Positions 1 through 53,164 of a DNA stretch of 53,164 nt are shown here, in pieces. This DNA comes from Candidatus Sungbacteria bacterium RIFCSPLOWO2_01_FULL_47_32 (GTDB lineage Bacteria > Patescibacteriota > Minisyncoccia > Sungbacterales > GWA2-42-14): the NCBI GenBank assembly GCA_001820685.1, contig MHQP01000014.1, positions 1 to 53,164 of the forward strand, in the 5' to 3' direction. Positions within the stretch are counted from its first letter, which is position 1, and each line of letters starts with the position of its first letter. The position numbers were made by a program, and so were the translations under genes. Under the pieces are notes generated by a model. The model searched no databases. It was not told the origin of the DNA and saw only the letters and a list, made by a program, of their open reading frames with translations.

Positions 1-1371
1 GGAGGCATAGAGAGTACCGGCGATGCTTGAATATCTGCACACTGCATTTTCATCGGTAACGAGAGAAAGATTTGTTTGAGTCGTACCGGTCGTTAACGTA
101 CCCGTAGGCAAGCCCTCGGAGCGAACAGGCGGCGTAGCATCGGACGGGGCTGGGTTGACTGTGACCAGACCATCGTCCCACGTTGCGGGAATCGGACTCA
201 AATTCGGAGTAACAAGGGATTCAGGCTTAGTTTGAAAATCAAGAGTTGATGTCCCGCCCGCCAAAGAATTGAAAGTAAAACTTAATAGATCTCCACTGCC
301 GCTTACGCCAACGCTAGGGAGGCGCGCATAACCAACAATTAAATCCCCCGCCGGATTGACCGCCGTATCTGGTGGAGGTATATCACCGTCGGAATTCAAA
401 AATCCTCCTTCGCTTACTGATACAAACTCTAAAATATCAGGATCAAAAAACAGGTCAAAAGCTACTCCGAAAAGATCTACTATGTTGCTGATTTGAACCG
501 TCACGGTAACTTGAGAGCCAACGGTTACTTCGGTGGATGAGGGGGAAATACTCACGATGGCTGGCAGTGCCTCATCTAGAGTAATAACGCCCGCAGATTC
601 TGACTGTTCTGACTCATTACCCGCCTCGTCATAAGCAGAAACTGAATATGAATACGCTGTTGAGGCGGCAAGGCCGGTGTCTGAATAAAAAGTAACAGAG
701 GCGGTAGCAAGCTCAACGCCGTCACGATAGATCTTATATCCGGCTACACCGACATTATCCATGGACGGAGTCCATGTTAAATCAATTTGACCTGAAGAAA
801 TAGCTGTGGCTTGTAGATCAGCCGGCATGGAGGGTGGCGCGGTATCCTCTGAAGGGGGGTTAGGTATGACAGTGACATCAGCATTCTGCCAGGTAGCAGG
901 GATGGGTTCAAATAACGAATCGGTTAACGAAAAGTCGGTCAAATTAAAAAAAGTCAGGTCTGAAGTTCCTTCGGCCAGAGCGGTAAAAGTTAAATCCATC
1001 AAATCCCCGCTACCGGTAACACCGCTTGCAGCCATTCTGGAGTAAAAAACAGTTACATCTCCAGGCATATCCTCCACTTCCACCGCCAGAAGATCTGTTG
1101 ATTCTCCTTCATCAAGGTTTTGATTAAGAAAATCGCCTTCGACTGCCGGTGGGACGAACTGCAAGACAGTAGGGTCAAATGTCAGATCAAAAACTACGTT
1201 GGAGAGATCGGAGACATCGCTCACCTGAACCGTTACGGTAAATTGAGAGCCGACAGCGACTTCGGTGGATGAGGGAGTAAGTGAAACTTCCGCGGCAAAT
1301 GCAGGGAGATAAAAAGGCAGGATGCCGATAAAAACTAGAATAAAAATAAATAAATATTTCCTGAAATTCAT
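1..1371 (-). CDS. Secreted cohesin-FN3-cohesin surface protein (runs off the window start; missing from the ORF track)
   Basis: Manual translation from ATG at 1371: signal peptide MNFRKYLFIFILVFIGILPFYLPAFA, cohesin-like VSLTPSSTEVAVGSQFTVTVQVSDVSDLSNVVFDLTFDPTVLQF, FN3-like LTWTPSMDNVGVAGYKIYRDG, and a second cohesin-like VTVGSQVTVTVQISNIVDLFGVAFDLFFDPDILEF. The segments I translated are in one frame that is open at base 1. Confidence 0.85.
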   Translation of the reverse strand, partial: MNFRKYLFIFILVFIGILPFYLPAFAAEVSLTPSSTEVAVGSQFTVTVQVSDVSDLSNVVFDLTFDPTVLQFVPPAVEGDFLNQNLDEGESTDLLAVEVEDMPGDVTVFYSRMAASGVTGSGDLMDLTFTALAEGTSDLTFFNLTDFSLTDSLFEPIPATWQNADVTVIPNPPSEDTAPPSMPADLQATAISSGQIDLTWTPSMDNVGVAGYKIYRDGVELATASVTFYSDTGLAASTAYSYSVSAYDEAGNESEQSESAGVITLDEALPAIVSISPSSTEVTVGSQVTVTVQISNIVDLFGVAFDLFFDPDILEFVSVSEGGFLNSDGDIPPPDTAVNPAGDLIVGYARLPSVGVSGSGDLLSFTFNSLAGGTSTLDFQTKPESLVTPNLSPIPATWDDGLVTVNPAPSDATPPVRSEGLPTGTLTTGTTQTNLSLVTDENAVCRYSSIAGTLYAS

Positions 1372-1586
1372 ATGATTAAAGGTTGTTATATTAAATATTT
1401 ATTCTATAAGGCCGCTTATTTTATTATTCTCAAAATGTTTAAATTTTTTTAAACTATCCTGTGTGCCAGCTCGCGAGATGAAGACAAAAAGCGATAAAAA
1501 AGAAAATAGTGATCTGCCAAATTAATGAGTAGAGGCATAAAGCACGGGAAAGCTTGAAAAAGTTCTAAGCATATTTATTAGCATGA

Positions 1587-1614
1587 ATTATACACTAATA
1601 TGAATTTTTGTCAA
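1587..1614 (-). promoter_or_regulatory. sigma70-like promoter facing the cohesin gene
   Basis: Minus strand TTGACA-N16-TATAAT. Confidence 0.5.
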
Positions 1615-1727
1615 TAGCCAGGGGTTGCACGCGCACGAGTAGTTGCTATCTTGACCAACAGAACCATACCGATTACAAGTATTAAAGTAGCCCTTTAATA
1701 ATCCGTTCAAAGAAAAGGAGCTGAAAA

Positions 1728-2339
1728 ATGCGGAAAAGAGTGCTAATGTCGGTACTTTTGGTGCTCTGTCTTGCTCTAGTAGTCCCAAGAACGACGGCGG
1801 CAGGTACCGGAATATTTACATTTACATCGCCTGTCCCTTCAATCAACCCCGCTACCGGTTCACAATACGTCTTAATTGGATATAACCTTTACTGGGGCAC
1901 CTCGAGCGAAAACTACACGCAATGGGTTTTGATCCCGCGCTGTTTGGATTGCCCTCTCCCAAGCGTGGAGGGAGTGCAGGAATATCATTGTCTGGCTGGG
2001 TTTACGCCTGGCACAACGTATTATTTTGTGGTAACAGCACTGTACGAAGGGGATATAGAATCAGACCCTTCCAACGAAGCTGTAAAGACAATGCCGGCGC
2101 CTACCAGGCCAACTGGCAATCTGACGGACTTTCTGTCCTCAAGGGACCGGGTCGATGGTTATGACTTGATTTACTTCAATAAAAATTTCGGGAAGCGTAT
2201 TGTAGGAACTTACTGCTACCCAGCTAACTTTTCGAAGTGGACACGGGACGCGGAGAGATCAGACCTGAACAACGACGGAAGCGTGGATGGTTATGACAAA
2301 AACATTCTTTACTCAAATTACGGAAAAACTTACCCGTAG
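1728..2339 (+). CDS. Secreted FN3 + dockerin-like protein
   Basis: AAGGAG RBS; signal peptide; FN3-like GYNLYWGT..GTTYYFVVTA..ESDPSNE; duplicated Ca-binding segments DRVDGYDLIYFNKNFGK and DLNNDGSVDGYDKNILYSNYGK. Confidence 0.8.
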   Translation: MRKRVLMSVLLVLCLALVVPRTTAAGTGIFTFTSPVPSINPATGSQYVLIGYNLYWGTSSENYTQWVLIPRCLDCPLPSVEGVQEYHCLAGFTPGTTYYFVVTALYEGDIESDPSNEAVKTMPAPTRPTGNLTDFLSSRDRVDGYDLIYFNKNFGKRIVGTYCYPANFSKWTRDAERSDLNNDGSVDGYDKNILYSNYGKTYP

Positions 2340-2365
2340 TTACCATTGGGTGTCAGAAAAATAAG

Positions 2366-2397
2366 GCCGATAGTCTTGCGACTATCGGCAATTTTTT
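2366..2397 (+). terminator. Intrinsic terminator
   Basis: GCCGATAGTC-ttgc-GACTATCGGC hairpin followed by a T-tract. Confidence 0.7.
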
Positions 2398-2576
2398 ATT
2401 TCTATCCGGCCTTGCTATGCCAGAGAGTATAGTCCGAGGTTATTTAAACGCTCCCTTCCGATTCAACGCTTGAGTACGGTCAGCACTACTGCAATAGTTA
2501 AACTTATTTTTTTTAATTCTTCACTCTTTTGTTGCAAAGTCTATAAGTTAGTGGTGCCGATTCGTATAGAAGTAAA

Positions 2577-5500
2577 TTACTGTTTTATAAAGAAGTATTC
2601 CCCGCGCGTTCTTCCAAAGTTCTCTGGAAAATACATCTCTGACGCAACTGCAGGCAAGTGATGATATTTCCCGGGGATAAGAGACCTAACAAAATAATCA
2701 TATTCATAAACACCCGGGGCGAGCCGTTCTTTGAAAAGGAAAAGACGGTCATCGTGGGATTCTTCCGCGTCAGGATACAAAATATTCTGGCGATGCTTTA
2801 CTCTGGAATATTCTTCATCGGCAAGTTCTCCAGGCAAGCTCACAAAACCTCCGAACGAAAATGCAAACAAATTCTTAAATCCGGAAACGAGAGCCGCAAG
2901 GAAGTCGGGAGAGTTCCCGGAAACGGCGCTATTTCCCTTAGCCCTGCCTTGTCCCTCTCCGTCATAATAATCGTCTCCGCCGCCGTATGGGTACGGCCGA
3001 TTTTTTTTCAACGATTGGTCCTCGGTTGCGAGTTTCAGATTTACAAGCTCCATCCCGGCGGGAATAAAGTCTTCAACTGAAACAAAATTCCTTGACTTCG
3101 GAACGATGACCGTGAGGTGTCCCTTCAAAACTTCTCCGACTTTCGATTCGGAAACCGGGTTTTTATTTTGTTCGTCGTCAAGCCGGTAAAACTCGCGAGT
3201 TACCGCAAAGCCTTCGTCCCGTGGCGGAATACTATCAATCGGCAAGAAATATTTAAGGAGCATGTCATAGTAAAACGCATTCGGAAGATTGTTCTGGTTT
3301 TTTTTCGCAAATTCGATGCTATGTACGGAGTTTGAAGGAAAATCCGCAACAGGAAGGAATGTTTCGAATGTATTTAATATCGTATCCTTGTTGAAATAGA
3401 ACGTTCCTTTCTCTTTTCCATCCAAAGAAAGAGAGAGCGAAAACTCGGATTCGGTCTCCATTTTCCATTGAAGAAAGTCAACCAAAGCGTCGATGACGGA
3501 AACCGTGTTATTTGTCGAACCCCACGCTCCGTCTTTTGCGCGAGACCTCAATATCCACCGTAGCACTTTATCCATTATCGGGTTTTGCGACCTGTCGGCA
3601 ACCAAGGCTTTCAAAAGGAGTGCCGTATCCTTTACCGGAGTTTCATAATAATCCCAAAGCCACTGACCGCTGAATTCCCTCAAAAAGGCTCCGCGCGCAT
3701 CGATTGTAATTCTATTTTCTAGAGTTTTAAAAACATCATTCTTTACGGAAACCGGATATCCTTTGGTGAGAATGATGGCGAGGTACGCAAGCGAGATGTT
3801 CGAGATATCTTCACGAACAAACTTTTTATCAACCGTAATATCCAAAATTTTATTTCTTAAGACACTCTGTGCCGCGTTAAATCCGTCAAGCCGGGAAAGA
3901 GCATACGTCGTGAGGATGACAAGATTTTTATCCTGATTCAGCCGGTAATCTGATACTATTTGGCTATAGAGAAACTGCGCGGCCCGATTTAACACGGAAT
4001 CGTTAACGGCATACCCTGCCCGTTTTAATTCTTCAATGGCGTTTACGATATGAAGCGTCAAATGGAAGCTTGGCTCCATCCCCCGATAATATGTAAATCC
4101 GCCCGCCGCTGTCTGATTTGAATATATTCGCGCAAGCCCAATCTCAACCACGTCGTCAACCGAGTATTTTTTGCCCGCAAACTCAACATCTTTCAAAGAA
4201 AATTTATCTCCCACATTCGGAACGGAAAGACCGCGTTTCACAATAGCAATTGAACTCAACTTGCTTGCAATCTGCTCCGAACAGCCATACGGATATGACA
4301 CGAGATAGTTAAGCGCATCCGACAAAAACACGGCAAGAGTAGCGCTCGTTTTGAGCGTAACCCCTCCTTTGTCCTTTACGATATTGTCGGGAAGAAATAC
4401 ATATTCCTTAGCATGTGCGTTTGACGTAAAATAGGCAGTCGCCACCGATTCGTACGTGTCGTTCCTTTTTATCGGGAAGGAGTTTTCTACAGTATCTTCG
4501 TACGAATCATTTTTTGCGGAAATAGTGAACGTGTGCTCGCCGTCCTGAATCTTTTCGGGAGATACGACCGGAAAATAGACCATTGAAGTGTCGCGCGCTT
4601 TTACGGTAACGGACGTTTGGACGTCGCCTTTTGCCTCGAGAGTCGGACTGGTTAATGAAACAGCAAGTTTTTGCGAAGTATCGGTCTGATTGAATATTTT
4701 CGCTCCGATCATAAATTCGTCTCCGGGAATGGCAAAACGCGGGCGCAATGGCGTCACCATGAGGTCTTTTTGGGAAACAAACTCACTATATCCGACGCCG
4801 ACTTTCGTATCTTTAGTAACGCCCAAAACCTCGGTTTGCCATGTCGTAAGGTTGTCGGGAAGCGTGAATGTTACTTCGGCCTTCCCGTCTTTTCCTGTTT
4901 CAACAACTCCCTCCCAGTACGCGGTATCCTTAAAGATGCCTCTTTTTTTCTTCGCTAAATCTTCCGGCTCTCCTCCGCCGCCGCCTTTTGTGCCGAGCGG
5001 AATTTCTGCCTCATAAAGAATATTCTTGATATTGGAAGCGGTGGTAACGGTTAACGGCATTCCTCCGTAGAAAAATGCAACCGGATTTTTCTTCGGATTT
5101 CCCTTAAGGGCAAGAACGCTCAAATCCGCAACCGCGACGGAAATTTCCGCCGGAAGAGCCCTGCCAAAAGAATCTTTTGTTTCAATAGAAAGGCGGACTT
5201 GCTCTCCCGGAAGATAGTGGTTCTTGCTCGGCTTCACGTTGATAAATACCTCTTTTTCTTTCGTGTTGACGACAAAATGGATTTGTCCGAATTTCACCTC
5301 GGGACGCGGAGAAAGCACTATCACAGAGACGTAGACATCCGGGATGTGCGCTTCTTTTACCTCAAACGTATAATCAACAAGGTTGCGGTCAATATCAATG
5401 ATCGAGTAGTCAAAGATCTTGCCGCGCTCAATACTCACGAGCGCCTTTGCTTTCGTGTACGGCGACTTAATAATAATTTTAATTTTATCGCCAACATCAA

Positions 5501-8500
5501 CCTTTGATTTCTCTACAGCCAAATCGAGGGATTCGTTGTTCGTCGGCCGAATGGTCACGGCACCTGACCCATACACATAAAAGTCCTGCGTGGAAATAAC
5601 AGCATTGCCACGGCCGTCAATGGAGCGCGTCGTGATCTCAAATTCGCCTTCCTGATCAACGCTGAATTCTTTACTGAAATTTCCCTTCGAATCGGTCCCT
5701 GCGGTAAACTGCTGGACTATTTCTTTCTTTTTTTGCGATTCATAATAATAACCGCCATCAACTTCGCGCCGTTTAAAGTACTCCCACCTGATCTTTGAAA
5801 TCTCAACTGCGATATTATTTACAGGCTTTTCTTTCCCCTTGGTGTCAACCGATTTGATTCGAAGTGTATTCGGCTCGCCTTTTCCGAAATAACCCTTATC
5901 AAGATTAATCCCAACATAGAACTCGCCCCGATGAACGATGATGGACTTTTCCTGGGACACGGACTGTCCCGTCTTATTCTTGACGGTAACACGAACAATA
6001 AATATCTTGCTTTTGTTCCGCGACTCCTCTTTGAAAAATTTCTGAAAATCAAAAAGCTGTTCAATCTTCGCCTTTCCATTTCCGTCAAGCGTTGTTTTCC
6101 CCCGCATGATGAACGAGTCTCCATAAAACCCTCCGTATGAATAGTACCAATCCGAACCGAATTGGAAGTACCCGTCGTGATATCGGTCAAAGTAATAATC
6201 TTGGGAAAGAATGGAATACGCGACCTTCCCGCCCTCAACGGGCACTCCGAAATAATAATTCGCGTCAATACCGAGATTCATGGTATCTCCGGCTATGTAC
6301 TCATCCTTGCCGCTTGAAAGTTCAACTTTGAACGGAGACGGTACATACTCTTCGACGTCAAAATAAAAGTATCCGCCGAGCCCCTGTATCCGATAAGTTC
6401 CCAAAGGAGCATGGGCATCCAGCACAAAATGCGCGTTGAACGTTCCGTATCCATTGATATCGGCATCCTGCTTAAATACCGATTCATTCTTGCTGTTGAA
6501 TACTTCAAGTAGCGCCTTTTTGTCTTTAAAAATTTCGTAATTCGCGTCATATCCGATCCTATAAATTCCCTTAAGAAACACCTCTTGCCCAGGCCGATAG
6601 ATGGGGCGGTCGGTATAAATATAGGTTCGTTCAGCCGAACGGGCCTGTGACGCCCACTGGAATTTATCGAGTCCGCCAGAAACAATCGTGCTGTCTTTAT
6701 CTTTTGAAACTACTGCCGCCCCAACCAAAGAGATGACCTTTGTCCGCGCGACACCCGACGCATCCGTAAAAGACGAATCGGCAAGCGTGAAAGCAGAATC
6801 TTTTTTTTGATACAAATCGACTTTGGCACCCGAAACAGCAGCAAGCGTGCCGACTCCAGTAACCCAATAGAGGTTCCCGCCGGCCCCATTTATTATGGAC
6901 CGTGTCAGTTCCGGATCCTTTTCTGCCTCTCCGTACCATTCGTCCGAGCGTTCAATCTTTTTTTCCTGAACTGCTAACTTTGTCACGTTCAAAAAAGTCC
7001 TTTCATATACCGGCAAGCCAGATTCTGTGCGGTTCGTCCGATAATTATAGATCTCCTCCCGATAATCGGGATTGCTAAATGATAAGACGTAATAGCCGAG
7101 CAGATCAGGAACATACTCCTTGAGATCAATCTGAAAATAATTGTTCGACCAATATTTTTTGGGAAGATCAATTCGCTTCTGAATCGTCCGAATGCATGAA
7201 AGATTTTCACCCGGCGTTCCTGCTTTCGGCCGGCCATCATAATCAAGATACGCAAGCATGGTAGCGGCACTTACCTGGCAAATATGCATATTGACATATT
7301 CGAGGTTTTCAGCCGCATACGTAAGTTTTGTCCGTTCAGGGGTGGTTACGTTATATGCTTTCTGGAGATGGTGAAAACGGCGATAGATTGAAGGAATTTT
7401 TTCAGAAGTAAGTTCAATGATTTTTTCCGTTCTCTGTCCAAAATCATCTTGCGGCGTAAGGCTGATGCGATAAAAACTTTCCGGCATAAGGCCGTAATTG
7501 ACGGTATTTTCAAACTCGCCGACAGCGCACGGTGTGCCGGTAAAGCCCGCCCCGATCCGAAACGGATCCTCCCAGTCCCATTTCCCCAGACCAATATTGG
7601 ACTGAAGGCGGCTAGAAAAGTTTTCTTCTGTCGCAGGAGTTAAGGGGTTTGTTGTGCAAATTTTCAGCTCGGTAAGTTTCCCGTTCTGGTTGCCGCTTGC
7701 CGGAACGGTGCGAGTGATTTTAAGGTTAGGATATGTCGTTATTGTTTTGGTTATAATTTCCGCGTTCAGCTGAAGGCCGGAGGTATTGAAAATATTTTTA
7801 AACTGCACGGGGATCGCCTGCGCCCTTCCCCAGCCATCAGGCCGGAACTTAAGATAGATCTTTTTTTTGTCAGGAATTCTTTCGCATCCGCCTCCAATCC
7901 TGACCTCGTTTCCATCCTCGTCAAGTTTGCATGTGTCCCCATACCCGACCTCTTGAAGCCCGTCTGCTTTTATAATTGAGGCATCCTTATTAATATCTTC
8001 ATAGAAACTGACCCAGAGTCTTCCTTGGGGGTCGAATAGCCCAGGCTCCGCATATTTTGAACGGGGAGAATCTGCCGAAAGAGACGCAATAACTTCAGGA
8101 ACCCGGATAATGATGCTCCTGCTTTCCGCAAGTTCACTATCCCCTTCCAGCGGAACGGCGTGACTGATTGTTACTTTATACTGGGTATCGAAGTCCCAGA
8201 ATTTTTTTCTGCCATGGCGATCCTCTCTGCTGTATAGTTCAAGAACGGATTTATCTATAAACTCTTCGGTTGTATTTGTTTTTGAGTTATAAACGTGCCT
8301 CTTGCCGTATTCAACAACAAATGAAACATTCTCGTTGTTTTGTACTTTTACTATTTGTATGGATGATTTTGTTCTATCAATGCTGACCGGCTGGTTGAAT
8401 TGAATTCTTACCGGCTCGGAGTAGAGTGTTACCCCATCGTGATGAATCGTGCCGCTTTCATATCGCAGTGGCCGAGTGGTAAACGCGTGGGTAAATGGGG

Positions 8501-9236
8501 AAACAACCAACCCGTCCATAGATACAAAACCGGACTTTACCGAAACCGTATAATGGCTTGAGCGTTGCAATCTACTCACCGGAATAAATTGGAGATTTCG
8601 GGTCGTTATCCACTTAAATTTCCCTGGGGTCACCGGAGAAACTTCCACCGGAATATCTTTGTCAAAAAGGGTATCGAGAGTTGTCAAAGGCACCATCGGC
8701 CGGTTAAACACGATCGTTATTTCCGATTCTTCGGACGCTTCAGTGTCTGCCGCAGGAAAGACGGAAACCACCTTCGGGTCTTCGTCAATAAGAAAATCTT
8801 TTTCGAGAGTCGCTCCATTTGCAGAAACGGCGATAGCGTAGTATTTTCCGATATCCAGTTTTGCCGCCGGATGAAATATAAGTTCTCCGTCGCTTTTCCC
8901 CTGCGCCCAGACGCCGGCAACAGATGGCTCGAAAGAAATTTTATCCTTTGCGTCCTGCGAGTTTATTTTTACATTTTTTGGCAGGCTGACGGTAATTGCG
9001 GCACTTTGCGATATTTTGTCAGGCACGAGAGAAAAAACCTGGCTATAATCGCCGCGGCCCTGCAAAGCATTTTTCGACGCCCCTCCAAAGTAAAATAAAA
9101 GACCGCCAACGATACCAATGGCGGCAAGAGCAATAATTACTTCCCATTTTTTAATGGTAAAATGGTGCGTCGAGATGCTTTCCGGAGGCAAATCGGTTGG
9201 TTTTGGCGCTGGTTGTTGCGGATTTTGTTCGTCCAT
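2577..9236 (-). CDS. Bacterial alpha-2-macroglobulin family protein, N-terminally membrane anchored with Ig-like domains
   Basis: YTDRPIYRPGQ (MG2), TLPDNLTTW, thioester motif PYGCSEQ, C-terminal EMYFPE. Start set at MDEQ (9236); the ORF extends to 9284. Confidence 0.93.
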   Translation of the reverse strand: MDEQNPQQPAPKPTDLPPESISTHHFTIKKWEVIIALAAIGIVGGLLFYFGGASKNALQGRGDYSQVFSLVPDKISQSAAITVSLPKNVKINSQDAKDKISFEPSVAGVWAQGKSDGELIFHPAAKLDIGKYYAIAVSANGATLEKDFLIDEDPKVVSVFPAADTEASEESEITIVFNRPMVPLTTLDTLFDKDIPVEVSPVTPGKFKWITTRNLQFIPVSRLQRSSHYTVSVKSGFVSMDGLVVSPFTHAFTTRPLRYESGTIHHDGVTLYSEPVRIQFNQPVSIDRTKSSIQIVKVQNNENVSFVVEYGKRHVYNSKTNTTEEFIDKSVLELYSREDRHGRKKFWDFDTQYKVTISHAVPLEGDSELAESRSIIIRVPEVIASLSADSPRSKYAEPGLFDPQGRLWVSFYEDINKDASIIKADGLQEVGYGDTCKLDEDGNEVRIGGGCERIPDKKKIYLKFRPDGWGRAQAIPVQFKNIFNTSGLQLNAEIITKTITTYPNLKITRTVPASGNQNGKLTELKICTTNPLTPATEENFSSRLQSNIGLGKWDWEDPFRIGAGFTGTPCAVGEFENTVNYGLMPESFYRISLTPQDDFGQRTEKIIELTSEKIPSIYRRFHHLQKAYNVTTPERTKLTYAAENLEYVNMHICQVSAATMLAYLDYDGRPKAGTPGENLSCIRTIQKRIDLPKKYWSNNYFQIDLKEYVPDLLGYYVLSFSNPDYREEIYNYRTNRTESGLPVYERTFLNVTKLAVQEKKIERSDEWYGEAEKDPELTRSIINGAGGNLYWVTGVGTLAAVSGAKVDLYQKKDSAFTLADSSFTDASGVARTKVISLVGAAVVSKDKDSTIVSGGLDKFQWASQARSAERTYIYTDRPIYRPGQEVFLKGIYRIGYDANYEIFKDKKALLEVFNSKNESVFKQDADINGYGTFNAHFVLDAHAPLGTYRIQGLGGYFYFDVEEYVPSPFKVELSSGKDEYIAGDTMNLGIDANYYFGVPVEGGKVAYSILSQDYYFDRYHDGYFQFGSDWYYSYGGFYGDSFIMRGKTTLDGNGKAKIEQLFDFQKFFKEESRNKSKIFIVRVTVKNKTGQSVSQEKSIIVHRGEFYVGINLDKGYFGKGEPNTLRIKSVDTKGKEKPVNNIAVEISKIRWEYFKRREVDGGYYYESQKKKEIVQQFTAGTDSKGNFSKEFSVDQEGEFEITTRSIDGRGNAVISTQDFYVYGSGAVTIRPTNNESLDLAVEKSKVDVGDKIKIIIKSPYTKAKALVSIERGKIFDYSIIDIDRNLVDYTFEVKEAHIPDVYVSVIVLSPRPEVKFGQIHFVVNTKEKEVFINVKPSKNHYLPGEQVRLSIETKDSFGRALPAEISVAVADLSVLALKGNPKKNPVAFFYGGMPLTVTTASNIKNILYEAEIPLGTKGGGGGEPEDLAKKKRGIFKDTAYWEGVVETGKDGKAEVTFTLPDNLTTWQTEVLGVTKDTKVGVGYSEFVSQKDLMVTPLRPRFAIPGDEFMIGAKIFNQTDTSQKLAVSLTSPTLEAKGDVQTSVTVKARDTSMVYFPVVSPEKIQDGEHTFTISAKNDSYEDTVENSFPIKRNDTYESVATAYFTSNAHAKEYVFLPDNIVKDKGGVTLKTSATLAVFLSDALNYLVSYPYGCSEQIASKLSSIAIVKRGLSVPNVGDKFSLKDVEFAGKKYSVDDVVEIGLARIYSNQTAAGGFTYYRGMEPSFHLTLHIVNAIEELKRAGYAVNDSVLNRAAQFLYSQIVSDYRLNQDKNLVILTTYALSRLDGFNAAQSVLRNKILDITVDKKFVREDISNISLAYLAIILTKGYPVSVKNDVFKTLENRITIDARGAFLREFSGQWLWDYYETPVKDTALLLKALVADRSQNPIMDKVLRWILRSRAKDGAWGSTNNTVSVIDALVDFLQWKMETESEFSLSLSLDGKEKGTFYFNKDTILNTFETFLPVADFPSNSVHSIEFAKKNQNNLPNAFYYDMLLKYFLPIDSIPPRDEGFAVTREFYRLDDEQNKNPVSESKVGEVLKGHLTVIVPKSRNFVSVEDFIPAGMELVNLKLATEDQSLKKNRPYPYGGGDDYYDGEGQGRAKGNSAVSGNSPDFLAALVSGFKNLFAFSFGGFVSLPGELADEEYSRVKHRQNILYPDAEESHDDRLFLFKERLAPGVYEYDYFVRSLIPGKYHHLPAVASEMYFPENFGRTRGEYFFIKQ

Positions 9237-9297
9237 GACAATACTCCTTTCATTATACCTAACTTGAACCCAAAAGTTATGCACAATATTTACAGCA

Positions 9298-9323
9298 AAA
9301 ACACCTCGGATGTGAGGTGTTTC
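9298..9323. terminator. Hairpin, probable terminator
   Basis: AAACACCTC-ggatgt-GAGGTGTTT inverted repeat. Confidence 0.5.
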
Positions 9324-9541
9324 CTATTTTTCCCTAACGGCGTCGCCTAAGAGGAAACATGCACATAAGCCCTTGCTAAAACCGCAGCCGAAGAACCCCG
9401 AGGGCTACGCCAAATATATTTCCATTTTGCTGCTCTCCTTACATCTTCAGCTTCTCCAGGATCCTTTTTATTATGTTGTTGAACTTTTTTAAAATGTCCT
9501 CTAACCAAGCTGACATTTTTTATGAAAAGTAAAACAGACCC

Positions 9542-10201
9542 TTAAGATAAGTTTTTGACAAAATTTCTAATACTCCTCGCCAACAGGCGATAGGCAACAA
9601 AAAATAAAAAAAGGGCAGCCAAAATATAGGCGCTCAGAAGCCACCAATACTCGCCGTTTATAGCATCCCCCGCAAATACCACAATAAAAGCAGCCGGTAG
9701 TTCCGCGATACTAGTTAATATAAGGTAAAGCTTAAAGCGATACTGCAAAAGACCGAACACATATCCGGTCTCGGCGGGAGTTGCAAGCCGGAACAAAAGC
9801 AAAAAAGGGAATGTCATGTGCGGCTCAAGAATCAATCTCCACTTCGCGAGAGAACGCTCGCCGACAAGCCGCTCGACAAGCGGGCGCCCGGCATACCGTC
9901 CGATAGCATAAGCAAGCGCGTCCCCAAGCATCCACCCCGCAAACAAGAAAAAGAATGCCGGAAAAACACCCCAAACAGCTACCACCATCGGCGCAAGCGG
10001 AGAACTGCTGAAAGGACCGAGCAGGACCGATACGGCCGCAAGCGCAACAAAGATTACCACCCCAATAACCGTGTGCTCCGCCATAATACTCACCAACCTT
10101 CCTCCAAATCCGCCAAAATAATTTTCAAAATATGCCGTCGCCACAAATAGCAACACGATGAAGAGAACAATGAAACCGGCTATAGGAATAAGTTTATGCA
10201 T
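9542..10201 (-). CDS. VTT-domain (TVP38/TMEM64/DedA-like) membrane protein
   Basis: Multi-TM protein with GDALAYAIGRYAGRPLV and LLLFRL motifs; start set at MHKL. Confidence 0.8.
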   Translation of the reverse strand: MHKLIPIAGFIVLFIVLLFVATAYFENYFGGFGGRLVSIMAEHTVIGVVIFVALAAVSVLLGPFSSSPLAPMVVAVWGVFPAFFFLFAGWMLGDALAYAIGRYAGRPLVERLVGERSLAKWRLILEPHMTFPFLLLFRLATPAETGYVFGLLQYRFKLYLILTSIAELPAAFIVVFAGDAINGEYWWLLSAYILAALFLFFVAYRLLARSIRNFVKNLS

Positions 10202-10465
10202 ATATCTAGCATGAACAATATTGCTGCTTCTGTCTAGATAGGTAGAGAGAGTAAGCACCGGCTATCGGAGCGGAAACGAATCCGCACGATGGCATTTCGT
10301 TAACAAAAACCAACCCGGAGCGAGGACTTTTGACTGCTTTTTGGCCTCCTTTGAAAGAAGGACCACGAGCTGGTACAATGCCTCTCAATCCCATTTCCTT
10401 GTGCATTTGTTTTGGTGTTGATAAACAACATAGAAATGGTAATATAAAATATATCTTTAACAACC

Positions 10466-11545
10466 ATGTGGCGGCTAGTGATGTCCAGGCGGCTCATCGC
10501 AGTTATATTGCTTATTATTGTGCCATTAGTGTTTGCCGGATGCATCTCATCTGCACAACTTTCTTCTCCGGACTTTTCAAAACTTTATAAAAAGACGCAG
10601 GAAAGCGTCGTACAGATCAAAACCAAGAAGTATGTAGACGAGAAAGACGGCCTCCGCATTGAAAGACATGCCGCAAGCGGAGTCGTGATGGCGTCACGGC
10701 GCATTGCCGAAAACAGATTTGAAACCCGCGTGTTGACCAATTTTCATGTTGTACGAAATCAGGATGAACTATATGTACACACAGCAGACGGAAAACAATA
10801 TCGGGCAACGATACTCGGATACGATGAACTCCGCGACCTGGCATCCCTCACCATGACGACATCGCAGCAATTGCAACCGGTCGTTCTCGGCGAATCGGAA
10901 AAACTTAACATCGGAGATTGGGCGTATCTGATCGGAAATCCACTTGGGATTCCGTGGAGCCTGTCAGTTGGGCGGATAGGCAACATCGGCAAAAATCCGT
11001 TGTATGATACAATACAGTTCGACGGCGGATTGAACAAGGGCAATTCCGGAGGAGCGCTCTTCAACACAAAGGGAGAGCTGGTCGGCATTTCGCATCGTGT
11101 TGGCGGCGACAATATCGGCTTTGCCATATCTGCAAGAATAGTAAAGCAGTTGTGGCCCGCGCTTGAACGTGGAGAAGTTGTGTCCCACGGATATATCGGG
11201 GTAACACTCACAGAAATCGGATGGCTTGACCAAGCCACTGCTCGCGCCCTTGGCCTATCGTATCCGCCGCAGATCGAGATTGGCGTGGTCATATCAGATG
11301 TTGTTCCTTATTCATCAGCTTTTTTTGCAGGACTAATGGTTGGAGATATCATCGTAGCAATTGCAAGAACTAAAATAACGACGGTCGAGGATGCGCAGGA
11401 TGCCATTGCGAGAAGTGGGCCCGGAACGCAAATTTTGCTGACGATAATACGCGGCAACTTAGTGAAAGATTTTATCATGCCGGTAGAATCCGCCCCTGTA
11501 TCAGGAAACAAGGGGCCCGCAGACGCTGCGCTAAAAAATTCTTAA
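10466..11545 (+). CDS. HtrA/DegQ-like trypsin serine protease with PDZ domain, probable lipoprotein
   Basis: Catalytic motifs LTNFHVV, RDLA and GNSGG; lipobox-like VFAGC; C-terminal PDZ (GLMVGDIIVAI). Confidence 0.9.
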   Translation: MWRLVMSRRLIAVILLIIVPLVFAGCISSAQLSSPDFSKLYKKTQESVVQIKTKKYVDEKDGLRIERHAASGVVMASRRIAENRFETRVLTNFHVVRNQDELYVHTADGKQYRATILGYDELRDLASLTMTTSQQLQPVVLGESEKLNIGDWAYLIGNPLGIPWSLSVGRIGNIGKNPLYDTIQFDGGLNKGNSGGALFNTKGELVGISHRVGGDNIGFAISARIVKQLWPALERGEVVSHGYIGVTLTEIGWLDQATARALGLSYPPQIEIGVVISDVVPYSSAFFAGLMVGDIIVAIARTKITTVEDAQDAIARSGPGTQILLTIIRGNLVKDFIMPVESAPVSGNKGPADAALKNS

Positions 11546-11650
11546 ACCCAGCAATGGGTTTTTCTATTTCTTGTTCTTGCGCGAGTATTACTGCTTGGCC
11601 TGTTTCAAACGAGAAAACAAAATCCACCAAAATTGGGTGAATTTTTGTTC

Positions 11651-11901
11651 CTGAATACGGCACTCAGCCGGTATGACGTGGACGTAATGAGGTTTGGAAT
11701 AGTTCGAGACCTTGGAGGGTCAAAACGACCCATCAAGGACACACTGAACTTTTCTCCAACACTGGCCACATCGGTATCGAACTTCCACCAGCGAGACCGT
11801 TAGTGGCTTTTTGAGCGGTTACTCCCCTCTCCTTATTAAGGGGTCTCGGTAGGGGTCAATTTTTATATCTTATCAAAAATGAGACAAATGAGACACTACC
11901 C
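11651..11901. repeat. Copy 1 of a ~251-bp structured non-coding repeat
   Basis: Near-identical to 13846-14096 (about 15 differences by eye); several stems; flanked by hairpins. Confidence 0.9.
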
Positions 11902-12021
11902 CTAAAAAGGATTTTGTGTCTCTTTTTCGGTTAAATAAAAAAGAAAGCCGTCGAATCTCATCAACGGTTTCTTTAATCCTTTTTCTTCTGATTGACGAGG
12001 GAACTGTTTTCCACCGAAGAA

Positions 12022-12363
12022 CTAAAAATCTGACAACCTCGCTTTTATTAATTCAAGTAGTTCGTGTTCGGTTTTATAAATTCCGTGACGTGAAAAAACC
12101 AAAATACGGCAAATCTCATTCTCTAGAATTTCAAAAATAACTCGATAGCCCTGCGATTTTCCAATATTCTCCTTTAACGGCACAACCCGCGCTTTATAAA
12201 CTTCTCTGCTGCCAAAACCCGGAAACCTGTCTATTCCGGGAGTTTCCCGCACTCCTTTCACACTAAAAAAACGCTCCCATGCCTCCAGTGATTCGAGTGG
12301 AGCCGAGAAGCGTTTTAATTTCCTAATATCATTTTCAATTGCATCATGCCTGCAAATTTCCAT
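12022..12363 (-). CDS. RelE/ParE-like putative toxin
   Basis: Small basic protein with VYKARV..GKSQGYRVIF (RelE-like GKSGGYRV pattern), 5 bp downstream of the antitoxin. Confidence 0.65.
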   Translation of the reverse strand: MEICRHDAIENDIRKLKRFSAPLESLEAWERFFSVKGVRETPGIDRFPGFGSREVYKARVVPLKENIGKSQGYRVIFEILENEICRILVFSRHGIYKTEHELLELIKARLSDF

Positions 12364-12368
12364 ACATG

Positions 12369-12866
12369 CTAGAGTTTTGCCATTTCAGCATATTTATTCC
12401 TGTAATACGCCAAATTGTAGTCAATAACATCATTGGGCTTAGTGGCAATCCAAGGAGCTTCTCCATGACTGGCGTTTTTCATTTCTGAGCCAGAAAATTT
12501 TTCCCATTTATCGGCAATTTCCTCGAGCATTACCAGTTCTTCTTTTGAAAAAACTTGGATATCAAAACTTTTTATTGCTTCAATGTGTTGCTGGTCGTTA
12601 TAGCCAGGGCCAATCGTTCTCTTCACTATTCTGATATCTTTTCCCGTCATATTTTTGATCATCTTCTCGCCCATTCTTGGCACAGGACCATTTTCAAAAC
12701 GTAAATATTCGTCGCCAGTTACCGTGTTGCCATACTTTTCAAAAAAATCAAAATCAAGAAAATAAAGAAGCTTCATCAATTTAAGCTTCCCGAGGGTGCC
12801 GTTTTGAATCTTATTTGCGAAGAATAAAATGGCGTTTTTATACTTTTTTTCGTTTATTTTGGCCAT
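12369..12866 (-). CDS. Panacea-domain (DUF4065/SocA/GepA-like) antitoxin
   Basis: KLKLMKLLYFLDF, NGPVP, and SEMKNASHGEAPW motifs. Start set at MAKINE. Confidence 0.8.
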   Translation of the reverse strand: MAKINEKKYKNAILFFANKIQNGTLGKLKLMKLLYFLDFDFFEKYGNTVTGDEYLRFENGPVPRMGEKMIKNMTGKDIRIVKRTIGPGYNDQQHIEAIKSFDIQVFSKEELVMLEEIADKWEKFSGSEMKNASHGEAPWIATKPNDVIDYNLAYYRNKYAEMAKL

Positions 12867-13380
12867 TTTTATTACATTATTATACTCTACAGACATTATA
12901 TCATAATTAACGGTAAAGGCAAAAATTCCGGACGATTTTGGCAAACATACCCAAAACCAAAATTAACGTTATTTAATATCTTTTTCGGGCGAATCCTAAA
13001 AACATGTGTCTCCTGAACAAAATCCGAACTTTTTACCAAACCAATCCGAGCGAGGACTAATCTGCGCGCTTCGTCCGCTCCCTTCGGTCGCGGGAGCAAA
13101 AACCAAAAATTTTCCTTACCTTTCTTCTTTTCCTCGGCGGAGGGTGTGGGGGGAGCCGACAAAAAATGGAAATGAAATTTTTGGTTTTGCTTCGCCGCTT
13201 CAGACTACAAAATGAGCTAGTTCTATTTTATCACTTAGGGTGATACCTTGTCGCTCATTTCTCCGTCCTTGCGGCGAGACGAGGCGCTTCCTCTCGGCGT
13301 TTGGTGGTAACTCGAAAATCTGTGGCTTCGGTAGCGAACAGTGGTAATGAAAAAGGGCGCACATCTCCGAAGAGTTGTGC

Positions 13381-13440
13381 GCCTAATGAAAGAAAAATTT
13401 GTATAACCTCTTTTCCTGAAAGAGTCTTAAGTTTTGGCAT
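13381..13440 (-). pseudogene. hicA: Truncated HicA toxin fragment
   Basis: MPKLKTLSGKEVIQIFLSLG overlaps the hicB stop and then diverges before the GSH catalytic motif. Confidence 0.65.
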
Positions 13441-13657
13441 ATGACGGTTCAATCTCAAAACTTGCGAGTACCGATGGTTTTTCGATCAAATCGAAATCAG
13501 CGGGATTTTCATCCTCAAGCTGTAATGCGATAGCTTCTTTCAAGTTTTCAGAAAGTTCGTCAAGCGTTCTACCTTGCGTCACCACCGGCAAGTCAACGCA
13601 TTCCGCTACATAATGCGTATCACCTTTAAATACGTGTACCTGTATGATTTTTTTCAT
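13427..13657 (-). CDS. hicB: HicB family antitoxin
   Basis: YVAECVDLPVVTQGRTLDELSENLKEAIAL. Confidence 0.85.
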   Translation of the reverse strand: MKKIIQVHVFKGDTHYVAECVDLPVVTQGRTLDELSENLKEAIALQLEDENPADFDLIEKPSVLASFEIEPSYAKT

Positions 13658-13807
13658 GCGTTAAGTATAGCACATATTTGAATTAAGTACAAATGACGTA
13701 AACCGCCGATTTGGCTGTTTTTTTGAAAGTTGACCCGCCTTGGATTCGAACTAAAAAATTAGAATTTTTTTGAGAGTACATGGTTGCAAGAATACGAAAC
13801 GAGCCCT

Positions 13808-13845
13808 AAAACAGAAAACCATCGATTTCTCGATGGTTTTCTGTT
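13808..13845 (-). terminator. Hairpin/terminator abutting repeat copy 2
   Basis: AACAGAAAACCATCGA-tttc-TCGATGGTTTTCTGTT, with a U-tract on the minus strand. Confidence 0.65.
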
Positions 13846-14096
13846 CTGAATACGGCGCTCAGCCGGTATGCCGTGACGGAATGAGATTTTGATAAGTTCG
13901 AGACCTGGGAGGGTCAAAACGACCCATCAAGGACACGCTGAACTTTTCTCCAACACTGGCCACATCGGTATCGAACTTCCACCAGTGAGACCGTTGTGGC
14001 TTTTTGAGCGGTTACTCCCCTCTCTCCCTATTAAGGGGTCTCGGTAGGGGTCAATTTTTATATCTTATCAAAAATGAGACAAATGAGACACTACCC
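13846..14096. repeat. Copy 2 of the ~251-bp structured non-coding repeat
   Basis: Direct repeat of 11651-11901. Confidence 0.9.
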
Positions 14097-14172
14097 ATGG
14101 AAGCCCTGGGTGTCTCATACTTTTCAATTAGAGGCCTACCACGTTGTTCTTGCGCGATTTTTTGCGCGATTC

Positions 14173-14201
14173 TTGCGCTATTTAAAAATATGCGCTATAC
14201 T
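14173..14201 (+). promoter_or_regulatory. Promoter of the Fic gene (probably leaderless)
   Basis: TTGCGC-N17-TATACT, 8 nt before the ATG; TTGCGC also occurs at 14150 and 14162. Confidence 0.5.
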
Positions 14202-14209
14202 GTCAATAT

Positions 14210-15268
14210 ATGTTCAATCCTGATTATAAACTCACTGACAAAATCGTCAATCTGCTTACCGCCATAGCAGAAGCAAAAGCGGTTATTAGTCGCGCTAAAC
14301 TTCTTCCAAAACAGGAGTTGCGGTTAAGACGCCAAGCATTAATCAGAATGACTCATGCCTCCACAAAAATTGAGGGCAATATTTTAAATATTCATCAGGT
14401 GGAAGCAATTGTACAGCATAAGAAAATAGATGCTCCGGCTAGAGATATATATGAGGTAGAAAATTATCTTAAAGCACTGCGCTATATCGGTAAGATCGTA
14501 GAGGGCAAACAAACTATTACGGAAAAGGAGGTCTTAAGAATTCATAAGCTTGTTACTGATAAAACTCTACCAGAAGAACAATCAGGGCATTATCGTCAAG
14601 GACCGGTTTATGTCGTTCGCCGGAGACTGGGTATGCCCGATGAGATTATCTACACGGCGGCTGATACCAAAGAAGTACAATCTCTTATGCACGCTTTAGT
14701 TGAATGGATACAAAAAACGGAAAAAGAAGATATTCATCCCATCATCGTTGCAGGCGTAGCCCATCAACAATTTGCCGCAATTCACCCATTTAGCGATGGA
14801 AATGGCCGTACTGCGCGGGCTCTGGCTACGCTTATTCTATACCAGCGCGATTATGATTTCCGCCGCCTTTTTGCACTCGAGGATTATTACAATAAAGATC
14901 GTCCTCAATATTACAAATACATCAACGTCGGAAAGAATTATAAAGAACGAAGAACCGATTTTACTCCGTGGCTTGAGTACTTCGTAAAAGGATTTAAAGA
15001 AGAAATCGATAACGTGAAATCGAAAGTAATTTCTCTCGCCGGAAGAAAGGTCGGCAAAGAAATTGATTCGCAGATTTTTCTCGACAAGGAACAGTTGAAA
15101 ATAATCGAATTTCTCGAACAAATGAGGAGGATTACGGTGCAAGACGCGTTGGATATTCTTGAATGCCCAAGAAGAACTGCGCAATTGCATCTTCAAAAGT
15201 TGAAAAAAATAAAGATGATTCGGCAGGTCGGCAAAGGACCTTCGTCGGCCTATACACTTGTGAAATAG
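14210..15268 (+). CDS. Fic family protein with C-terminal winged HTH
   Basis: HPFSDGNGRTAR Fic motif; STKIEGN inhibitory-helix motif; C-terminal RRTAQLHLQKL..GKGPSSAY. Confidence 0.93.
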   Translation: MFNPDYKLTDKIVNLLTAIAEAKAVISRAKLLPKQELRLRRQALIRMTHASTKIEGNILNIHQVEAIVQHKKIDAPARDIYEVENYLKALRYIGKIVEGKQTITEKEVLRIHKLVTDKTLPEEQSGHYRQGPVYVVRRRLGMPDEIIYTAADTKEVQSLMHALVEWIQKTEKEDIHPIIVAGVAHQQFAAIHPFSDGNGRTARALATLILYQRDYDFRRLFALEDYYNKDRPQYYKYINVGKNYKERRTDFTPWLEYFVKGFKEEIDNVKSKVISLAGRKVGKEIDSQIFLDKEQLKIIEFLEQMRRITVQDALDILECPRRTAQLHLQKLKKIKMIRQVGKGPSSAYTLVK

Positions 15269-15277
15269 TTATATCGA

Positions 15278-16000
15278 TTAAAGTTTTAAGAGCGGCGCTT
15301 CCCAACCGAAACACGTCTCTTTGTCTTTTAACATTTTGAATGCTTTTGTGCAGGAGGCATTAAGTTTTGCATATTCTTTAAGCACCTGAACAGTTTCTTC
15401 AATCAGACCGCCGACGGTACCGTCGGAATCATCAACACCGCTTCGGCAAAGTTTGTCATCAAGCCTCAAGAGCAAATCAATGAGTAATTTTGCGGTTTGT
15501 TCGCTCACCGGCAATTCTGAAATGATTTTTGACAAACGATTGCATCCTTCCGAAAGAGAACTCTGGTATGAAAACCAAATTCGGGAAGGTCCATTATATG
15601 GCTTAATATATTTCATGGCGCCAGTGATTGATTTTTTTACTGCGGATAACCCGGCGTTACTTAATTCTTCCAACCGGCCACTGCAAGTGGCTTGAGAAAC
15701 GAGCTGCTTATCCTTCTCACTCAATTTTTTACCATCCATCACCGCATGAATTGCTACCGCCACCATATGTTTACAAAGCGTATCATTCTGACCAAGATAG
15801 CATTCGCAATGACCGTAGTCATAGCGGCGCGCCTCCACTGAAACTCGATACGGTTTTGTGCCCAGCACTATAGCTGAATAGTTGCCGATACCCTCTTCGA
15901 TCTGTGTTACTTTTCCATACTCGTATAAGCCAACTGCCTTTTCAAAAGTCAGCCTGTCGGTTGCAAATTTAATTTTATCCAAATCATATGAAGGCTTCAT
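15278..16000 (-). CDS. SWIM zinc-finger protein
   Basis: CECYLGQNDTLCKH (CxC..CxH). Start set at MKPSY because the longer ORF would overlap a tRNA exon. Confidence 0.75.
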   Translation of the reverse strand: MKPSYDLDKIKFATDRLTFEKAVGLYEYGKVTQIEEGIGNYSAIVLGTKPYRVSVEARRYDYGHCECYLGQNDTLCKHMVAVAIHAVMDGKKLSEKDKQLVSQATCSGRLEELSNAGLSAVKKSITGAMKYIKPYNGPSRIWFSYQSSLSEGCNRLSKIISELPVSEQTAKLLIDLLLRLDDKLCRSGVDDSDGTVGGLIEETVQVLKEYAKLNASCTKAFKMLKDKETCFGWEAPLLKL

Positions 16001-16124
16001 AAAATTTACTTGGGTCGAATCCAAGAAACGAGCGGCGCTAATGTTCGAACGCATCCTAGTCGCCTTAGCGACGTAGGCGTCTCGATCTCCTGAATTAGCA
16101 TGTGCTGACTGCGGGACTTGGATT

Positions 16125-16312
16125 TTCACCCCGTTAGATACAGCAATATAATATTTAATATACTTCCAAGCAGCGCTGCGGGACCTGGATTCGAACCAAG
16201 ATACCCGCCTCCAGAGGGCGGTGTCCTACCGTTAGACGATCCCGCAGCGCTGCCAACAAGACAGAATCTCTGAAATAATTTCTCTACATTTAATTTTAAG
16301 CATCTAACGGGG
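16125..16312. mobile_element. 188-bp IR-bounded insertion in the T-loop of the outer tRNA-Gln, carrying a tRNA-Gln
   Basis: 11-bp inverted repeat CCCCGTTAGAT (16129-16139) / ATCTAACGGGG (16302-16312). Mobility is inferred. Confidence 0.65.
16176..16246 (-). tRNA. Inner, intact tRNA-Gln(CTG)
   Basis: TGCGGGATCGTCTAACGGTAGGACACCGCCCTCTGGAGGCGGGTATCTTGGTTCGAATCCAGGTCCCGCAG forms a full cloverleaf; CCA is not encoded. Confidence 0.95.
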
Positions 16313-16513
16313 CGAACCAAGATACCATGCTCCAGAGGCATGTGTCCTACCATTAGACGATCCCGCAATACGTAAACTATGTTAGAGGTTCACCAACGTC
16401 TTTCGTATATGAAATACCGTAAGGCGAAACCGCCTTTGGCTCACAATAATTTTAATAAACAAAAAGAATCTTTAACCTCTAACGTGGTAAAAGCGCCTGT
16501 TACGGCGCCTTTT

Positions 16514-16542
16514 ATAGTAGCATGAAAAAGATTGTTTTTCAA
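16514..16542 (-). promoter_or_regulatory. Promoter upstream of the tRNA-Gln locus
   Basis: TTGAAA-N17-TACTAT with an extended -10 TG. Confidence 0.5.
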
Positions 16543-16544
16543 TA

Positions 16545-17438
16545 TTAAACTCTCAAGTACCGGTGCACCGCGATAAAGCTTGAAAAAACTCCGAGAACAA
16601 CTCCAACTCCGATAAGAATTCCACCGAACTGAAGCAGATGTTGCTGATAATACACATGCATATCAATAGATGGGATCACGACAAGGAGCTTGGGAGAAAC
16701 AACCCAGAGAACCGGATAGAAAAGTATAGCGGCAAGGCCCCCGGACGCAATTCCGTGCATAACACCTTCAAACAAGAACGGCCCGCGGATGAACCATGAG
16801 GAGGCCCCGACAAGGCGCATGATATTTATTTCTTCCCTGGCTGACCAGATAGCAATGCGAATTGTGTTGAACGCAACAAGCATGGCAATGGCCGCAAGAA
16901 CAAATATGACGGCAAGTCCGGAATTCCTCACGCCCGCCAAAATTCCGGAGAGGCGGTCGATGACAACCTGATTTTCGTAATAGTTGATCTTATCAACGAT
17001 AGGATATTTTTTATTCTGAAGATAATCGGCGACATCCTGGAGTTTTGTCGGGTCTTTTGCTTTGATATTCAACGTTGCTTCAAGCGGATTTTGGTCAAGC
17101 TCTCCCAACGCATTGATGATGGTTGCGTCATTTTTATGACGGTCTTTGAATTCCGCAAGTACTGCGTCCTGTGAAATATAAGAAACTTCTTTTACGTCGC
17201 TCAATGCCTCAAGACTGTTTTTGATATTCATAATGTCGGACTCGCTCGAATTCGGATAAAAATACACGGCGATGTCTATTTTCCCTTCAAGGTCTCCGAG
17301 AACAACCTGTGCCGCAACCCCCATCAAAATGAGCCCACCAATGACAAACAAGGTCAAGGTCATGACTAAAATGGTGGCGGTTGAAAGCCAGCCGTTCCTC
17401 ACGAACGATACCCAGCTGTTCTTGATAATGCGCTTCAA
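16545..17438 (-). CDS. ftsX: Cell division permease FtsX
   Basis: RNGWLS, NPLEA, NTIRIAI, EINIMRLVGASSWFIRGPFLFEG; directly follows ftsE. Confidence 0.92.
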   Translation of the reverse strand: MKRIIKNSWVSFVRNGWLSTATILVMTLTLFVIGGLILMGVAAQVVLGDLEGKIDIAVYFYPNSSESDIMNIKNSLEALSDVKEVSYISQDAVLAEFKDRHKNDATIINALGELDQNPLEATLNIKAKDPTKLQDVADYLQNKKYPIVDKINYYENQVVIDRLSGILAGVRNSGLAVIFVLAAIAMLVAFNTIRIAIWSAREEINIMRLVGASSWFIRGPFLFEGVMHGIASGGLAAILFYPVLWVVSPKLLVVIPSIDMHVYYQQHLLQFGGILIGVGVVLGVFSSFIAVHRYLRV

Positions 17439-17577
17439 AGTTTGAAAAACACTAATTACTAAGCACTAAAACCTAATCTGATAGTAGCCCCTCAAATAAG
17501 AAAAATCAAATAGGGCTAGGTTTTGGAAATTAGAGTTTGAAATTTGTTTAGAAATTAGAATTTCGAATTTAGAAATT

Positions 17578-18258
17578 TTAAATGACATACTTGCCTTTTT
17601 CCTCGTCCCGCACAACCTCTCCCTTCTCCATCGTAATGACGCGGCGTCCGAGTTCGTCCACAACTTCTTTGTTGTGGGTTGCGAGAATAATGGTCGTGCC
17701 AAGCTCATTTATCTTCAAAAGAAGCTTAATAATGTCGATGGACGTGATGGGGTCAAGGCTTCCCGTCGGTTCATCCGCCATAATAACTTCCGGCCGATTC
17801 ACGAGCGCCCTCGCAATGGCAACGCGCTGTTTTTCCCCCCCTGAAAGCTCATGCGGAAAATTATCCGCTTTGTCCAAAAGCCCGACAAGGCCGAGTGCTT
17901 CTGGAACGTCTTCCCGGATATCCGAATCTTTCGCTCCGGCGGCTTCCATCGCAAATGCGACGTTTTCGAAAGCAGTTTTATTCGGAAGAAGCTTATAATC
18001 CTGAAAAACAGTCCCAATGCGCCTCCGGACCTTTGGAAGTTCGCCGTATCCGAGGCTCGTTACTTCAAGCCCGTCAAGAAAAATCTTTCCTTCCGTCGGT
18101 TTTTCTTCGGCAATAAGAAGTTTTAAAAGCGTTGATTTCCCCGCACCCGATGCTCCCACAACCGAAACAAATTCTTTCGGCAGAATGCGAAGATTCACAT
18201 TTTTCAATGCGAACTGGGTCGGCGTATAAATTTTTGAAATGTTGTCGAAGACTATCAC
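17578..18258 (-). CDS. ftsE: Cell division ATP-binding protein FtsE
   Basis: GASGAGKST, VFQDYKLL, LSGGEKQRV, ADEPTG. Confidence 0.93.
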   Translation of the reverse strand: MIVFDNISKIYTPTQFALKNVNLRILPKEFVSVVGASGAGKSTLLKLLIAEEKPTEGKIFLDGLEVTSLGYGELPKVRRRIGTVFQDYKLLPNKTAFENVAFAMEAAGAKDSDIREDVPEALGLVGLLDKADNFPHELSGGEKQRVAIARALVNRPEVIMADEPTGSLDPITSIDIIKLLLKINELGTTIILATHNKEVVDELGRRVITMEKGEVVRDEEKGKYVI

Positions 18259-18277
18259 GGCTTACCGGTCTATTATC

Positions 18278-19376
18278 TTATATCTGTTTTAGTTCTTCTT
18301 TTATAAATTCATCAAGTTCTCCTTCCAAAACTTTTTCGGCTTGCGTTGTTTCGTGTCCCGTGCGGTGGTCTTTTACCATTTTGTAGGGGTGGAGCACATA
18401 GGAGCGTATTTGGTGGCCCCACTCAATGGAGGCGGTTTTGTCGTGGTATGTTTCCCGTTCTTTTTTCTGCTCCTTTAGTTTCTTTTGGTACAATTTTGCC
18501 CGGAGCATTTCCATCGCTATCTCCCGATTTCCCTCCTGTGTTCGCCCGGCCTGCACGGATACGTTGAGACCGGTCGGAACATGCGTGATGCGAACTGCTG
18601 TTTCGCGCTTGTTCACGTTTTGGCCTCCGGGGCCGGACGACCTGAAAAAGTCTATTCTTAATTCATCGGGCTTCAGTTCTACTTCTTCCGGAGCAACAAA
18701 CTCCGGGAGCACCTCAACAAGCGCAAACGACGTGTGGCGAAGACTCTGCGAAGAAAAAGGCGAAATGCGGACAAGCCGATGCACTCCAGATTCTCTTTTT
18801 AAGTATCCGTACGCGTATGCTCCTTTTACTAAAATGGAAACGTTTTTCAGCCCCCAACCGGACGGTCCGTTTTGCTCTCCCCAGTGCTCGTGCACCGCCG
18901 CCGTTCCATATCCGCCTATTTCGGCCCAACGTTCATACATTCTTCGAAGCATTGCCACCCAGTCTTCCGAATCCTTTCCTCCCGCTCCGGCAAAAATTGA
19001 TAAAACCGCATTCCCTTTGTCGTAAGGGTTCGTGAAGCGCTTCAGAAGCATGAATTTATCAAAGTTTTTTTTGAGCTTACGGGCGCGTTCGGCGATTTCA
19101 TTCACCATCCCTTCGTCGGCTATTTGGAGCATCTCGATAAGGCTCCCCACTTCTCCCGCGTATTGCTCATATTCGGCGATTCTTTTTTTCAGCTGGGAAA
19201 GTTCCTGCGATTTTTTCTCGGCGGATTCGCGATGATTCCAGAAATCCGGCTCCGCCATTTCTTTTTCTATTTTGAGAATAGCTTCTTTTGTTTTGAGAAC
19301 GTCAAAGCCATTCCGCGGCATCGCGGATGTTATGATTAAGCTCTGCAAGATTTTGCGTCAATGCTTCCCGTTCCAT
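18278..19376 (-). CDS. prfB: Peptide chain release factor 2 with programmed +1 frameshift
   Basis: ATG at 19376 gives MEREALTQNLAELNHNIRDAAEWL, then CTT TGA C at 19307-19301; the +1 frame continues DVLKTK and contains the SPF and GGQ motifs. Confidence 0.95.
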
Positions 19377-19562
19377 ACTAGGTATACTGTAGCACTTTTG
19401 CGTGAAAAAAGAAAGGGCTGCCTGATTTTTTCAGCGCCATCTCCGAGATTCCCCTCTAAAAGCGGGTGAAAAAACAAAAACCTTCACTGTATTCACCCCT
19501 CGCCTTATTCCGGAGCCGAAGGTAGGATTTGAACCCACGACCTACGCGTTACGAAAGTGCTG

Positions 19563-19727
19563 TCCCGATTGATTAAAAAATAAGAGCCGCCTCCGAGATT
19601 CGAACTCGGGACCTTTGCTTTACGAAAGCACTGCTCTACCAGCTGAGCTAAGGCGGCTCTTATTTTTAAAATATCAATCGAGGATCCTCGAAAAATCTAT
19701 CCGGCTTTGCCGAATGATTTTTCGGGA
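19563..19727. mobile_element. 165-bp IR-bounded insertion in the D-stem of the outer tRNA-Thr, carrying a tRNA-Thr
   Basis: Terminal TCCCGA / TCGGGA; internal CGATTGAT/ATCAATCG and AAAAATAAGA/TCTTATTTTT arms. Mobility is inferred. Confidence 0.65.
19585..19657 (-). tRNA. Inner, intact tRNA-Thr(CGT)
   Basis: GCCGCCTTAGCTCAGCTGGTAGAGCAGTGCTTTCGTAAAGCAAAGGTCCCGAGTTCGAATCTCGGAGGCGGCT cloverleaf. Confidence 0.93.
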
Positions 19728-20010
19728 CTCTACCACTGAGCTACTTCGGCATGCTTTTAATTTATTTTTCCGCTACCGGAAACAAAAACCGCCGCCAAAG
19801 AAGACTATTGGAAAGAAGCTCATCCCGCGCCAGACCATGAATAGTTATATAAAACGGAATACATGGCGCAAAGCGAAAGAGGAAACTGGAACGGCACTTT
19901 CTCCAACCTATAACAAAAAACAGGCACTGTCCATGCCTGTTTCCATTTTTCAATTGTACATGCCTAAATTATTTTATTAAGCCCTTCCTTGGGAAAAACA
20001 CGCTTTTTTG

Positions 20011-20202
20011 TTATTCAAACGGCGTTCTTGTCTCAAACGGAGGATATCCCTCAAAAATAGGTTGACCTTCAAATATCGGCATATTTCCAAACGGCGGCTC
20101 AGACTCAAAGAGCTGTGCTGAAGCGCCGAACGGATTTAACATAAGGCCAACAAGAAACAACAGAAAAAGCCCGATAAATAGATTTTTTTGAGAAAGAATC
20201 AT
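20011..20202 (-). CDS. Small secreted peptide with hexapeptide repeats
   Basis: Signal peptide ending ASA, then EPPFGN MPIFEG QPIFEG YPPFET RTPFE. Confidence 0.6.
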   Translation of the reverse strand: MILSQKNLFIGLFLLFLVGLMLNPFGASAQLFESEPPFGNMPIFEGQPIFEGYPPFETRTPFE

Positions 20203-20292
20203 ATTGGTTGTACTTCACAGTTACGGATTAATACTTTCACTATACACCGTATACACCTTTCCATTAACCCAAGGAGGCGTTTTGTAAATAGG

Positions 20293-21816
20293 TTATTGAG
20301 GAAGAACTTCTATAAAATCCGGGATACTGTCGTCTTCGGAGTTGTCTCCGGGTATTGAGCACCCGGGATCGCCGGGGTAATCTACCCTGCCGTCCCCGTC
20401 GTTATCGCTTGCGTCGTTACATTCAGTAATCGCGCGCGTGTTTTCGTCAAGAATAGCTGATCTTGAAAGATTTGTCAAGTCTTTAACAGTAAGCCGAAGC
20501 CTGTAGAATCCCGGGTCAAGCGGAGTGTATCCCGGACCGGGAATCGCTGCAGAACTCCCGTTAATGAGTCCTGAAGATCCGGTAAGAAGCGGACACGCTG
20601 CGGGACATAAAACCCATGTCCAAGAATAACTTGCGAGGTTTCCGTCCGAGTCAGTCGCGGAAGCGCCTGCATGGGTATGGGCCGTGCTTACGGTAAGGGT
20701 GTGAGAGGGACCTGGGTAAACGGCTGGCGCCGCCACGGCAGTTTCCGTAAGATTTTGCGATGTCGTCATTCCGGCTGAATCGCTAACAGAAAGCTGTATC
20801 GTGTAATCTCCGGATAACGATACTGGGTACGTCGGCCCGGGTATTGAGACGCTCCCCCCGCTTATTAGAACACCCGCAGGAAGGGCCGGCGGAACATACC
20901 CTGCGGGGAATGAAACCCACGACCAGGTATAGCTTGAGAGATTGCCATCCGAGTCCGTGGTAGAAGCTCCTGCATGAACATGGATTGAACCGGTTAAGAG
21001 AGGAGTATGCGAAGTTCCAGGATATACGACCGGAGGAGAGAATGCCCCGCCGATAGACACGTTATTTGAACAAGCTATAGGTCCGACGGTGTCTACTGTA
21101 TCAGTGACAGTTACCGCGCCCGTCTTCAGTCCACTCGAGAGGTATTGTACTGTGACTACTGTTCCCGTACTGCCTCCAAGCGGCGCATCCCCCGACCACG
21201 CATAGGAGTAAGGCGGCGTACCTCCAGATGCAGTCGCTGTCCAAGTTACATTATCACCGATTGCGGCCGAGGTTGGAGAAACTGAACAGGATGCATCAAG
21301 CGACGGCAGCGGCACACAATTCGGGGTGGGGAATGAGCCATTCTCGGTTTGGATAGTCGTGTAGCCCGCCGCCCCGTCCTGAAGAACCATTGTATACGTA
21401 TAATCGGTGTTACTAACTCCTCCGTTCCAGATCCACGTAGCCCAACATCCGTATCCCGAATTGCTATCAACCGGTGAGCCAAGCAAGTCATATATAGTCA
21501 TGGTTAAGTAACGATTTTCGCATATAAATGATGAATCAGCATGTGAGATAAATCTTAAAGTAACAGATGGAGTTGGTCCCACGCAGGTCGGCCCGGTAAC
21601 GGAACTGCAGGCGGGAACTGAAATTCCAAGGCCTGTCGCCTCTGACCACTTAATATTATTCATCGCGATACTACTTGGTACTCTACCTAACGAAGGAAAT
21701 GAAAAAATGGCGATAGAAATAAGAATACCAACGCAAATAACCACGCCGGCAATATAATTCCGGTTTTTCTTGAAATTCGCTCTTTTTAGGCGTCTAAGCG
21801 CTCGAGTGAAAAGCAT
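20293..21816 (-). CDS. Membrane-anchored PKD/Ig-like repeat surface protein
   Basis: N-terminal TM; ASGGTPPYSYAW; two DSDGNLxSYxW repeats; C-terminal CNDASDNDGDGRVDYPGDPGC acidic motif. Confidence 0.8.
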   Translation of the reverse strand: MLFTRALRRLKRANFKKNRNYIAGVVICVGILISIAIFSFPSLGRVPSSIAMNNIKWSEATGLGISVPACSSVTGPTCVGPTPSVTLRFISHADSSFICENRYLTMTIYDLLGSPVDSNSGYGCWATWIWNGGVSNTDYTYTMVLQDGAAGYTTIQTENGSFPTPNCVPLPSLDASCSVSPTSAAIGDNVTWTATASGGTPPYSYAWSGDAPLGGSTGTVVTVQYLSSGLKTGAVTVTDTVDTVGPIACSNNVSIGGAFSPPVVYPGTSHTPLLTGSIHVHAGASTTDSDGNLSSYTWSWVSFPAGYVPPALPAGVLISGGSVSIPGPTYPVSLSGDYTIQLSVSDSAGMTTSQNLTETAVAAPAVYPGPSHTLTVSTAHTHAGASATDSDGNLASYSWTWVLCPAACPLLTGSSGLINGSSAAIPGPGYTPLDPGFYRLRLTVKDLTNLSRSAILDENTRAITECNDASDNDGDGRVDYPGDPGCSIPGDNSEDDSIPDFIEVLPQ

Positions 21817-21894
21817 TTATTTAAATATACCACAATTAAGCGCATCGTCCAAAAGTTATCCACAAGAACACTCTCCTTAACTGGGCTCCCTTAA

Positions 21895-22686
21895 CTACCG
21901 CAAAAAGGAGTTGGCTTGGGCAAGGTTAGAGCTAATCGCTTCCTGGAAAGCCGTCAGACCCGATTCAGCACTACCCGGGCTGTTCCCGGGATAACTCTTC
22001 TGCCAATCACCAAGCGAAAGCCTCTCGGCTAGAGGTAGGGCCTTTTCAAAGGATTCTTTCGCGGCTTTGTATTCCCCAAGATTTAATTCGGCTAGGCCCA
22101 AGGCATTCAAAAGCCATGGATTCCGCTCCGCACCTTTTGCCTTGCTTAGCCCCGCACGCGCGGTATCTTTTGCGTCTTGATATTTAGCTTCCTTTGATAA
22201 AATCCAGGCCAGATCGTTATAGCCAGCCCATTCGCTGGGCGCCCAAAGAGTAAAACGCCTAAAGTCATTTTCTGCACGTTGTAAATCACCATACGTTCCC
22301 CGATATCCATAGATAAGCCCGCGCACATACAGAGAGCGCAGATTTTCAGGATTGGCTTCAATCTCTTTGTTGATTTCTTCAAGCGCCTTTTGAAAATCCC
22401 CTTTTACGAAATAGATCCGCGCCAATTGGAAATGCCCCCAGAGTATTTTGGGATTTATCGAAAGGGCCCGGTCGTAGGCACGTTTGGCATTACCAAGTTC
22501 ATAGGTGGTGCCGCCGAAAAAATAGTCCCCTATTTCCATCAACATGTTTCCGTCTTTTCCTAAAAAAAATGCCGGATAGGACACGCGGTAGTGCGTCCAG
22601 GAAAATTCTGCGATGGTATTGCCCCAGAGCGCAAGCGCTATCATTAAAAAAAGAATGCAAAAAGAGAATCGTTTCATTGTTCCCAT
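21895..22686 (-). CDS. Tetratricopeptide repeat protein
   Basis: Several TPR-like helices (AYDRALSINP, NALGLAELNLGEYKAAKESFEKAL); start may be MKRF at 22677. Confidence 0.85.
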   Translation of the reverse strand: MGTMKRFSFCILFLMIALALWGNTIAEFSWTHYRVSYPAFFLGKDGNMLMEIGDYFFGGTTYELGNAKRAYDRALSINPKILWGHFQLARIYFVKGDFQKALEEINKEIEANPENLRSLYVRGLIYGYRGTYGDLQRAENDFRRFTLWAPSEWAGYNDLAWILSKEAKYQDAKDTARAGLSKAKGAERNPWLLNALGLAELNLGEYKAAKESFEKALPLAERLSLGDWQKSYPGNSPGSAESGLTAFQEAISSNLAQANSFLR

Positions 22687-22898
22687 GGTAGCACCGCGCG
22701 CCCTTTTTGCAAATCAAACTTTAACGCGAGAGAAAAATTTTGTTTCGCTGATTCGTAGCGGCTCTTCCAGTATGCCGCTAACCTATTTTTGTAATAATAA
22801 AAAGCGGCATAGCGCGCTCCAAAAATAGCTCCAACTAAAAACATGGCCTCTAAAACTGCCAAGATAATTATATTTTTCTTTATTTATAGTCCTTCCAT
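22674..22898 (-). pseudogene. Truncated TM/TPR-like gene remnant
   Basis: ATG at 22898, in-frame TAA at codon 5, then a TM segment and a single TPR-like helix YESAKQNFSLALKFD. Confidence 0.35.
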
Positions 22899-22925
22899 AA
22901 TAACACCCGAGTCTTAGCGGTAAAT

Positions 22926-24407
22926 TTATTTATAAGAATTTAGTGAAACAAGTTTTTCTAACCGTTTTTTTGCCTCTTTAGAAATTTTTTCCTCCCAATT
23001 GCCGGCAAGTTTTTTATTTTCTGGCCTAAGAGAAGTGAAAAAACCTGATGATTGAATAAGATATGTTTCTTTATCTTCATTGGGGACTAAACTTTCCGAA
23101 ACACTAAACTCAAGGTTAATCGTATCACCCGGTATTGTATGAACATACGCTCCTTCTCGGTTCTTAAGATCGCTTGAAACATCTTTGTGCAATCTACCGT
23201 GTTCTGCCATGGTTAAAGGCACTGTTTCTTCTTGGTAATTTTTATCATTCAAAGACTCAATTTTTTGAGATATTCCGGCAAAACCAAGAGAATGTCTTTT
23301 GGATGACTTTATTTTTAGTTCAAGTTTACCTTCAGGGCTGATACCCTCTCTCGGGATTTCAATGATTTCCGTATTGTATTTCCACGCACGCGGTTCAGTA
23401 ACTCCTACCCTTTCAAAAACTCCATCTCTGTCTTTATATTCAATCACAAATGAACAGCCCGACTGCGCCCCAATAAAAAGAGGGCTGGACGCCGTGGCAA
23501 CGGCAATTCCGCCCCATTTTCCGGCTATCCAAGAAGCAACCAGCAATACGGCCATGACCCCAGCACGCGCCAAGTCAAGGCGGCTGATAAGTGAGCGAAA
23601 ACTAAACTGCGACCCGCCAACCCACTCTTCTTCAAATCCTAATTTCCAGTCACGAAGAAATGAAGAAAGTAAAAGATGAGGAGTTTCCTTAGGGTTTAGA
23701 CCGTTAAAAGAAAAATAAAAATCCTCTTTTTTTTGAAATTTAATTCCATCTTCCCCTTCTGTATCGCTTTTAAATATTCTATCCAAATTAAAATGTACCG
23801 CTACGTCTTTTTTATCGGCATTTCTTACCCGTGAAGGAAAAATAATGCTTTTTAGAAAGTCAGTTTTGGGAAGAACGTAATATTTTTTAAATTCAGAGTC
23901 TACAATAACTTCCGTATTTTTAGGGTGCAAAACTCTTTTTAACCGGAGAAATTTAAAAAAACTCTCTTCCGGCTCTATTTCCTGAATCTGGAAAAGCAAC
24001 TTTCCATTGTGCGGTTTTACAGGAGAAGTAATTTTGTAAAGATCCGAACCCACGCGGCCATCTTCGTACATAGCTTTTGCTGTTTCGTACGTGGGCCAAT
24101 AGCTTTTTGGTCTTCCAAAAAGAATGTCATTTTCCAGTTTGTATTTTTTTCCGTCAAAGTAAGCCAAAAAAGGGCAGGAAAGAGGTGGTGGTGGTTCAGG
24201 TTCAGGGGGAGTGGGAACATCCGCATTCGCACTATCTGGCCCCCACAGGGGCCAGGAACTGGCATCTTTTGAAAACTTTTTTCCTTTGACCAGGTTGTTA
24301 ATACTGATGAACGCCCAGCCAAAAAACAAAAGAAGCACCAATAGCAGAGCCTTGATTATGAATTCAAGAGAATTGAAAGTTTTTTTCATAATCTCATAAT
24401 CCTCCAA
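22926..24407 (-). CDS. Hypothetical membrane-anchored protein with SCP-motif extracellular domain
   Basis: 493-aa ORF; N-terminal TM, Pro-rich linker, SCPFLAYFDG motif. Confidence 0.7.
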   Translation of the reverse strand: MEDYEIMKKTFNSLEFIIKALLLVLLLFFGWAFISINNLVKGKKFSKDASSWPLWGPDSANADVPTPPEPEPPPPLSCPFLAYFDGKKYKLENDILFGRPKSYWPTYETAKAMYEDGRVGSDLYKITSPVKPHNGKLLFQIQEIEPEESFFKFLRLKRVLHPKNTEVIVDSEFKKYYVLPKTDFLKSIIFPSRVRNADKKDVAVHFNLDRIFKSDTEGEDGIKFQKKEDFYFSFNGLNPKETPHLLLSSFLRDWKLGFEEEWVGGSQFSFRSLISRLDLARAGVMAVLLVASWIAGKWGGIAVATASSPLFIGAQSGCSFVIEYKDRDGVFERVGVTEPRAWKYNTEIIEIPREGISPEGKLELKIKSSKRHSLGFAGISQKIESLNDKNYQEETVPLTMAEHGRLHKDVSSDLKNREGAYVHTIPGDTINLEFSVSESLVPNEDKETYLIQSSGFFTSLRPENKKLAGNWEEKISKEAKKRLEKLVSLNSYK

Positions 24408-24624
24408 TTCTTAGATAGAGTAAAGGAGACTTATCCACAAGTATTTCACACTATTTATTTTGAGGTTGCCCAACCGCCAATTGACAAAATACGGTCTCTC
24501 CGGGACAAAAATTTAATTCTTCCCGCACTCTTTTGTAATCGTGAGTCCTCCAAAGCACACATCCCAAACCCCAGAGCTGCGCCTGCGAGATGAACGTTTT
24601 GCCCGACATACCCCTTTTGATAAC

Positions 24625-24854
24625 GGGACTGTTGCCGAATGCCCTTTAAGCCGAAAACAAGGATACCGAGTCGCTCACGCGACAGACCGTCTTCGGTGTT
24701 CTTGCTTTTGGTTTAAGTTTTTCTCTCTTTCCATGGAGTTTGCATAGGTGGTTTGGTTAAAAATTAAGCTGTTTATGCTCTCATTTTAACATTTTTCCCT
24801 GCAAGAATCTCTGTGGAAAAGTGGAGGGAAAGTATTGCATTCGGCAACAGTCCC
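24625..24854. mobile_element. 230-bp MITE-like element
   Basis: Perfect 18-bp terminal inverted repeats GGGACTGTTGCCGAATGC (24625-24642 / 24837-24854); no transposase; no target duplication seen. Confidence 0.65.
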
Positions 24855-25042
24855 TACGTATAACTGTTCTCCAAATAACTTTTCCGGGACTTCATCAAGC
24901 CGTAGAGTGACGTCTTTTATAAAATTTCTAATGGTGCTGTCTTGGAAAAACGGATTCCCAACCATATCAAAAAATCCGCAAGATGTTTTCCCTGCTGTTT
25001 TATCCGAAGAAATTCCACACCAGGATTGTTAATCATAGAGAT

Positions 25043-26143
25043 TTAGTTGGCGGGGGCGAAACACTTTTTAATAATACGAATAACCTCCTTTACTTCCTCT
25101 TCAGCAAGCCGATAATTTGTGGGCAAACAGAGCACTTCGTTCGCCAGTTTCTCCGCATTGGGAAAATCGCCTTTTTTGTGGCCGAGGTATTGAAACGCTT
25201 CAAAATACGGCAGGGGAACATTATATTGTATTCTTGCGTCAAAGCCCTGTTTCTTCAGTAAGAGCCGTAACTCGTCCCGTTTCTTGCTTAAAATAGGGAA
25301 ACGATAGCCATTGATAAAGTATTCGGATGGATTTGAAGGGAGGACCAAATCCCCCACTCTTTTAAGAAGCTCTGAATATAAAAAATAGTTTTGACGGGTT
25401 TTTTCGGTCACACGTTGAACCGACCGCAGTTTGGTATCCAGAATCGCCGCCTGGAAAGGACTTAGGTGAGAGGCGGTGCCTATTATTGGATGATTTATTC
25501 CAAACTCTTGGTAGCGCGGAGAGCCGTACGTTCGAAACAGAGATATTTTTCTCGCCAGCTCGGCATTTTTGGTTATAATCGCACCGCCATCCCCGCAACC
25601 TCCAAATACCTTGGTTGGGTTGAAACTCAAACAAGCCAGGTCTCCATAGTATCCAATTGACCCTCCCTTATATTTTGAGCCAAAAGCATGGGCTGCGTCT
25701 TCAACTACCATAAGCGCTTTGCTGTCTGCCAGTTGCCGTATGGCTTCCATATCAGCCATCCTGCCATTAAGGTGAACGGCAATTATAGCCTTGGTTTTTG
25801 GCGTTACAGCCGATTCTACTTTTTGAGGGTCAATGTTGAAACTGGCCGATTCAATATCTATAAATACCGGTTTTGCCCCGATCCAAGCAACAGCCCCGGC
25901 TGTGGAGACAAAACTTATCGCCGGAACAATGACCTCATCTCCCGGCTTTACATCGCAGGCCTTTAGCGCAAGAATAAGAGCGTCGGTACCGCTCGCCACT
26001 CCCAGGACATGCGGTATTTCAAGATAATCCGATAACTTTTTTTCAAGATCTCGTACGATTTGATTCTCCCATGGAAAATCTTTACTTTTAAGAATATTCC
26101 AGAAAGAAAGAAGAATTTTAAATTGAGAGAATAAGTCTTTCAA
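25043..26143 (-). CDS. DegT/DnrJ/EryC1/StrS sugar aminotransferase
   Basis: SGTDAL, EDAAHAFG, SFNPTKVFGGCGDGG (PLP lysine). Confidence 0.92.
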   Translation of the reverse strand: MKDLFSQFKILLSFWNILKSKDFPWENQIVRDLEKKLSDYLEIPHVLGVASGTDALILALKACDVKPGDEVIVPAISFVSTAGAVAWIGAKPVFIDIESASFNIDPQKVESAVTPKTKAIIAVHLNGRMADMEAIRQLADSKALMVVEDAAHAFGSKYKGGSIGYYGDLACLSFNPTKVFGGCGDGGAIITKNAELARKISLFRTYGSPRYQEFGINHPIIGTASHLSPFQAAILDTKLRSVQRVTEKTRQNYFLYSELLKRVGDLVLPSNPSEYFINGYRFPILSKKRDELRLLLKKQGFDARIQYNVPLPYFEAFQYLGHKKGDFPNAEKLANEVLCLPTNYRLAEEEVKEVIRIIKKCFAPAN

Positions 26144-26998
26144 ATGAAGATTTTATTTATAGGCGGATCGCGTTTTGTCGGGCCGCTGGTAATAGAAGAA
26201 TTGCTCGAGCGCGGCCACGAGGTTACGGTTTTTAACCGTGGCCTGTTACGCCAATCCTATCCGAAAGAAGTAACATTTGTAAAGGGCAACCGAAACCGCG
26301 GATTTCCATTCAAAGAACGTTTTGACTCGGTGATTGATACCTGCGCTTATAGGGAGAAGCAGACGGAGCGGGTTATCAGGGAGCTAAAATTTGATTTCTT
26401 GGTTCATATAAGTACCGCCGCCGTGTATAAAAAAACGGAAACTTTCCCGCTTATCGAAGAATCGCCTCTTGGAGACTGGCCGGTTTGGGGCGATTACAAT
26501 AAGGGGAAAGTGGAATGCGAAAAAACTCTTGCGGTAAGCGGTTTGCCCTATGCGACCATAAGACCGGTTTATATCTTGGGACCCAAAAATTACCTCGCGC
26601 GGGAAAGCTTTATCTATTCAAAAATAAAAAACGGCCTTCCAACCATATTACCCGGTAATGGAAGAGCGCTGATTCAATTTATTTTTGCCGATGAAGTAGC
26701 CGAGACAATAGTTTTGATTGCGGAAAATAAAAACGAAGGAGCTTTTAATATCGCCGGCAACGACACAATAACTTTAAAAGGTCTTGTGGAAGAAATGTCA
26801 AAAATTGTTGGCAAAGAACCAATAATAAAATATAATCTAAGTGCCGACAGCGAAAAGTTCAACGAAGTCGAATTCCCCTTTGCCAACGAAAATTTTGCCG
26901 TAAGCAATGAGAAAATAAAGCGGTTGGGCATTAAATTTGTACCGCTTCTCGAAGGATTAAGAAGGGATTATAAAAATTACTATCGGCATGTTATCTGA
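26144..26998 (+). CDS. NAD-dependent epimerase/dehydratase (SDR)
   Basis: GGSRFVG Rossmann motif; YNKGK (YxxxK). Confidence 0.88.
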   Translation: MKILFIGGSRFVGPLVIEELLERGHEVTVFNRGLLRQSYPKEVTFVKGNRNRGFPFKERFDSVIDTCAYREKQTERVIRELKFDFLVHISTAAVYKKTETFPLIEESPLGDWPVWGDYNKGKVECEKTLAVSGLPYATIRPVYILGPKNYLARESFIYSKIKNGLPTILPGNGRALIQFIFADEVAETIVLIAENKNEGAFNIAGNDTITLKGLVEEMSKIVGKEPIIKYNLSADSEKFNEVEFPFANENFAVSNEKIKRLGIKFVPLLEGLRRDYKNYYRHVI

Positions 26999-28142
26999 TT
27001 TTTTTAAAACCTTACGAATGCTCCACCGTATTCAGCACGATCGCGCCTCCTACCGCGAACTCATAGAGCTTTTATATAACGAAACTTCGCCCGAAGATAG
27101 CAATTTTTTGCGCTACAATTACGCTCCGCATATAGTAAAAATCATCACATACGGACATGCTCAAAAAACGCAGCCGGCTTTTAGCGTTATCATCCCTACA
27201 TACAATCGGTGCGACCTGCTTTTAAATACCCTAAATGCCATAGCAGGCCAAAAAAGTATCTCCCAGAACAAACCCGAAGTGATAGTGGTTGATAATTACT
27301 CGGAAGACAAAACCGAAGAGGGGGTGGCGAAGTTCGCGAACTTTCAGGAGGCGTTACATGTTATCTATATCAAGCTAAAAAAAAATTACGGAGGGGATTT
27401 TGCGAGAAACATCGGCGTACTGCACTCCCGAGGAAGCCTGCTTGTTTTTACGGATGACGATTGTATTGTTCCTCCGAATTGGCTTTCGGAATTCAAGCGG
27501 GAACTTGACGCCGATCCGAAGATTGCGGGAGTTGGCGGATTTAAGATTCCGAGATCCACAAGAGAACGTCTTGATATATATCACAGGTTTGTGATGTGGA
27601 GACACTTTCTTTTACCGCACGAAAGAACCAAAAGCCCATCCATTTTTTATAACCGATGTGGCAGTCTCAACGCCAATGTGTGCTATCGGAAAAGCATTTT
27701 TGAAAAAATTGGCGGATTTAACGTATATTTCCGGCATATCGGCTCAAGAGAGTTAAAAGTTCGTTTGCATAGGTCAGGGGCAATACTTCTGTATGAACCG
27801 CGAATGGTGGAGCACTTCGCCTACTTTTCCTTTGCTGATTACGTACGCAAGTTGCTTATTCAAGGATGGGATCGTTATTTACTGCATGTACTGCATCCAG
27901 AGGTCGAACTCAGCTCTTCATTTGGGCATTTATTGAAGCGATCGGGCCGAGATATCCTTGTTGTTTTTTCCGGACGGAATACCATGCCGTTTTTCAACGG
28001 ATCGCTTCCGGACAAGATAGGTTTTTCTTTTATTTCCATAATAACTAGTTTGTTTTTGTGGTCTGGAAAATACTGGATTCCACTGAAAATACTTGTCCCA
28101 AAAAACCGTGGCGACGACAACCTTCTCCCAATCGAGGAGTAA
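26988..28142 (+). CDS. Glycosyltransferase family 2
   Basis: SVIIPTYNR, VVDNYSED, ARNIG, FTDDD. Confidence 0.92.
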   Translation: MLSDFFKTLRMLHRIQHDRASYRELIELLYNETSPEDSNFLRYNYAPHIVKIITYGHAQKTQPAFSVIIPTYNRCDLLLNTLNAIAGQKSISQNKPEVIVVDNYSEDKTEEGVAKFANFQEALHVIYIKLKKNYGGDFARNIGVLHSRGSLLVFTDDDCIVPPNWLSEFKRELDADPKIAGVGGFKIPRSTRERLDIYHRFVMWRHFLLPHERTKSPSIFYNRCGSLNANVCYRKSIFEKIGGFNVYFRHIGSRELKVRLHRSGAILLYEPRMVEHFAYFSFADYVRKLLIQGWDRYLLHVLHPEVELSSSFGHLLKRSGRDILVVFSGRNTMPFFNGSLPDKIGFSFISIITSLFLWSGKYWIPLKILVPKNRGDDNLLPIEE

Positions 28143-28607
28143 CAGACCGAAGCGATTAAGATTTTTAGTGTCGGGATATTTTATAAAGTCTCTGGCAAAA
28201 AGCACCCGTGGATGTCTGCAAACTTCATTCCACATCTCATACATGGGCTCCGTGAAATGGATACCGTCGAAAATAACAAGTGAATACGTAGTCAATTTCG
28301 GCAAAAGAAGCAAAAAGATTTTAAGGTTAAACTCTTTGTCGTGTAGGGCGTCGATAAAAACGAAGTCATAAAGTCCTCCTTCTTGGAACGGTCGCGAACG
28401 TATACCATCTAGCGCGTCTCCCTCAAGCATTGTCCACTGCGTCTTTGAGAGCGCGACAAGATTGCGGACCGTGTAATTAATATATTCTTTGCATCCTTCA
28501 GTCATCGTCAGCTTTTTATCTTCTTGGGACTGGTCCGAAAGAATACTGGCCAATGAATGCAGATCTGATGCCCTGAAACCGGATCCGAGTAAAAGAAGGT
28601 CCTTCAT
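27930..28607 (-). CDS. Class I SAM-dependent methyltransferase-like protein (possibly truncated)
   Basis: LLLGSG motif I-like, GDALD, YDFVFIDALH; 3' end overlaps the GT2 gene on the opposite strand. Confidence 0.6.
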   Translation of the reverse strand: MKDLLLLGSGFRASDLHSLASILSDQSQEDKKLTMTEGCKEYINYTVRNLVALSKTQWTMLEGDALDGIRSRPFQEGGLYDFVFIDALHDKEFNLKIFLLLLPKLTTYSLVIFDGIHFTEPMYEMWNEVCRHPRVLFARDFIKYPDTKNLNRFGLLLLDWEKVVVATVFWDKYFQWNPVFSRPQKQTSYYGNKRKTYLVRKRSVEKRHGIPSGKNNKDISARSLQ

Positions 28608-28619
28608 CGTAACTAACAA

Positions 28620-29909
28620 CTACAAAAGATTTTGGAAAATGAATTTTAGCTTACGAAATAGCGTCATTTTTTTTATGCTTTCCATAGTTTCAATTCTGGT
28701 TTCTTCGACACAAGCGTCAAAAATGTAATATAATATCTGTTTGGGCGGGGGTTCTTTTAGGGCCAAGAAGTTCTCTATTGCCGCTTTGGCTCGTAGCGAG
28801 CATCTTCCGTCATTGAACGCAAAAACCTTTCTGGTTATTTCTTCGCGCTCTGCAGCAAATTTATCCGGAGAAGCAAGCGCATGTTCGAGAGCTTTCTCCA
28901 ATTCACTTGGGTTTTTTACGCAAAAAGCAACCTTATTTTTTAATTGTTGTTCAATACTGCCGGAATACGTTTGCGGCACGAGGATTTTATTTTTGTGGTG
29001 ACGAAATCGGATGCGATGGTCTTCCAGAAATTCCTTGCTAAAAAAATCCGCTATAACGAGCGGCTTTTTTGCCAAAAGCGCTTCCAAAAGAGCGCTTGAG
29101 TTGTCTCCTAACACCACATCCGCGATTTTATAAAGCGGGAGACTATCCGTAGTGTCGTCAAATACTGTAAACCCTTTTTCCCGAAGTGAAGTAATTTTTT
29201 GGGGTTCGTCGCAAATGGTGCGATGATGTAATTTTATAATAACGTTAAACCTCTTTTTTATTGAACTCAACGGGTAGACCAGTTCATCAAGGAAAGATAG
29301 CTCGCCGTGCGTGGGAACGTAAAAAATTGTTTTTTTTGAAGAATCAAGTTGGGCTCTTGTTTTATTTATGAAATTCCGGTCCAGGGTATCGTTAAACCAA
29401 TCGTCAAATCTTGTATTGCCAACAATCGTATAATGCGTATAAAATTTGTAAAGTTCGGCCGACCTTTCTCCATAAAGAAGTAGCGAATTGAGTTTTGACT
29501 GCAGAGGGTGGAATTTCCAAAGGTCCTTCCCCGCGCCGTACTCAACCCTTATCTTGCGAATACTGCTTCTCTCCGGACGCACACAACAATAGGTAAATGT
29601 TAAGCCAACTAAGGCATCATAACGAGAAAAAAAACGCTTGAGCATCTCTCCCGACGCGTGGCGTTTCCCGCCTAAAATACGGAAGTATACACCTTTCTCA
29701 CGCAAAAGACCGACCGTCGCTCTAAGCCCGCGTCCAGCAATTTCTTCTCTGGGTGAGTCATGAACGATAAATTCTGCCTCATATTTAAACTGGGCGTATA
29801 TGTTTTTCAAGGCATAGAACTGAAAGGGATAGAAAATAATAAATCCGATCTTTGCGTGCGGATTAGGATTCTGCGGATAGCATTGCGGCTTGTGCGGGGT
29901 AAAAAACAT
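28620..29909 (-). CDS. CDP-glycerol glycerophosphotransferase (TagB/TagF-like) family protein
   Basis: GNTRFD, YVPTH, KLHH, DVVLGDNSSALLEALLAKKP. Confidence 0.8.
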   Translation of the reverse strand: MFFTPHKPQCYPQNPNPHAKIGFIIFYPFQFYALKNIYAQFKYEAEFIVHDSPREEIAGRGLRATVGLLREKGVYFRILGGKRHASGEMLKRFFSRYDALVGLTFTYCCVRPERSSIRKIRVEYGAGKDLWKFHPLQSKLNSLLLYGERSAELYKFYTHYTIVGNTRFDDWFNDTLDRNFINKTRAQLDSSKKTIFYVPTHGELSFLDELVYPLSSIKKRFNVIIKLHHRTICDEPQKITSLREKGFTVFDDTTDSLPLYKIADVVLGDNSSALLEALLAKKPLVIADFFSKEFLEDHRIRFRHHKNKILVPQTYSGSIEQQLKNKVAFCVKNPSELEKALEHALASPDKFAAEREEITRKVFAFNDGRCSLRAKAAIENFLALKEPPPKQILYYIFDACVEETRIETMESIKKMTLFRKLKFIFQNLL

Positions 29910-29928
29910 GGAATTTATACAAACGATT

Positions 29929-30711
29929 TTACATCAAGTGCGGAGACATTTTTTGTTCGGCACCAATCACTTCGTGCACATGGTCAATCTCCGCGAACGG
30001 CACTGACCCGACATTCACCGCGCGAAGAGACCATCCCCGTTCGCGACGTATCGCATTTACAACGTCATACCCGAACAAATTCTCCCTTCCAGATTGTATA
30101 ATCTTCCCTGCCTTTTTAAAAAATACTTCCGAATAACCAGGTGAGAAAACGTATATTCCCGTAAACGTACCTGTAGCGGCATCGCGAATAATATCCTTCC
30201 CAATCGCCGTAACTCTCCCCCCGACATCGGCTACAACCAGTGTGTCAGAACCACCGGTGATCTCTCCGACATACAGCGCCGCTCCGCTAAGATCAGTTTC
30301 ATCACGAGCCATCTCGATTATGTGTGGGTGAAAAACAATGTCGGAGTCGAGCGCGATACACTTCTCACTCGACGCAAAGTTTTTTGCCAAATACCAGGAA
30401 TGCAGTTTGTTTGTTTTTGCATAGTCGGTATTTTCTATGAATGTAACTTTCAAAGAAGGAAACTCGTTTGCCACATACTCTTTAATCATATAACCCCGAT
30501 AGCCAACAACAATCATGACATCATCCAAGCCTGCTCGCATAAGAGCCGTGAGTTGATAGTATAAGATCGGCTTACCCTTAAGCGTTACGAGGCATTTAGG
30601 ACGAGTGCTCGTTAGTGGCAAAAGCCTACTTCCAATTCCGGCGGCAAGAATCAACACTTTGCATTGAGATTTCGGTATCATACGATACATATACGTTAGC
30701 GTAACATACAT
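29929..30711 (-). CDS. Nucleotidyltransferase (phosphocholine cytidylyltransferase LicC-like)
   Basis: ILAAGIGSRL..PKCL, ENTDYAKTN, DSDIVF, EIDH. Confidence 0.85.
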   Translation of the reverse strand: MYVTLTYMYRMIPKSQCKVLILAAGIGSRLLPLTSTRPKCLVTLKGKPILYYQLTALMRAGLDDVMIVVGYRGYMIKEYVANEFPSLKVTFIENTDYAKTNKLHSWYLAKNFASSEKCIALDSDIVFHPHIIEMARDETDLSGAALYVGEITGGSDTLVVADVGGRVTAIGKDIIRDAATGTFTGIYVFSPGYSEVFFKKAGKIIQSGRENLFGYDVVNAIRRERGWSLRAVNVGSVPFAEIDHVHEVIGAEQKMSPHLM

Positions 30712-30721
30712 ATTATTTTAT

Positions 30722-30945
30722 ATGAAATTCGGCATTATACCAATTGAAGGGCCGAGGCTCACGCAAAAGCTACAGGGAAAAAAGAACTTCGAAGAGCGAC
30801 AAATCTTGAGTTAATGGCCAGTACAAAAGTGCCGGTACGATTCGTGGAACATCCCGAACGGAGCCTGAAGGTCGCCTATCCATCAGACTTAAAACTTGCC
30901 ACGGGCACTCTTTGGACAGCGAACTTAAAAAAGAGGCAGGCATAA
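30722..30945 (+). pseudogene. Chimeric scar: LLM N-terminus joined out of frame to an IspD/TarI-like C-terminus
   Basis: MKFGIIPIEG matches the LLM start MKFGIVPIEG at 32037. A different frame then reads AEAHAKA..ATNLELM..VRFVEHPERSLKVAYPSDLKLA. Confidence 0.55.
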
Positions 30946-30966
30946 GAAACCCAACAAACAATCGAA

Positions 30967-31920
30967 CTATTTTCTGATAACCCACGTAGAATACGCATAG
31001 GGGTACCCCCGCGCATCAACGCCTTTTACCTTCCCAAAACCCGGATATGAATCTACGATGGTAAGACCGTAATTCCCGGATATCATTTTCTTCAATTTTT
31101 TCCGCGCAAGGCGATTATAGTGATAGCGCTCAACCAGATGAATATCATGATCGGCAATATCATCTTCGCTGAAAAAATTTATTACCAGCATATCGCGCGC
31201 AACCCGGAGCGCGCTCTGAAAGGCATCGGTAAGCACGGCTGGCGAGAGGTGTTCAAAGACGTGGGTCACAAGCACAATATCGTTGGACGCGTCGGGTAGC
31301 GATAAAGAACATACATTGCCGGTCGAGAACACCGCTTCGGGATATAGACGGTTCGCGTTCGCTATATTTTTTTCTGAAATATCGATGCCGCTATAGCAAA
31401 TGAACCCTGAAAGTCCGCTTTTTTTAAATCCTTCGAAGTAGTTACCAGAGCCACAACCGATATCGAGTACTGATGGTTTTTTTAATGTGCGCCGTCCAAG
31501 ACGCATCGCCTTAAAAGAACTCACCAGCGCTAGTGCGCTCCCAAATGCATCCTGTAGAAAGGGGGCTTTAGTGTGAATATATTTGATGTTTTCGAGATAG
31601 AACGACGTAAGGGGCCGGCATATTTTTTCCTCTAGATCAAACTCTGCGTCCGGATTGTGCGAGGTTAGGTACTTTAAAATAAGCTCCCGCGTAAAAAAAT
31701 GTTGGCAGTGAAAAAAAGGGTGAAAATCACCTTTTCTAAGATAGGTGGCAAGAAAGGACGACGGATGTCGGTTCCACATGTATTTTAAATTTTCCGCCTC
31801 AACTTCAACCGTAGTAATTTTTTTGTTGCTATCTTTCATGGCTATCATGGCTATTTTCCACTGAAACCAAATGCATATGGATACCTTAGACCAGCCAACT
31901 AAAAATTTCAATGAGTACAC
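30967..31920 (-). CDS. Class I SAM-dependent methyltransferase
   Basis: VLDIGCGSG, GIDIS, HVFEHL; the true start may be further downstream. Confidence 0.85.
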   Translation of the reverse strand: MYSLKFLVGWSKVSICIWFQWKIAMIAMKDSNKKITTVEVEAENLKYMWNRHPSSFLATYLRKGDFHPFFHCQHFFTRELILKYLTSHNPDAEFDLEEKICRPLTSFYLENIKYIHTKAPFLQDAFGSALALVSSFKAMRLGRRTLKKPSVLDIGCGSGNYFEGFKKSGLSGFICYSGIDISEKNIANANRLYPEAVFSTGNVCSLSLPDASNDIVLVTHVFEHLSPAVLTDAFQSALRVARDMLVINFFSEDDIADHDIHLVERYHYNRLARKKLKKMISGNYGLTIVDSYPGFGKVKGVDARGYPYAYSTWVIRK

Positions 31921-32036
31921 GTACGAATTTCAAATACCGGAAGGCCCTGGTTGAAATACCAGGGAAATTATAACACCCTTGAAAAAATATCGAATGTATG
32001 CGAAAAAGGGATATGCAAAACTCTCAAAAAGAGAAG

Positions 32037-33017
32037 ATGAAATTCGGCATTGTGCCAATCGAGGGAGTAAAGTATTATGCTCAAGCACTGGAGGAGGTGC
32101 AGTTTGCAGAAGAGCTTGGATTTGACTCGGCGTTCATTCAGGAGCGGCATCTCGTACAGGATCACTTTTGGGCTTCCCCTCTCATTGCTGCTTCTGCCAT
32201 GCTCGCGGGAACTTCACGCATAAAAGTTGGTACAGGTATTCTCATATCACCCTTCCACCACCCCGTGCACCTCGCAGAAGATATTGCTATCCTTGATATT
32301 ACCTCTTGCGGACGTTTTATTTTTGGAACCGCCATCGGGTACAAGCCGGATGAATTTGATTTGTATGGCATTGACCCCTCAAGCCGTGGTGCCAGATTTG
32401 AGGAGAGTATGCACATCGTGAAGCGGCTTTGGACAGAGGGAAAAATTGATTTTCACGGAAAGTTTTATACCATAAAAACTGATGCCTTTGAACCGCGGCC
32501 ACACACAAAACCGCACCCGCCGCTTTGGATAGGAGGCCAGGGACCGTTGATGCTAAAACGCGCGGCGCTTTTCGCTGACGCGTGGATCCCGGGTGTCAGC
32601 ATTGCTCTCGACCAGCTTCTCCCGCTAAAGGAAGCCTTTCTCAAGCATCGTAAAGAAGCCGGGATCAAGATACCGGATGAGTGGCCGCTTAATCGCGAAG
32701 TTGTTATTGCCGAAACCCGAACGGGCGCGTGGGAACTTGCTGAAAAATATTTACTGCCGTTTTACCAAAAGACGTATGTCGGCAACTGGAAGCACCGTTA
32801 CATCACCGCAGATATGGTGAAAGACTTGCAGCAGCTCGCCAAAGACCGATTCATTATCGGTTCTCCGGATGATGTTGTAAGCGAGATCCGCCGATATAAG
32901 GATGTATATGGAACAAATTATGTGATCTGTCGATTCTTTTTTGGTAACATTCCGCATGAAACTATAATGAAAGAATTAGAGCTTTTTGCCAAAACAGTTA
33001 TGCCGACTTTCGGATAA
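32037..33017 (+). CDS. LLM-class (luciferase-like) flavin-dependent oxidoreductase
   Basis: AEELGFDS..ERH, HPVHLAEDIAILD..GR, PPLWIGG. Start set at MKFG. Confidence 0.92.
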   Translation: MKFGIVPIEGVKYYAQALEEVQFAEELGFDSAFIQERHLVQDHFWASPLIAASAMLAGTSRIKVGTGILISPFHHPVHLAEDIAILDITSCGRFIFGTAIGYKPDEFDLYGIDPSSRGARFEESMHIVKRLWTEGKIDFHGKFYTIKTDAFEPRPHTKPHPPLWIGGQGPLMLKRAALFADAWIPGVSIALDQLLPLKEAFLKHRKEAGIKIPDEWPLNREVVIAETRTGAWELAEKYLLPFYQKTYVGNWKHRYITADMVKDLQQLAKDRFIIGSPDDVVSEIRRYKDVYGTNYVICRFFFGNIPHETIMKELELFAKTVMPTFG

Positions 33018-33095
33018 AGAAATATTGGTACAGCATATATTTGTTAATTTTTCTAATAAGACATCAAGTCGCTACGCAAGATCTTACCACATATT

Positions 33096-33794
33096 ATGGA
33101 CATCTTTAGAAACATTAAACGAGTGATGGTATTCGGAGCCCACGGAGACGACGAGATCATCGGCTCCGGTGCTACGCTCTATGGATTTTCCAAAAAAGGG
33201 GTGGAAATTACCGCTGTTACTTTTACCAACCGAGAAACAGCGTATGCGCGCATTGAAGATAAAGACAAGGCGGTGCTGCGCGCCAAAGAAGAAATGGCCA
33301 CAGCAAACGTAATCCTGGGGATTAAAAAGCGGGTGATATTAGGATTGCCGAACCAAGGAGTGGTCAACGACCGTGAAACCTTCCAAACCTGCACGAAACT
33401 GATCCGGGAATACCGACCCGAGATGATATTTACACATGCCCACGCTGACCAGCATCGTGATCATCGCGCCGTTTCCGAACTTGTAGACGAGGCTCGTTCA
33501 AAGGCAGAGGAGAACTTATCGCCAGACTGGGGAACGCCGCATCGGACTTACGCAGTCCTCTACTTTGAAATTTTTGATCTATTCGCCAAGCCGCACATCA
33601 TCGTCCCAGTCGAAGACTCATGGCTCGAAAAAAAACTTGAGGCAATGCGCTCTCAGACAAGCCAACTTGAGGTGTTGAAAGGCATTGAGTACCACATTAG
33701 GGGACTAGCAATGGTTCGAGGAACTGCGATTGGGTCAAAGTACGGCGAGGCATTCCAAATAAGCGACTTCCACCCATCTCGAGCTCAAATGTAA
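33096..33794 (+). CDS. PIG-L family N-deacetylase
   Basis: AHGDDE and DQHRDH metal-binding motifs; SQ and EAF near the C-terminus. Confidence 0.9.
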   Translation: MDIFRNIKRVMVFGAHGDDEIIGSGATLYGFSKKGVEITAVTFTNRETAYARIEDKDKAVLRAKEEMATANVILGIKKRVILGLPNQGVVNDRETFQTCTKLIREYRPEMIFTHAHADQHRDHRAVSELVDEARSKAEENLSPDWGTPHRTYAVLYFEIFDLFAKPHIIVPVEDSWLEKKLEAMRSQTSQLEVLKGIEYHIRGLAMVRGTAIGSKYGEAFQISDFHPSRAQM

Positions 33795-33805
33795 TCATAT
33801 AAAAA

Positions 33806-35230
33806 ATGAGTTTCCCAACCACCCAGCGTTATTCGTCCGAACTATTAAAAAATATGTGGGAACTCTCCCATATTTTTTTTCACATGCCAATAAATAAAAC
33901 CAAATGGTACGCCTGGCGCCATATACACACACTCCCCCAATCGATCGCCCGGCATTGGCAACTGCGTGAACTCCGCTTTCAATTGCGTCAAGCATATTCA
34001 AACGTTCCTTTTTACCGGCAACTACTCGACAAAAAAGGAGTTCATCCTGATGATGTCCGTTCTTTCGATGACATCCAAAAACTACCGATCATCAATAAGG
34101 GGCTCATGCGAAAAGTTCCCGTATCAGAACTCGTAAATAAAACGCTCCCGCTCTGGGCATATAATTGGACAGAAACATCCGGCTCAACGGGCGAACCCTT
34201 CCGGTTTCCGACAAGCAGGCCTTTTTATTTTTACAAACACTTTGGCTGTCCCAAGCGCATTGCCCGCTATTATCGATTGCTGTCAGTCGGTGCGATACAT
34301 ACCCGTACACGTACCGCTGATGTGTATGTTGACCGTTTTTTGTTATGGCGCGGTTTTTCGTTCGGCCATATTTCCAGAAAATTCCGCTTCGCAGATATCC
34401 GGACAGTCAATCGACCGCGCGGAAGGCATTTTCTCCATGTTCCAGTCTCGGACGTCCGGGAACATCCAACAGCCGTGATTGAGAAACTGACGAAATTTCA
34501 GCCAGATGTTGTATCGGGACGTGTAACCACGCTCATAGAACTCGCGCAAAGAATGAATGAATTTGGGACGGCACCGCTCAATATCCCATTCATTACTTCA
34601 GTCGGAGAAATGACAACTGAAGCACAAAAAAATTATCTTGCAAAAGCCTTCGGCGCGGAAGTATATGATCGGTACGGGCTTGAGGAGCTTGGAGATGTTG
34701 CCATCGAATGTCGTGAGCACAACGGCATGCATATTCATGAAGAATCTGATATTGTAGAAATTGTTGACGATAGAGATAGCCCCGTATCGCCGGGCGCGCC
34801 AGGACGTGTTGTTGTCACGAATCTCTGTAATTATTCCGTACCGTTCATTCGATACGATACTGGAGATCGCGGGAAGATACTGCCGGGAAAATGCCCTTGT
34901 GGAATCCCGGCACGACGCCTGATAATCTATGGACGGCTTGGAGCATTTCTTGAAGTCGGCGGCAAAAAATACCAGTTCCCGGAGTTTGCGGCAATTGTCG
35001 CAAGCTTCAGCGATATCATCCTCCGAAGCCAAGTGGTAAAGTTGCCTGATAACACGATTGAGCTTCGAATCATTCCAGCACGCAAGGTTTCGGAAAAAGA
35101 TATTCAGCTGATTACTGAAACTTTCAAAAAACAACTTAGCCTTACGCCTCGAATAATACTCGTTGAAAAAATTCCATTTAATGCCTCCGGCAAAACACAA
35201 TTTTTAAGGGATGAAGGCCGGCCCATATAA
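33806..35230 (+). CDS. Phenylacetate-CoA ligase/CapK-like adenylate-forming enzyme (1)
   Basis: TSGSTGEP, YGLEE, PFIRYDTGD, SGK. Confidence 0.9.
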   Translation: MSFPTTQRYSSELLKNMWELSHIFFHMPINKTKWYAWRHIHTLPQSIARHWQLRELRFQLRQAYSNVPFYRQLLDKKGVHPDDVRSFDDIQKLPIINKGLMRKVPVSELVNKTLPLWAYNWTETSGSTGEPFRFPTSRPFYFYKHFGCPKRIARYYRLLSVGAIHTRTRTADVYVDRFLLWRGFSFGHISRKFRFADIRTVNRPRGRHFLHVPVSDVREHPTAVIEKLTKFQPDVVSGRVTTLIELAQRMNEFGTAPLNIPFITSVGEMTTEAQKNYLAKAFGAEVYDRYGLEELGDVAIECREHNGMHIHEESDIVEIVDDRDSPVSPGAPGRVVVTNLCNYSVPFIRYDTGDRGKILPGKCPCGIPARRLIIYGRLGAFLEVGGKKYQFPEFAAIVASFSDIILRSQVVKLPDNTIELRIIPARKVSEKDIQLITETFKKQLSLTPRIILVEKIPFNASGKTQFLRDEGRPI

Positions 35231-36221
35231 TATGAAACTTCGCAAATCAAGGAAAAAAATTAGATACGGAATAATCGGATGCGGCAACGTTGCAAAAAGC
35301 CATGCTGTAGCGATTATAAAAAATCAATCAAGCGCTCTTGGCGCGGTTTTTGACATTGATCCGGCGCGCGCCAAAAACTTCGCTTCACGCTATCATTGCA
35401 AAGCAGAAGCTAGTTTGACGTCTCTCCTCGCCGACGCGAGCATTGATGCAGTTGTGGTCTGCACACCGCACGATACGCATAAAGAACTCGCCTTAAAGAT
35501 TCTTGCAAGCGGAAAATATTGCGTCTGCGAAAAACCACTATGTCTGACTGAAAGCGACTGCCGAGACATCATCCGGGCAGATCAAGCAAAAAAAGTCATT
35601 ACTGTATTCCAAGTACGTTTTCATAAGCCAATCCAGCTACTCCTCGAGCGCGTGAGGAGCGGAGCGCTCGGCAAAATTTATTTTTGCTCGCTCACAATAA
35701 GAAAAAACCGCGGCAAAAAATACTTTTCGGATTGGCACGGAAATAGGAAAAAAACCGGAGGCATGCTTGCAAACCATGGCGTTCATGGCCTCGACCTCAT
35801 GCTCGAGATTTGCAAAGAACCGTTATGTATAAAAAGTATTGATAGAAACATTCGGGCATTCAGCCCAATTGAGGATGCTTTTATTGCACAGGTCGTATTT
35901 GCGAACGGCGCAATCGGCAATATAGAAGTACTAACTTGCAGCGGAAACGAACGACCGGAAAATTCCATTCTCATTATTGGAAGTAAGGGAAGCATGAAAG
36001 TCGGCGGAAAAGTTTTTGACCGCATTGAATATATATATGACAAAACCGACAATTCCCTCCGGTGCCCGCAAAACAGAGATAGCGCAGGCCATATAAAAAT
36101 TATTGCCGCAACTACCGATTATATTCTCCATAAGAAGAAACACACCAACCTTCCCTTTGCGGAAGACGGGCTTCGTGCATCTCGTTTTGTTGAACAGCTA
36201 TACAAAAAAACTTGGCGGTAA
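35211..36221 (+). CDS. Gfo/Idh/MocA family oxidoreductase
   Basis: GIIGCG, CTPHDTH, CEKP, GGMLANHGVHGLD. Confidence 0.92.
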   Translation: MKAGPYNMKLRKSRKKIRYGIIGCGNVAKSHAVAIIKNQSSALGAVFDIDPARAKNFASRYHCKAEASLTSLLADASIDAVVVCTPHDTHKELALKILASGKYCVCEKPLCLTESDCRDIIRADQAKKVITVFQVRFHKPIQLLLERVRSGALGKIYFCSLTIRKNRGKKYFSDWHGNRKKTGGMLANHGVHGLDLMLEICKEPLCIKSIDRNIRAFSPIEDAFIAQVVFANGAIGNIEVLTCSGNERPENSILIIGSKGSMKVGGKVFDRIEYIYDKTDNSLRCPQNRDSAGHIKIIAATTDYILHKKKHTNLPFAEDGLRASRFVEQLYKKTWR

Positions 36222-36274
36222 TGACGACACGTATTATCAGCACTTAAACCTTCACGAAAGTTGTTTAATAAAAA

Positions 36275-37597
36275 ATGAGCAATTCTTTTTTCTCACATAT
36301 CAAAAAAAGGGCAGCGTTTGAGCTTTGGATGCAAATTCATCAATCGCCTTCCGCATTAATGCGCGTATGGCAGTTGTGGCGTACACAGCGTATCGTTGCT
36401 ATAGCGTATACGCACGTGCCTATGTATCGAAAGCTCATGGATGACACGGGTATTGTTCCTGCGGGTATCAGAAAATTTTCTGACATTCAAAAACTGCCCG
36501 TCATCAACAAACAGTTTTTGCAAAAACAGCAATGGGAAGATAGCACGCACTCTATTTTGCGAAACTTTCAAAATTCTTACCGAATGGCACTAACATCCGG
36601 CTCTACCGGTGAACCTTTTTCTTTTCCTCAAAGCACGAATGCTTTTTTACACCCTGGGTATTCGGCAAAACCCCTGCGGGCCAATCCTTTGCTTTTCCGT
36701 TTTCTTTTTTGGCAAGGGCACTCATTTGAAGATATATATGAAAAAATGCGAGTTGCTGGAATAAGAATTTATAATCTTCCATGTGTGAAAAATTATTTGT
36801 ATATTCCGGTACGAATGCTTCACGACGATGACAACGGATTGCTTGAAAAAATAACCTATTTCCGCCCGGATATCCTTGAAGGACGTACATCTGTTCTTGT
36901 TGAATTTGCGAGACTCCTTAAAGAACATGGGGAAAAAATGAAACTTCCTTTTATCATTACCCACGGAGAAACTATCAACAATGCCCAGCTGGAGTATTTC
37001 GAGAAAATGCTCGGAAGTAAGCCTTATTCCAGGTACAGCCTTGAAGAAGTTCCTGATGTTGCAATAGACTGCGCTCTGCACACTGGTCTCCACGTCCACG
37101 AAGAAAGCCTGCTTCTTGAAATATTGGACAACGCGGACAAACCGGTTGCGCCAGGTGTTCCCGGACGGCTAGTCATCACGCATTTCGAAAACGAAATTAT
37201 GCCTTTCATTCGCTACGACACAGGTGATGTTGGCATGATAGTGCCCGGAATATGCCCCTGTGGCATCCGTGCACGCCGCATAAAAATACATACCAGAAAA
37301 CAGGGGGGCTTCGTAGCTATCGGCAATAAAAAATATCATATCTCGGAATTTGAAGCTTTTTTCGACGAGTTTGCCGATTTTGTTTTGCAGTTCCAAATAG
37401 TAAAGCGAAACGAAAAAATAATAGAAATCCGCATTCTGCCGACCCTACGCTATTCACGTATTCACGAAGAAGAACTGAAGAACAAGTTTCGTGAATATTT
37501 TAAAACTGACACAATAATTCGACTTGTGAAAAGCATCCGCTACGAAGGAGAGGAAAAAGCTAGATTTATTATTGATGAAACAGCATTCTCCCGTTAA
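36275..37597 (+). CDS. Phenylacetate-CoA ligase/CapK-like enzyme (2)
   Basis: TSGSTGEP, YSLEE, MPFIRYDTGD. Confidence 0.9.
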   Translation: MSNSFFSHIKKRAAFELWMQIHQSPSALMRVWQLWRTQRIVAIAYTHVPMYRKLMDDTGIVPAGIRKFSDIQKLPVINKQFLQKQQWEDSTHSILRNFQNSYRMALTSGSTGEPFSFPQSTNAFLHPGYSAKPLRANPLLFRFLFWQGHSFEDIYEKMRVAGIRIYNLPCVKNYLYIPVRMLHDDDNGLLEKITYFRPDILEGRTSVLVEFARLLKEHGEKMKLPFIITHGETINNAQLEYFEKMLGSKPYSRYSLEEVPDVAIDCALHTGLHVHEESLLLEILDNADKPVAPGVPGRLVITHFENEIMPFIRYDTGDVGMIVPGICPCGIRARRIKIHTRKQGGFVAIGNKKYHISEFEAFFDEFADFVLQFQIVKRNEKIIEIRILPTLRYSRIHEEELKNKFREYFKTDTIIRLVKSIRYEGEEKARFIIDETAFSR

Positions 37598-37640
37598 TCA
37601 AACACCTTCTATTTTAATAATATCATCGTAAGACTAACAA

Positions 37641-37665
37641 AAAACACCGCCAGTGGCGGTGTTTT
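37641..37665. terminator. Bidirectional terminator between convergent genes
   Basis: AAAACACCGCC-agt-GGCGGTGTTTT. Confidence 0.7.
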
Positions 37666-37680
37666 CAAGTAACTAAAAGG

Positions 37681-38895
37681 TTACTTCATAAGACGATCAA
37701 GCTCCTTTTTTGCATTATCGTACTCGCGCATAAGAAAAGCGTTTTTTATCTCCAAGGCATCCACCATTTTTATAAAACTGTTCAAATATTGCTTTGCCTC
37801 ATTCGTGTTTCCTTTCGCAAGATATGCGGTACTTAATGCCCGCAGACACCATGCATGCGCGGAGGAAATACTTGTTGCATCTATTTTTTTTGCACTGGCG
37901 ATTGCCTTATCATAATCGCGAAATACTGTGTAGTCCTCTGCCATATAACAGTCGAATTCCGCCGGTGCGTTCGTCTTCTTTCTCGTTGTCTCTGCCTCTT
38001 TTTCGAAAACAGAACGTTCCCCTTTTGAAGCAAGGGTGTAGAGAAGAATGACATCAGCTGGTGCGTTTTCGGCAGAATAATGTGTAGCAATAGCGAGCCG
38101 AGAATACTTCTCTGCGTTGACGTAATCCTTGGAATAAAGGTTTAATTCGGCCCAAAGAAAATTTATGGAGTATAATTGGGCGGCTGTGAGTCCCTCAGTG
38201 GTATTTAACACAGGCCTTAACAACGTGCGCACTTCTTCGGGTTTATTCTGACGGTTAAAGTAATCAAGTGCTACAGCATAGCGAGCCCAGCTGGCATTCG
38301 GAGCATTAGCGGTGATTATCTGTTGAAATTTCTCGTTAGATTGATCGTAGCGTTTTAAGCTTTTATAAATAAAACCAAGATTTTCAATAACATTCCAATA
38401 TCCGGAATGCTGATCGGACAGGCCAAGCAAAAGAGCTTTCTCATAATTCTCTGCGGCTTTTTTATAACTCCCCCCCGAGTAGCCGTCATTTTTACCTTGC
38501 GAATCTGGATATTCAACTGCTCCTAAATATGCATATGTTTGTGGATTCTTTGCATCAAGTTTCAGTGATTGTTCAAAGTTTTCTTTTGCTTCTTTAAAGT
38601 TGCCTACATTAAAAAATCTCTTCCCTTGCTGGAAATAATAAGTGGCAGACTTGTCAGGCTGAGGCTCCGAAGGGTTCGAATTTCGCATAACCACCCACAA
38701 TAAACTAAAAACCGCAACGCATGCTATGGCGGCGATAAACAGCCATACGCCCCTTCCTCCCAAGGAGTGCTTTGGAACAAATGAGGGAGTTATTGATGGC
38801 ATGCCCCCATTGCCCCCGCCATAATTTTCTGTACTTGCCATAAAAATTTTTATAAATGCTTTTTTGTTTTGAGAACGCAAGCTCTCAAAAAGCAT
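37681..38895 (-). CDS. Membrane-anchored TPR protein
   Basis: TM segment followed by multiple TPRs (YFQQGKRFF..AKENFEQSLKLD); start may be MASTEN. Confidence 0.85.
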   Translation of the reverse strand: MLFESLRSQNKKAFIKIFMASTENYGGGNGGMPSITPSFVPKHSLGGRGVWLFIAAIACVAVFSLLWVVMRNSNPSEPQPDKSATYYFQQGKRFFNVGNFKEAKENFEQSLKLDAKNPQTYAYLGAVEYPDSQGKNDGYSGGSYKKAAENYEKALLLGLSDQHSGYWNVIENLGFIYKSLKRYDQSNEKFQQIITANAPNASWARYAVALDYFNRQNKPEEVRTLLRPVLNTTEGLTAAQLYSINFLWAELNLYSKDYVNAEKYSRLAIATHYSAENAPADVILLYTLASKGERSVFEKEAETTRKKTNAPAEFDCYMAEDYTVFRDYDKAIASAKKIDATSISSAHAWCLRALSTAYLAKGNTNEAKQYLNSFIKMVDALEIKNAFLMREYDNAKKELDRLMK

Positions 38896-39048
38896 CCATA
38901 TTTAAAAAATGTCAAATATATCTTATATAAAAGTATAACCTTTAACCTTATTACTGTAAAGAAGATATTATTCACACCTATCAGATCTGTAAAGACATGC
39001 CAAAACCATAGATAAATCGCGCATCATGCTTCTTTTTACCAGCTTATA

Positions 39049-40461
39049 TCACAAGACTTTGGTACTATGAAGACTTTCCCTTAGCGACGCTTCGCCTGAA
39101 TGAATAAGTATCGGTGTCTTGCCGCTTATCTGTGGCAATATAGTATCAACTACTTCCAGAGTAACAGACATATTTCCCCGAACAACCGACTCGAGATACT
39201 CTTGTATTTGTTTTTTATATGATGAGGAGCGTGATGACGCGGCACTGCAAGACACATAGCGCACCAATAAATTGTTGTGTTCCCGCATTTCCAACTGAAA
39301 CTGATCAACATAAGAAGAAAACTTTTCCCCAAAATAATGGAGGATGTTATGGATTGGAAAAGCAGTACCGTCTTTAAACTCCAGTAAATCAGCAGTCCGC
39401 CCTTCAAATTGAATAACTCCTCCCCTGCCGCACGAACACGCATATTTCAAAAATTTTCCTCTGTCTCCGATTTGATAACGGATAAAGGGCATGCATTCGT
39501 TTTCTAAAGAGGTTACAGCAAGATTCCCAATTTCACCCTCTGGTACCAATCGCCCTTTTGCGTCTATCACTTCCACGTATGTCATCCACGGGGCGACGTG
39601 ATATGCGTAGTCCTTGCACTGAAGCGCTATTAACGAACACTCCTGCGAGCCATAAATTCCATAGATCGGACACCCGAAAAAGTTTTCAAGAAGTTCCCTT
39701 TGGTACGAGGGCAAACCTTCGCCATAAAAACGAATGCTCTCGATTTCTAAACGAACATCATCGTTGGCCAGATGGTAAGCAAGTCGTCGCAGATACGATG
39801 GTGTTGAAATTATGCTTCGGGGACAAATCCGTTGAATGCCGGGATAAAATTCTTTTTTACGCCACGCGTTGTCTTCCAGATTGTGACCAACAACATGGAA
39901 ACCAAGGCCATGCAAATGCTTAAGGGAATGAAGACCAATAACAAGGGATGGCCCTTTAAATTCAGAGGCATATGAAAGCTCGTAGAAACGGGAATAGCGG
40001 CGAACAAAAAGCGTACGAGCATCCTGAAAAAAAGAAAAGGGCTCTGCGGTAGAACCTGATGTTGCCGCTTTAACAAACCGCCACGAAGGCAGAGTGTCAT
40101 CAACGAGATCACGAATATCAGCCTTTTTAAAAGCCCTGCGCGTAGTCGACGGAATCATACTGCTATCCTGAAGGACTAAGAGATCATTATGACTTGCGCT
40201 CAATTGATTACTCCAATATGGAACATGCATTCGTGCCTGACGTATTAAGCGCGTAAGCCTTTTTAATTGGAGTTTTTCCCATTGTCGTTGAGAAAAAAAG
40301 CCGTCTGCTTCGGAAAGAGCCCAGCGATAAAGCGTTTCCTCTACATTGATTGCAAGATCAGTGCCCAGTTGCCACGCGCGTGTCCGGCTTTGCAAAAACG
40401 AAGGCCTCATGAGAATGGCCACAGCAATTCTACTTTTTAAATCAGAAATCCACGAAACCAT
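39049..40461 (-). CDS. Phenylacetate-CoA ligase/CapK-like enzyme (3)
   Basis: TSGSTAEP, YGSQE, MPFIRYQIGD, SGK. Confidence 0.9.
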   Translation of the reverse strand: MVSWISDLKSRIAVAILMRPSFLQSRTRAWQLGTDLAINVEETLYRWALSEADGFFSQRQWEKLQLKRLTRLIRQARMHVPYWSNQLSASHNDLLVLQDSSMIPSTTRRAFKKADIRDLVDDTLPSWRFVKAATSGSTAEPFSFFQDARTLFVRRYSRFYELSYASEFKGPSLVIGLHSLKHLHGLGFHVVGHNLEDNAWRKKEFYPGIQRICPRSIISTPSYLRRLAYHLANDDVRLEIESIRFYGEGLPSYQRELLENFFGCPIYGIYGSQECSLIALQCKDYAYHVAPWMTYVEVIDAKGRLVPEGEIGNLAVTSLENECMPFIRYQIGDRGKFLKYACSCGRGGVIQFEGRTADLLEFKDGTAFPIHNILHYFGEKFSSYVDQFQLEMREHNNLLVRYVSCSAASSRSSSYKKQIQEYLESVVRGNMSVTLEVVDTILPQISGKTPILIHSGEASLRESLHSTKVL

Positions 40462-40581
40462 AAAAATATGCGCCCTCCTCCTGCTTATCGTGATAGGATT
40501 TGTTGCGTCATTTTTTTATCCTAATAACGAGTTGAATTCGATTAATACTCTACTTAACACGGCACACTACTAAAGAAATTC

Positions 40582-41892
40582 CTAAAAAACAATATCAGAA
40601 GGCGCTGACATCTTATTGAGAATCGGTTGTATTTTACCTCCTTCCATGTGCTTCATTTCAGAGGCATATTTCACGGTAATAAAAACCGCCGCACCAAAAA
40701 GACTCTGTAGTCTTTCAGAAAGTAGTGCCTCATCAGTCGCAGAGAATTTTGCAGACGGAACAATGAGTACTTCAACCGCCGAAGGGGTTTTTTGAACAAT
40801 CTGATACTGAAAAATTCGTTCAGTAAAATCATTAAAAACTTCCGCAATTTCAAAATGATGAATCTTTCTTTTTGGTAACTCCAAAAATGCCCCTTCACGC
40901 CCACCAAGCCGCAGACGGCGCCCGGGCAATCCGCATGGACAGCGACTATTAATAATCGTACCAACATCGCCAGTGTCGTAGCGGATGAAGGGCATAACGA
41001 AATTAAAGAGATCAGTAATAATGATTCGCCCCCTCTGCCCTGAAGGAACGCTAACTCCTTTCTCATCCACTATCTCAACAATAAACGATTCGTTGTATAT
41101 GTGGAAACCATCGTGATGGCTGCATTCGGCGGCAATGGCCCCGAGTTCTTCAAGCCCGTACCGGTCAAAAATAGCGCAATGGAACTGATTTTGGATACTT
41201 TGGCGCTCGGCGCTATTAAGTGTCTCTCCGTATGATACAGCAAGCGGAAACCGTAATGACGAAAGGCGCTCGTCGTTTTTTGCGGCCTGGCTTAATTCAA
41301 ACAGGATTGATGGATAACTTTCTACAACTTCAGGGCAAAATTTGAGAAGGCTCACCGCCACAGCCTTAGGATCTTTCATAAATTCTGCAACCGAGATAAA
41401 TAACCGCGCCGAGTGAGAGAAGGGTGACATTCTGATACGCGCTATCCTCATCGTATTTTGAACTTTTGATAAAGGTACTCCTGTCCGGACAAAAAAACGA
41501 TACCCAGCAAAATCATAAAATTCGGATGCTAGAAACTGCCTTCCAATGAAGCGAAGCGGCTCTCCGCTCGATCCGGATGTTTTCTGCAATGAAAATTTGC
41601 TGCTTTTATAAATGCTCGATAAAAACCTGTCCTCTCCCGCTTCTAAAAATAACCGTTTTTGAATGATAGGCAAAGTCGAGATATCTTTCAAAGAAACTAA
41701 CTCAGGCGACAGCCCTCGTGAAAACCAAAGCGCTTCATAAAAAGGGACAGTTCGATACGCATGACGAATTATTTTTTTTAGATAATAATTTTGCCAATGA
41801 TAAGCAATGCCGTCTGGTAACGTTTGAACATTTTTCCATACAAAAAAAAATGCTTTCTTGTACAGCGTATGTACCTGATTCCTCATATACAT
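40582..41892 (-). CDS. Phenylacetate-CoA ligase/CapK-like enzyme (4)
   Basis: TSGSSGEP, YGLEE, MPFIRYDTGD, GGK. Confidence 0.9.
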   Translation of the reverse strand: MYMRNQVHTLYKKAFFFVWKNVQTLPDGIAYHWQNYYLKKIIRHAYRTVPFYEALWFSRGLSPELVSLKDISTLPIIQKRLFLEAGEDRFLSSIYKSSKFSLQKTSGSSGEPLRFIGRQFLASEFYDFAGYRFFVRTGVPLSKVQNTMRIARIRMSPFSHSARLFISVAEFMKDPKAVAVSLLKFCPEVVESYPSILFELSQAAKNDERLSSLRFPLAVSYGETLNSAERQSIQNQFHCAIFDRYGLEELGAIAAECSHHDGFHIYNESFIVEIVDEKGVSVPSGQRGRIIITDLFNFVMPFIRYDTGDVGTIINSRCPCGLPGRRLRLGGREGAFLELPKRKIHHFEIAEVFNDFTERIFQYQIVQKTPSAVEVLIVPSAKFSATDEALLSERLQSLFGAAVFITVKYASEMKHMEGGKIQPILNKMSAPSDIVF

Positions 41893-42119
41893 ATAGCAGG
41901 AGTGCCTCCTTTAATTATGTATTATAATTTATCCCACATTTTACCGTATTACACAACAATCACTTACCTTGGGGTGACCACTGATAAAATTCCGCGATGA
42001 ATTACTTTCTTTATAGCACCAGAAGTGTATTTTATGCAAAGCTTTTTAGAAGGTGTTTTGTTTTTTCAGTTTTATCGCGAACAATTGCCAAGCAAACTTT
42101 ATTCTGCTAGAGTAAAACC

Positions 42120-43391
42120 ATGCACCAACCAACACTTCGAGAGATGATATTTTATGCGTGGAAAAACTCTGATTTTTATCGTCAGTTTTGGCAAACACAC
42201 AACTTCAACCCAGAAAAGGATTTCCACGATATCAGCGATTTAAAAAAAATTCCTGTACTGACTAAGACCGACCTGCTTGCAGCAACGATGTCGGAGAGAT
42301 CGATACTGAATTCTAATGATGGCTATTATTTTACAGACATCTCAAGCGGAACCGGAGGTAAGCCTTTGGTTATTTTAAAACAGTATCACTCCATGCCGCT
42401 CTACTTTGACTATATTTTGGATCTGGTAAAAATTTCCCGAATATCTTTTCTTGCGCTCCGCCCGACAAGTTCTGCCACCGCATTCCTTGGGGCAGGCATC
42501 GCGGGACAATTTCTTCCGCGTGGATCAATTATCTCCCTGGGAGATGTAAATGATTTCATCTATTCGGCAACAATCGCGCTAAATATTGAAGCCAACTTTC
42601 TTGTCCTCCGCCCCGCAACCGCAATATCATTCGCGGCATCGCTTGAAAAGCAAGGTTATTCCCCCTCCAAAATCAAATTTTTATACCTTTCAGGTGAGCC
42701 GATTACTCTAGCAGCAATTTCATTCTTAAGAAAGGTCTATTCCAATGCCACGATTATCTATACATATGCGATGACCGAAGGACCAGCGTCAATGGGGATA
42801 AGGTCTTCTTTGTGCACGACACTCGAAGACTTGAGTCCAAATGCATATCATCTTAATATTCGCGACTTTTTTTTCGAGACCTCCGATAAGGCCTTGCTTG
42901 TAACCTCACTTCACGAACTGCCCACACCTCTTATTCGTTTCAAAAATGGAGATCAGACTATAATCAAAGATAACTTTCAGTGTTCGTGCGGATTCCCGGC
43001 AGGCAAAATTGCCATTATCGGGCCTCGGTCAGGCGAAGATTCGTATAAAATCGGTAATTTCTTTTTTCAAGCCAGTGAGATACATAAGGCACTAGCAAAA
43101 CTTAACGAATTTTTTACTGAGAACTTTGAACTTCAGGTAGAACAAATTGCGGAAAAGGACCAACTTGTGCTCACTCTCGACTTTACCCTTCAGACAATCA
43201 ACAACCCAACTCCATTTTTGACTGACGCTATTCGAGAAGTTCTTGAACGCGAGGTCCGAATATCCCGATCCCAGACGCTCGGCGACGCAATCGGAAAAGG
43301 TTATGTTATGCCAATAAACATACGCTTTAGCTCCTCTCTTTCGACCAGTCGTATTCTTCCACCACAAGAATTCATGAAGCATTTTCTGTAG
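42120..43391 (+). CDS. Divergent phenylacetate-CoA ligase-like enzyme (5)
   Basis: SSGTGGKP, YAMTE, PLIRFKNGD. Confidence 0.8.
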   Translation: MHQPTLREMIFYAWKNSDFYRQFWQTHNFNPEKDFHDISDLKKIPVLTKTDLLAATMSERSILNSNDGYYFTDISSGTGGKPLVILKQYHSMPLYFDYILDLVKISRISFLALRPTSSATAFLGAGIAGQFLPRGSIISLGDVNDFIYSATIALNIEANFLVLRPATAISFAASLEKQGYSPSKIKFLYLSGEPITLAAISFLRKVYSNATIIYTYAMTEGPASMGIRSSLCTTLEDLSPNAYHLNIRDFFFETSDKALLVTSLHELPTPLIRFKNGDQTIIKDNFQCSCGFPAGKIAIIGPRSGEDSYKIGNFFFQASEIHKALAKLNEFFTENFELQVEQIAEKDQLVLTLDFTLQTINNPTPFLTDAIREVLEREVRISRSQTLGDAIGKGYVMPINIRFSSSLSTSRILPPQEFMKHFL

Positions 43392-43494
43392 CGAATTAGT
43401 TAACGAAGAAAAACATTTATGGCAAAATAGTTTACAGATTTTTTAATCTGAATTGAAAGGTACTAAGTGAGCATCCTTGACAACTAAGCCCGGT

Positions 43495-43662
43495 GAAAAG
43501 AATGATGGACACGGCAAAAATTATCGGAATAACTCCCGCTTGATTCACCCGAGGCGGAAGGTGGGTAGAAACGCCCCCGTACACGCGATTTCCCCGAACG
43601 CTCTTTGTGTATGATACGGGAATGGTCTGCTGGGCTTCTGTAATATAGACGACTCCCACAAA
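43495..43662 (-). pseudogene. secY: Internal fragment of secY
   Basis: FVGVVYITEAQQTIPVSY..GGVSTHLPPRVNQAGVIPIIFAVSIILF matches the SecY signature PLxVNxAGVIPIIFA; only ~56 codons are present. Confidence 0.8.
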
Positions 43663-43722
43663 CAAAAACCAGCCGCAGAGCGACTGGCCGTTTTTTATTT
43701 TTTTGTGCTTCGTTAATAAATT

Positions 43723-44487
43723 TCAGTGTTCAATACACTTCCTGATAGCCTGATAAAGAAATCCTTCAGCATCCGGAATATTGTTTTCAGTGGTAACATG
43801 GAAACGATTAAGTGAGGTCGGAACATACCGATCTGAAATTTCGACCATCCCCCAGCGCAAAAACTGGTTGAGAGGCCCAATAAGCGCTTCGTGCGTTTTG
43901 CCTAGCGCTTGCTGAAGTACATCCTGCGGAATATCCCGAAACGTAAGGGGTTCTTTTGGCCAACGGTCAAAAATTTCTTGCTCCATTGTTCCAAAAGGAA
44001 ATTCGAGAAGCTCGTGGTATGAGATTCCCGTCACCCTTTCACCAACCCGATTCCAAAACAAAGGATTTCCGTCAGCATCCTTCTTGCCAACCATCCGCCC
44101 CCAAAGAGAAGTGGGGCTATTTTTCGTTATGTCTGTAAACCAAAAATAATTCACCGCCGCAGCAAGCAGTTTGAAAACTCCCGCACTCCGACAGTCAGGA
44201 CGGATGAGCCACCCACCGCTATACGCGTAGTCTCTATCGTTTTTGATGATGAGACTATCGTTCTCAATCACGAAATAAACAAAATCTTTCAGCTTTGCCA
44301 TCCACGCTACCGCGATAAGATCCTCACCTGCCCCCGCGCGAATTCCGGTCAAAAAGAAACTTCTTCCTAGATTGTCCCGCACCAACCGCTCATCGCGGGG
44401 GTAAAGAACTTCATCGTGTGAATTTTCTCTGTAGAACTCTAAAACCTCTGGAACATCTTCGGTGTTCAGAAGCAAGGCATCAATCAT
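43723..44487 (-). CDS. Arginine N-succinyltransferase (AstA)-like GNAT acyltransferase
   Basis: GWLIRPDCRSAG GNAT motif A; DADGNPLFW..WPKEP..LGKTH resembles AstA G.SPFW..MPK.P..IG.VH (by-eye comparison). Confidence 0.6.
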   Translation of the reverse strand: MIDALLLNTEDVPEVLEFYRENSHDEVLYPRDERLVRDNLGRSFFLTGIRAGAGEDLIAVAWMAKLKDFVYFVIENDSLIIKNDRDYAYSGGWLIRPDCRSAGVFKLLAAAVNYFWFTDITKNSPTSLWGRMVGKKDADGNPLFWNRVGERVTGISYHELLEFPFGTMEQEIFDRWPKEPLTFRDIPQDVLQQALGKTHEALIGPLNQFLRWGMVEISDRYVPTSLNRFHVTTENNIPDAEGFLYQAIRKCIEH

Positions 44488-44584
44488 AGGATCCTCCCTT
44501 TGGGTGGTGGTTATAGTGTTGGTCGTTATTGACTCTGTACCAGATTCTTAAAATATCAGGAGTCGTCCTCATAAAAAAGAAGAA

Positions 44585-45514
44585 TCACTCCAACCTGGTT
44601 ACGAGAGCCTCCCAAATAATGCCAGCACCAAATGCGACAAAACCGATCCATTGGCCACGCTGAAGCCTCTTGGAATTATTTGCCGAAGCAAGCGCCATTA
44701 AAATTGAAGCGGAGGAGGTATTCCCAAAATGATCGATTGTAATTACCACCCGGTCGGATGAGATATTCATCTCCTGCATGCACGCTTCTATAATCCTGCG
44801 ATTGGCCTGGTGTGGAATAATAATATCCAGATCTTGCGGACGAAGACCGCACTGTTGTGCTGCTCCTGTCAGGGCCTCCCTCATCATCGGAACCGCAGAT
44901 TCCAAAAGCTTCGGACCATTCATGCGACAGTGCTCGTTCATTGGAACTTGAATCCAGTCATGACCATCCGGATTCATGCCACCAACCCACCCAACGGGAG
45001 ATTTTCCAGGATCAATGATAGCGGCACCCGCACCATCACCAAAAATTACAGACGGCCAATCGCCAGCTAACCGCGACACAAACGGAGTCACTCGCTCAGT
45101 AGCTACAATGGCTGTTGGGCTTGATAAAGAAAGAGCAAGTCTCAGGATTGTCGCACTTCCCGCACATGCGGCGTTCACGTCAAAACCGGGGCCACGATAC
45201 CCAAGCCGCCGTGCAACACGCGCCACCGTCGGCGGCACCCACTGCTCGCCTGAATTTGTCGAACAAATAAGATGTTGAATTGCCTCAATAGAGATATCAG
45301 CTGACTGACATGCCTGCAAAACAGCTTCAGCTCCAAGCTCGCTCACTGATTCATCGATAGCAATTCGCCTGGAACAGATTCCTGTTTTGCGCTCAACAAC
45401 GTCCGGTGGCAATATTAAAGCAAGTTCTTCGTTTGTTACCTCAAGCCTTGGAAGCGCCAGTCCGGTAGCCAAAAGTTTCGTAGTCTGTTCCTTTCGCCAT
45501 TTTAAACAACTCAC
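44585..45514 (-). CDS. fabH: 3-oxoacyl-ACP synthase III (FabH-like)
   Basis: AACAG (Cys), FGDGAGA, PHQAN (His), GNTSSAS (Asn), FGAG. Confidence 0.88.
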   Translation of the reverse strand: MSCLKWRKEQTTKLLATGLALPRLEVTNEELALILPPDVVERKTGICSRRIAIDESVSELGAEAVLQACQSADISIEAIQHLICSTNSGEQWVPPTVARVARRLGYRGPGFDVNAACAGSATILRLALSLSSPTAIVATERVTPFVSRLAGDWPSVIFGDGAGAAIIDPGKSPVGWVGGMNPDGHDWIQVPMNEHCRMNGPKLLESAVPMMREALTGAAQQCGLRPQDLDIIIPHQANRRIIEACMQEMNISSDRVVITIDHFGNTSSASILMALASANNSKRLQRGQWIGFVAFGAGIIWEALVTRLE

Positions 45515-45556
45515 ACTATACTAGCAATTTAAAATTTTAAAGTCAAATAAAAGATA

Positions 45557-46726
45557 TCAAACAGTGTTATTCATAAAATTTTTTATAGTTTTACATACAA
45601 CATCAACATCATTCAGTGACATTGCGTCATTAAGGGGCAGGGTCAGAATCTCCGAAGACACTCTCTTGGCAATAGGAAAGTCCCTGCTCACCCAATCGGC
45701 GTTGTATGCTGATAAATCGGGGAGCAGTACCGGATAATGAATCTTCGGCAAAAGTTGCGGCTTGTGCTTGAAAGTTTTTTGTAAGTGGTCAAAAAGCTGA
45801 TTTCGTTTTTTAGTGCGAATTACATAGCGATACCAAATCCGTTTTGTATCAGCTTCTTTATTTGGCGGCAAGACAATATCTCCCACTCCCGAAAGTTTTT
45901 CATTAAAATGTTCGGCCAGTATGCGCCTGTATTCCAGCCAAAAACTTAGAAAAGGCAACTTTGCAATAAGAGCGGCCGCATGAACTTCGTCCATTTTTGC
46001 GCTAACGCCGACAGTCGGGTGGTCGTAATAAAAAACTTTTGCACCGTAAAATCGCATTCTATCAATAGAATCTTTTAACTGGTTTTCACGAACAACTATC
46101 GCCCCGCCGTTACCGGGAGCACAGAACTGTTTGGTTGGAGAAAAACTGAAGCATGAGATATCGCCAAAAGTACCCGCGTCTTGCCACTGTCCGCTCCTAT
46201 ATATTTTTGCACAAAAAACTTGAGCGGCATCTTCGATAAGTGAAAGCCCGTGCCTCCGCGCGATGTCCAATATTTTTAAAATGGTAACGGCTGGCTGGCC
46301 GTATAAATGCGCAAAAATAATAGCTTTAGTTTTTGAAGTAATTTTTTCCTCTATCTTTTCGGGATGTATCGCAAAAGTATCATCTTCTATGTCAACAAAA
46401 ACCGGTCTCGAGTTGACCCAGCTAACACTAAATGCAAGCGAAACACACCCAAAAGCAGGAATAATAACCTCATCTCCAGGACCTACATTCAGCGCCTTCA
46501 TCGCGATAATAAGCGCATCCGTGCCGCTTCCCGTGCCAAATACAGGCAATCCTCCCAGCCTTCGTGACAATGAATTTTCAAATTCACTGACCTGAGAATG
46601 ATTTACGAAGCTGTATTGAGCCAGTTCATCTATAATACGCCCGACTGCGCGCTTAACAGCAAACTCTTGTCTTACCGCTATTAAATTTCTCTTTACAAGC
46701 GGGAGATTTAAAATATTCCTAATCAT
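45557..46726 (-). CDS. DegT/DnrJ/EryC1/StrS aminotransferase (2)
   Basis: SGTDAL, EDAAQ, SFSPTK. Confidence 0.92.
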   Translation of the reverse strand: MIRNILNLPLVKRNLIAVRQEFAVKRAVGRIIDELAQYSFVNHSQVSEFENSLSRRLGGLPVFGTGSGTDALIIAMKALNVGPGDEVIIPAFGCVSLAFSVSWVNSRPVFVDIEDDTFAIHPEKIEEKITSKTKAIIFAHLYGQPAVTILKILDIARRHGLSLIEDAAQVFCAKIYRSGQWQDAGTFGDISCFSFSPTKQFCAPGNGGAIVVRENQLKDSIDRMRFYGAKVFYYDHPTVGVSAKMDEVHAAALIAKLPFLSFWLEYRRILAEHFNEKLSGVGDIVLPPNKEADTKRIWYRYVIRTKKRNQLFDHLQKTFKHKPQLLPKIHYPVLLPDLSAYNADWVSRDFPIAKRVSSEILTLPLNDAMSLNDVDVVCKTIKNFMNNTV

Positions 46727-46939
46727 ATTTATATTGTTATTGCCAATAGTCTTCGTAACTGCAATATGTTATTTATAGCATTTTATTTTATAAATGAAAG
46801 AGCTCTTTAACTATCAGATTCATCTATCTACGAATCCGCAACACCATGAAATGCAAAAAACATACACCCAAGCAAAAGGAATAAAAAAACAGCCCCTCGT
46901 AGAACTTTGAGAGACTGCACACCCGATTCGAGTGTAAAA

Positions 46940-47320
46940 TTACTTAAGCTTGTCCACTTTAACATTCGCGTTATAAAGACCATCCCAGCTGGTGCCCTCT
47001 ATATGGCTGGAAGAAATCACATTAAGGGAAAGCCTTAGATAGTCATTGTTAAGGGACAAAACACCATCCGAAGTCAGCGTTCCGGAGATCGGCAACTCCC
47101 TATTGGCATATCGCGCTGTTGAATACACAAAGACACTGCCTTTGACCTTGCCGTCATTGATAGACTTAATCGTCAGGTAGAACTTGCCACTTAATCCGCT
47201 ATACTGCCAATCGCCCGTCCACTCGCCCACAAGAGACTGTGAATCGAAAGCGATTGCAGGAGACAAGGCAAGAACAAACACCAGCAAACAAAGAACGAAA
47301 AGAACAGTAAAAATGCGCAT
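46940..47320 (-). CDS. Small secreted beta-rich hypothetical protein
   Basis: Signal peptide; LVGEWTGDW; GGAGG RBS. Confidence 0.75.
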   Translation of the reverse strand: MRIFTVLFVLCLLVFVLALSPAIAFDSQSLVGEWTGDWQYSGLSGKFYLTIKSINDGKVKGSVFVYSTARYANRELPISGTLTSDGVLSLNNDYLRLSLNVISSSHIEGTSWDGLYNANVKVDKLK

Positions 47321-47366
47321 TTTTATACCTCCAGTGTTGCGAAGTTTGTCTTTTACTGCTGTTTAT

Positions 47367-47395
47367 AGTATAGAATAAATAATAAGTTTTGTCAA
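47367..47395 (-). promoter_or_regulatory. sigma70 promoter (leftward)
   Basis: TTGACA-N17-TATACT. Confidence 0.7.
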
Positions 47396-47403
47396 CTATA
47401 AAA

Positions 47404-47432
47404 TTGACAGCTATATTTATTTATGCTATAAT
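47404..47432 (+). promoter_or_regulatory. Consensus sigma70 promoter (rightward)
   Basis: TTGACA-N17-TATAAT with an extended -10 TG. Confidence 0.75.
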
Positions 47433-47503
47433 TGATATGTCGACAAAGTTGTGTAGTTGTTTAAAAACACCCTAACCCGCCCCACAAACAAGAGGACTCC
47501 GCA

Positions 47504-47932
47504 ATGAAAAGAATCGTGCCGTTCCTTCTTTCTCTTTTGCTTGCCGTTGCGTTTCTAATACTGGAAGCTGGACAGGTTTTCAGCACCAACCTTCTTGATG
47601 GACCGTGGGGAGGCAAGTGGACCTCCACCTGCAGAACACCCGGGGACAACGCGTCTGTGAAGCTGCTGATCCAGGTTGACCCCAGTACCCGGGTAGCTAC
47701 AGTCATCATGTTTCAGGACGTAGCGCCGCCAGCACCGTCTTTCTCTTCGATGGCAGTGGGTAAGGTTGAGGGGGACAAGATCATCATCGATTCCGTTTCA
47801 AGCGGCATTCCTAACGGGGGTTCCGAGATGTCCTTCTGGCTCGAAGGCCCTATGCTACTAAAAGGTGCCTACAAGAACGCGGACGACTGCGGAACGTTCG
47901 AGCTCCGACGGGACTCAAATAAAAGAGCCTGA
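47504..47932 (+). CDS. Small secreted hypothetical protein
   Basis: GAGGA RBS; signal peptide; LDGPWGGKW; a Cys pair. Confidence 0.7.
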   Translation: MKRIVPFLLSLLLAVAFLILEAGQVFSTNLLDGPWGGKWTSTCRTPGDNASVKLLIQVDPSTRVATVIMFQDVAPPAPSFSSMAVGKVEGDKIIIDSVSSGIPNGGSEMSFWLEGPMLLKGAYKNADDCGTFELRRDSNKRA

Positions 47933-47939
47933 CAAGCAA

Positions 47940-47994
47940 CCATCACGCCGCCATGTCTTCTGAACGAAGATGTGGCGGCATGATGGTTTTTTTT
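47940..47994 (+). terminator. Intrinsic terminator
   Basis: CATCACGCCGCCATGTCTTC..GAAGATGTGGCGGCATGATG hairpin followed by a T-tract. Confidence 0.65.
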
Positions 47995-48205
47995 ATTTAT
48001 AAAAGGGAATGTATAAAATCTGCCACCAATAATTCGCTCCTTTGACGATACATGAGAGAAGACTGATGCATAGTTGGTCAATAACTGAACTACGCGGTGG
48101 CAAGCCCCCGCGTAGTTCAGTTATCTAGATAAAATTTTGAAGGCTAGATATGACTTAGCAAAACCCCGGGAATTGTCCCGGGGATTGCTGTGTGCTTTCC
48201 TCGTA

Positions 48206-49585
48206 TTAATTACCTTCGGCCTGATTCTCCGTCGTGCTTTCGGTGGTTGTTCCGGTCTTTTTTTTAAGAGCTTCTTCAGTATAAACATTCCGGGCGTTCC
48301 ACAGTAGCCAGCCTGAAGCACCGGCATCTTCAGCCGCTTTTATCTGGGCCTTCACTTTTGCCGCGTCATATACGATTCCACGCGATGTATCGGCCCCAAG
48401 GTCAAAGTCTTGCAGCCACGGCCTCATGCGCGCAACACTGCGCGGGGTTGACGTTGCATTGGCACCCGCCGGAGTTGTGGAAGCCGTTGTTGTTCCCAAC
48501 CTTGCCCCCGCGTGAAGATTTGCAAATGTTGTTGTCGATATTTTTCCGGCAAGAAAATCCTGGGCGAATACAAGCGAGCGATACACGACGTCATATGGCT
48601 GATTTGAGACGACCTGGGAAACATTTTTTGACCTGTAGGGATATGATATTTTTGGAAGACTGCGCGAAGGATCTGCCGGCATGGTGAACCCCGCGTAGTA
48701 ATGACTCGGATAGAGCATGAAAGAAACATAGTCGAAATTGCTTCCCACATCCTCCATCCGCTGTCCTATGCCGAGGTCGTTTGCCTGTGTTGCAACATAC
48801 CCAAACAAATCGGCTGATAAAATAATATCTGGTTTGTAATCTTTTAGGTTTTTATTCATGAATTCGAAGAAGGATTTTAGAACCGTATATTTCGGCGTCT
48901 TCGGGTCATACGCGGGATAAATGATGCTCTTTACATCTCCGTCTGACGGAAAGCGGATGTAGTCAAACTGCAGTTCGTCAAACCCAAGGTCAATGACAGA
49001 CATTGCGAATGCCGCGAGATATTCTCTTGCCGCGGGGCTTGCGGGGTCCATCCAAAGCCGCCCAGCGCTATCTTTCCAAAAGGCCCCGGTGTTGCGGTTT
49101 TTGACATAGTACTCCGGATGTTCTTTGGTTTGAGAGGAGTCCGGAAATACTGCCATGCGGGCGATGGTCCAAACACCTTGCGCTTTCAGCTCGTCAATAA
49201 GCGGTTTTAGATTTGATGTAACTTGGGAACCTTTTGCTTCTTTTACATCTATGACAACACCGTTCAATTCTGTTGTTTTTAAAAGGTCCTCGATATCCCC
49301 CCGAAGCCTCCTGGCGGCCACCCCTTGGTCATTTGCGACGTCTGCCGTCATATAGACACCCTTCACATACTGGGAGTTGAGAAGGGCGTCCGCAATAAGC
49401 TCTTCTCTTGTTTTGGGTTTCGGCTCTTCATTTTCCGCAAGCGGTGTTGTTGTGCCAAAATTCATGCCCTGCGTAAGAGAACTCCACCTGCCCATATAAA
49501 ATGTCGGAACGCTTTTTGAGCTGTACAACCAAAAAGCCCCGATGATACCGAGCGAAAGAATGCTTGCGGCAATGTATTTTTTCAT
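48206..49585 (-). CDS. Putative glycoside hydrolase (DUF4015-like), membrane anchored
   Basis: VKGVY, ELNGVVIDVK, GFDELQFDYIRFP, MLYPSHY, RPWLQDF, GWLLWNARNVY. Confidence 0.85.
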   Translation of the reverse strand: MKKYIAASILSLGIIGAFWLYSSKSVPTFYMGRWSSLTQGMNFGTTTPLAENEEPKPKTREELIADALLNSQYVKGVYMTADVANDQGVAARRLRGDIEDLLKTTELNGVVIDVKEAKGSQVTSNLKPLIDELKAQGVWTIARMAVFPDSSQTKEHPEYYVKNRNTGAFWKDSAGRLWMDPASPAAREYLAAFAMSVIDLGFDELQFDYIRFPSDGDVKSIIYPAYDPKTPKYTVLKSFFEFMNKNLKDYKPDIILSADLFGYVATQANDLGIGQRMEDVGSNFDYVSFMLYPSHYYAGFTMPADPSRSLPKISYPYRSKNVSQVVSNQPYDVVYRSLVFAQDFLAGKISTTTFANLHAGARLGTTTASTTPAGANATSTPRSVARMRPWLQDFDLGADTSRGIVYDAAKVKAQIKAAEDAGASGWLLWNARNVYTEEALKKKTGTTTESTTENQAEGN

Positions 49586-49629
49586 GCGTTAGTTTTTACA
49601 GATTGTTAAATTATACACCCTACTCACTA

Positions 49630-49700
49630 TGCGGTCAGGGAGAATCGAACTCCCACCTATTGCTTGGGAAGCAATCGTTCTACCATTAAACTATGACCGC
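49630..49700 (-). tRNA. tRNA-Gly(CCC)
   Basis: GCGGTCATAGTTTAATGGTAGAACGATTGCTTCCCAAGCAATAGGTGGGAGTTCGATTCTCCCTGACCGCA cloverleaf. Confidence 0.95.
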
Positions 49701-49770
49701 GCTTAGCGCGGTCTAACCTCGCTTAGCGAGGTGACCGCGTTGCTCTGTGCTTCGCTCATATTCCAGACGG

Positions 49771-50643
49771 CTAAAGCTTTTCCTCCGCGTGCTCCTCGGC
49801 CTGTCCAACAAACTCGTTGATGATTTCCTCGCTTTGCTTTATCTCGCGCACAGGAGAAGAAAAATACAGCCGCTGTCCCCGCTTCCCCTCATAGAGGTCC
49901 TGGAGGAACGATATGATGTCCTGAAAGGGCTTGTGAATATAAAAGTGTTCAAGAATGACGGCGATGAGCGTTACAGCAAAAAGAAAAACGAAAGCGGTAT
50001 TGAAAAAACCCTGCTGGCGGTCATTCTCTCCGCTGATGAAAAAAACTATCCGCTGGGAAAAGATATACCGAACATCGGCAAGCTCATTTAACGAGTCAAG
50101 AATAGTATTTCGTTTTTCATCAAGCTGGCTCAAAAAAACCGCTCTCGCACCGGCATCGGTGACGGGCGTTTCTCCCGCAAAATCCGGGTGCGCAAGTATA
50201 TCTGAAATATACTCGCCCGTCCTTTTCTCCACACTGGTTACCGCACCCACCTCTTTCTCGAGCAGATCTTCCTCCTGTGTATTTTTCAGAATATTTATCA
50301 GGAACGGCCTGTTTACGCCCAAATACTGGGATTTATACTTCTTCCAGAAGACATTCAACTTGTCGGCAGTATTTTGAACGTCAGCTACAACACTACTTCT
50401 GCGTGACTCTGATAAAGGATGCGTTCCCATTAAAAGAAAATTCCTAACCTCCATCTGGATAGCAACCAGTTTGTCCCGCGTTACAAGGATCTGCCGGTCA
50501 ACTTCAAGCTGGTTTTGCAGATAAAGCTGGAGAGTAATCTGCCGCTGTTGGATCCTATTGTAAACCAAAAAACCAACTGCGGCAATGGGCAGCAGATATA
50601 AGCCAGCAAATATCAGAATAATTGTGCGATAATGCATTCTCAT
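49771..50643 (-). CDS. Two-TM sensor-like protein with helical extracytoplasmic domain and HAMP-like tail
   Basis: TM - helical region - TM - IHKPFQDI..REIKQ..IN; no kinase or MCP domain follows. Confidence 0.6.
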   Translation of the reverse strand: MRMHYRTIILIFAGLYLLPIAAVGFLVYNRIQQRQITLQLYLQNQLEVDRQILVTRDKLVAIQMEVRNFLLMGTHPLSESRRSSVVADVQNTADKLNVFWKKYKSQYLGVNRPFLINILKNTQEEDLLEKEVGAVTSVEKRTGEYISDILAHPDFAGETPVTDAGARAVFLSQLDEKRNTILDSLNELADVRYIFSQRIVFFISGENDRQQGFFNTAFVFLFAVTLIAVILEHFYIHKPFQDIISFLQDLYEGKRGQRLYFSSPVREIKQSEEIINEFVGQAEEHAEEKL

Positions 50644-50667
50644 TTGAAAATGAACAAAAACCGGATA

Positions 50668-51288
50668 TTATCGGTCCGCAGATCCGGCGGATTCTTTTTC
50701 CCGAATAAACCGGAGGGCTGCGAAAAATATAATTCCAACGGCGAGCACGAGATAAACCGTATGCTTCACTTCCCGCACTTCGGTGAACAGGTCGAGTCCG
50801 GAGCCAAGGTAAAAACTTGCCGTAACAAGAAGAAACGTCCAGGGAACAGCGGCGAAAATATCGTACAGTATGAATTTCACGAATTTCATCCTGAAGTGTC
50901 CCGCCAGAATCGGCACCATGACGCGGATACCCGTAAGGGGGCGGGAGAGAAAAATAACTTTTTCTCCGTGTCTTTTGAAATAGCGTTCCGCCTTTTCAAG
51001 AACAAACTTCACATGTTTCAAGTGCGATATCCGTTCTTCCACCCACTCCCCCGCGAACCTTCCGAGAAGATATCCGAGGATGTCAGACACAAGAATGCCC
51101 ACAATAAGCACCCAGACCGTTATCCAGTAATCGGTGAACTCAAGGTATGAAAGGTAACCGCCGATAAGAAGTACTATTTCTTCCGGCAGAGGAAGTCCTA
51201 TGCCAGCCAATACTAAAAGCAAAAAAAGGGTGGCATAAAGAAAATATATGTTCCCGAGCGGGAGTAGGAGCAGTATCATGCTTGCCAT
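50668..51288 (-). CDS. DedA family protein
   Basis: GLPLPEE, SDILGYLLGR, SRPLTGIR. Confidence 0.9.
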   Translation of the reverse strand: MASMILLLLPLGNIYFLYATLFLLLVLAGIGLPLPEEIVLLIGGYLSYLEFTDYWITVWVLIVGILVSDILGYLLGRFAGEWVEERISHLKHVKFVLEKAERYFKRHGEKVIFLSRPLTGIRVMVPILAGHFRMKFVKFILYDIFAAVPWTFLLVTASFYLGSGLDLFTEVREVKHTVYLVLAVGIIFFAALRFIREKESAGSADR

Positions 51289-51295
51289 AGTAGTG

Positions 51296-52042
51296 TCAGA
51301 TCTTTACGAGTTCGTTAGCCCGGTCAACAAGCGCAAAAAAGTCTTTTGAGCGTTTGTCGCGCGGACGAGACAGAGATACATCAATCGTAGCCTCGACCAT
51401 TCCGGGCCGCGGCGTCATGACAAGAACCCTGTCGGACATCTCAACCGCTTCGTCAACAAGGTGTGTTACCATCACAATGGTCATACGATCTTTACTCCAA
51501 AGAGCAAGAAGGTCCTTTCTCAGCCGCTCTGCGGTGAATGCATCGAGTGAGGAGAAGGCCTCGTCCATAAGCAGGATCTTCGGGTTTAACGCAAGAGCAC
51601 GCGCGATGCCGACGCGCTGGCGCATCCCTCCGGACAGATCTTTCGGGTAGGCATGCTCGAATCCGGTAAGCCCCATTTCTTTTATGTGTTCATGAACAGT
51701 TTCTCTTCGGTCGTGTATGGAAACATTTTGCATCTTAAGTCCGAATTCAACATTCTCATATACCGTTAGCCATGGAAATATTGCGAACGACTGGAAAATC
51801 ATTGCAAGGCGCTCGCTCGTTTTGCCGTCGGAAAACAACAGCTCTCCGTGATTCGGCTTTATCATGCCCGCAAGCACCCTCAACAGCGTTGATTTGCCGC
51901 ACCCAGACGGGCCGAGGATAGTAAAAAATTCTCCCGGGCGAACCGTAAACGAAACATCTTTTAAAACTTCGACGTGCTTTCCGTCTTCGGTAACAAATGT
52001 ATGGGATAGATTTTTTACCGCAATAGCGGGTTGATTATTCAT
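51296..52042 (-). CDS. ABC transporter ATP-binding protein (nitrate/sulfonate/taurine type)
   Basis: GPSGCGKST, FPWLTV, LSGGMRQRV, MDEAFSSLD. Confidence 0.92.
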   Translation of the reverse strand: MNNQPAIAVKNLSHTFVTEDGKHVEVLKDVSFTVRPGEFFTILGPSGCGKSTLLRVLAGMIKPNHGELLFSDGKTSERLAMIFQSFAIFPWLTVYENVEFGLKMQNVSIHDRRETVHEHIKEMGLTGFEHAYPKDLSGGMRQRVGIARALALNPKILLMDEAFSSLDAFTAERLRKDLLALWSKDRMTIVMVTHLVDEAVEMSDRVLVMTPRPGMVEATIDVSLSRPRDKRSKDFFALVDRANELVKI

Positions 52043-52763
52043 GAGAGTAGTCGTGGCTTTTCTTTAGGAGAGGAAGCCAGATAAGCTTATTCATTGAGAA
52101 CAATATCAATAGGAGCGCTATAATACCGAATGTCAGGATTGGAATATTACCGTCCATGGAGGCTTTGTTCAGAAACCCGCCGATGCCCGGAGATATTCCG
52201 ATTATCTCTGCACCCACAATTGCCTCCCACCCCTCTCCAAGGCCAACGATAGAGCCTGTAATAATGCCGGGAAACGCAACAGGGACGGTAAAATGCAAAA
52301 GTTTTTTTATTCCGCCCTGCGCCCCAAAAACAAATGATGCTTCTTTCAGGTCTTCGCGGACCATGTGGAGGGAAGAAAGCGTAGAAAAAAGAATCGGCCA
52401 AACCATCGTCATAACAAGAAACAATATCGCGGTGATATTCCCGACTCCGAACCAAATACTAAAAATCGGAAGAAGCGCAAAAGATGGGAAGCTTTGGAGA
52501 ACATCGAAAAGCGGGAGAAAAAAAGCCTCTGCCTTAGCACTTCCTAAGAGTAAGGAAAAAACTATAGCGAGCGCGACCGATATAATATACGCGAAAATTA
52601 CCCGGACAAAAGAAGCTCCAATATCAACGAACACCCCACCCGCGCTGATCCCTCCAATTTTTGAAAAGACAAAAATGAAAACGATAGGGAGAACAATCGT
52701 AAGAAACGTCACAACAAGGTGCCACCGTTTTTTGTATATCTTTATGTGATGCGGATAGCGCAT
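52035..52763 (-). CDS. ABC transporter permease (NitT/TauT type)
   Basis: DVLQSFPSFALLP, EAS..GA (EAA loop), AEIIG..GIG. Confidence 0.9.
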   Translation of the reverse strand: MRYPHHIKIYKKRWHLVVTFLTIVLPIVFIFVFSKIGGISAGGVFVDIGASFVRVIFAYIISVALAIVFSLLLGSAKAEAFFLPLFDVLQSFPSFALLPIFSIWFGVGNITAILFLVMTMVWPILFSTLSSLHMVREDLKEASFVFGAQGGIKKLLHFTVPVAFPGIITGSIVGLGEGWEAIVGAEIIGISPGIGGFLNKASMDGNIPILTFGIIALLLILFSMNKLIWLPLLKKSHDYSHE

Positions 52764-52914
52764 GCGTTCGTTTGTGGTTAGTAGAATGCAGATTGTAGAA
52801 CTGCAAAATTTAGTTGGCGATTTGAAGTGAAGCTACCAGTCTATTCAGCATACGTACTTTTACCAATAGTCCTTCGGCCTTTTCATGTACGTGAGGCTCA
52901 CTTCATGCTGCACG

Positions 52915-53164
52915 CTACTCACTGCCAACTATTAACTTCTTCATGATGTCTTGAACCATTTTCGGGTTCGCCGCCCCTTTTGTTTCTTTCATTACCTGCC
53001 CCACAAGGAACTGGAGCGCGTTCTGGGCGCCATTTTTATAATCTGCAACTGGCTTAGGATGCATTTCAATGACTTTCTTGACGCTTTCTTCAAGTTTTCC
53101 CGCGTCCGAAACCTGTGCAAGGTTTTTTTCGGCGATAATATCCGAAGGGTCCCGTCCCGTTCGG
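52915..53164 (-). CDS. gatB: Asp/Glu-tRNA amidotransferase subunit B, C-terminal part (runs off the window end)
   Basis: Manual translation ..DYKNGAQNALQFLVGQVMKETKGAANPKMVQDIMKKLIVGSE*. Confidence 0.9.
   Translation of the reverse strand, partial: RTGRDPSDIIAEKNLAQVSDAGKLEESVKKVIEMHPKPVADYKNGAQNALQFLVGQVMKETKGAANPKMVQDIMKKLIVGSE

What the first reader, a model, noticed from the sequence alone, without database searches (positions are those of the whole stretch)
16109..19750. Recurrent 'tRNA inside a tRNA' architecture: candidate undescribed tRNA-targeting, self-complementing element or processing system
Seen: two loci about 3 kb apart share one design. An outer tRNA is split by a 165-188-bp insert with terminal inverted repeats. 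The insert contains a complete tRNA with the SAME anticodon but a different body sequence, and the inner acceptor stem is extended by complementary flanks. The insertion positions differ (T-loop vs D-stem) and the terminal repeats differ, so these look like independent events following one rule. Known: integrative elements normally restore a target tRNA by duplicating its 3' end, and bacterial tRNA introns are mostly anticodon-loop group I introns; neither matches this layout. Inference: either hairpin mini-elements that disrupt a tRNA while carrying a replacement, or nested precursors processed to yield one or both tRNAs. I do not know of a description of this, but could not search.
Basis: partly seen in the sequence, partly recalled or inferred. 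Interest (0 to 1): 0.93.

Follow-up and report, generated by a model that had tools for sequence, protein, structure and literature searches.

The report
tRNA genes nested inside tRNA relics
Small hairpin-ended pieces of mobile DNA have split this bacterium's tRNA genes while bringing along a working copy of the same tRNA, a selfish gene-replacement trick that turns out to be common in these small-genome bacteria and seems not to have been described.

Summary
On the minus strand, a tRNA-Gln(CTG) gene is split in its T-loop by 188 bp. A tRNA-Thr(CGT) gene is split in its D-stem by 165 bp. Each insert is a hairpin holding a complete tRNA with the same anticodon. In this genome, 12 of 34 tRNA genes have same-strand fragments of their own kind beside them, and none have opposite-strand fragments. 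A closed relative genome shows 10 of 49 and 0 of 49. Some loci hold three concentric shells.

The Gln insert's inverted ends (CCCCGTTAGA...TCTAACGGGG) define a transposon-like family found in many phyla, with 4-bp flanking repeats. It has short copies of about 100 bp without an ORF. It also has roughly 275-bp copies encoding an 86-aa GIY-YIG (UPF0213-type) nuclease. The Thr insert's double-hairpin design recurs around other GIY-YIG genes in this genome.

Outer halves range from intact to decayed. The genome lacks EndA and RtcB, and the closed relative carries intact tRNA genes of every kind checked. I therefore read the outer halves as relics and the inner genes as replacements delivered by mobile hairpin elements. 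Three steps remain inferred: how a tRNA gets into an element, why no flanking repeat is seen at the tRNA sites, and whether the nuclease moves the elements. I found no description in the papers searched.

The parts
16313..16367 (-). Outer tRNA-Gln(CTG), 5' part (acceptor 5' strand through the T-stem 5' strand plus TTCG). A relic of the resident gene.
   Evidence: Read. Partial Rfam tRNA hit at 16326-16358. Joined with 16110-16124 it is 70 of 70 identical to the uninterrupted tRNA-Gln(CTG) of same-family genome G004.
16125..16312 (-). 188-bp hairpin insert of the CCCCGTTAGA inverted-repeat family, carrying the inner tRNA. Inverted ends at 16302-16312 and 16129-16139. Acceptor-stem extension around 16247-16254 and 16168-16175.
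   Evidence: 11-nt perfect arms. Fold. The same ends occur in dispersed copies.
16176..16246 (-). Inner tRNA-Gln(CTG), complete and canonical; presumed to be the working gene.
   Evidence: ARAGORN. Rfam RF00005 57 bits, model positions 1-71. 62 of 70 positions identical to the outer copy; best match 68 of 71 to a tRNA-Gln of another family.
16110..16124 (-). Outer tRNA-Gln(CTG), 3' part (end of T-loop, T-stem 3' strand, acceptor 3' strand). Discriminator at 16109.
   Evidence: The piece 16000-16204 is bridged without differences by contigs of runs X2 and X8.
16377..16488 (.). ORF-less copy (about 110 bp) of the same element family, with degenerate ends, lying between ftsX and the outer tRNA-Gln.
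   Evidence: 76% identical over its length to the copy at C1:40294-40410.
19728..19750 (-). Outer tRNA-Thr(CGT), 5' part (acceptor 5' strand, D-stem 5' strand, D-loop, three bases of the D-stem 3' strand).
   Evidence: The piece 19624-19800 is bridged by contigs of runs X1, X2 and X4. The same break point (GGTAGAG|TCCCG) occurs in G047 and G016.
19563..19727 (-). 165-bp double-hairpin insert. Hairpin 1 is 19685-19727 (TCCCGA...TCGAGGA, no ORF). Hairpin 2 has arms at 19658-19684 and 19563-19584 and holds the inner tRNA. Central palindrome TCGAGGATCCTCGA at 19678-19691.
   Evidence: fold; palindrome: 6 sites in this genome, and 3 of 400 other phylum genomes. The same design surrounds GIY-YIG ORFs at C1 and C24.
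19585..19657 (-). Inner tRNA-Thr(CGT), complete and canonical; presumed to be the working gene.
   Evidence: ARAGORN. Rfam 65.8 bits. 69 of 73 identical to the tRNA-Thr(CGT) of same-family genome G004.
19515..19562 (-). Outer tRNA-Thr(CGT), 3' part (last D-stem base to acceptor 3' strand). The anticodon stem has two mismatches. Discriminator at 19514.
   Evidence: (partial Rfam hit at 19522-19543). The piece 19526-19605 is bridged by contigs of X1 and X2.

Best explanation
Each locus is a resident tRNA gene that was split by a small hairpin-ended DNA element. The element carries its own complete tRNA gene of the same identity, in the same orientation. The inner gene now supplies the tRNA, and the two outer pieces are relics that decay.

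The elements belong to families with inverted ends that begin CCCG and finish CGGG. Each family has three kinds of member: short ORF-less copies; roughly 275-bp copies whose only gene is an 86-aa GIY-YIG (UPF0213-type) nuclease; and copies whose cargo is a tRNA.

Inferred steps:
- The nuclease, or host enzymes acting on the hairpins, opens structured DNA such as the loops of tRNA genes.
- In genomes with single-copy tRNA genes, an insertion into a tRNA gene survives only if it brings a working tRNA of the same identity. Spread to unoccupied alleles could then proceed by break repair, as with homing elements.
- The inner copy keeps the target site, so it can be invaded again. This would give the concentric shells.

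Shown: the anatomy, the recurrence, the family relationships, the transposon-like flanking repeats of the family, the link between GIY-YIG genes and tRNA genes, and the decay of outer copies.

Not shown: any activity of the nuclease, how a tRNA enters an element, or which copy is expressed.
For: 1. Recurrence in this genome. After masking other tRNAs, 12 of 34 tRNAs have a same-strand fragment of their own sequence (score >=16) within 500 bp; 0 of 34 have one on the opposite strand. At score >=13 without masking, 14 of 34 do. Cross-type comparisons reached >=16 in 40 of 2244, and 8 of those are real neighbouring tRNAs.
2. Same-identity rule. Of 18 flanks holding a tRNA-like fragment, 13 match the adjacent tRNA best and 1 matches another isoacceptor. 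The other 4 are explained by a neighbouring locus or a generic D-arm.
3. Repeated invasion. Three 5' fragments of tRNA-Cys all end at the same base, followed by TCCCG. tRNA-Lys has at least three layers.
4. Closed genome G026 (923,469 bp, another family). 10 of 49 tRNAs outside its tRNA array show same-strand fragments and 0 of 49 opposite-strand.
5. The Gln insert's ends mark a family.
   - In this genome, 28 left/right pairs lie within 450 bp. From the hit densities I expect about 3.
   - There are 32 CCCG...CGGG inverted repeats against 4 in a shuffled genome.
   - The copies lie mostly between genes.
   - Of 121 distinct copies, 62 have identical 4-mers on both sides, against 8 in a mispaired control. 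None have identical 5-mers. The consensus is T-N-N-A.
6. Nuclease-bearing copies. The same ends at 240-270 bp spacing occur in 15 of 61 relatives, and the reversed control pattern in 0. Of the 16 such copies, 9 hold an intact GIY-YIG ORF of 86 to 96 aa and 4 a broken one. In 8 the ORF ends ...RFLSLTG, so its last codons lie in the right inverted end. Most copies have a 4-bp direct repeat of TGAG or TGAA on both sides.
7. GIY-YIG ORFs and tRNAs. 10 of 30 ORFs sampled from relatives lie within 300 bp of a tRNA, 9 on the same strand. I expect about 3% from tRNA density. 7 of 29 have inverted ends of >=14 nt, against 0 of 145 shuffles. Four sit between a tRNA and a fragment of that tRNA. In this genome, two of five do so (C4, C24). 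The C1 and C24 copies have the Thr insert's TCCCGA...TCGAGGA / TCCTCGA...TCGGGA design.
8. Beyond this order. All 4 tRNA-bearing copies among the first 83 elements of the cross-phylum scan have fragments of the same tRNA outside them. They come from a Saccharibacteria record, a Spirochaetia record and two Parcubacteria records. Three are two-sided and one has a 3' fragment only.
9. Direction of the Gln event. The outer copy is 70 of 70 identical to the uninterrupted gene at the ftsX-linked locus of same-family genome G004. The inner copy matches the outer at 62 of 70 and is closest to tRNAs of other families.
10. Outer copies decay. ARAGORN rebuilds the outer copy in 4 of 9 loci tested in this genome (Gln, Thr-cgt, Asp, Phe). 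It fails in 5 (Thr-tgt, Pro, Ser-tga, Lys, Cys).
11. No splicing route found. No EndA or RtcB in a 98% complete genome.
Against: - Neither tRNA insertion in the window shows the family's 4-bp flanking repeat. The Gln flanks are TTCG and TGAA. The Thr insert has none.
- Neither window insert carries a nuclease gene. The link to GIY-YIG rests on shared ends and design.
- For Thr, the inner copy (69 of 73) resembles the same-family ortholog, and the outer does not (49 of 71). 'Foreign inner, native outer' is therefore shown only for Gln.
- The outer Thr pieces of this genome and of G016 are more alike than the hairpin arms between them. This could mean independent hits on similar genes, or some constraint on the outer pieces.
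- At the Asp locus, inner and outer are identical, including 13 nt of trailer. The inner leader is the reverse complement of that trailer. This looks like local copying rather than imported cargo.
- No allele lacking the insert was seen in four DNA runs.
- How a tRNA gene comes to lie exactly between the inverted ends is unexplained.
- No experiment supports any activity.
Confidence: 0.62

Rival explanations
1. Local rearrangement without a mobile cargo element. Hairpins next to or inside tRNA genes stall replication. Template switching at the acceptor-stem inverted repeat and at the hairpins then duplicates the tRNA in place. This would create the complementary leader and trailer and leave partial copies outside.
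For: At the Asp locus, inner and outer are identical, including 13 nt of trailer, and the inner leader is the reverse complement of that trailer. In G005 only a 5' fragment plus a left end precedes an identical full tRNA-Gln. The tRNA insertions lack the family's flanking 4-bp repeat.
Against: - The inner tRNA-Gln differs from the outer at 8 of 70 positions, while the outer is identical to a same-family ortholog. The inner resembles other families.
- tRNA-bearing copies sit exactly between the same conserved inverted ends in distant lineages.
- The ends belong to a dispersed element family with flanking repeats.
Confidence: 0.15
2. A nested precursor or intron-like system. The whole locus is transcribed, the inner tRNA is cut out by RNase P and 3' processing, and the outer halves are also joined into a second working tRNA.
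For: The whole loci fold into an outer cloverleaf carrying a long helix tipped by the inner cloverleaf. Inner and outer are always on the same strand. Some outer copies are intact: the outer Gln is 70 of 70 identical to a functional ortholog. The T-stem differs compensatorily between this genome's outer Gln and G038's.
Against: - Five of nine outer copies in this genome cannot be rebuilt into a cloverleaf.
- At the same Gln site, relatives have CCCG where the T-loop needs TTC.
- Extra lone 3' or 5' fragments and triple shells occur.
- The junctions are continuous helices, not bulge-helix-bulge motifs.
- No EndA or RtcB is found, and no group I intron hit appears in the window.
- The closed genome G026 carries intact genes of all tRNA kinds.
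Confidence: 0.08
3. Leftovers of integrase-mediated integration and excision of larger islands or prophages at tRNA genes (attL/attR remnants).
For: tRNA genes are common integration sites, and integration leaves partial tRNA copies (PMC9897764, passages read). Tandem 3' fragments occur in G038.
Against: The inserts are 165-188 bp with no integrase. The outer 5' part is followed by an inverted end, not by a restoring 3' part. 5' fragments are as common as 3' fragments. Break points include D-stem, D-loop and positions inside the anticodon.
Confidence: 0.05
4. An assembly artefact: tRNA repeats from several strains were joined wrongly in a metagenome bin.
For: Public contigs break inside the conserved middle of the inner tRNAs. 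No single listed piece spans a whole locus.
Against: - Each outer-fragment/insert and insert/inner junction is covered without differences in two to three runs from different studies.
- The left and right insert arms are complementary to each other.
- The same architecture is present in a closed genome and in dozens of independent assemblies.
Confidence: 0.02

Closest known systems
Mobile endonuclease ORFs (mORFs) in fungal mitochondria that insert into a gene together with a foreign copy of the displaced gene part (Allomyces atp6; Glomus atp6, atp9, cox2, nad3)
   Same: An endonuclease-linked insertion splits an essential gene and brings its own replacement of the displaced part. The native remnant stays beside it. 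The remnant is identical to the close relative while the inserted copy is divergent (PMC3630166, passages read). The Gln locus shows the same pattern: 70 of 70 against 62 of 70. In relatives, some GIY-YIG ORFs sit between a full tRNA and a 3' or 5' fragment of it.
   Different: Here the target is a bacterial tRNA gene and the whole gene is replaced, so relics lie on both sides. The insert is a hairpin with inverted ends. Most copies, including both in the window, have lost or never had the ORF. Shells accumulate. Endonuclease activity is untested here.
tRNA-dependent lysogeny of actinobacteriophages
   Same: [quoted passage not shown]
   Different: That system is a whole phage with a tyrosine integrase and an attP/attB core, and the phage tRNA lies elsewhere in the prophage. 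Here the insert is 90-190 bp, has no integrase, and the replacement tRNA sits at the centre of the insert inside the broken gene.
Miniature inverted-repeat and palindromic elements of bacteria and organelles (MITEs; Rickettsia palindromic elements and fungal double-hairpin elements are recalled from memory, not from a call)
   Same: Short, ORF-less, hairpin-forming and dispersed between genes. They have inverted ends and short flanking repeats. The Thr insert is a double hairpin.
   Different: The only ORF found between the same ends is a GIY-YIG nuclease, not a known transposase. Some copies carry a tRNA and lie inside the matching tRNA gene. I did not find this described.
Non-intron insertions in CPR rRNA genes, some encoding GIY-YIG proteins
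   Same: In CPR rRNA genes, all GIY-YIG proteins were encoded by insertions resembling neither group I nor group II introns. Many uncharacterized ORF-less insertions were shorter than 200 bp, and most insertions sat at the top or base of stem-loops (PMC11270868, passages read). This matches the insertion of hairpin elements into loops of structured RNA genes seen here.
   Different: That paper's main text has no occurrence of 'tRNA'. rRNA can tolerate excised intervening sequences. A tRNA cannot, which would explain why a replacement copy is needed here (inference).
Archaeal disrupted tRNA genes (non-canonical introns, split and permuted tRNAs)
   Same: tRNA genes are interrupted at D-arm, anticodon and T-loop positions. 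Complementary flanks form a helix next to the break.
   Different: Those are spliced at bulge-helix-bulge motifs by EndA and ligated. Here there is no such motif, no EndA or RtcB, the organism is a bacterium, and the insert holds a complete tRNA.

Membership tests
Genomic island / prophage integrated at a tRNA gene (attL/attR) | Integrase gene within the inserted DNA | tested here: not met
   The inserts are 188 and 165 bp and are filled by hairpin arms plus a tRNA.
Genomic island / prophage integrated at a tRNA gene (attL/attR) | The element supplies a copy of the tRNA 3' part, so that the 5' part stays a whole gene and only a 3' fragment is displaced | tested here: not met
   The outer 5' parts are followed directly by the insert's inverted end. 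Both 5' and 3' relics exist.
Group I intron in a bacterial tRNA gene | Conserved ribozyme core; insertion in the anticodon loop | tested here: not met
   The Rfam scan of the window at gathering scores gave only three tRNAs. The break points are in the T-loop and D-stem.
Archaeal-type spliced tRNA intron / split tRNA | Bulge-helix-bulge motif at the exon-intron junctions | tested here: not met
   The predicted folds show the insert helix starting directly at the junctions: a 4 x 7 internal loop for Gln and no bulges for Thr.
Archaeal-type spliced tRNA intron / split tRNA | Splicing endonuclease (EndA) and RtcB ligase encoded in the genome | tested here: not met
   PF01974 and PF01139 gave no match in the 98.5% complete genome, while control genomes matched.
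Inverted-repeat transposable element / MITE | Terminal inverted repeats shared by many dispersed copies | tested here: met
   28 end pairs in this genome. 32 against 4 in a shuffle. At least 120 loci across phyla. Copies are 60-76% identical over their length.
Inverted-repeat transposable element / MITE | Target-site duplication flanking each copy | tested here: inconclusive
   Met for the family: 62 of 121 copies have identical 4-mers, against 8 in the control. Not met at the two tRNA insertions in the window.
Inverted-repeat transposable element / MITE | An autonomous partner with the same ends that encodes the transposase | tested here: inconclusive
   Copies of 272-284 bp with the same ends encode a GIY-YIG nuclease. 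Whether it acts as a transposase is untested, and no known transposase was found between these ends.
Homing-endonuclease element carrying a replacement of the target gene (mORF type) | Endonuclease gene inside the insertion | tested here: inconclusive
   Absent from both window inserts. Present in sibling insertions at tRNA genes (C4 and C24; L044, L054, L064).
Homing-endonuclease element carrying a replacement of the target gene (mORF type) | The native remnant matches close relatives and the inserted copy is divergent | tested here: inconclusive
   Met for Gln (70 of 70 against 62 of 70). Reversed for Thr (outer 49 of 71, inner 69 of 73 to G004).
Homing-endonuclease element carrying a replacement of the target gene (mORF type) | The endonuclease cleaves the unoccupied target site | not testable with these tools
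   This needs a biochemical assay.
UPF0213 / small GIY-YIG nucleases | GIY-YIG catalytic domain, about 85-110 aa, similar to solved UPF0213 proteins | tested here: met
   Pfam PF01541 at 63.5 bits. PDB 1zg2 (UPF0213 BH0048) at E 4.1e-7 and 1ywl at E 8.4e-4. At least 4424 homologs, mostly 86 aa, named only 'GIY-YIG nuclease family protein' or 'putative endonuclease'.

The most novel reading that the evidence does not exclude
The 272-284 bp units (inverted ends plus an 86-aa GIY-YIG nuclease whose last codons lie in the right end) may be a new class of autonomous bacterial transposon that uses a GIY-YIG nuclease in place of any known transposase. That would make them among the smallest self-mobile DNA elements known. 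Their tRNA-bearing derivatives would act as gene-replacement drives on single-copy tRNA genes: they overwrite a cell's tRNA gene with their own copy and leave nested relics. This would make tRNA genes in small-genome bacteria horizontally exchangeable cassettes.
Probability: 0.3. Interest if true: 0.9.

Novelty: new variant of a known kind. Interest (0 to 1): 0.8.

Why it matters
1. It would add a third way, besides self-splicing and rebuilding the 3' end, for a selfish element to live inside an essential RNA gene: bring a whole spare gene.
2. It points to a very compact nuclease-plus-hairpin element that has spread across phyla with about 70-90% protein identity yet carries no functional name. 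That makes it a candidate minimal mobile element and a small structure- or site-specific nuclease worth testing.
3. It implies that tRNA genes in small-genome bacteria are repeatedly replaced from outside. This bears on tRNA phylogeny and on how single-copy essential genes can still turn over.
4. It has practical consequences for annotation. These loci produce partial tRNA hits and miscalls: ARAGORN called a tRNA-Lys a 'stop' tRNA. They also sit at contig ends, so they probably break assemblies and cause apparently missing tRNAs in metagenome bins.

Tried and rejected
- RNA evidence: no RNA holder was listed for the stretch, so expression of inner or outer copies could not be examined.
- DNA runs: laying contigs of four runs showed no joint that skips exactly an insert. 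The listed 'skips 139' joints carry other letters between their sides and look like other organisms' tRNA-Gln.
- Promoters: a sigma-70-type scan found no minus-strand site near either locus, which is uninformative for this lineage.
- Missing tRNAs: I asked whether the kinds missing here (Asn, Trp, Gln-ttg, Arg-acg and others) exist only as interrupted genes, which would have demanded splicing. BLAST with the closed relative's tRNAs found no such genes, only a tRNA-Ser(GGA) 3' end at a contig end. They are probably in assembly gaps.
- Integron attC idea: dropped. GTTAGAT/ATCTAAC fits the core motifs as I recall them, but their order in the hairpin is the reverse of an attC site, most copies read GTTAGAA or GTTAGAG, and the copies are not in arrays.
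- K-turn and bulge-helix-bulge readings of the Gln junction: considered on the sequence and not met.
- Inverted repeat at window 4082-4391: it lies inside a 2235-aa ORF and is taken as chance.
- NCBIfam: no family for three GIY-YIG proteins, except a sub-threshold group I intron endonuclease hit.
- Papers: nine full-text searches found no description of tRNA genes nested in tRNA genes or of GIY-YIG elements with inverted ends. The library lacks most subscription journals, and supplements were closed. Fig. S3 of PMC11270868 and Table S3 of PMC9897764 may bear on this and were not seen.
- Not attempted: structure prediction, complex prediction and the large representative-protein search.

Full report
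WHAT IS AT THE TWO LOCI

Both lie on the minus strand, on either side of ftsX, ftsE and prfB (Pfam). At the first locus a tRNA-Gln(CTG) gene runs 16367..16313, is interrupted by 188 bp (16312..16125), and resumes at 16124..16110. The insert begins CCCCGTTAGAT and ends ATCTAACGGGG plus TGAA. Inside it a complete tRNA-Gln(CTG) (16246..16176) has its acceptor stem lengthened by complementary flanks.

At the second locus a tRNA-Thr(CGT) gene runs 19750..19728, is interrupted by 165 bp (19727..19563), and resumes at 19562..19515. This insert is a double hairpin. The first hairpin reads TCCCGA...TCGAGGA. The second reads TCCTCGA...TCGGGA and carries a complete tRNA-Thr(CGT) (19657..19585) at its tip.

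Three tests support the reading:
- Both loci fold into an outer cloverleaf bearing a long helix tipped by an inner cloverleaf, far better than shuffled sequence (z -7.24 and -8.43).
- Deleting every interval around the inner tRNAs and asking ARAGORN for a junction-spanning tRNA recovers Gln-ctg and Thr-cgt.
- Contigs from four public DNA runs of four studies cover the outer/insert/inner junctions without differences.

IT IS NOT RARE

- Rfam's tRNA model at E<=10 over the whole 1.15-Mb genome gave 34 full tRNAs and three partial hits. These are the two loci plus a tRNA-Asp on contig C1. That gene is split inside its anticodon by an insert holding an identical tRNA-Asp.
- A local-alignment scan found same-type fragments beside 14 of 34 tRNAs. 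With other tRNAs masked, 12 of 34 have a same-strand fragment and 0 of 34 an opposite-strand one.
- Fragments match the adjacent tRNA best in 13 of 18 flanks. One more matches another isoacceptor. The four exceptions are relics of the neighbouring tRNA or a short generic D-arm.
- tRNA-Cys has three upstream 5' fragments all broken after the same base and followed by TCCCG. tRNA-Lys has at least three layers.
- ARAGORN rebuilds the outer copy in four of nine loci tested and fails in five, so outer copies range from intact to decayed.
- I fetched the closed genome G026, from another family, in full. It shows the same pattern: 10 of 49 tRNAs outside its tRNA array have same-strand fragments and 0 of 49 opposite-strand.
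- Relatives carry nested tRNA-Thr(CGT) at the same D-stem position (G047, G016). Others carry nested or half-nested tRNA-Gln at the same T-arm position (G038, G005, G007, G026). G004 has the Gln gene uninterrupted.

WHAT THE INSERTS ARE

The Gln insert's ends are those of a dispersed family.
- In this genome there are 28 left/right end pairs within 450 bp. From the hit densities I expect about three. Thirteen of them are 107-111 bp long.
- There are 32 CCCG...CGGG inverted repeats against 4 in a shuffled genome.
- The copies are mostly intergenic and 60-76% identical to one another. One lies in the window at about 16377-16488.
These were in Patescibacteria groups, Omnitrophota, Planctomycetota, delta-proteobacterial lineages, a Spirochaete and others.
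- Of 121 distinct copies, 62 have the same four bases on both sides, against 8 in a mispaired control. None share five. The consensus is T-N-N-A. This behaves like a target-site duplication.
- With the ends 240-270 bp apart, 15 of 61 relatives have a copy, and the control pattern has none. Of 16 copies, 13 hold a GIY-YIG ORF (9 intact at 86-96 aa, 4 broken). Eight end ...KNRLKRFLSLTG, so the last codons lie in the right end, and the stop codon TGA comes from the flanking repeat.
- The protein has the GIY-YIG domain and resembles solved UPF0213 proteins. It has at least 4424 homologs, mostly exactly 86 aa. Some from other phyla are near 77% identical. They are named only as generic nucleases.

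The Thr insert's double-hairpin design recurs around GIY-YIG ORFs at C1 and C24, and as an ORF-less insertion in a tRNA-Gly fragment at C4. Its central palindrome occurs six times in this genome and in 3 of 400 other genomes of the phylum.

LINK BETWEEN NUCLEASE GENES AND tRNA GENES

- In this genome, two of five small GIY-YIG ORFs lie between 5' fragments of a tRNA and the intact tRNA.
- In relatives, 10 of 30 sampled ORFs are within 300 bp of a tRNA, nine on the same strand, where about 3% is expected from tRNA density.
- Four of these sit between a tRNA and a fragment of it.
- Seven of 29 have inverted ends of at least 14 nt, against none of 145 shuffles.
- Among the first 83 elements of the cross-phylum scan, four hold a tRNA, and all four have fragments of the same tRNA outside them.

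HOW IT MOST LIKELY WORKS

Shown: hairpin elements with conserved ends sit inside tRNA genes and carry a whole tRNA of the same identity and orientation. The element families are transposon-like and include nuclease-bearing members. Invasion recurs at the same sites. Outer copies decay.

Inferred: the inner gene is the working one, and the outer pieces are relics. In genomes with one gene per tRNA, only an insertion that brings a matching tRNA survives. Spread to intact alleles may use break repair, as in homing.

The Gln locus gives the direction of the event. The outer copy is 70 of 70 identical to G004's uninterrupted gene, whereas the inner differs at 8 positions and resembles other families. 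The same pattern is reported for endonuclease-borne gene parts in fungal mitochondria (PMC3630166, passages).

A related observation comes from CPR rRNA genes. There, GIY-YIG proteins are encoded by non-intron insertions, and most insertions sit at stem-loop tips or bases (PMC11270868, passages). An rRNA can work in pieces and a tRNA cannot, which would explain why a spare copy is needed here. That last step is my inference.

WHAT DOES NOT FIT

- The two tRNA insertions lack the family's 4-bp repeat.
- Neither window insert has a nuclease gene.
- For Thr, the inner copy, not the outer, resembles the same-family ortholog.
- The Asp locus looks like a local copy. Its inner leader is the reverse complement of the native trailer.
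- No empty allele was seen, and no RNA data exist.
- I cannot say how a tRNA gets between the ends.

A rival based on local template switching therefore keeps some weight. A splicing model is disfavoured on four grounds: outer copies are decayed, there are no bulge-helix-bulge junctions, no EndA or RtcB is found, and the closed relative has a full intact tRNA set. Integrase remnants and assembly error fit poorly.

NOVELTY

The idea of disrupting an essential gene while carrying its replacement is known from mitochondrial mobile ORFs and from tRNA-dependent lysogeny (PMC10865867, abstract). Partial tRNA genes are usually put down to integrating elements (PMC9897764, passages).

In nine searches I did not find any of the following:
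- a whole tRNA gene nested in its own relic by a 90-190 bp hairpin element;
- concentric shells of relics;
- a roughly 275-bp element with inverted ends whose only gene is a GIY-YIG nuclease.

I rate this a new variant of a known kind. There is a real chance that the nuclease elements are a new class of transposon.

Noticed in passing
window 16377-16488: An ORF-less copy, about 110 bp, of the CCCGTTAGA-end element family with degenerate ends. It lies between ftsX and the outer tRNA-Gln and is 76% identical to the copy at C1:40294-40410. What the conserved interior does, including its small central hairpin, is unknown.
   Followed up: partly
window 16086-16104 (minus strand), just after the outer tRNA-Gln: A motif CACATGCTAATTCAGGAGA. 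Relatives of several families have CATGCTAAGTCAGGTGA in the same place after tRNA-Gln(CTG) (G004, G009, G007, G001). Its function is unknown.
   Followed up: no
own genome C18:90273-90347: ARAGORN calls this a 'tRNA-Stop (tta)'. The Rfam hit starts one base later, and the anticodon loop then reads CT TTT AA, so it is tRNA-Lys(TTT) and not a suppressor. It lies in a hairpin element with at least three relic layers.
   Followed up: yes
G026 (closed relative) 439,820-442,640: An array of about 21 tRNA genes in under 3 kb, duplicating kinds found elsewhere in that genome. It may belong to a mobile element or prophage.
   Followed up: no
window 19301-19307 (minus strand CTTTGAC) and about 19372: prfB has the classical programmed +1 frameshift site. 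A short frame from an ATG near 19372 ends at CTT TGA, and the long ORF continues in the +1 frame. This is ordinary for RF2.
   Followed up: partly
own genome, contig ends (for example C1:204, C6:105, C21:140, C24:1202, C28:7074-7104): Many tRNA genes lie within about 1 kb of contig ends, and several expected kinds (Asn, Trp, Gln-ttg, Arg-acg) are not found at all. The repeat-rich tRNA loci probably break the assembly.
   Followed up: partly
own genome C37, about 170 bp upstream of tRNA-Val(GAC) (13574-13647): Hairpin units of the TCCCGA...TCGRGGA type are nested inside one another, so these elements also insert into each other's loops.
   Followed up: no
window 4082-4391: An 11-nt CCCG...CGGG inverted repeat 310 bp apart lies inside a 2235-aa ORF. 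I take it as a chance match, not an element.
   Followed up: yes

What the first reader, a model, noticed from the sequence alone, without database searches (positions are those of the whole stretch)
16109..16367. tRNA-Gln(CTG) nested in the T-loop of another tRNA-Gln(CTG)
Seen: removing 16125-16312 restores a well-paired 71-nt tRNA-Gln with anticodon stem CATGC/GCATG. The inner copy (16176-16246) has CCGCC/GGCGG, a compensatory difference, so both look structurally selected. The insert has an 11-bp inverted repeat CCCCGTTAGAT, extendable as TTCGCCCC/GGGGTGAA. The inner acceptor stem is extended 7 bp by GCAGCGC/GCGCTGC, which pairs the discriminator base. Inference: the intact outer exons suggest either a recent insertion or splicing.
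Basis: seen in the sequence. Interest (0 to 1): 0.88.

Follow-up and report, generated by a model that had tools for sequence, protein, structure and literature searches.

The report
tRNA gene cassette nested inside tRNA
A small repeat-bounded DNA cassette carrying its own complete glutamine tRNA gene sits in the T-loop of the resident glutamine tRNA gene of a tiny groundwater bacterium, and similar "Russian-doll" tRNA genes are common in that genome and its relatives.

Summary
On the minus strand, 16313-16367 plus 16109-16124 make a complete tRNA-Gln(CUG). They are split after T-loop G57 by 188 nt (16125-16312) holding a second complete tRNA-Gln(CUG) at 16176-16246.

The joined outer halves match, 71 of 71, the uninterrupted tRNA-Gln(CTG) of relative G004 at the same ftsX-linked locus. 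That is an empty site.

The same layout, 181-190 nt long with the same ends (CCCCGTTAGAT...ATCTAACGGGG-TRAA), occurs at the same T-loop site in four other candidate-phyla-radiation (CPR) genomes. Four more loci hold a larger, truncated or multi-layered version.

The terminal 10-mer is shared with a ~110-nt inverted-repeat family: 19 copies here, 0-101 in relatives. Of 23 such pairs, 8 have 4-nt direct-repeat flanks.

13 of 34 tRNA genes in this genome have partial copies of themselves beside them.

No EndA or RtcB was found. In the four other complete nests and the 2.7-kb G005 version the outer T-loop would read CCCG or CACG instead of TTCG.

Best reading: a mobile, non-autonomous tRNA-replacement cassette. 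The inner gene works and the outer is a recently disrupted relic. RNA-level excision is unproven and unlikely. The mobilising enzyme and junction chemistry are unresolved.

The parts
16313..16367 (-). Outer (resident) tRNA-Gln(CUG), 5' part, 55 nt. It runs from the acceptor 5' strand to T-loop G57 (ends GGTTCG).
   Evidence: Partial RF00005 hit at 16326-16358. Identical to the first 55 nt of G004's intact gene.
16302..16312 (-). 5' arm of the cassette's terminal inverted repeat, CCCCGTTAGAT.
   Evidence: The same arm is seen in G038, G005, L026 and L028 (L024 has one mismatch).
16255..16301 (-). Left spacer of the cassette. Not conserved between genomes except its last bases (..CTTGTT).
16247..16254 (-). 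Leader strand GGCAGCGC. It pairs with the discriminator and trailer of the inner tRNA.
   Evidence: 8 pairs here. The stem is kept through compensatory changes in 5 of 5 cassettes.
16176..16246 (-). Inner complete tRNA-Gln(CUG), no encoded CCA. Presumed to be the working gene.
   Evidence: ARAGORN. RF00005 57 bits. It is the only complete tRNA-Gln found in G000.
16169..16175 (-). Trailer strand CGCTGCT of the leader/trailer stem.
16140..16168 (-). Right spacer of the cassette.
16129..16139 (-). 3' arm of the terminal inverted repeat, ATCTAACGGGG.
16125..16128 (-). TGAA, the conserved last four bases of the cassette. It pairs with TTCG of the outer T-loop in this genome only.
   Evidence: TGAA in 4 of 5 complete cassettes, TAAA in 1. 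Searches show TGAA or TAAA at the further loci.
16109..16124 (-). Outer tRNA-Gln(CUG), 3' part, 16 nt (A58 to G73): AATCCAAGTCCCGCAG.
16377..16487 (.). Decayed copy of the ~110-nt inverted-repeat family (CCACGTTAGAGG ... CCTCTAACATAG, with the family's core GGCGGTTTCGCC), directly upstream of the outer tRNA.
   Evidence: (sequence and fold), compared by eye with the family alignment.
16545..17438 (-). ftsX. This is the conserved upstream neighbour that marks the locus as orthologous in nested and un-nested relatives.
   Evidence: Pfam FtsX_ECD + FtsX. tblastn hits beside tRNA-Gln(CTG) in G001, G004, G005, G007, G021, G038 and L026.

Best explanation
A 188-bp non-coding, inverted-repeat-bounded DNA cassette carrying a complete tRNA-Gln(CUG) gene has inserted, in sense orientation, between G57 and A58 of the T-loop of the resident tRNA-Gln(CUG) gene downstream of ftsX.

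The insertion breaks the resident gene, and the cassette's own tRNA replaces it.

Inference: the inner tRNA is transcribed by read-through from the resident gene's upstream region. It is folded out of the long transcript by the 8-bp leader/trailer stem and the 11-15-bp terminal stem, and matured by the usual tRNA end-processing and CCA addition. The outer halves are then just leader and trailer.

Shown:
- the anatomy of the locus;
- an empty orthologous site in a relative;
- recurrence of the same cassette at the same site in other genomes;
- kinship of its termini with an abundant repeat family that has target-site duplications;
- layered (Russian-doll) remnants showing repeated hits at the same place.

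Not shown:
- the enzyme that moves it;
- the junction chemistry (there is no target duplication and no shared core);
- any RNA product.
For: 1. Empty site. G004 has an uninterrupted tRNA-Gln(CTG) identical to the joined outer halves (71 of 71), with ftsX upstream and about 25 similar bases directly downstream of the tRNA. G001 and G021 are also uninterrupted at the ftsX locus.

2. Recurrence. My tally gives 9 distinct loci with the cassette's right end immediately 5' of AATCC.
- 5 are complete nests (G000, G038, L024, L026, L028), 181-190 nt long.
- 1 has a 2.7-kb interior (G005).
- 3 lack the 5' remnant (G007, L088, L089).
- In all 9 the inner tRNA has the orientation of the outer.

3. Layering. 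G038 has two successive 3' remnants. L089 has three layers from two cassette families. The tRNA-Lys locus of G000 has three 5' copies.

4. Mobile-family kinship.
- CCCCGTTAGA occurs 19 times in G000 against 2 for the backwards control, and 0-101 times per genome in 40 relatives against 0-3.
- Most copies form inverted pairs 90-130 nt apart.
- 8 of 23 pairs have exact 4-nt direct repeats at their flanks, against 0 of 23 in an offset control.

5. The inner tRNA of G000 differs from the outer at 8 of 71 positions and resembles tRNA-Gln genes of other families.

6. Outer copies decay elsewhere.
- G005's 3' remnant has 2 acceptor mismatches (read by eye).
- The outer Lys, Thr and Pro copies in G000 are defective (read by eye).

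7. Generality.
- 13 of 34 tRNAs of G000 have same-strand partial self-copies within 500 nt.
- In the closed genome G026, 21 of 70 do. 10 of these lie outside a dense tRNA array, where the other 11 are probably cross-hits between neighbouring tRNAs.

8. On the tRNA strand, the only promoter-like site in 15800-16800 lies upstream of the outer gene (16542-16514). None lies inside the cassette.
Against: - None of the 4 tRNA-carrying cassettes of G000 has a target-site duplication, and no core sequence is shared by the two junctions. The insertion therefore does not look like that of its 110-nt relatives, nor like classical integrase recombination.
- No mobilising enzyme was found.
  - There is no open reading frame in the 188 nt.
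  - Large serine recombinases are present in 22 of 41 relatives but do not track repeat copy number. They sit beside the repeat only in G005.
  - Y1 transposases do not track copy number either.
  - G000 has no DDE_Tnp_1 hit.
- In L024 and G005 the inner and outer 5' parts are identical (51 of 51). L026 and L028 share lineage-specific anticodon stems between inner and outer. That needs gene conversion or local copying, and fits poorly with a cassette arriving with a foreign tRNA.
- Conserved cassette length and the covarying leader/trailer stem show constraint beyond what a dead insertion needs.
- G000 is the one genome where the outer T-loop is perfect (TTCG), so the outer gene could still be used.
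- No control genome from outside this order was scanned for nest frequency.
Confidence: 0.66

Rival explanations
1. RNA-level intervening sequence. The whole nest is one transcript. The cassette is cut out at the base of its terminal stem, and the outer halves become a working tRNA, either ligated or held together as a nicked or split tRNA. One transcript would then yield two tRNA-Gln(CUG).
For: - In G000 the outer halves are intact and equal a working ortholog.
- The terminal stem (11 bp + TTCG/TGAA) stacks on the T stem with a 3-nt AAU bulge. The fold is far more stable than shuffles (z -7.24).
- Cassette length and the inner stem are conserved.
- Breakpoints of the other nests lie in loops.
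Against: - No EndA (PF01974) and no RtcB (PF01139) was found in G000 at 98.5% completeness.
- There is only one bulge, so no bulge-helix-bulge motif.
- In the four other complete nests and the 2.7-kb G005 version the outer T-loop would start CCCG or CACG, losing U54 and U55.
- Three further loci have lost the 5' half altogether.
- The terminal repeat shows uncompensated mismatches (L024 A-C, G005) rather than covariation.
- No RNA run holds the organism.
Confidence: 0.1
2. Scar of a site-specific integrase element. A larger element with a large serine (or tyrosine) recombinase integrated in the T-loop, carrying a spare tRNA-Gln. Internal deletion left only its two ends, the attP half-sites, which now appear as the inverted repeat.
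For: - In G005 the same site, bounded by the same repeat (~30 bp imperfect), holds 2.7 kb with a large serine recombinase (Resolvase + Recombinase + Zn_ribbon_recom), an HTH protein and a methylase fragment.
- Serine recombinase genes lie within 1.5 kb of a tRNA gene in 20 of 30 loci in this order.
- All 3 such genes in G000 lie beside tRNA genes.
- attP half-sites of serine integrases are inverted repeats (recalled knowledge).
Against: - The G005 recombinase block is 78% identical over 2.4 kb to a G003 element that has no such repeat, so it looks like a separate layer inside the cassette.
- Only 1 of the 28 loci outside G000 had the repeat motif directly bounding the recombinase element, namely G005.
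- Five cassettes keep nearly the same 181-190-nt size, which random deletion would not give.
- No 2-bp or longer crossover sequence is shared by the two junctions.
- Genomes with 80-87 repeat copies (G012, G021) gave no recombinase match.
Confidence: 0.12
3. Local, enzyme-independent duplication. Template switching at palindromes, or a self-primed retro-copy, copied the resident tRNA into a hairpin element already sitting in its T-loop. No tRNA-carrying element ever moved.
For: - Inner and outer copies are identical or share lineage-specific stems in L024, G005, L026 and L028.
- In the tRNA-Asp nest of G000 both halves are 100% identical to the inner gene, and 12 nt of 3' trailer are duplicated too. 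The inner leader is the exact reverse complement of that trailer.
- G000 has one reverse transcriptase gene.
Against: - In G000 the inner tRNA-Gln is not a copy of the outer (8 of 71 differences).
- The same junctions and the same cassette ends recur in genomes of different families.
- No mechanism was tested.
Confidence: 0.08
4. Assembly artefact: two strain alleles of tRNA-Gln merged by the assembler.
For: - No listed contig of the 4 runs covers 16265-16306.
- tRNA words are shared by many organisms in these samples: 7-22 loose ends per run at 16313 read as an uninterrupted gene.
Against: - The part 15950-16204 (outer 3' part, repeat arm, spacer, inner tRNA 3' half) is contiguous with 0 differences in 2 of the 4 runs. 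The other 2 cover it in two overlapping pieces.
- A separate metagenome contig holds the entire nest.
- The same architecture is seen in four other genomes, and in two further independent contigs for L028.
- Partial self-copies are also seen in a closed one-contig genome.
Confidence: 0.02

Closest known systems
Integrative elements and genomic islands that target tRNA genes (for example tycheposons of Prochlorococcus; passages of bioRxiv 10.1101/2020.12.28.424599 read)
   Same: - tRNA genes are the landing site.
- Partial tRNA copies are left behind.
- Successive integrations at one site push older remnants outwards.
- Breakpoints fall in the anticodon and T loops. This sublocation preference of integrases is recalled knowledge, not tested here.
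   Different: - Those elements carry an integrase and only the part of the tRNA needed to rebuild the gene, so they leave one kind of partial repeat shared by both junctions.
- Here the gene is broken mid-loop, leaving both a 5' and a 3' remnant.
- No core is shared by the junctions.
- The element is 181-190 bp without any gene except a complete spare tRNA.
MITE or REPIN-like palindromic repeat elements
   Same: - Short and non-coding.
- Terminal inverted repeats of 11-16 bp.
- The terminal 10-mer is shared with a multi-copy ~110-nt family that does have 4-nt target duplications.
   Different: - It carries a functional RNA gene as cargo.
- It sits at one precise position of one tRNA gene in several genomes.
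- It has no target duplication.
- No autonomous partner or transposase was found.
Archaeal tRNA introns at non-canonical positions, and split tRNAs (recalled knowledge)
   Same: - A tRNA gene is interrupted in the T-loop.
- Complementary sequences directly beside the exon ends bring the halves together.
   Different: - The tRNAs have the bacterial-type U1-A72/G73 pattern (recalled rule); the bacterial host label comes from the record titles.
- No bulge-helix-bulge motif.
- No EndA and no RtcB.
- The intervening sequence contains a whole tRNA.
RNase III-excised intervening sequences of bacterial rRNA genes (recalled knowledge)
   Same: A stem-bounded insertion in a structural RNA gene that could be removed without religation.
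   Different: Never described for tRNA as far as my searches show. Nothing here shows excision.

Membership tests
Archaeal-type (bulge-helix-bulge) tRNA intron | Two 3-nt bulges separated by a 4-bp helix at the exon-intron junctions | tested here: not met
   The fold shows the T stem, one 3-nt bulge (AAU) on the 3' strand, then a continuous 15-bp helix. There is no second bulge.
Archaeal-type (bulge-helix-bulge) tRNA intron | Splicing endonuclease (EndA) and RNA ligase (RtcB) encoded by the host | tested here: not met
   PF01974: 0 matches. PF01139: 0 matches. G000 is 98.5% complete, and the control genomes gave hits.
Archaeal-type (bulge-helix-bulge) tRNA intron | Joined exons give a canonical tRNA | tested here: inconclusive
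   Met in G000. Not met in G038, L024, L026 and L028, where the T-loop would start CCCG or CACG, nor in G005.
Group I intron in a bacterial tRNA gene | Conserved catalytic core detectable by the Rfam model, with insertion in the anticodon loop | tested here: not met
   Only tRNA hits in the window at gathering score, and nothing else credible at E<=5 in 15960-16500. The insertion is in the T-loop.
Integrase-mediated integrative element at a tRNA gene | Recombinase gene inside the element | tested here: not met
   The 188 nt hold no gene but the tRNA. Only the G005 version holds a serine recombinase, and that block is shared with a G003 element lacking the repeat.
Integrase-mediated integrative element at a tRNA gene | The same core (crossover) sequence present at both junctions | tested here: not met
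   The left junction is GG-YYCG-CCCC and the right is GGGG-TRAA-AATCC. No shared di- or oligonucleotide is compatible with the T-loop sequence.
MITE (miniature inverted-repeat transposable element) | Terminal inverted repeats, small size, no coding capacity | tested here: met
   Arms of 11-16 bp, 181-190 nt overall, no open reading frame.
MITE (miniature inverted-repeat transposable element) | Target-site duplication | tested here: not met
   0 of 4 tRNA-carrying cassettes of G000 have one. Among all 23 inverted-repeat pairs examined, 8 have one, and all 8 are pairs without a tRNA.
MITE (miniature inverted-repeat transposable element) | Multiple copies, plus an autonomous partner that encodes the transposase | tested here: inconclusive
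   The family sharing the termini is multi-copy. No partner was found: DDE_Tnp_1 has 0 hits in G000, and Y1_Tnp and serine recombinases do not track copy number. Other transposase families were not searched.

The most novel reading that the evidence does not exclude
The nest is a bacterial tRNA-within-tRNA transcription unit. One primary transcript yields two tRNA-Gln(CUG) molecules. The cassette acts as a T-loop intervening sequence, removed by ordinary tRNA and duplex-processing nucleases. The outer halves then function either religated by an unknown ligase or as a non-covalently joined split tRNA. That would be the first T-loop interruption of a functional bacterial tRNA.
Probability: 0.08. 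Interest if true: 0.92.

Novelty: new variant of a known kind. Interest (0 to 1): 0.68.

Why it matters
Mobile DNA is long known to land in tRNA genes, but by rebuilding the gene from a short overlap.

Here a cassette under 200 bp, with no gene of its own except a spare tRNA, breaks the resident gene in the middle of a loop and substitutes for it. That would make the cassette hard to lose. It probably also lets it use the resident gene's transcription signals, though that is inference.

If this is general, as 13 of 34 tRNA loci in this genome and 10 loci outside a tRNA array in a closed relative suggest, several things follow:
- tRNA genes in this CPR order turn over by repeated self-nesting;
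- tRNA-gene annotation in these genomes is systematically confounded by fragments;
- horizontal replacement of tRNA bodies becomes easy;
- there is an undiscovered loop-specific insertion activity.

It also gives a concrete place to test whether bacteria can process a tRNA interrupted in the T-loop.

Tried and rejected
- Archaeal-type splicing: rejected as the mechanism. There is no second bulge, no EndA and no RtcB.
- Known RNA families:
  - Nothing but tRNA in the window at gathering score.
  - 0 hits at E<=1 for 12 repeat modules.
  - Only a chance-level sRNA hit (22 bits against a gathering score of 52) over the cassette.
- Large serine recombinase as the mobilising enzyme:
  - It looked promising in G005.
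  - However, 2 of 5 other nest genomes gave no match, and the 3 matches lie elsewhere in their genomes.
  - The G005 block is shared with a repeat-less G003 element.
  - Recombinase presence does not follow repeat copy number.
- Y1 (IS200/RAYT-like) transposase:
  - 4 hits in G000, with none of the repeat within about 1-1.5 kb of 3 of them. C47 has a module about 1.1 kb away.
  - No correlation across 41 genomes.
- DDE_Tnp_1: 0 hits in G000. Other transposase families were not searched.
- A candidate 2.77-kb autonomous element (G003:C12) proved to be an ordinary 110-nt module plus an unrelated motif hit inside what I read by eye as a helicase gene.
- Long-spaced repeat pairs in G000 enclose ordinary genes; one, read by eye, is recA.
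- I tried to fit the junctions to a 4-bp target duplication, a 2-bp serine-recombinase crossover, a tyrosine-recombinase core, and IS200/IS605-type insertion 3' of a tetranucleotide. None fits all loci (reasoned).
- Expression:
  - Laid DNA contigs show no cover of 16265-16306. The many "joints" in that output are other organisms' tRNA-Gln genes.
- Viral contigs: 0 matches to the right-junction pattern.
- Literature:
  - Four full-text searches on CPR or Patescibacteria with tRNA introns, insertions or nested tRNA found nothing relevant. They returned 0, 1 (unrelated, seen in the search listing only), 0 and 0 papers.
  - 'Parcubacteria' + 'miniature inverted-repeat' returned 1 unrelated paper (listing only).
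  - Supplementary files were not consulted.
- No genome from outside this order was scanned as a control for nest frequency.
Full report
**1. What is there**

On the minus strand of the window, a 55-nt piece (16367-16313) and a 16-nt piece (16124-16109) are separated by 188 nt. Joined in a script, they form a 71-nt tRNA-Gln(CUG) that ARAGORN accepts, with anticodon stem CATGC/GCATG.

The 188 nt contain a second, complete tRNA-Gln(CUG) at 16246-16176.
- ARAGORN finds it.
- Rfam gives 57 bits.
- It is the only complete tRNA-Gln found in the whole assembly.

The insert has these features:
- It begins CCCCGTTAGAT and ends ATCTAACGGGG-TGAA.
- The TGAA pairs with the TTCG of the broken T-loop.
- The inner tRNA sits on an 8-bp leader/trailer helix that pairs the discriminator.

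The 259-nt RNA would fold to -109.3 kcal/mol, z = -7.24 against 200 shuffles.

**2. The host**

The window is contig C14 of a 1.15-Mb, 48-contig genome that is 98.5% complete. Loci with the same cassette junction carry record titles naming candidate-phyla-radiation lineages: Parcubacteria group, Paceibacterota, Sungiibacteriota, and two labelled Saccharibacteria.

The tRNAs have U1-A72 and G73, which I recall as the bacterial pattern for tRNA-Gln.

Only 34 tRNAs are found. There is no Asn, no Trp and no Gln(UUG). The one called 'Stop(tta)' has the anticodon loop CTTTTAA and is, by my reading, tRNA-Lys(UUU). Several tRNA genes are therefore probably unassembled.

**3. It is real DNA**

- Contigs of four runs from four studies cover 15950-16204 and 16342-16550 with no differences. 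No listed piece covers 16265-16306, which proves nothing either way.
- A separate metagenome contig (L092) holds the whole nest identically. It may come from the same source.
- Four other genomes have the same architecture.

**4. The outer gene is the resident gene, and an empty site exists**

ftsX lies directly upstream of the outer tRNA. The same ftsX-tRNA-Gln(CTG) arrangement is found in both kinds of relative:
- nested: G005, G038, L026, G007;
- un-nested: G004, G001, G021.

G004's uninterrupted gene equals the joined outer halves, 71 of 71. About 25 bases directly downstream are similar (CATGCTAA.TCAGG.GA), after which the two sequences diverge.

**5. The same cassette at the same place elsewhere**

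A scan of one genome per species for the right-junction pattern gave 6 loci. Two repeat places already seen in G005 and G038. The metagenome scan gave 5 more, of which one equals G000 and two equal L028.

By my tally there are 9 distinct loci:
- five complete nests (G000, G038, L024, L026, L028) with cassette lengths 188, 181, 187, 188 and 190 nt;
- one with a 2.7-kb interior (G005);
- three with a complete tRNA, the right repeat arm and the 3' remnant, but no 5' remnant (G007, L088, L089). A deletion between the directly repeated 5' parts would produce this form.

The right junction is always GGGG-T(G/A)AA directly before AATCC (AGTCC in G007, AATCT in G005). The left junction is GG-CCCG-CCCC in four (G005, G038, L024, L028), GG-CACG-CCCC in one, and GG-TTCG-CCCC only in G000.

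In the other genomes the joined outer gene would lack U54 and U55.

**6. Layers**

- G038 has two successive 3' remnants, each preceded by the right arm.
- L089 has three layers:
  - an innermost complete tRNA with its own leader/trailer stem, in a cassette of another family (right end ...CGGCGGGG directly before AATCC);
  - then a 3' remnant still followed by the CGTTGCC trailer typical of the CCCCGTTAGAT cassettes, the right arm and TAAA;
  - then the outermost 3' remnant.
- In G005 a block of methylase fragment, HTH protein and large serine recombinase lies inside the repeat arms. That block is 78% identical over 2.4 kb to a G003 element that carries tRNA-Gln(TTG) and has no such arms. I read it as a further, different element that landed inside the cassette.

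**7. Kinship with a repeat family**

- The terminal 10-mer CCCCGTTAGA occurs 19 times in G000 (backwards control 2). In 40 relatives it occurs 0-101 times per genome (controls 0-3). G038 has 101, G021 87, G012 80 and G005 76.
- Most copies are inverted pairs about 90-130 nt apart, lying between genes.
- Thirteen of them align as one family with ends CCCCGTTAGAAGYYC and a core GCGAAGCCGCCTTACGGCTTA.
- 8 of 23 pairs have exact 4-nt direct repeats (TTTA, TTGA, TTCA, TGAA) at their flanks, against 0 of 23 in an offset control. That is the mark of transposition.
- None matches an Rfam family.
- A decayed copy lies at about 16377-16487, right upstream of the outer tRNA.

The four repeat pairs in G000 that enclose a tRNA (Gln, Thr, Pro, Arg) have no such direct repeats. 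The tRNA cassettes share the ends of the family, but not visibly its insertion chemistry.

**8. Nesting is widespread**

In G000, 13 of 34 tRNA genes have same-strand partial copies of themselves within 500 nt. The breakpoints lie mostly in the D, anticodon and T loops.

- The tRNA-Asp nest is the cleanest. Positions 1-37 lie 64 nt upstream and 37-77 lie 62 nt downstream, both 100% identical to the inner gene. It has its own CCCCG...CGGGG arms and a 9-bp leader/trailer stem, and 12 nt of trailer are duplicated.
- The tRNA-Lys locus has three nested 5' copies.
- The outer Lys, Thr and Pro copies are visibly defective (read by eye).

In the closed 923-kb genome G026 of the same order, 21 of 70 tRNAs were flagged. 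11 lie in one dense tRNA array, where the hits are probably between neighbouring tRNAs. 10 lie outside it. I ran no control genome from outside this order.

**9. Constraint inside the cassette**

The leader/trailer stem is kept in 5 of 5 complete Gln cassettes through compensatory changes:
- GGCAGCG/CGCTGC(T);
- GGCAACG/CGTTGCC;
- CCATCG/CGATGG;
- GGTAGAG/CCCTACC, with one mismatch.

By contrast the terminal arms are nearly invariant and show uncompensated mismatches (L024 A-C; G005 G/A). I take this as an RNA or hairpin structure under selection around the inner tRNA, and as sequence-specific recognition of the termini. This is inference.

**10. What argues against splicing**

- No EndA and no RtcB were found.
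- The junction has a single 3-nt bulge, not a bulge-helix-bulge.
- The outer T-loop is defective in the four other complete nests and in G005.
- The 5' half is lost in three loci.
- Outer copies of other tRNAs have decayed.
- No RNA data bear on it: the six RNA runs hold 0.04 of the words, presumably conserved tRNA words.

**11. What remains unexplained**

- The enzyme.
  - Serine recombinases are common here: 22 of 41 genomes, and 20 of 30 loci lie beside a tRNA. All three in G000 lie beside tRNA genes.
  - They neither border the repeat (only in G005) nor follow its copy number.
  - Y1 transposases do not follow copy number either.
  - G000 has no DDE_Tnp_1 hit and one reverse transcriptase gene.
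- The junction chemistry. There is no duplication and no shared core. The four bases left of CCCC are cassette-like (YYYG) in six of seven cases, across Gln, Lys, Thr, Pro and Asp.
- Inner and outer copies are identical or share lineage-specific stems in L024, G005, L026 and L028. That requires gene conversion or local copying. Only in G000 and G038 does the inner gene look foreign.

**12. Mechanism I commit to (confidence 0.66)**

- It is a non-autonomous, sequence-specifically recognised DNA cassette. It inserts in sense orientation into a loop of the tRNA gene whose identity it carries.
- The inner tRNA is the working gene. It is made from a read-through transcript: the only promoter-like site on the tRNA strand in 15800-16800 is upstream of the outer gene. 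It is released with the help of its flanking stems.
- The outer halves are a relic. In G000 the relic is young, or has been touched by conversion.
- Because losing the cassette without exact excision would remove the only tRNA-Gln(CUG), the cassette is self-stabilising. Repeated hits on each new inner copy build the layered loci.

**13. Comparison with what is known**

It works like integrative elements at tRNA genes (for tycheposons), but it fails their defining features: no recombinase inside and no shared core. It looks like a MITE, but it fails on target duplication and on random targeting. It fails the tests for archaeal and group I tRNA introns.

My searches found no description of tRNA genes nested in tRNA genes, or of such cassettes in CPR bacteria. 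Papers outside the searched library and all supplementary files were not seen.

I rate it a new variant of a known kind, with interest 0.68.

Noticed in passing
G000 genome-wide (e.g. C1:11480-11820 tRNA-Asp; C4:4650-5050 tRNA-Phe; C13:19640-19860 tRNA-Thr; C17:6200-6440 tRNA-Pro; C37:16380-16950 tRNA-Glu and tRNA-Ser): 13 of 34 tRNA genes have same-strand partial copies of themselves within 500 nt, with breakpoints in the D, anticodon or T loops. The tRNA-Asp nest has both halves 100% identical to the inner gene, plus 12 duplicated trailer bases.
   Followed up: partly
G000 C18:90060-90400 (locus L043): The gene ARAGORN calls 'tRNA-Stop(tta)' has anticodon loop CTTTTAA and is most likely tRNA-Lys(UUU). 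It is the innermost of three nested copies (5' parts of 20 and 40 nt upstream), bounded by CCCCGACACTCAA / TTGAGTGTCGGGG. Two extra small hairpins sit in the outer anticodon loop.
   Followed up: partly
G000 C18:90400-91125, C24:1-1300, C30:1-1750: All three serine-recombinase genes of the genome lie beside tRNA-Ala genes at contig ends. In C18 a 24-nt 5' piece of tRNA-Ala, broken in the anticodon loop, lies 58 nt upstream of the complete gene. Across relatives, 20 of 30 recombinase loci have a tRNA within 1.5 kb.
   Followed up: partly
41 genomes of the order; examples G000 C1:34131-34239 and C15:14141-14251: A ~110-nt intergenic inverted-repeat family (ends CCCCGTTAGAAGYYC, core GCGAAGCCGCCTTACGGCTTA, 4-nt direct-repeat flanks) is present at 0 to about 50 copies per genome. 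It has no Rfam match and no identified transposase.
   Followed up: partly
window 16005-16108 (minus strand): About 100 nt between the outer tRNA and the next gene start with CATGCTAATTCAGGAGA. That motif recurs directly after tRNA-Gln(CTG) in G001, G004, G007, G009 and G013. The region ends in a terminator-like hairpin (16025-16009). It may be a small RNA or a leader. There is no Rfam hit.
   Followed up: partly
window 49701-49745, and G000 C4:6227-6271: Upstream of tRNA-Gly(ccc) and tRNA-Gly(gcc) lies a hairpin whose arms copy the acceptor 5' strand and its complement (GCGGTCAcc...ggtTAGACCGC). tRNA-Gly(gcc) and tRNA-Val(cac) also share a downstream repeat (AATAGTGGACTTTT..CTCGCGC..CCGTTTCTAT).
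   Followed up: no
G000 C33:42480-42700: Two apparent tRNA 3' ends with encoded CCA (AATCCTAGGCTGGTGCCA and a degenerate copy) stand alone, each directly followed by a repeat-family arm. They look like further tRNA remnants.
   Followed up: no
G000 C19:7263-7309: A 47-nt minimal hairpin of the repeat family, with TTCA direct repeats, lies inside a 329-codon stop-to-stop open frame on the opposite strand. I did not check whether that gene is interrupted.
   Followed up: no
G026 C1:439800-442400: A dense array of at least 11 tRNA genes within 2.6 kb gives this closed 923-kb genome 70 tRNAs in all, many in two copies. It may be a mobile tRNA array.
   Followed up: no
window 14210-15268: A Fic/DOC-family protein gene lies about 0.9 kb from the nest, on the other strand.
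   Followed up: no

What the first reader, a model, noticed from the sequence alone, without database searches (positions are those of the whole stretch)
19514..19750. tRNA-Thr(CGT) nested in the D-stem of another tRNA-Thr(CGT)
Seen: the outer gene (acceptor GCCGAAG/CTTCGGC) is cut between GAG and C of the 3' D-stem strand by 19563-19727, bounded by TCCCGA/TCGGGA. The inner tRNA (acceptor GCCGCCT/AGGCGGC) sits on a 10-bp extension (AAAAATAAGA/TCTTATTTTT) plus CGATTGAT/ATCAATCG. A second hairpin (CGAAAAATC..GATTTTTCG) lies beside it. The two tRNAs are too different to be a simple tandem duplication. The outer anticodon stem has two mismatches, consistent with decay after replacement (inference).
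Basis: seen in the sequence. Interest (0 to 1): 0.86.

Follow-up and report, generated by a model that had tools for sequence, protein, structure and literature searches.

The report
Working tRNA nested inside broken tRNA
An intact threonine tRNA gene sits inside a small mobile hairpin cassette that has split a second threonine tRNA gene, and this tiny-genome groundwater bacterium and its relatives hold many such tRNA "Russian dolls", apparently left by selfish nuclease elements that travel with a spare copy of the gene they break.

Summary
On the minus strand, a Thr(CGT)-type tRNA is cut between D-stem positions 24 and 25 by a 165-nt insert (19727..19563). The insert holds the genome's only intact tRNA-Thr(CGT) (19657..19585; Rfam 65.8 bits). 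Contigs from four public DNA runs bridge both junctions, so it is not an assembly artefact.

It is not unique. At least 15 of 34 tRNA genes in this 1.15-Mb Patescibacteria-like genome lie between pieces of a cognate tRNA. Relatives in the same order show the same pattern.

The insert is an ORF-less member of a two-hairpin cassette family: TCCCGA, hairpin 1, TCGAGGATCCTCGA, hairpin 2, TCGGGA. Full-length members carry a small GIY-YIG nuclease gene in hairpin 1. The same family interrupts gatB at one site in two genomes and supplies a new gene start there, so it acts as DNA, not as an intron.

I found no EndA, RtcB, two other RNA-ligase families or group I core.

Best reading: a scar of a homing-type cassette. 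The inner tRNA works and the outer is a relic. How a whole tRNA gets into the hairpin, and which copy is native, are unresolved. I found no description of this in print.

The parts
19728..19750 (-). Outer tRNA-Thr(CGT)-type gene, 5' piece (positions 1-24: acceptor 5' strand, D-arm up to G24)
   Evidence: Sequence read. Pairs with the 3' piece in the fold. The joined outer is called tRNA-Thr(cgt) by ARAGORN.
19563..19727 (-). 165-nt insert: ORF-less two-hairpin cassette bounded by TCCCGA and TCGGGA
   Evidence: Same ends, same central palindrome and same insertion point (GGTAGAG|...|CA) as C18:89886-89959 in this genome and as L041, L046 and L048 in relatives. Full-length members carry a GIY-YIG ORF.
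19685..19727 (-). Cassette module 1: TCCCGA, hairpin (CGAAAAATC..GATTTTTCG with inner stem-loop), TCGAGGA. This is the place where full-length copies hold the GIY-YIG ORF.
   Evidence: Fold. Terminator-like hairpin 19715..19699 followed by a T run. Comparison with C1, C24 and L084.
19678..19691 (.). 14-nt perfect palindrome TCGAGGATCCTCGA at the joint of the two modules
   Evidence: The 12-nt core CGAGGATCCTCG has 6 exact copies and 1 variant in the genome. It is identical in G016 and G018. It lies just after the stop codon of the GIY-YIG ORF in C24 and L084.
19563..19684 (-). Cassette module 2: TCCTCGA, stalk (CGATTGAT + AAAAATAAGA / TCTTATTTTT + ATCAATCG) with the inner tRNA at its tip, TCGGGA
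19585..19657 (-). Inner, intact tRNA-Thr(CGT); the only Thr(CGT) gene found in the genome
   Evidence: Rfam tRNA 65.8 bits, E 8.9e-14. ARAGORN. Whole-genome Rfam scan.
19514..19562 (-). Outer tRNA, 3' piece (positions 25-73: C25, anticodon arm with 2 mismatches, variable loop, T-arm, acceptor 3' strand, discriminator)
   Evidence: Weak partial Rfam tRNA hit at 19522-19543 (12.5 bits, model positions 43-63).
16109..16367 (-). Second nest in the same window. Outer tRNA-Gln(CTG) pieces lie at 16367..16313 (positions 1-55) and 16124..16109 (56-71). They flank a cassette bounded by CCCCGTTAGA and TCTAACGGGG that holds the intact tRNA-Gln(CTG) at 16246..16176.
   Evidence: The outer and inner anticodon stems differ at every pair yet both are fully paired.

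Best explanation
The 165-nt insert is a degenerate, ORF-less copy of a mobile DNA cassette. The cassette consists of two hairpin modules bounded by TCCCGA and TCGGGA and joined at the palindrome TCGAGGATCCTCGA. In full-length copies, module 1 encodes a small GIY-YIG (UPF0213-like) nuclease.

Such cassettes land at fixed sites in conserved genes, here the D-stem GGTAGAG|CA of Thr and Lys tRNAs. An intact copy of the broken gene always lies with them. For a gene as short as a tRNA, that copy is the whole gene, sitting at the tip of a cassette hairpin.

In this locus the inner tRNA-Thr(CGT) is the working gene. It would be released from the precursor by ordinary 5' and 3' tRNA processing at the top of the stalk. 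The two outer pieces are a disrupted gene that is no longer needed and is starting to decay.

Shown: the anatomy, membership of the cassette family, recurrence across tRNAs and genomes, site reuse, and the DNA-level behaviour in gatB.

Inferred: mobility by nuclease-driven homing or gene conversion, non-function of the outer copy, and processing of the inner copy.

Unknown: how the whole tRNA comes to lie inside the hairpin, and which copy is native.
For: 1. Family membership. The genome holds 6 exact and 1 variant copy of the 12-nt palindrome core CGAGGATCCTCG. A regex-plus-stem scan of the sequences held found 10 distinct complete two-module cassettes: C1, C4, C8, C14 (the finding), C18, L046, L048, L056, L057 and L084. 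Four have a 276-282-nt module that holds a GIY-YIG ORF. Four hold a tRNA. Pfam GIY-YIG scores are E 1.2e-17 and 2.6e-13, and the genome gives 7 matches at 6 loci.

2. Archetype L084 (G009). Its order is: Ala(TGC) positions 1-35, TCCCGA, GIY-YIG ORF, palindrome, stalk with an intact Ala(TGC), TCGGAA, then Ala positions 36-73, which is 100% identical to the inner copy.

3. Same site reused. The 12-mer GGTAGAGTCCCG occurs in 9 of 62 genomes of the order, 11 hits against 1 hit for the reversed control. Of the 9 hits outside this genome, 7 lie in a tRNA D-arm followed by an insert and 2 lie elsewhere.

4. Association of the nuclease gene with tRNAs. The small GIY-YIG gene is present in 51 of 62 genomes, with up to 15 matches per genome. 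Of the 29 best loci outside this genome, 11 have a tRNA within 300 bp of the ORF. My own estimate of the chance expectation is about 3%.

5. Genome-wide pattern. 13 of 34 intact tRNAs in G000 have cognate fragments within 700 nt, against 0 of 34 with reversed queries. The closed genome G026 gives 13 of 70, against 0. Upstream fragments come from the 5' part of the tRNA (mean relative position 0.29) and downstream fragments from the 3' part (0.73-0.79). The Thr(CGT) and Gly(GCC) nests escape that census, so the G000 total is at least 15 of 34.

6. DNA element, not intron. The same cassette sits after about codon 11 of gatB in G000 and in G011. Each has an old 5' gene stub before the cassette and a new start codon after it, and removing the cassette would not restore the frame from the old start. 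The downstream ORF matches GatB_N at E 1.5e-106. In G016 a cassette follows a gene end and the displaced old end lies beyond it.

7. No known splicing route. RtcB, EndA, RNA_ligase and 2_5_RNA_ligase2 gave 0 hits in a genome that is 98.5% complete. Group I cores occur only on C23 and C7. Nothing but the tRNA scored in 19000-20300 or in five other cassette loci.

8. Every nest examined holds an intact cognate gene. G026 has intact genes for all 20 amino acids.

9. Redundant copies decay. The outer Thr here has 2 stem mismatches. The inner tRNA of the D-stem insert in L048 has decayed while a second, intact Thr(TGT) is kept in the same locus.
Against: 1. This copy encodes no nuclease, so its mobility is inferred from relatives.

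2. No empty-site allele of this very locus was seen in the four runs laid.

3. Many outer genes are still good cloverleaves. 6 of the 7 outers that I joined are called tRNAs by ARAGORN, though I picked recognisable ones. The GCCGAAG-type outer, with the cassette at the same point, occurs in two families of the order (G000 and G016). That could mean long conservation, and therefore function.

4. The inner Thr(CGT) is the type that the closest relatives carry, un-nested, at this locus (93% to G004). This does not fit a simple 'old resident outside, import inside' history.

5. A plain homing model does not explain why a whole tRNA lies inside a hairpin whose arms differ between loci yet pair almost perfectly.

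6. No target-site duplication was seen. The small nuclease lacks a separate DNA-binding domain, and no activity has been tested.

7. No RNA data exist for this organism, so expression and processing are unshown.
Confidence: 0.6

Rival explanations
1. The insert is a true RNA intron of a new, structure-defined bacterial kind. The closing helix UCCCG/CGGGA marks it for excision, the outer halves are ligated into a second functional tRNA-Thr(CGT), and the inner tRNA is an intron-borne gene released from the same transcript.
For: The whole 237 nt folds into two nested cloverleaves with z = -8.43. The joined outer is a recognisable tRNA here and in 5 of 6 other nests tested. The closing helix is conserved while the inner stems vary but stay paired. 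Inserts occur at several tRNA positions, as archaeal introns do. Archaeal protein-spliced rRNA introns that carry homing endonucleases are a precedent, recalled and not checked here.
Against: No EndA, RtcB, RNA_ligase or 2'-5' ligase family was found in a genome that is 98.5% complete. There is no bulge-helix-bulge: the closing helix abuts the D-stem with no unpaired bases. Every interrupted tRNA seen is accompanied by an intact cognate, which an intron would not need. The same cassette in gatB cannot be spliced in frame and relies on a new start codon. The outer anticodon stem here has two mismatches.
Confidence: 0.08
2. The nest arose by local DNA rearrangement unrelated to any nuclease. Examples are hairpin-driven template switching or fold-back synthesis at a tRNA gene, or patchy recombination with DNA taken up from related species. 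On this view the cassette-like ends are just common repeat sequence.
For: In the Asp nest the 5' stalk arm is the reverse complement (13 of 14) of the gene's own 3' trailer, and the outer 3' piece carries the same trailer. That looks like fold-back copying. The outer Thr anticodon arm looks like a chimera of two allele types seen in relatives. These bacteria are thought to take up DNA readily (general knowledge, not tested here).
Against: The ends, the palindrome and the insertion point are the same in different tRNAs and different genomes. Full-length copies with the same ends carry a GIY-YIG gene. 11 of 29 GIY-YIG loci are tRNA-linked. Chance rearrangement would not reuse GGTAGAG|CA.
Confidence: 0.15
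3. The flanking tRNA pieces are attachment-site remnants of integrase-type elements (prophage or island) that integrated into the tRNA gene and were later deleted.
For: tRNA fragments next to intact tRNA genes are a known product of such integration (PMC9897764, passages read). Some loci here show only downstream 3' fragments, for example Tyr, Glu and Val.
Against: Here a 5' piece lies upstream and a 3' piece downstream of a 165-nt insert with inverted ends, and the split is in the D-stem. No ORF of 50 aa or more lies wholly inside the insert. Integration duplicates one end of the tRNA, not both around a complete third copy. The insert belongs to the GIY-YIG cassette family.
Confidence: 0.04
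4. Assembly artefact: a chimeric join of reads from two organisms' tRNA genes.
For: tRNA k-mers are shared by many organisms. Depth over the inner tRNA is hundreds of times that of the flanks, and contigs break there.
Against: The insert/outer-5' junction is bridged by mismatch-free or near mismatch-free contigs in all four runs from four studies, and the outer-3'/insert junction in three of them. The same architecture is seen in independent genomes.
Confidence: 0.01

Closest known systems
GIY-YIG-encoding insertion sequences in rRNA genes of CPR bacteria (J Bacteriol 2024, PMC11270868; passages read)
   Same: Same group of bacteria. GIY-YIG ORFs lie in inserts that resemble neither group I nor group II introns. 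The inserts sit in structured RNA genes, mostly at the top or base of stem-loops.
   Different: That paper deals with rRNA and has 0 occurrences of 'tRNA' in its main text. [quoted passage not shown] Here the cassettes are in tRNA and protein genes, have defined two-hairpin ends, reuse sites across genomes and come with a replacement gene copy. Its supplementary tables were not available to me.
Free-standing homing-endonuclease genes that arrive with a replacement piece of the target gene. Examples: GIY-YIG ORFs with duplicated gene ends in fungal mitochondria (such as Allomyces atp6), and phage T4 SegB in the tRNA gene cluster.
   Same: A nuclease gene is inserted in or beside a conserved gene. 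The gene stays functional because a foreign or duplicated segment comes along, and the displaced native piece remains as a pseudogene. The gatB and UVR-domain cases here follow exactly this pattern.
   Different: Here the replacement is often the entire gene, and it lies inside a hairpin of the cassette. That gives nested, sometimes multi-layer tRNA loci. The nuclease is a bare domain of about 85 aa.
tRNA gene fragments left by integrase-mediated integration of prophages and islands (RNA Biol 2023, PMC9897764; passages read)
   Same: Partial tRNA copies lie next to an intact tRNA gene and confuse annotation.
   Different: Those are one-sided direct repeats at the far end of elements of 9-120 kb that carry integrases. 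Here both halves flank an insert of 60-400 nt with inverted ends.
Archaeal and red-algal multi-intron, split and permuted tRNA genes with bulge-helix-bulge introns (PMC4090602, PMC3978253, PMC3728597 and bioRxiv 10.64898/2026.10.13.758758; search listings and abstract starts only)
   Same: Interruptions occur at many tRNA positions, including the D-arm and T-arm. Related inserts are shared between different tRNAs.
   Different: Those are spliced by EndA and RtcB at BHB motifs. Here there is no BHB, no EndA and no RtcB, the organism is a bacterium, and an intact copy is always present.
Bacterial group I introns in tRNA genes (PMC3984707; abstract start in the listing)
   Same: They are mobile inserts in bacterial tRNA genes that may carry GIY-YIG endonucleases.
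   Different: They have a ribozyme core of 200 nt or more and sit in the anticodon loop. No such core is found here, and the site is the D-stem.

Membership tests
tRNA (inner gene) | Scores above the Rfam tRNA gathering threshold with a full cloverleaf | tested here: met
   65.8 bits against a threshold of 29, model positions 1-71. ARAGORN calls Thr(cgt).
tRNA (outer gene, pieces joined) | The joined pieces form a canonical cloverleaf and pass a tRNA detector | tested here: inconclusive
   ARAGORN calls tRNA-Thr(cgt), 72 nt, but with A.C and U.C mismatches in the anticodon stem. An Infernal score of the joined sequence could not be run.
Group I intron in a bacterial tRNA | Group I ribozyme core | tested here: not met
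   No Intron_gpI match in 19000-20300 at E up to 10. Genome matches lie only on C23 and C7. None was found in five other cassette loci.
Group I intron in a bacterial tRNA | Insertion in the anticodon loop | tested here: not met
   The insert lies between D-stem positions 24 and 25.
Protein-spliced (BHB) tRNA intron | Bulge-helix-bulge at the exon-intron junctions | tested here: not met
   The closing helix TCCCGA/TCGGGA abuts the D-stem with no unpaired bases.
Protein-spliced (BHB) tRNA intron | Splicing endonuclease and RNA ligase encoded in the genome | tested here: not met
   PF01974, PF01139, PF09414 and PF13563 gave 0 matches in G000, which is 98.47% complete. The control genomes gave matches.
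Homing-endonuclease gene cassette (GIY-YIG) | Encodes a GIY-YIG nuclease | tested here: not met
   This copy has no ORF: 43 nt lie between TCCCGA and the palindrome. Family members with the same ends do encode one: C1, L056, L057 and L084 intact, C24 broken. So this copy is a miniature derivative, not an autonomous member.
Homing-endonuclease gene cassette (GIY-YIG) | The same insertion site is occupied in different genomes, and empty sites exist in others | tested here: met
   The D-stem site is used in Thr and Lys tRNAs: 7 of the 9 hits outside this genome. The gatB site is used in G000 and G011. Plain, un-nested tRNA-Thr(CGT) lies upstream of prfB in G004, G005, G046 and others, and in 12 of 80 more distant loci.
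Homing-endonuclease gene cassette (GIY-YIG) | The nuclease cuts the empty target and promotes copying of the cassette | not testable with these tools
   Needs biochemistry or genetics.
Miniature inverted-repeat transposable element | Terminal inverted repeats and several dispersed copies | tested here: met
   The ends TCCCGA and TCGGGA, and 7 palindrome-bearing copies. The second family, CCCGTTAGA..TCTAACGGG, occurs in many paired copies about 35-120 nt apart.
Miniature inverted-repeat transposable element | Target-site duplication | tested here: not met
   No direct repeat flanks the insert: GTAGAG on one side and CAGCAC on the other.
Integrase att-site remnant | A one-sided direct repeat of a tRNA end across a large element that has an integrase | tested here: not met
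   Both halves flank a 165-nt insert that contains no whole ORF of 50 aa or more.

The most novel reading that the evidence does not exclude
The cassettes are a new, structure-defined kind of bacterial tRNA intron. One transcript would yield two tRNAs. The inner one would be cut from the tip of the stalk by RNase P and 3' processing. The outer one would be rejoined by an unknown endonuclease and ligase that recognise the conserved UCCCG/CGGGA helix. This would make these ultra-small bacteria the first with protein-dependent tRNA splicing, and with intron-borne tRNAs.
Probability: 0.07. Interest if true: 0.95.

Novelty: new variant of a known kind. Interest (0 to 1): 0.72.

Why it matters
1. 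It shows how a selfish nuclease element could invade single-copy essential genes in a minimal genome without killing the host: a spare copy of the gene travels with it. The expected by-product is visible here. tRNA loci are layered like Russian dolls, and tRNA alleles appear to be replaced horizontally between species.

2. At least 15 of 34 tRNA genes in this genome, and 13 of 70 in a closed relative, are affected. The phenomenon therefore shapes tRNA gene evolution, breaks assemblies at tRNA loci (a Ser tRNA is cut by a contig end) and misleads tRNA annotation in Patescibacteria.

3. It links the unexplained GIY-YIG inserts reported in CPR rRNA genes to a defined cassette with recognisable ends and targets.

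4. It offers a natural model for how split, interrupted and chimeric tRNA genes arise.

5. The small UPF0213-type GIY-YIG proteins, which are widespread and of unknown function, gain a testable role.

Tried and rejected

- **Expression.** No RNA holder is listed for this stretch, so nothing can be said about transcription or splicing.

- **Joints in read laying.** Some joints skip 170-184 nt with 5-19 other letters between the sides. The sides are only 23-24 nt. I read them as ordinary uninterrupted tRNAs of other organisms in the community, not as empty-site alleles of this strain.

- **Promoter scan.** 0 sigma-70-like sites in 19400-19950. This is uninformative for this lineage.

- **Missing tRNAs.** I searched for tRNA species that exist only in interrupted form, using a T-arm-plus-acceptor scan. 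None was found. The tRNAs missing from G000 (Asn, Trp and others) are best explained by assembly gaps, because a Ser tRNA is cut by the end of contig C28.

- **Naming the nuclease.** NCBIfam gave only a weak group-I-intron-endonuclease hit for the C4 ORF (E 2.8e-4, below cut-off). PDB sequence search gave weak UPF0213 hits (E 0.0087 and 0.11).

- **Naming the organism.** The search for related loci with RF2 did not return the organism's own record. The best hits were about 51% identical MAGs labelled as Patescibacteria, Saccharibacteria, Spechtbacteria and Portnoybacteria. 'Patescibacteria-like' is therefore an inference from those hits and from genome sizes of 0.5-1.2 Mb.

- **Literature.** Seven searches found nothing on nested or cassette-interrupted tRNA genes in these bacteria. 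Subscription journals are not covered, and supplements were closed.

- **Census limits.** The census misses nests whose outer copy is diverged or short (Thr-CGT, Gly-GCC). In one search I gave the wrong ORF coordinates for L083. I corrected them, where the distance is 57 nt.

- **Not run.** No structure prediction or complex prediction was run.
Full report
**1. What is there**

All coordinates below are on the minus strand. The window reads in this order:
- a 23-nt tRNA 5' piece, 19750..19728, with acceptor GCCGAAG and a D-arm ending GAG;
- a 165-nt insert, 19727..19563, starting TCCCGA and ending TCGGGA;
- a 49-nt tRNA 3' piece, 19562..19514, which contains C25, an anticodon arm with CGT, the T-arm, CTTCGGC and the discriminator.

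Inside the insert is a complete tRNA-Thr(CGT) at 19657..19585. ARAGORN finds it, and Rfam scores it at 65.8 bits, E 8.9e-14. Flanking inverted repeats extend its acceptor stem into a stalk.

The 237 nt fold into two nested cloverleaves plus a side hairpin: -101.1 kcal/mol, z = -8.43, with 0 of 200 shuffles as stable.

The outer pieces, joined in a script, are called tRNA-Thr(CGT) by ARAGORN, with two anticodon-stem mismatches. Outer and inner are 73% identical.

Public contigs from four runs in four studies bridge the insert/outer-5' junction with 0-1 mismatch. Three of the four also bridge the outer-3'/insert junction with a mismatch-free 80-nt contig. The arrangement is therefore real.

**2. 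It is one of many**

The genome (G000) is 1.15 Mb in 48 contigs, 46.6% G+C and 98.5% complete. It has a tmRNA and bacterial release-factor and FtsEX genes. Its relatives have genomes of 0.5-1.2 Mb. The best RF2 matches outside the order are MAGs labelled as Patescibacteria groups.

A self-search with the locus found a tRNA-Lys-like gene on C18 cut at the same D-stem point by an insert with the same ends and the same 14-nt palindrome, but with no tRNA in that insert.

A census of all 34 intact tRNA genes found 13 with same-strand fragments of a cognate tRNA within 700 nt. Reversed queries gave 0 of 34. Upstream fragments come from the 5' part of the tRNA and downstream fragments from the 3' part, so the fragments form colinear outer genes around the intact one.

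The Thr(CGT) nest and a Gly(GCC) locus are not caught by that census, so the total is at least 15 of 34.

One further nest lies in this window: tRNA-Gln(CTG), 16109-16367. Its outer and inner anticodon stems differ at every pair, yet both are perfectly paired. These are two once-functional alleles, not a decayed duplicate.

Relatives show the same pattern:
- nested Thr(CGT) in G016, G047, G015, G008 and others;
- Lys(CTT) in G018 and G021, and a double nest in G016;
- Ala, Cys, Asn, Gly and Met loci.

The closed 923-kb genome G026 has 70 intact tRNAs covering all 20 amino acids. 13 of them have flanking cognate fragments, against 0 with the control.

**3. What the insert is**

The palindrome led to the answer. 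Its 12-nt core occurs 6 times exactly and once as a variant in G000. In C1, C24 and the relative L084 it lies just after a small GIY-YIG ORF. That ORF matches Pfam PF01541 at E down to 8.9e-19 and weakly resembles the UPF0213 structures 1zg2 and 1ywl.

The full element has this order:
- TCCCGA;
- a stem whose loop holds the ORF;
- TCGAGGA|TCCTCGA, which is the palindrome;
- a second stem-loop;
- TCGGGA.

The palindrome can be read as the abutting, near-repeat ends of two hairpin modules.

A scan for this architecture found 10 distinct complete cassettes in the sequences I held. Four had an ORF-sized module, four had a tRNA in one module, and three had neither.

In the finding, module 1 is reduced to a 43-nt hairpin and module 2 carries the tRNA. 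In G018 the tRNA is in module 1 instead.

L084 is the archetype: Ala(TGC) 1-35, then a cassette with both the ORF and an intact Ala(TGC), then Ala 36-73.

A second cassette type is bounded by CCCGTTAGA and TCTAACGGG(A/G)T(A/G)AA. It holds a GIY-YIG pseudogene on C15 and holds tRNAs in the Thr(TGT), Gln and Pro nests. It also occurs as many short ORF-less copies.

No Rfam family other than tRNA matches the cassettes.

**4. Evidence on the mechanism**

- **Sites are reused.** GGTAGAG followed by TCCCG occurs in 9 of 62 genomes of the order, 11 hits against 1 control hit. 7 of the 9 hits outside G000 lie in tRNA D-arms.
- **The nuclease gene is multi-copy.** It is present in 51 of 62 genomes. 11 of the 29 best foreign loci have a tRNA within 300 bp, far above the roughly 3% I estimate from tRNA density.
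- **The family also targets protein genes.** In G000 and in G011, which belongs to a different family of the order, a cassette follows about codon 11 of gatB. The old start and first codons remain upstream as a stub, and a new leader, start and first codons follow the cassette. Removing the cassette would not restore the frame. The downstream ORF is a complete GatB_N protein (E 1.5e-106).
- **A gene end can be displaced as well.** In G016 a cassette follows an intact gene end, and the displaced old end lies beyond it.
- **This is the behaviour of a DNA cassette that arrives with a replacement piece of its target.** I recall the same from fungal mitochondrial endonuclease ORFs and from T4 seg genes, but I did not read those papers here. 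For a 75-nt gene the replacement piece is the whole gene.
- **Repeated invasion of the new copy would give multi-layer loci.** Examples are Lys on C18, Asn in L067 and a triple nest in G015.
- **Asymmetric gene conversion from a nested donor would give the frequent one-sided forms.** This is inference.

**5. Why I do not read it as an intron**

- The genome lacks EndA, RtcB, the Rnl2-type ligase family and the 2'-5' ligase family.
- Its group I cores lie elsewhere, on C23 and C7.
- The junction has no bulges.
- Every interrupted gene seen has an intact cognate beside it.
- Redundant copies decay: the outer copy here and an inner copy in L048.

Splicing by unknown enzymes is not excluded. 6 of the 7 outers I joined are still good tRNAs (a biased sample). 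The GCCGAAG outer with its cassette is shared by two families of the order.

**6. Open points**

- **Which copy is native is unclear.** tRNA-Thr(CGT) upstream of prfB is a conserved arrangement, seen in G004, G005, G011, G019 and G046 and in 12 of 80 distant loci, 2 of them with fragments. The inner copy is of the type found there in the nearest relatives: 93% to G004, whereas the outer's best match is 86%. The whole nest may have been imported by co-conversion.
- **The outer anticodon arm looks chimeric.** It combines features of two allele types.
- **How a whole tRNA comes to lie at a hairpin tip is unexplained.** The arms differ between loci yet pair almost perfectly. The Asp nest hints at fold-back copying.

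**7. Literature**

Seven full-text searches found no account of this.

The nearest paper is the report of GIY-YIG ORFs in non-intron inserts of CPR rRNA genes (PMC11270868, passages read). It does not mention tRNA.

Integrase-derived tRNA fragments (PMC9897764, passages read) are a different thing.

**Verdict**

I interpret the feature as a scar of a GIY-YIG hairpin cassette with the replacement tRNA inside it (confidence 0.6). It is a new variant of a known kind of selfish element, and it is striking in both form and frequency.

Noticed in passing
window 19300-19376 (minus strand): The release-factor gene downstream of the nest starts at ATG 19376..19374. It has an in-frame TGA at codon 25 within CTT TGA C (19307..19300), which is the classical RF2 programmed +1 frameshift site. 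The ORF listing therefore reports only the part from 19348. The same CTTTGA(C/T) motif follows the tRNA in several relatives.
   Followed up: partly
G000 C18:89860-90580 (L003): A multi-layer tRNA-Lys(TTT) locus. The outermost gene has a D-stem cassette, an anticodon-loop insert and a T-arm insert. There are three identical 5' fragments and one intact gene flanked by CCCCGACAC../..GTGTCGGGG. ARAGORN mislabels the intact Lys(TTT) as 'tRNA-Stop (tta)'.
   Followed up: partly
G000 C1:41607-42000 (L049, L055) and L056 (G011): The GIY-YIG cassette is inserted after about codon 11 of gatB in two genomes from different families of the order. An old 5' stub and a new start codon flank the cassette. 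In G000 the nuclease ORF reads through the palindrome to 108 aa.
   Followed up: yes
G000 C4:20430-20510: An odd tRNA-like sequence with an acceptor stem and a T-arm (GGTGG TTTAAAT CCATC) but an aberrant anticodon region. Neither ARAGORN nor Rfam calls it.
   Followed up: no
G000 C28:7074-7146: A tRNA-Ser(CGA)-like gene is truncated by the contig end. tRNA loci seem to break this assembly, which probably explains the missing Asn, Trp and other tRNAs.
   Followed up: partly
G026 C1:439820-442718: A dense array of 21 tRNA genes in 2.9 kb in the closed relative genome, in addition to a full dispersed set. It may be a mobile or phage-derived tRNA array.
   Followed up: no
G000 C23:3377-3717 and C7:2337-2605: Two group I intron cores above the Rfam threshold (55.3 and 50.4 bits), plus weaker ones nearby. 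Their host genes were not examined.
   Followed up: no
G000, many contigs, e.g. C1:34133/34230, C19:7265/7300, C22:26609/26729: Short ORF-less elements bounded by CCCCGTTAGA..TCTAACGGGG, in pairs about 35-120 nt apart and mostly far from tRNAs. They form a MITE-like family with the same ends as the second tRNA-bearing cassette type and the C15 GIY-YIG pseudogene.
   Followed up: partly
G000 C1:11507-11800 (L054): Asp nest in which the outer halves are 100% identical to the inner gene. The 13-nt 3' trailer is present after both copies, and the inner 5' stalk arm is its reverse complement (13 of 14). This suggests fold-back copying.
   Followed up: partly
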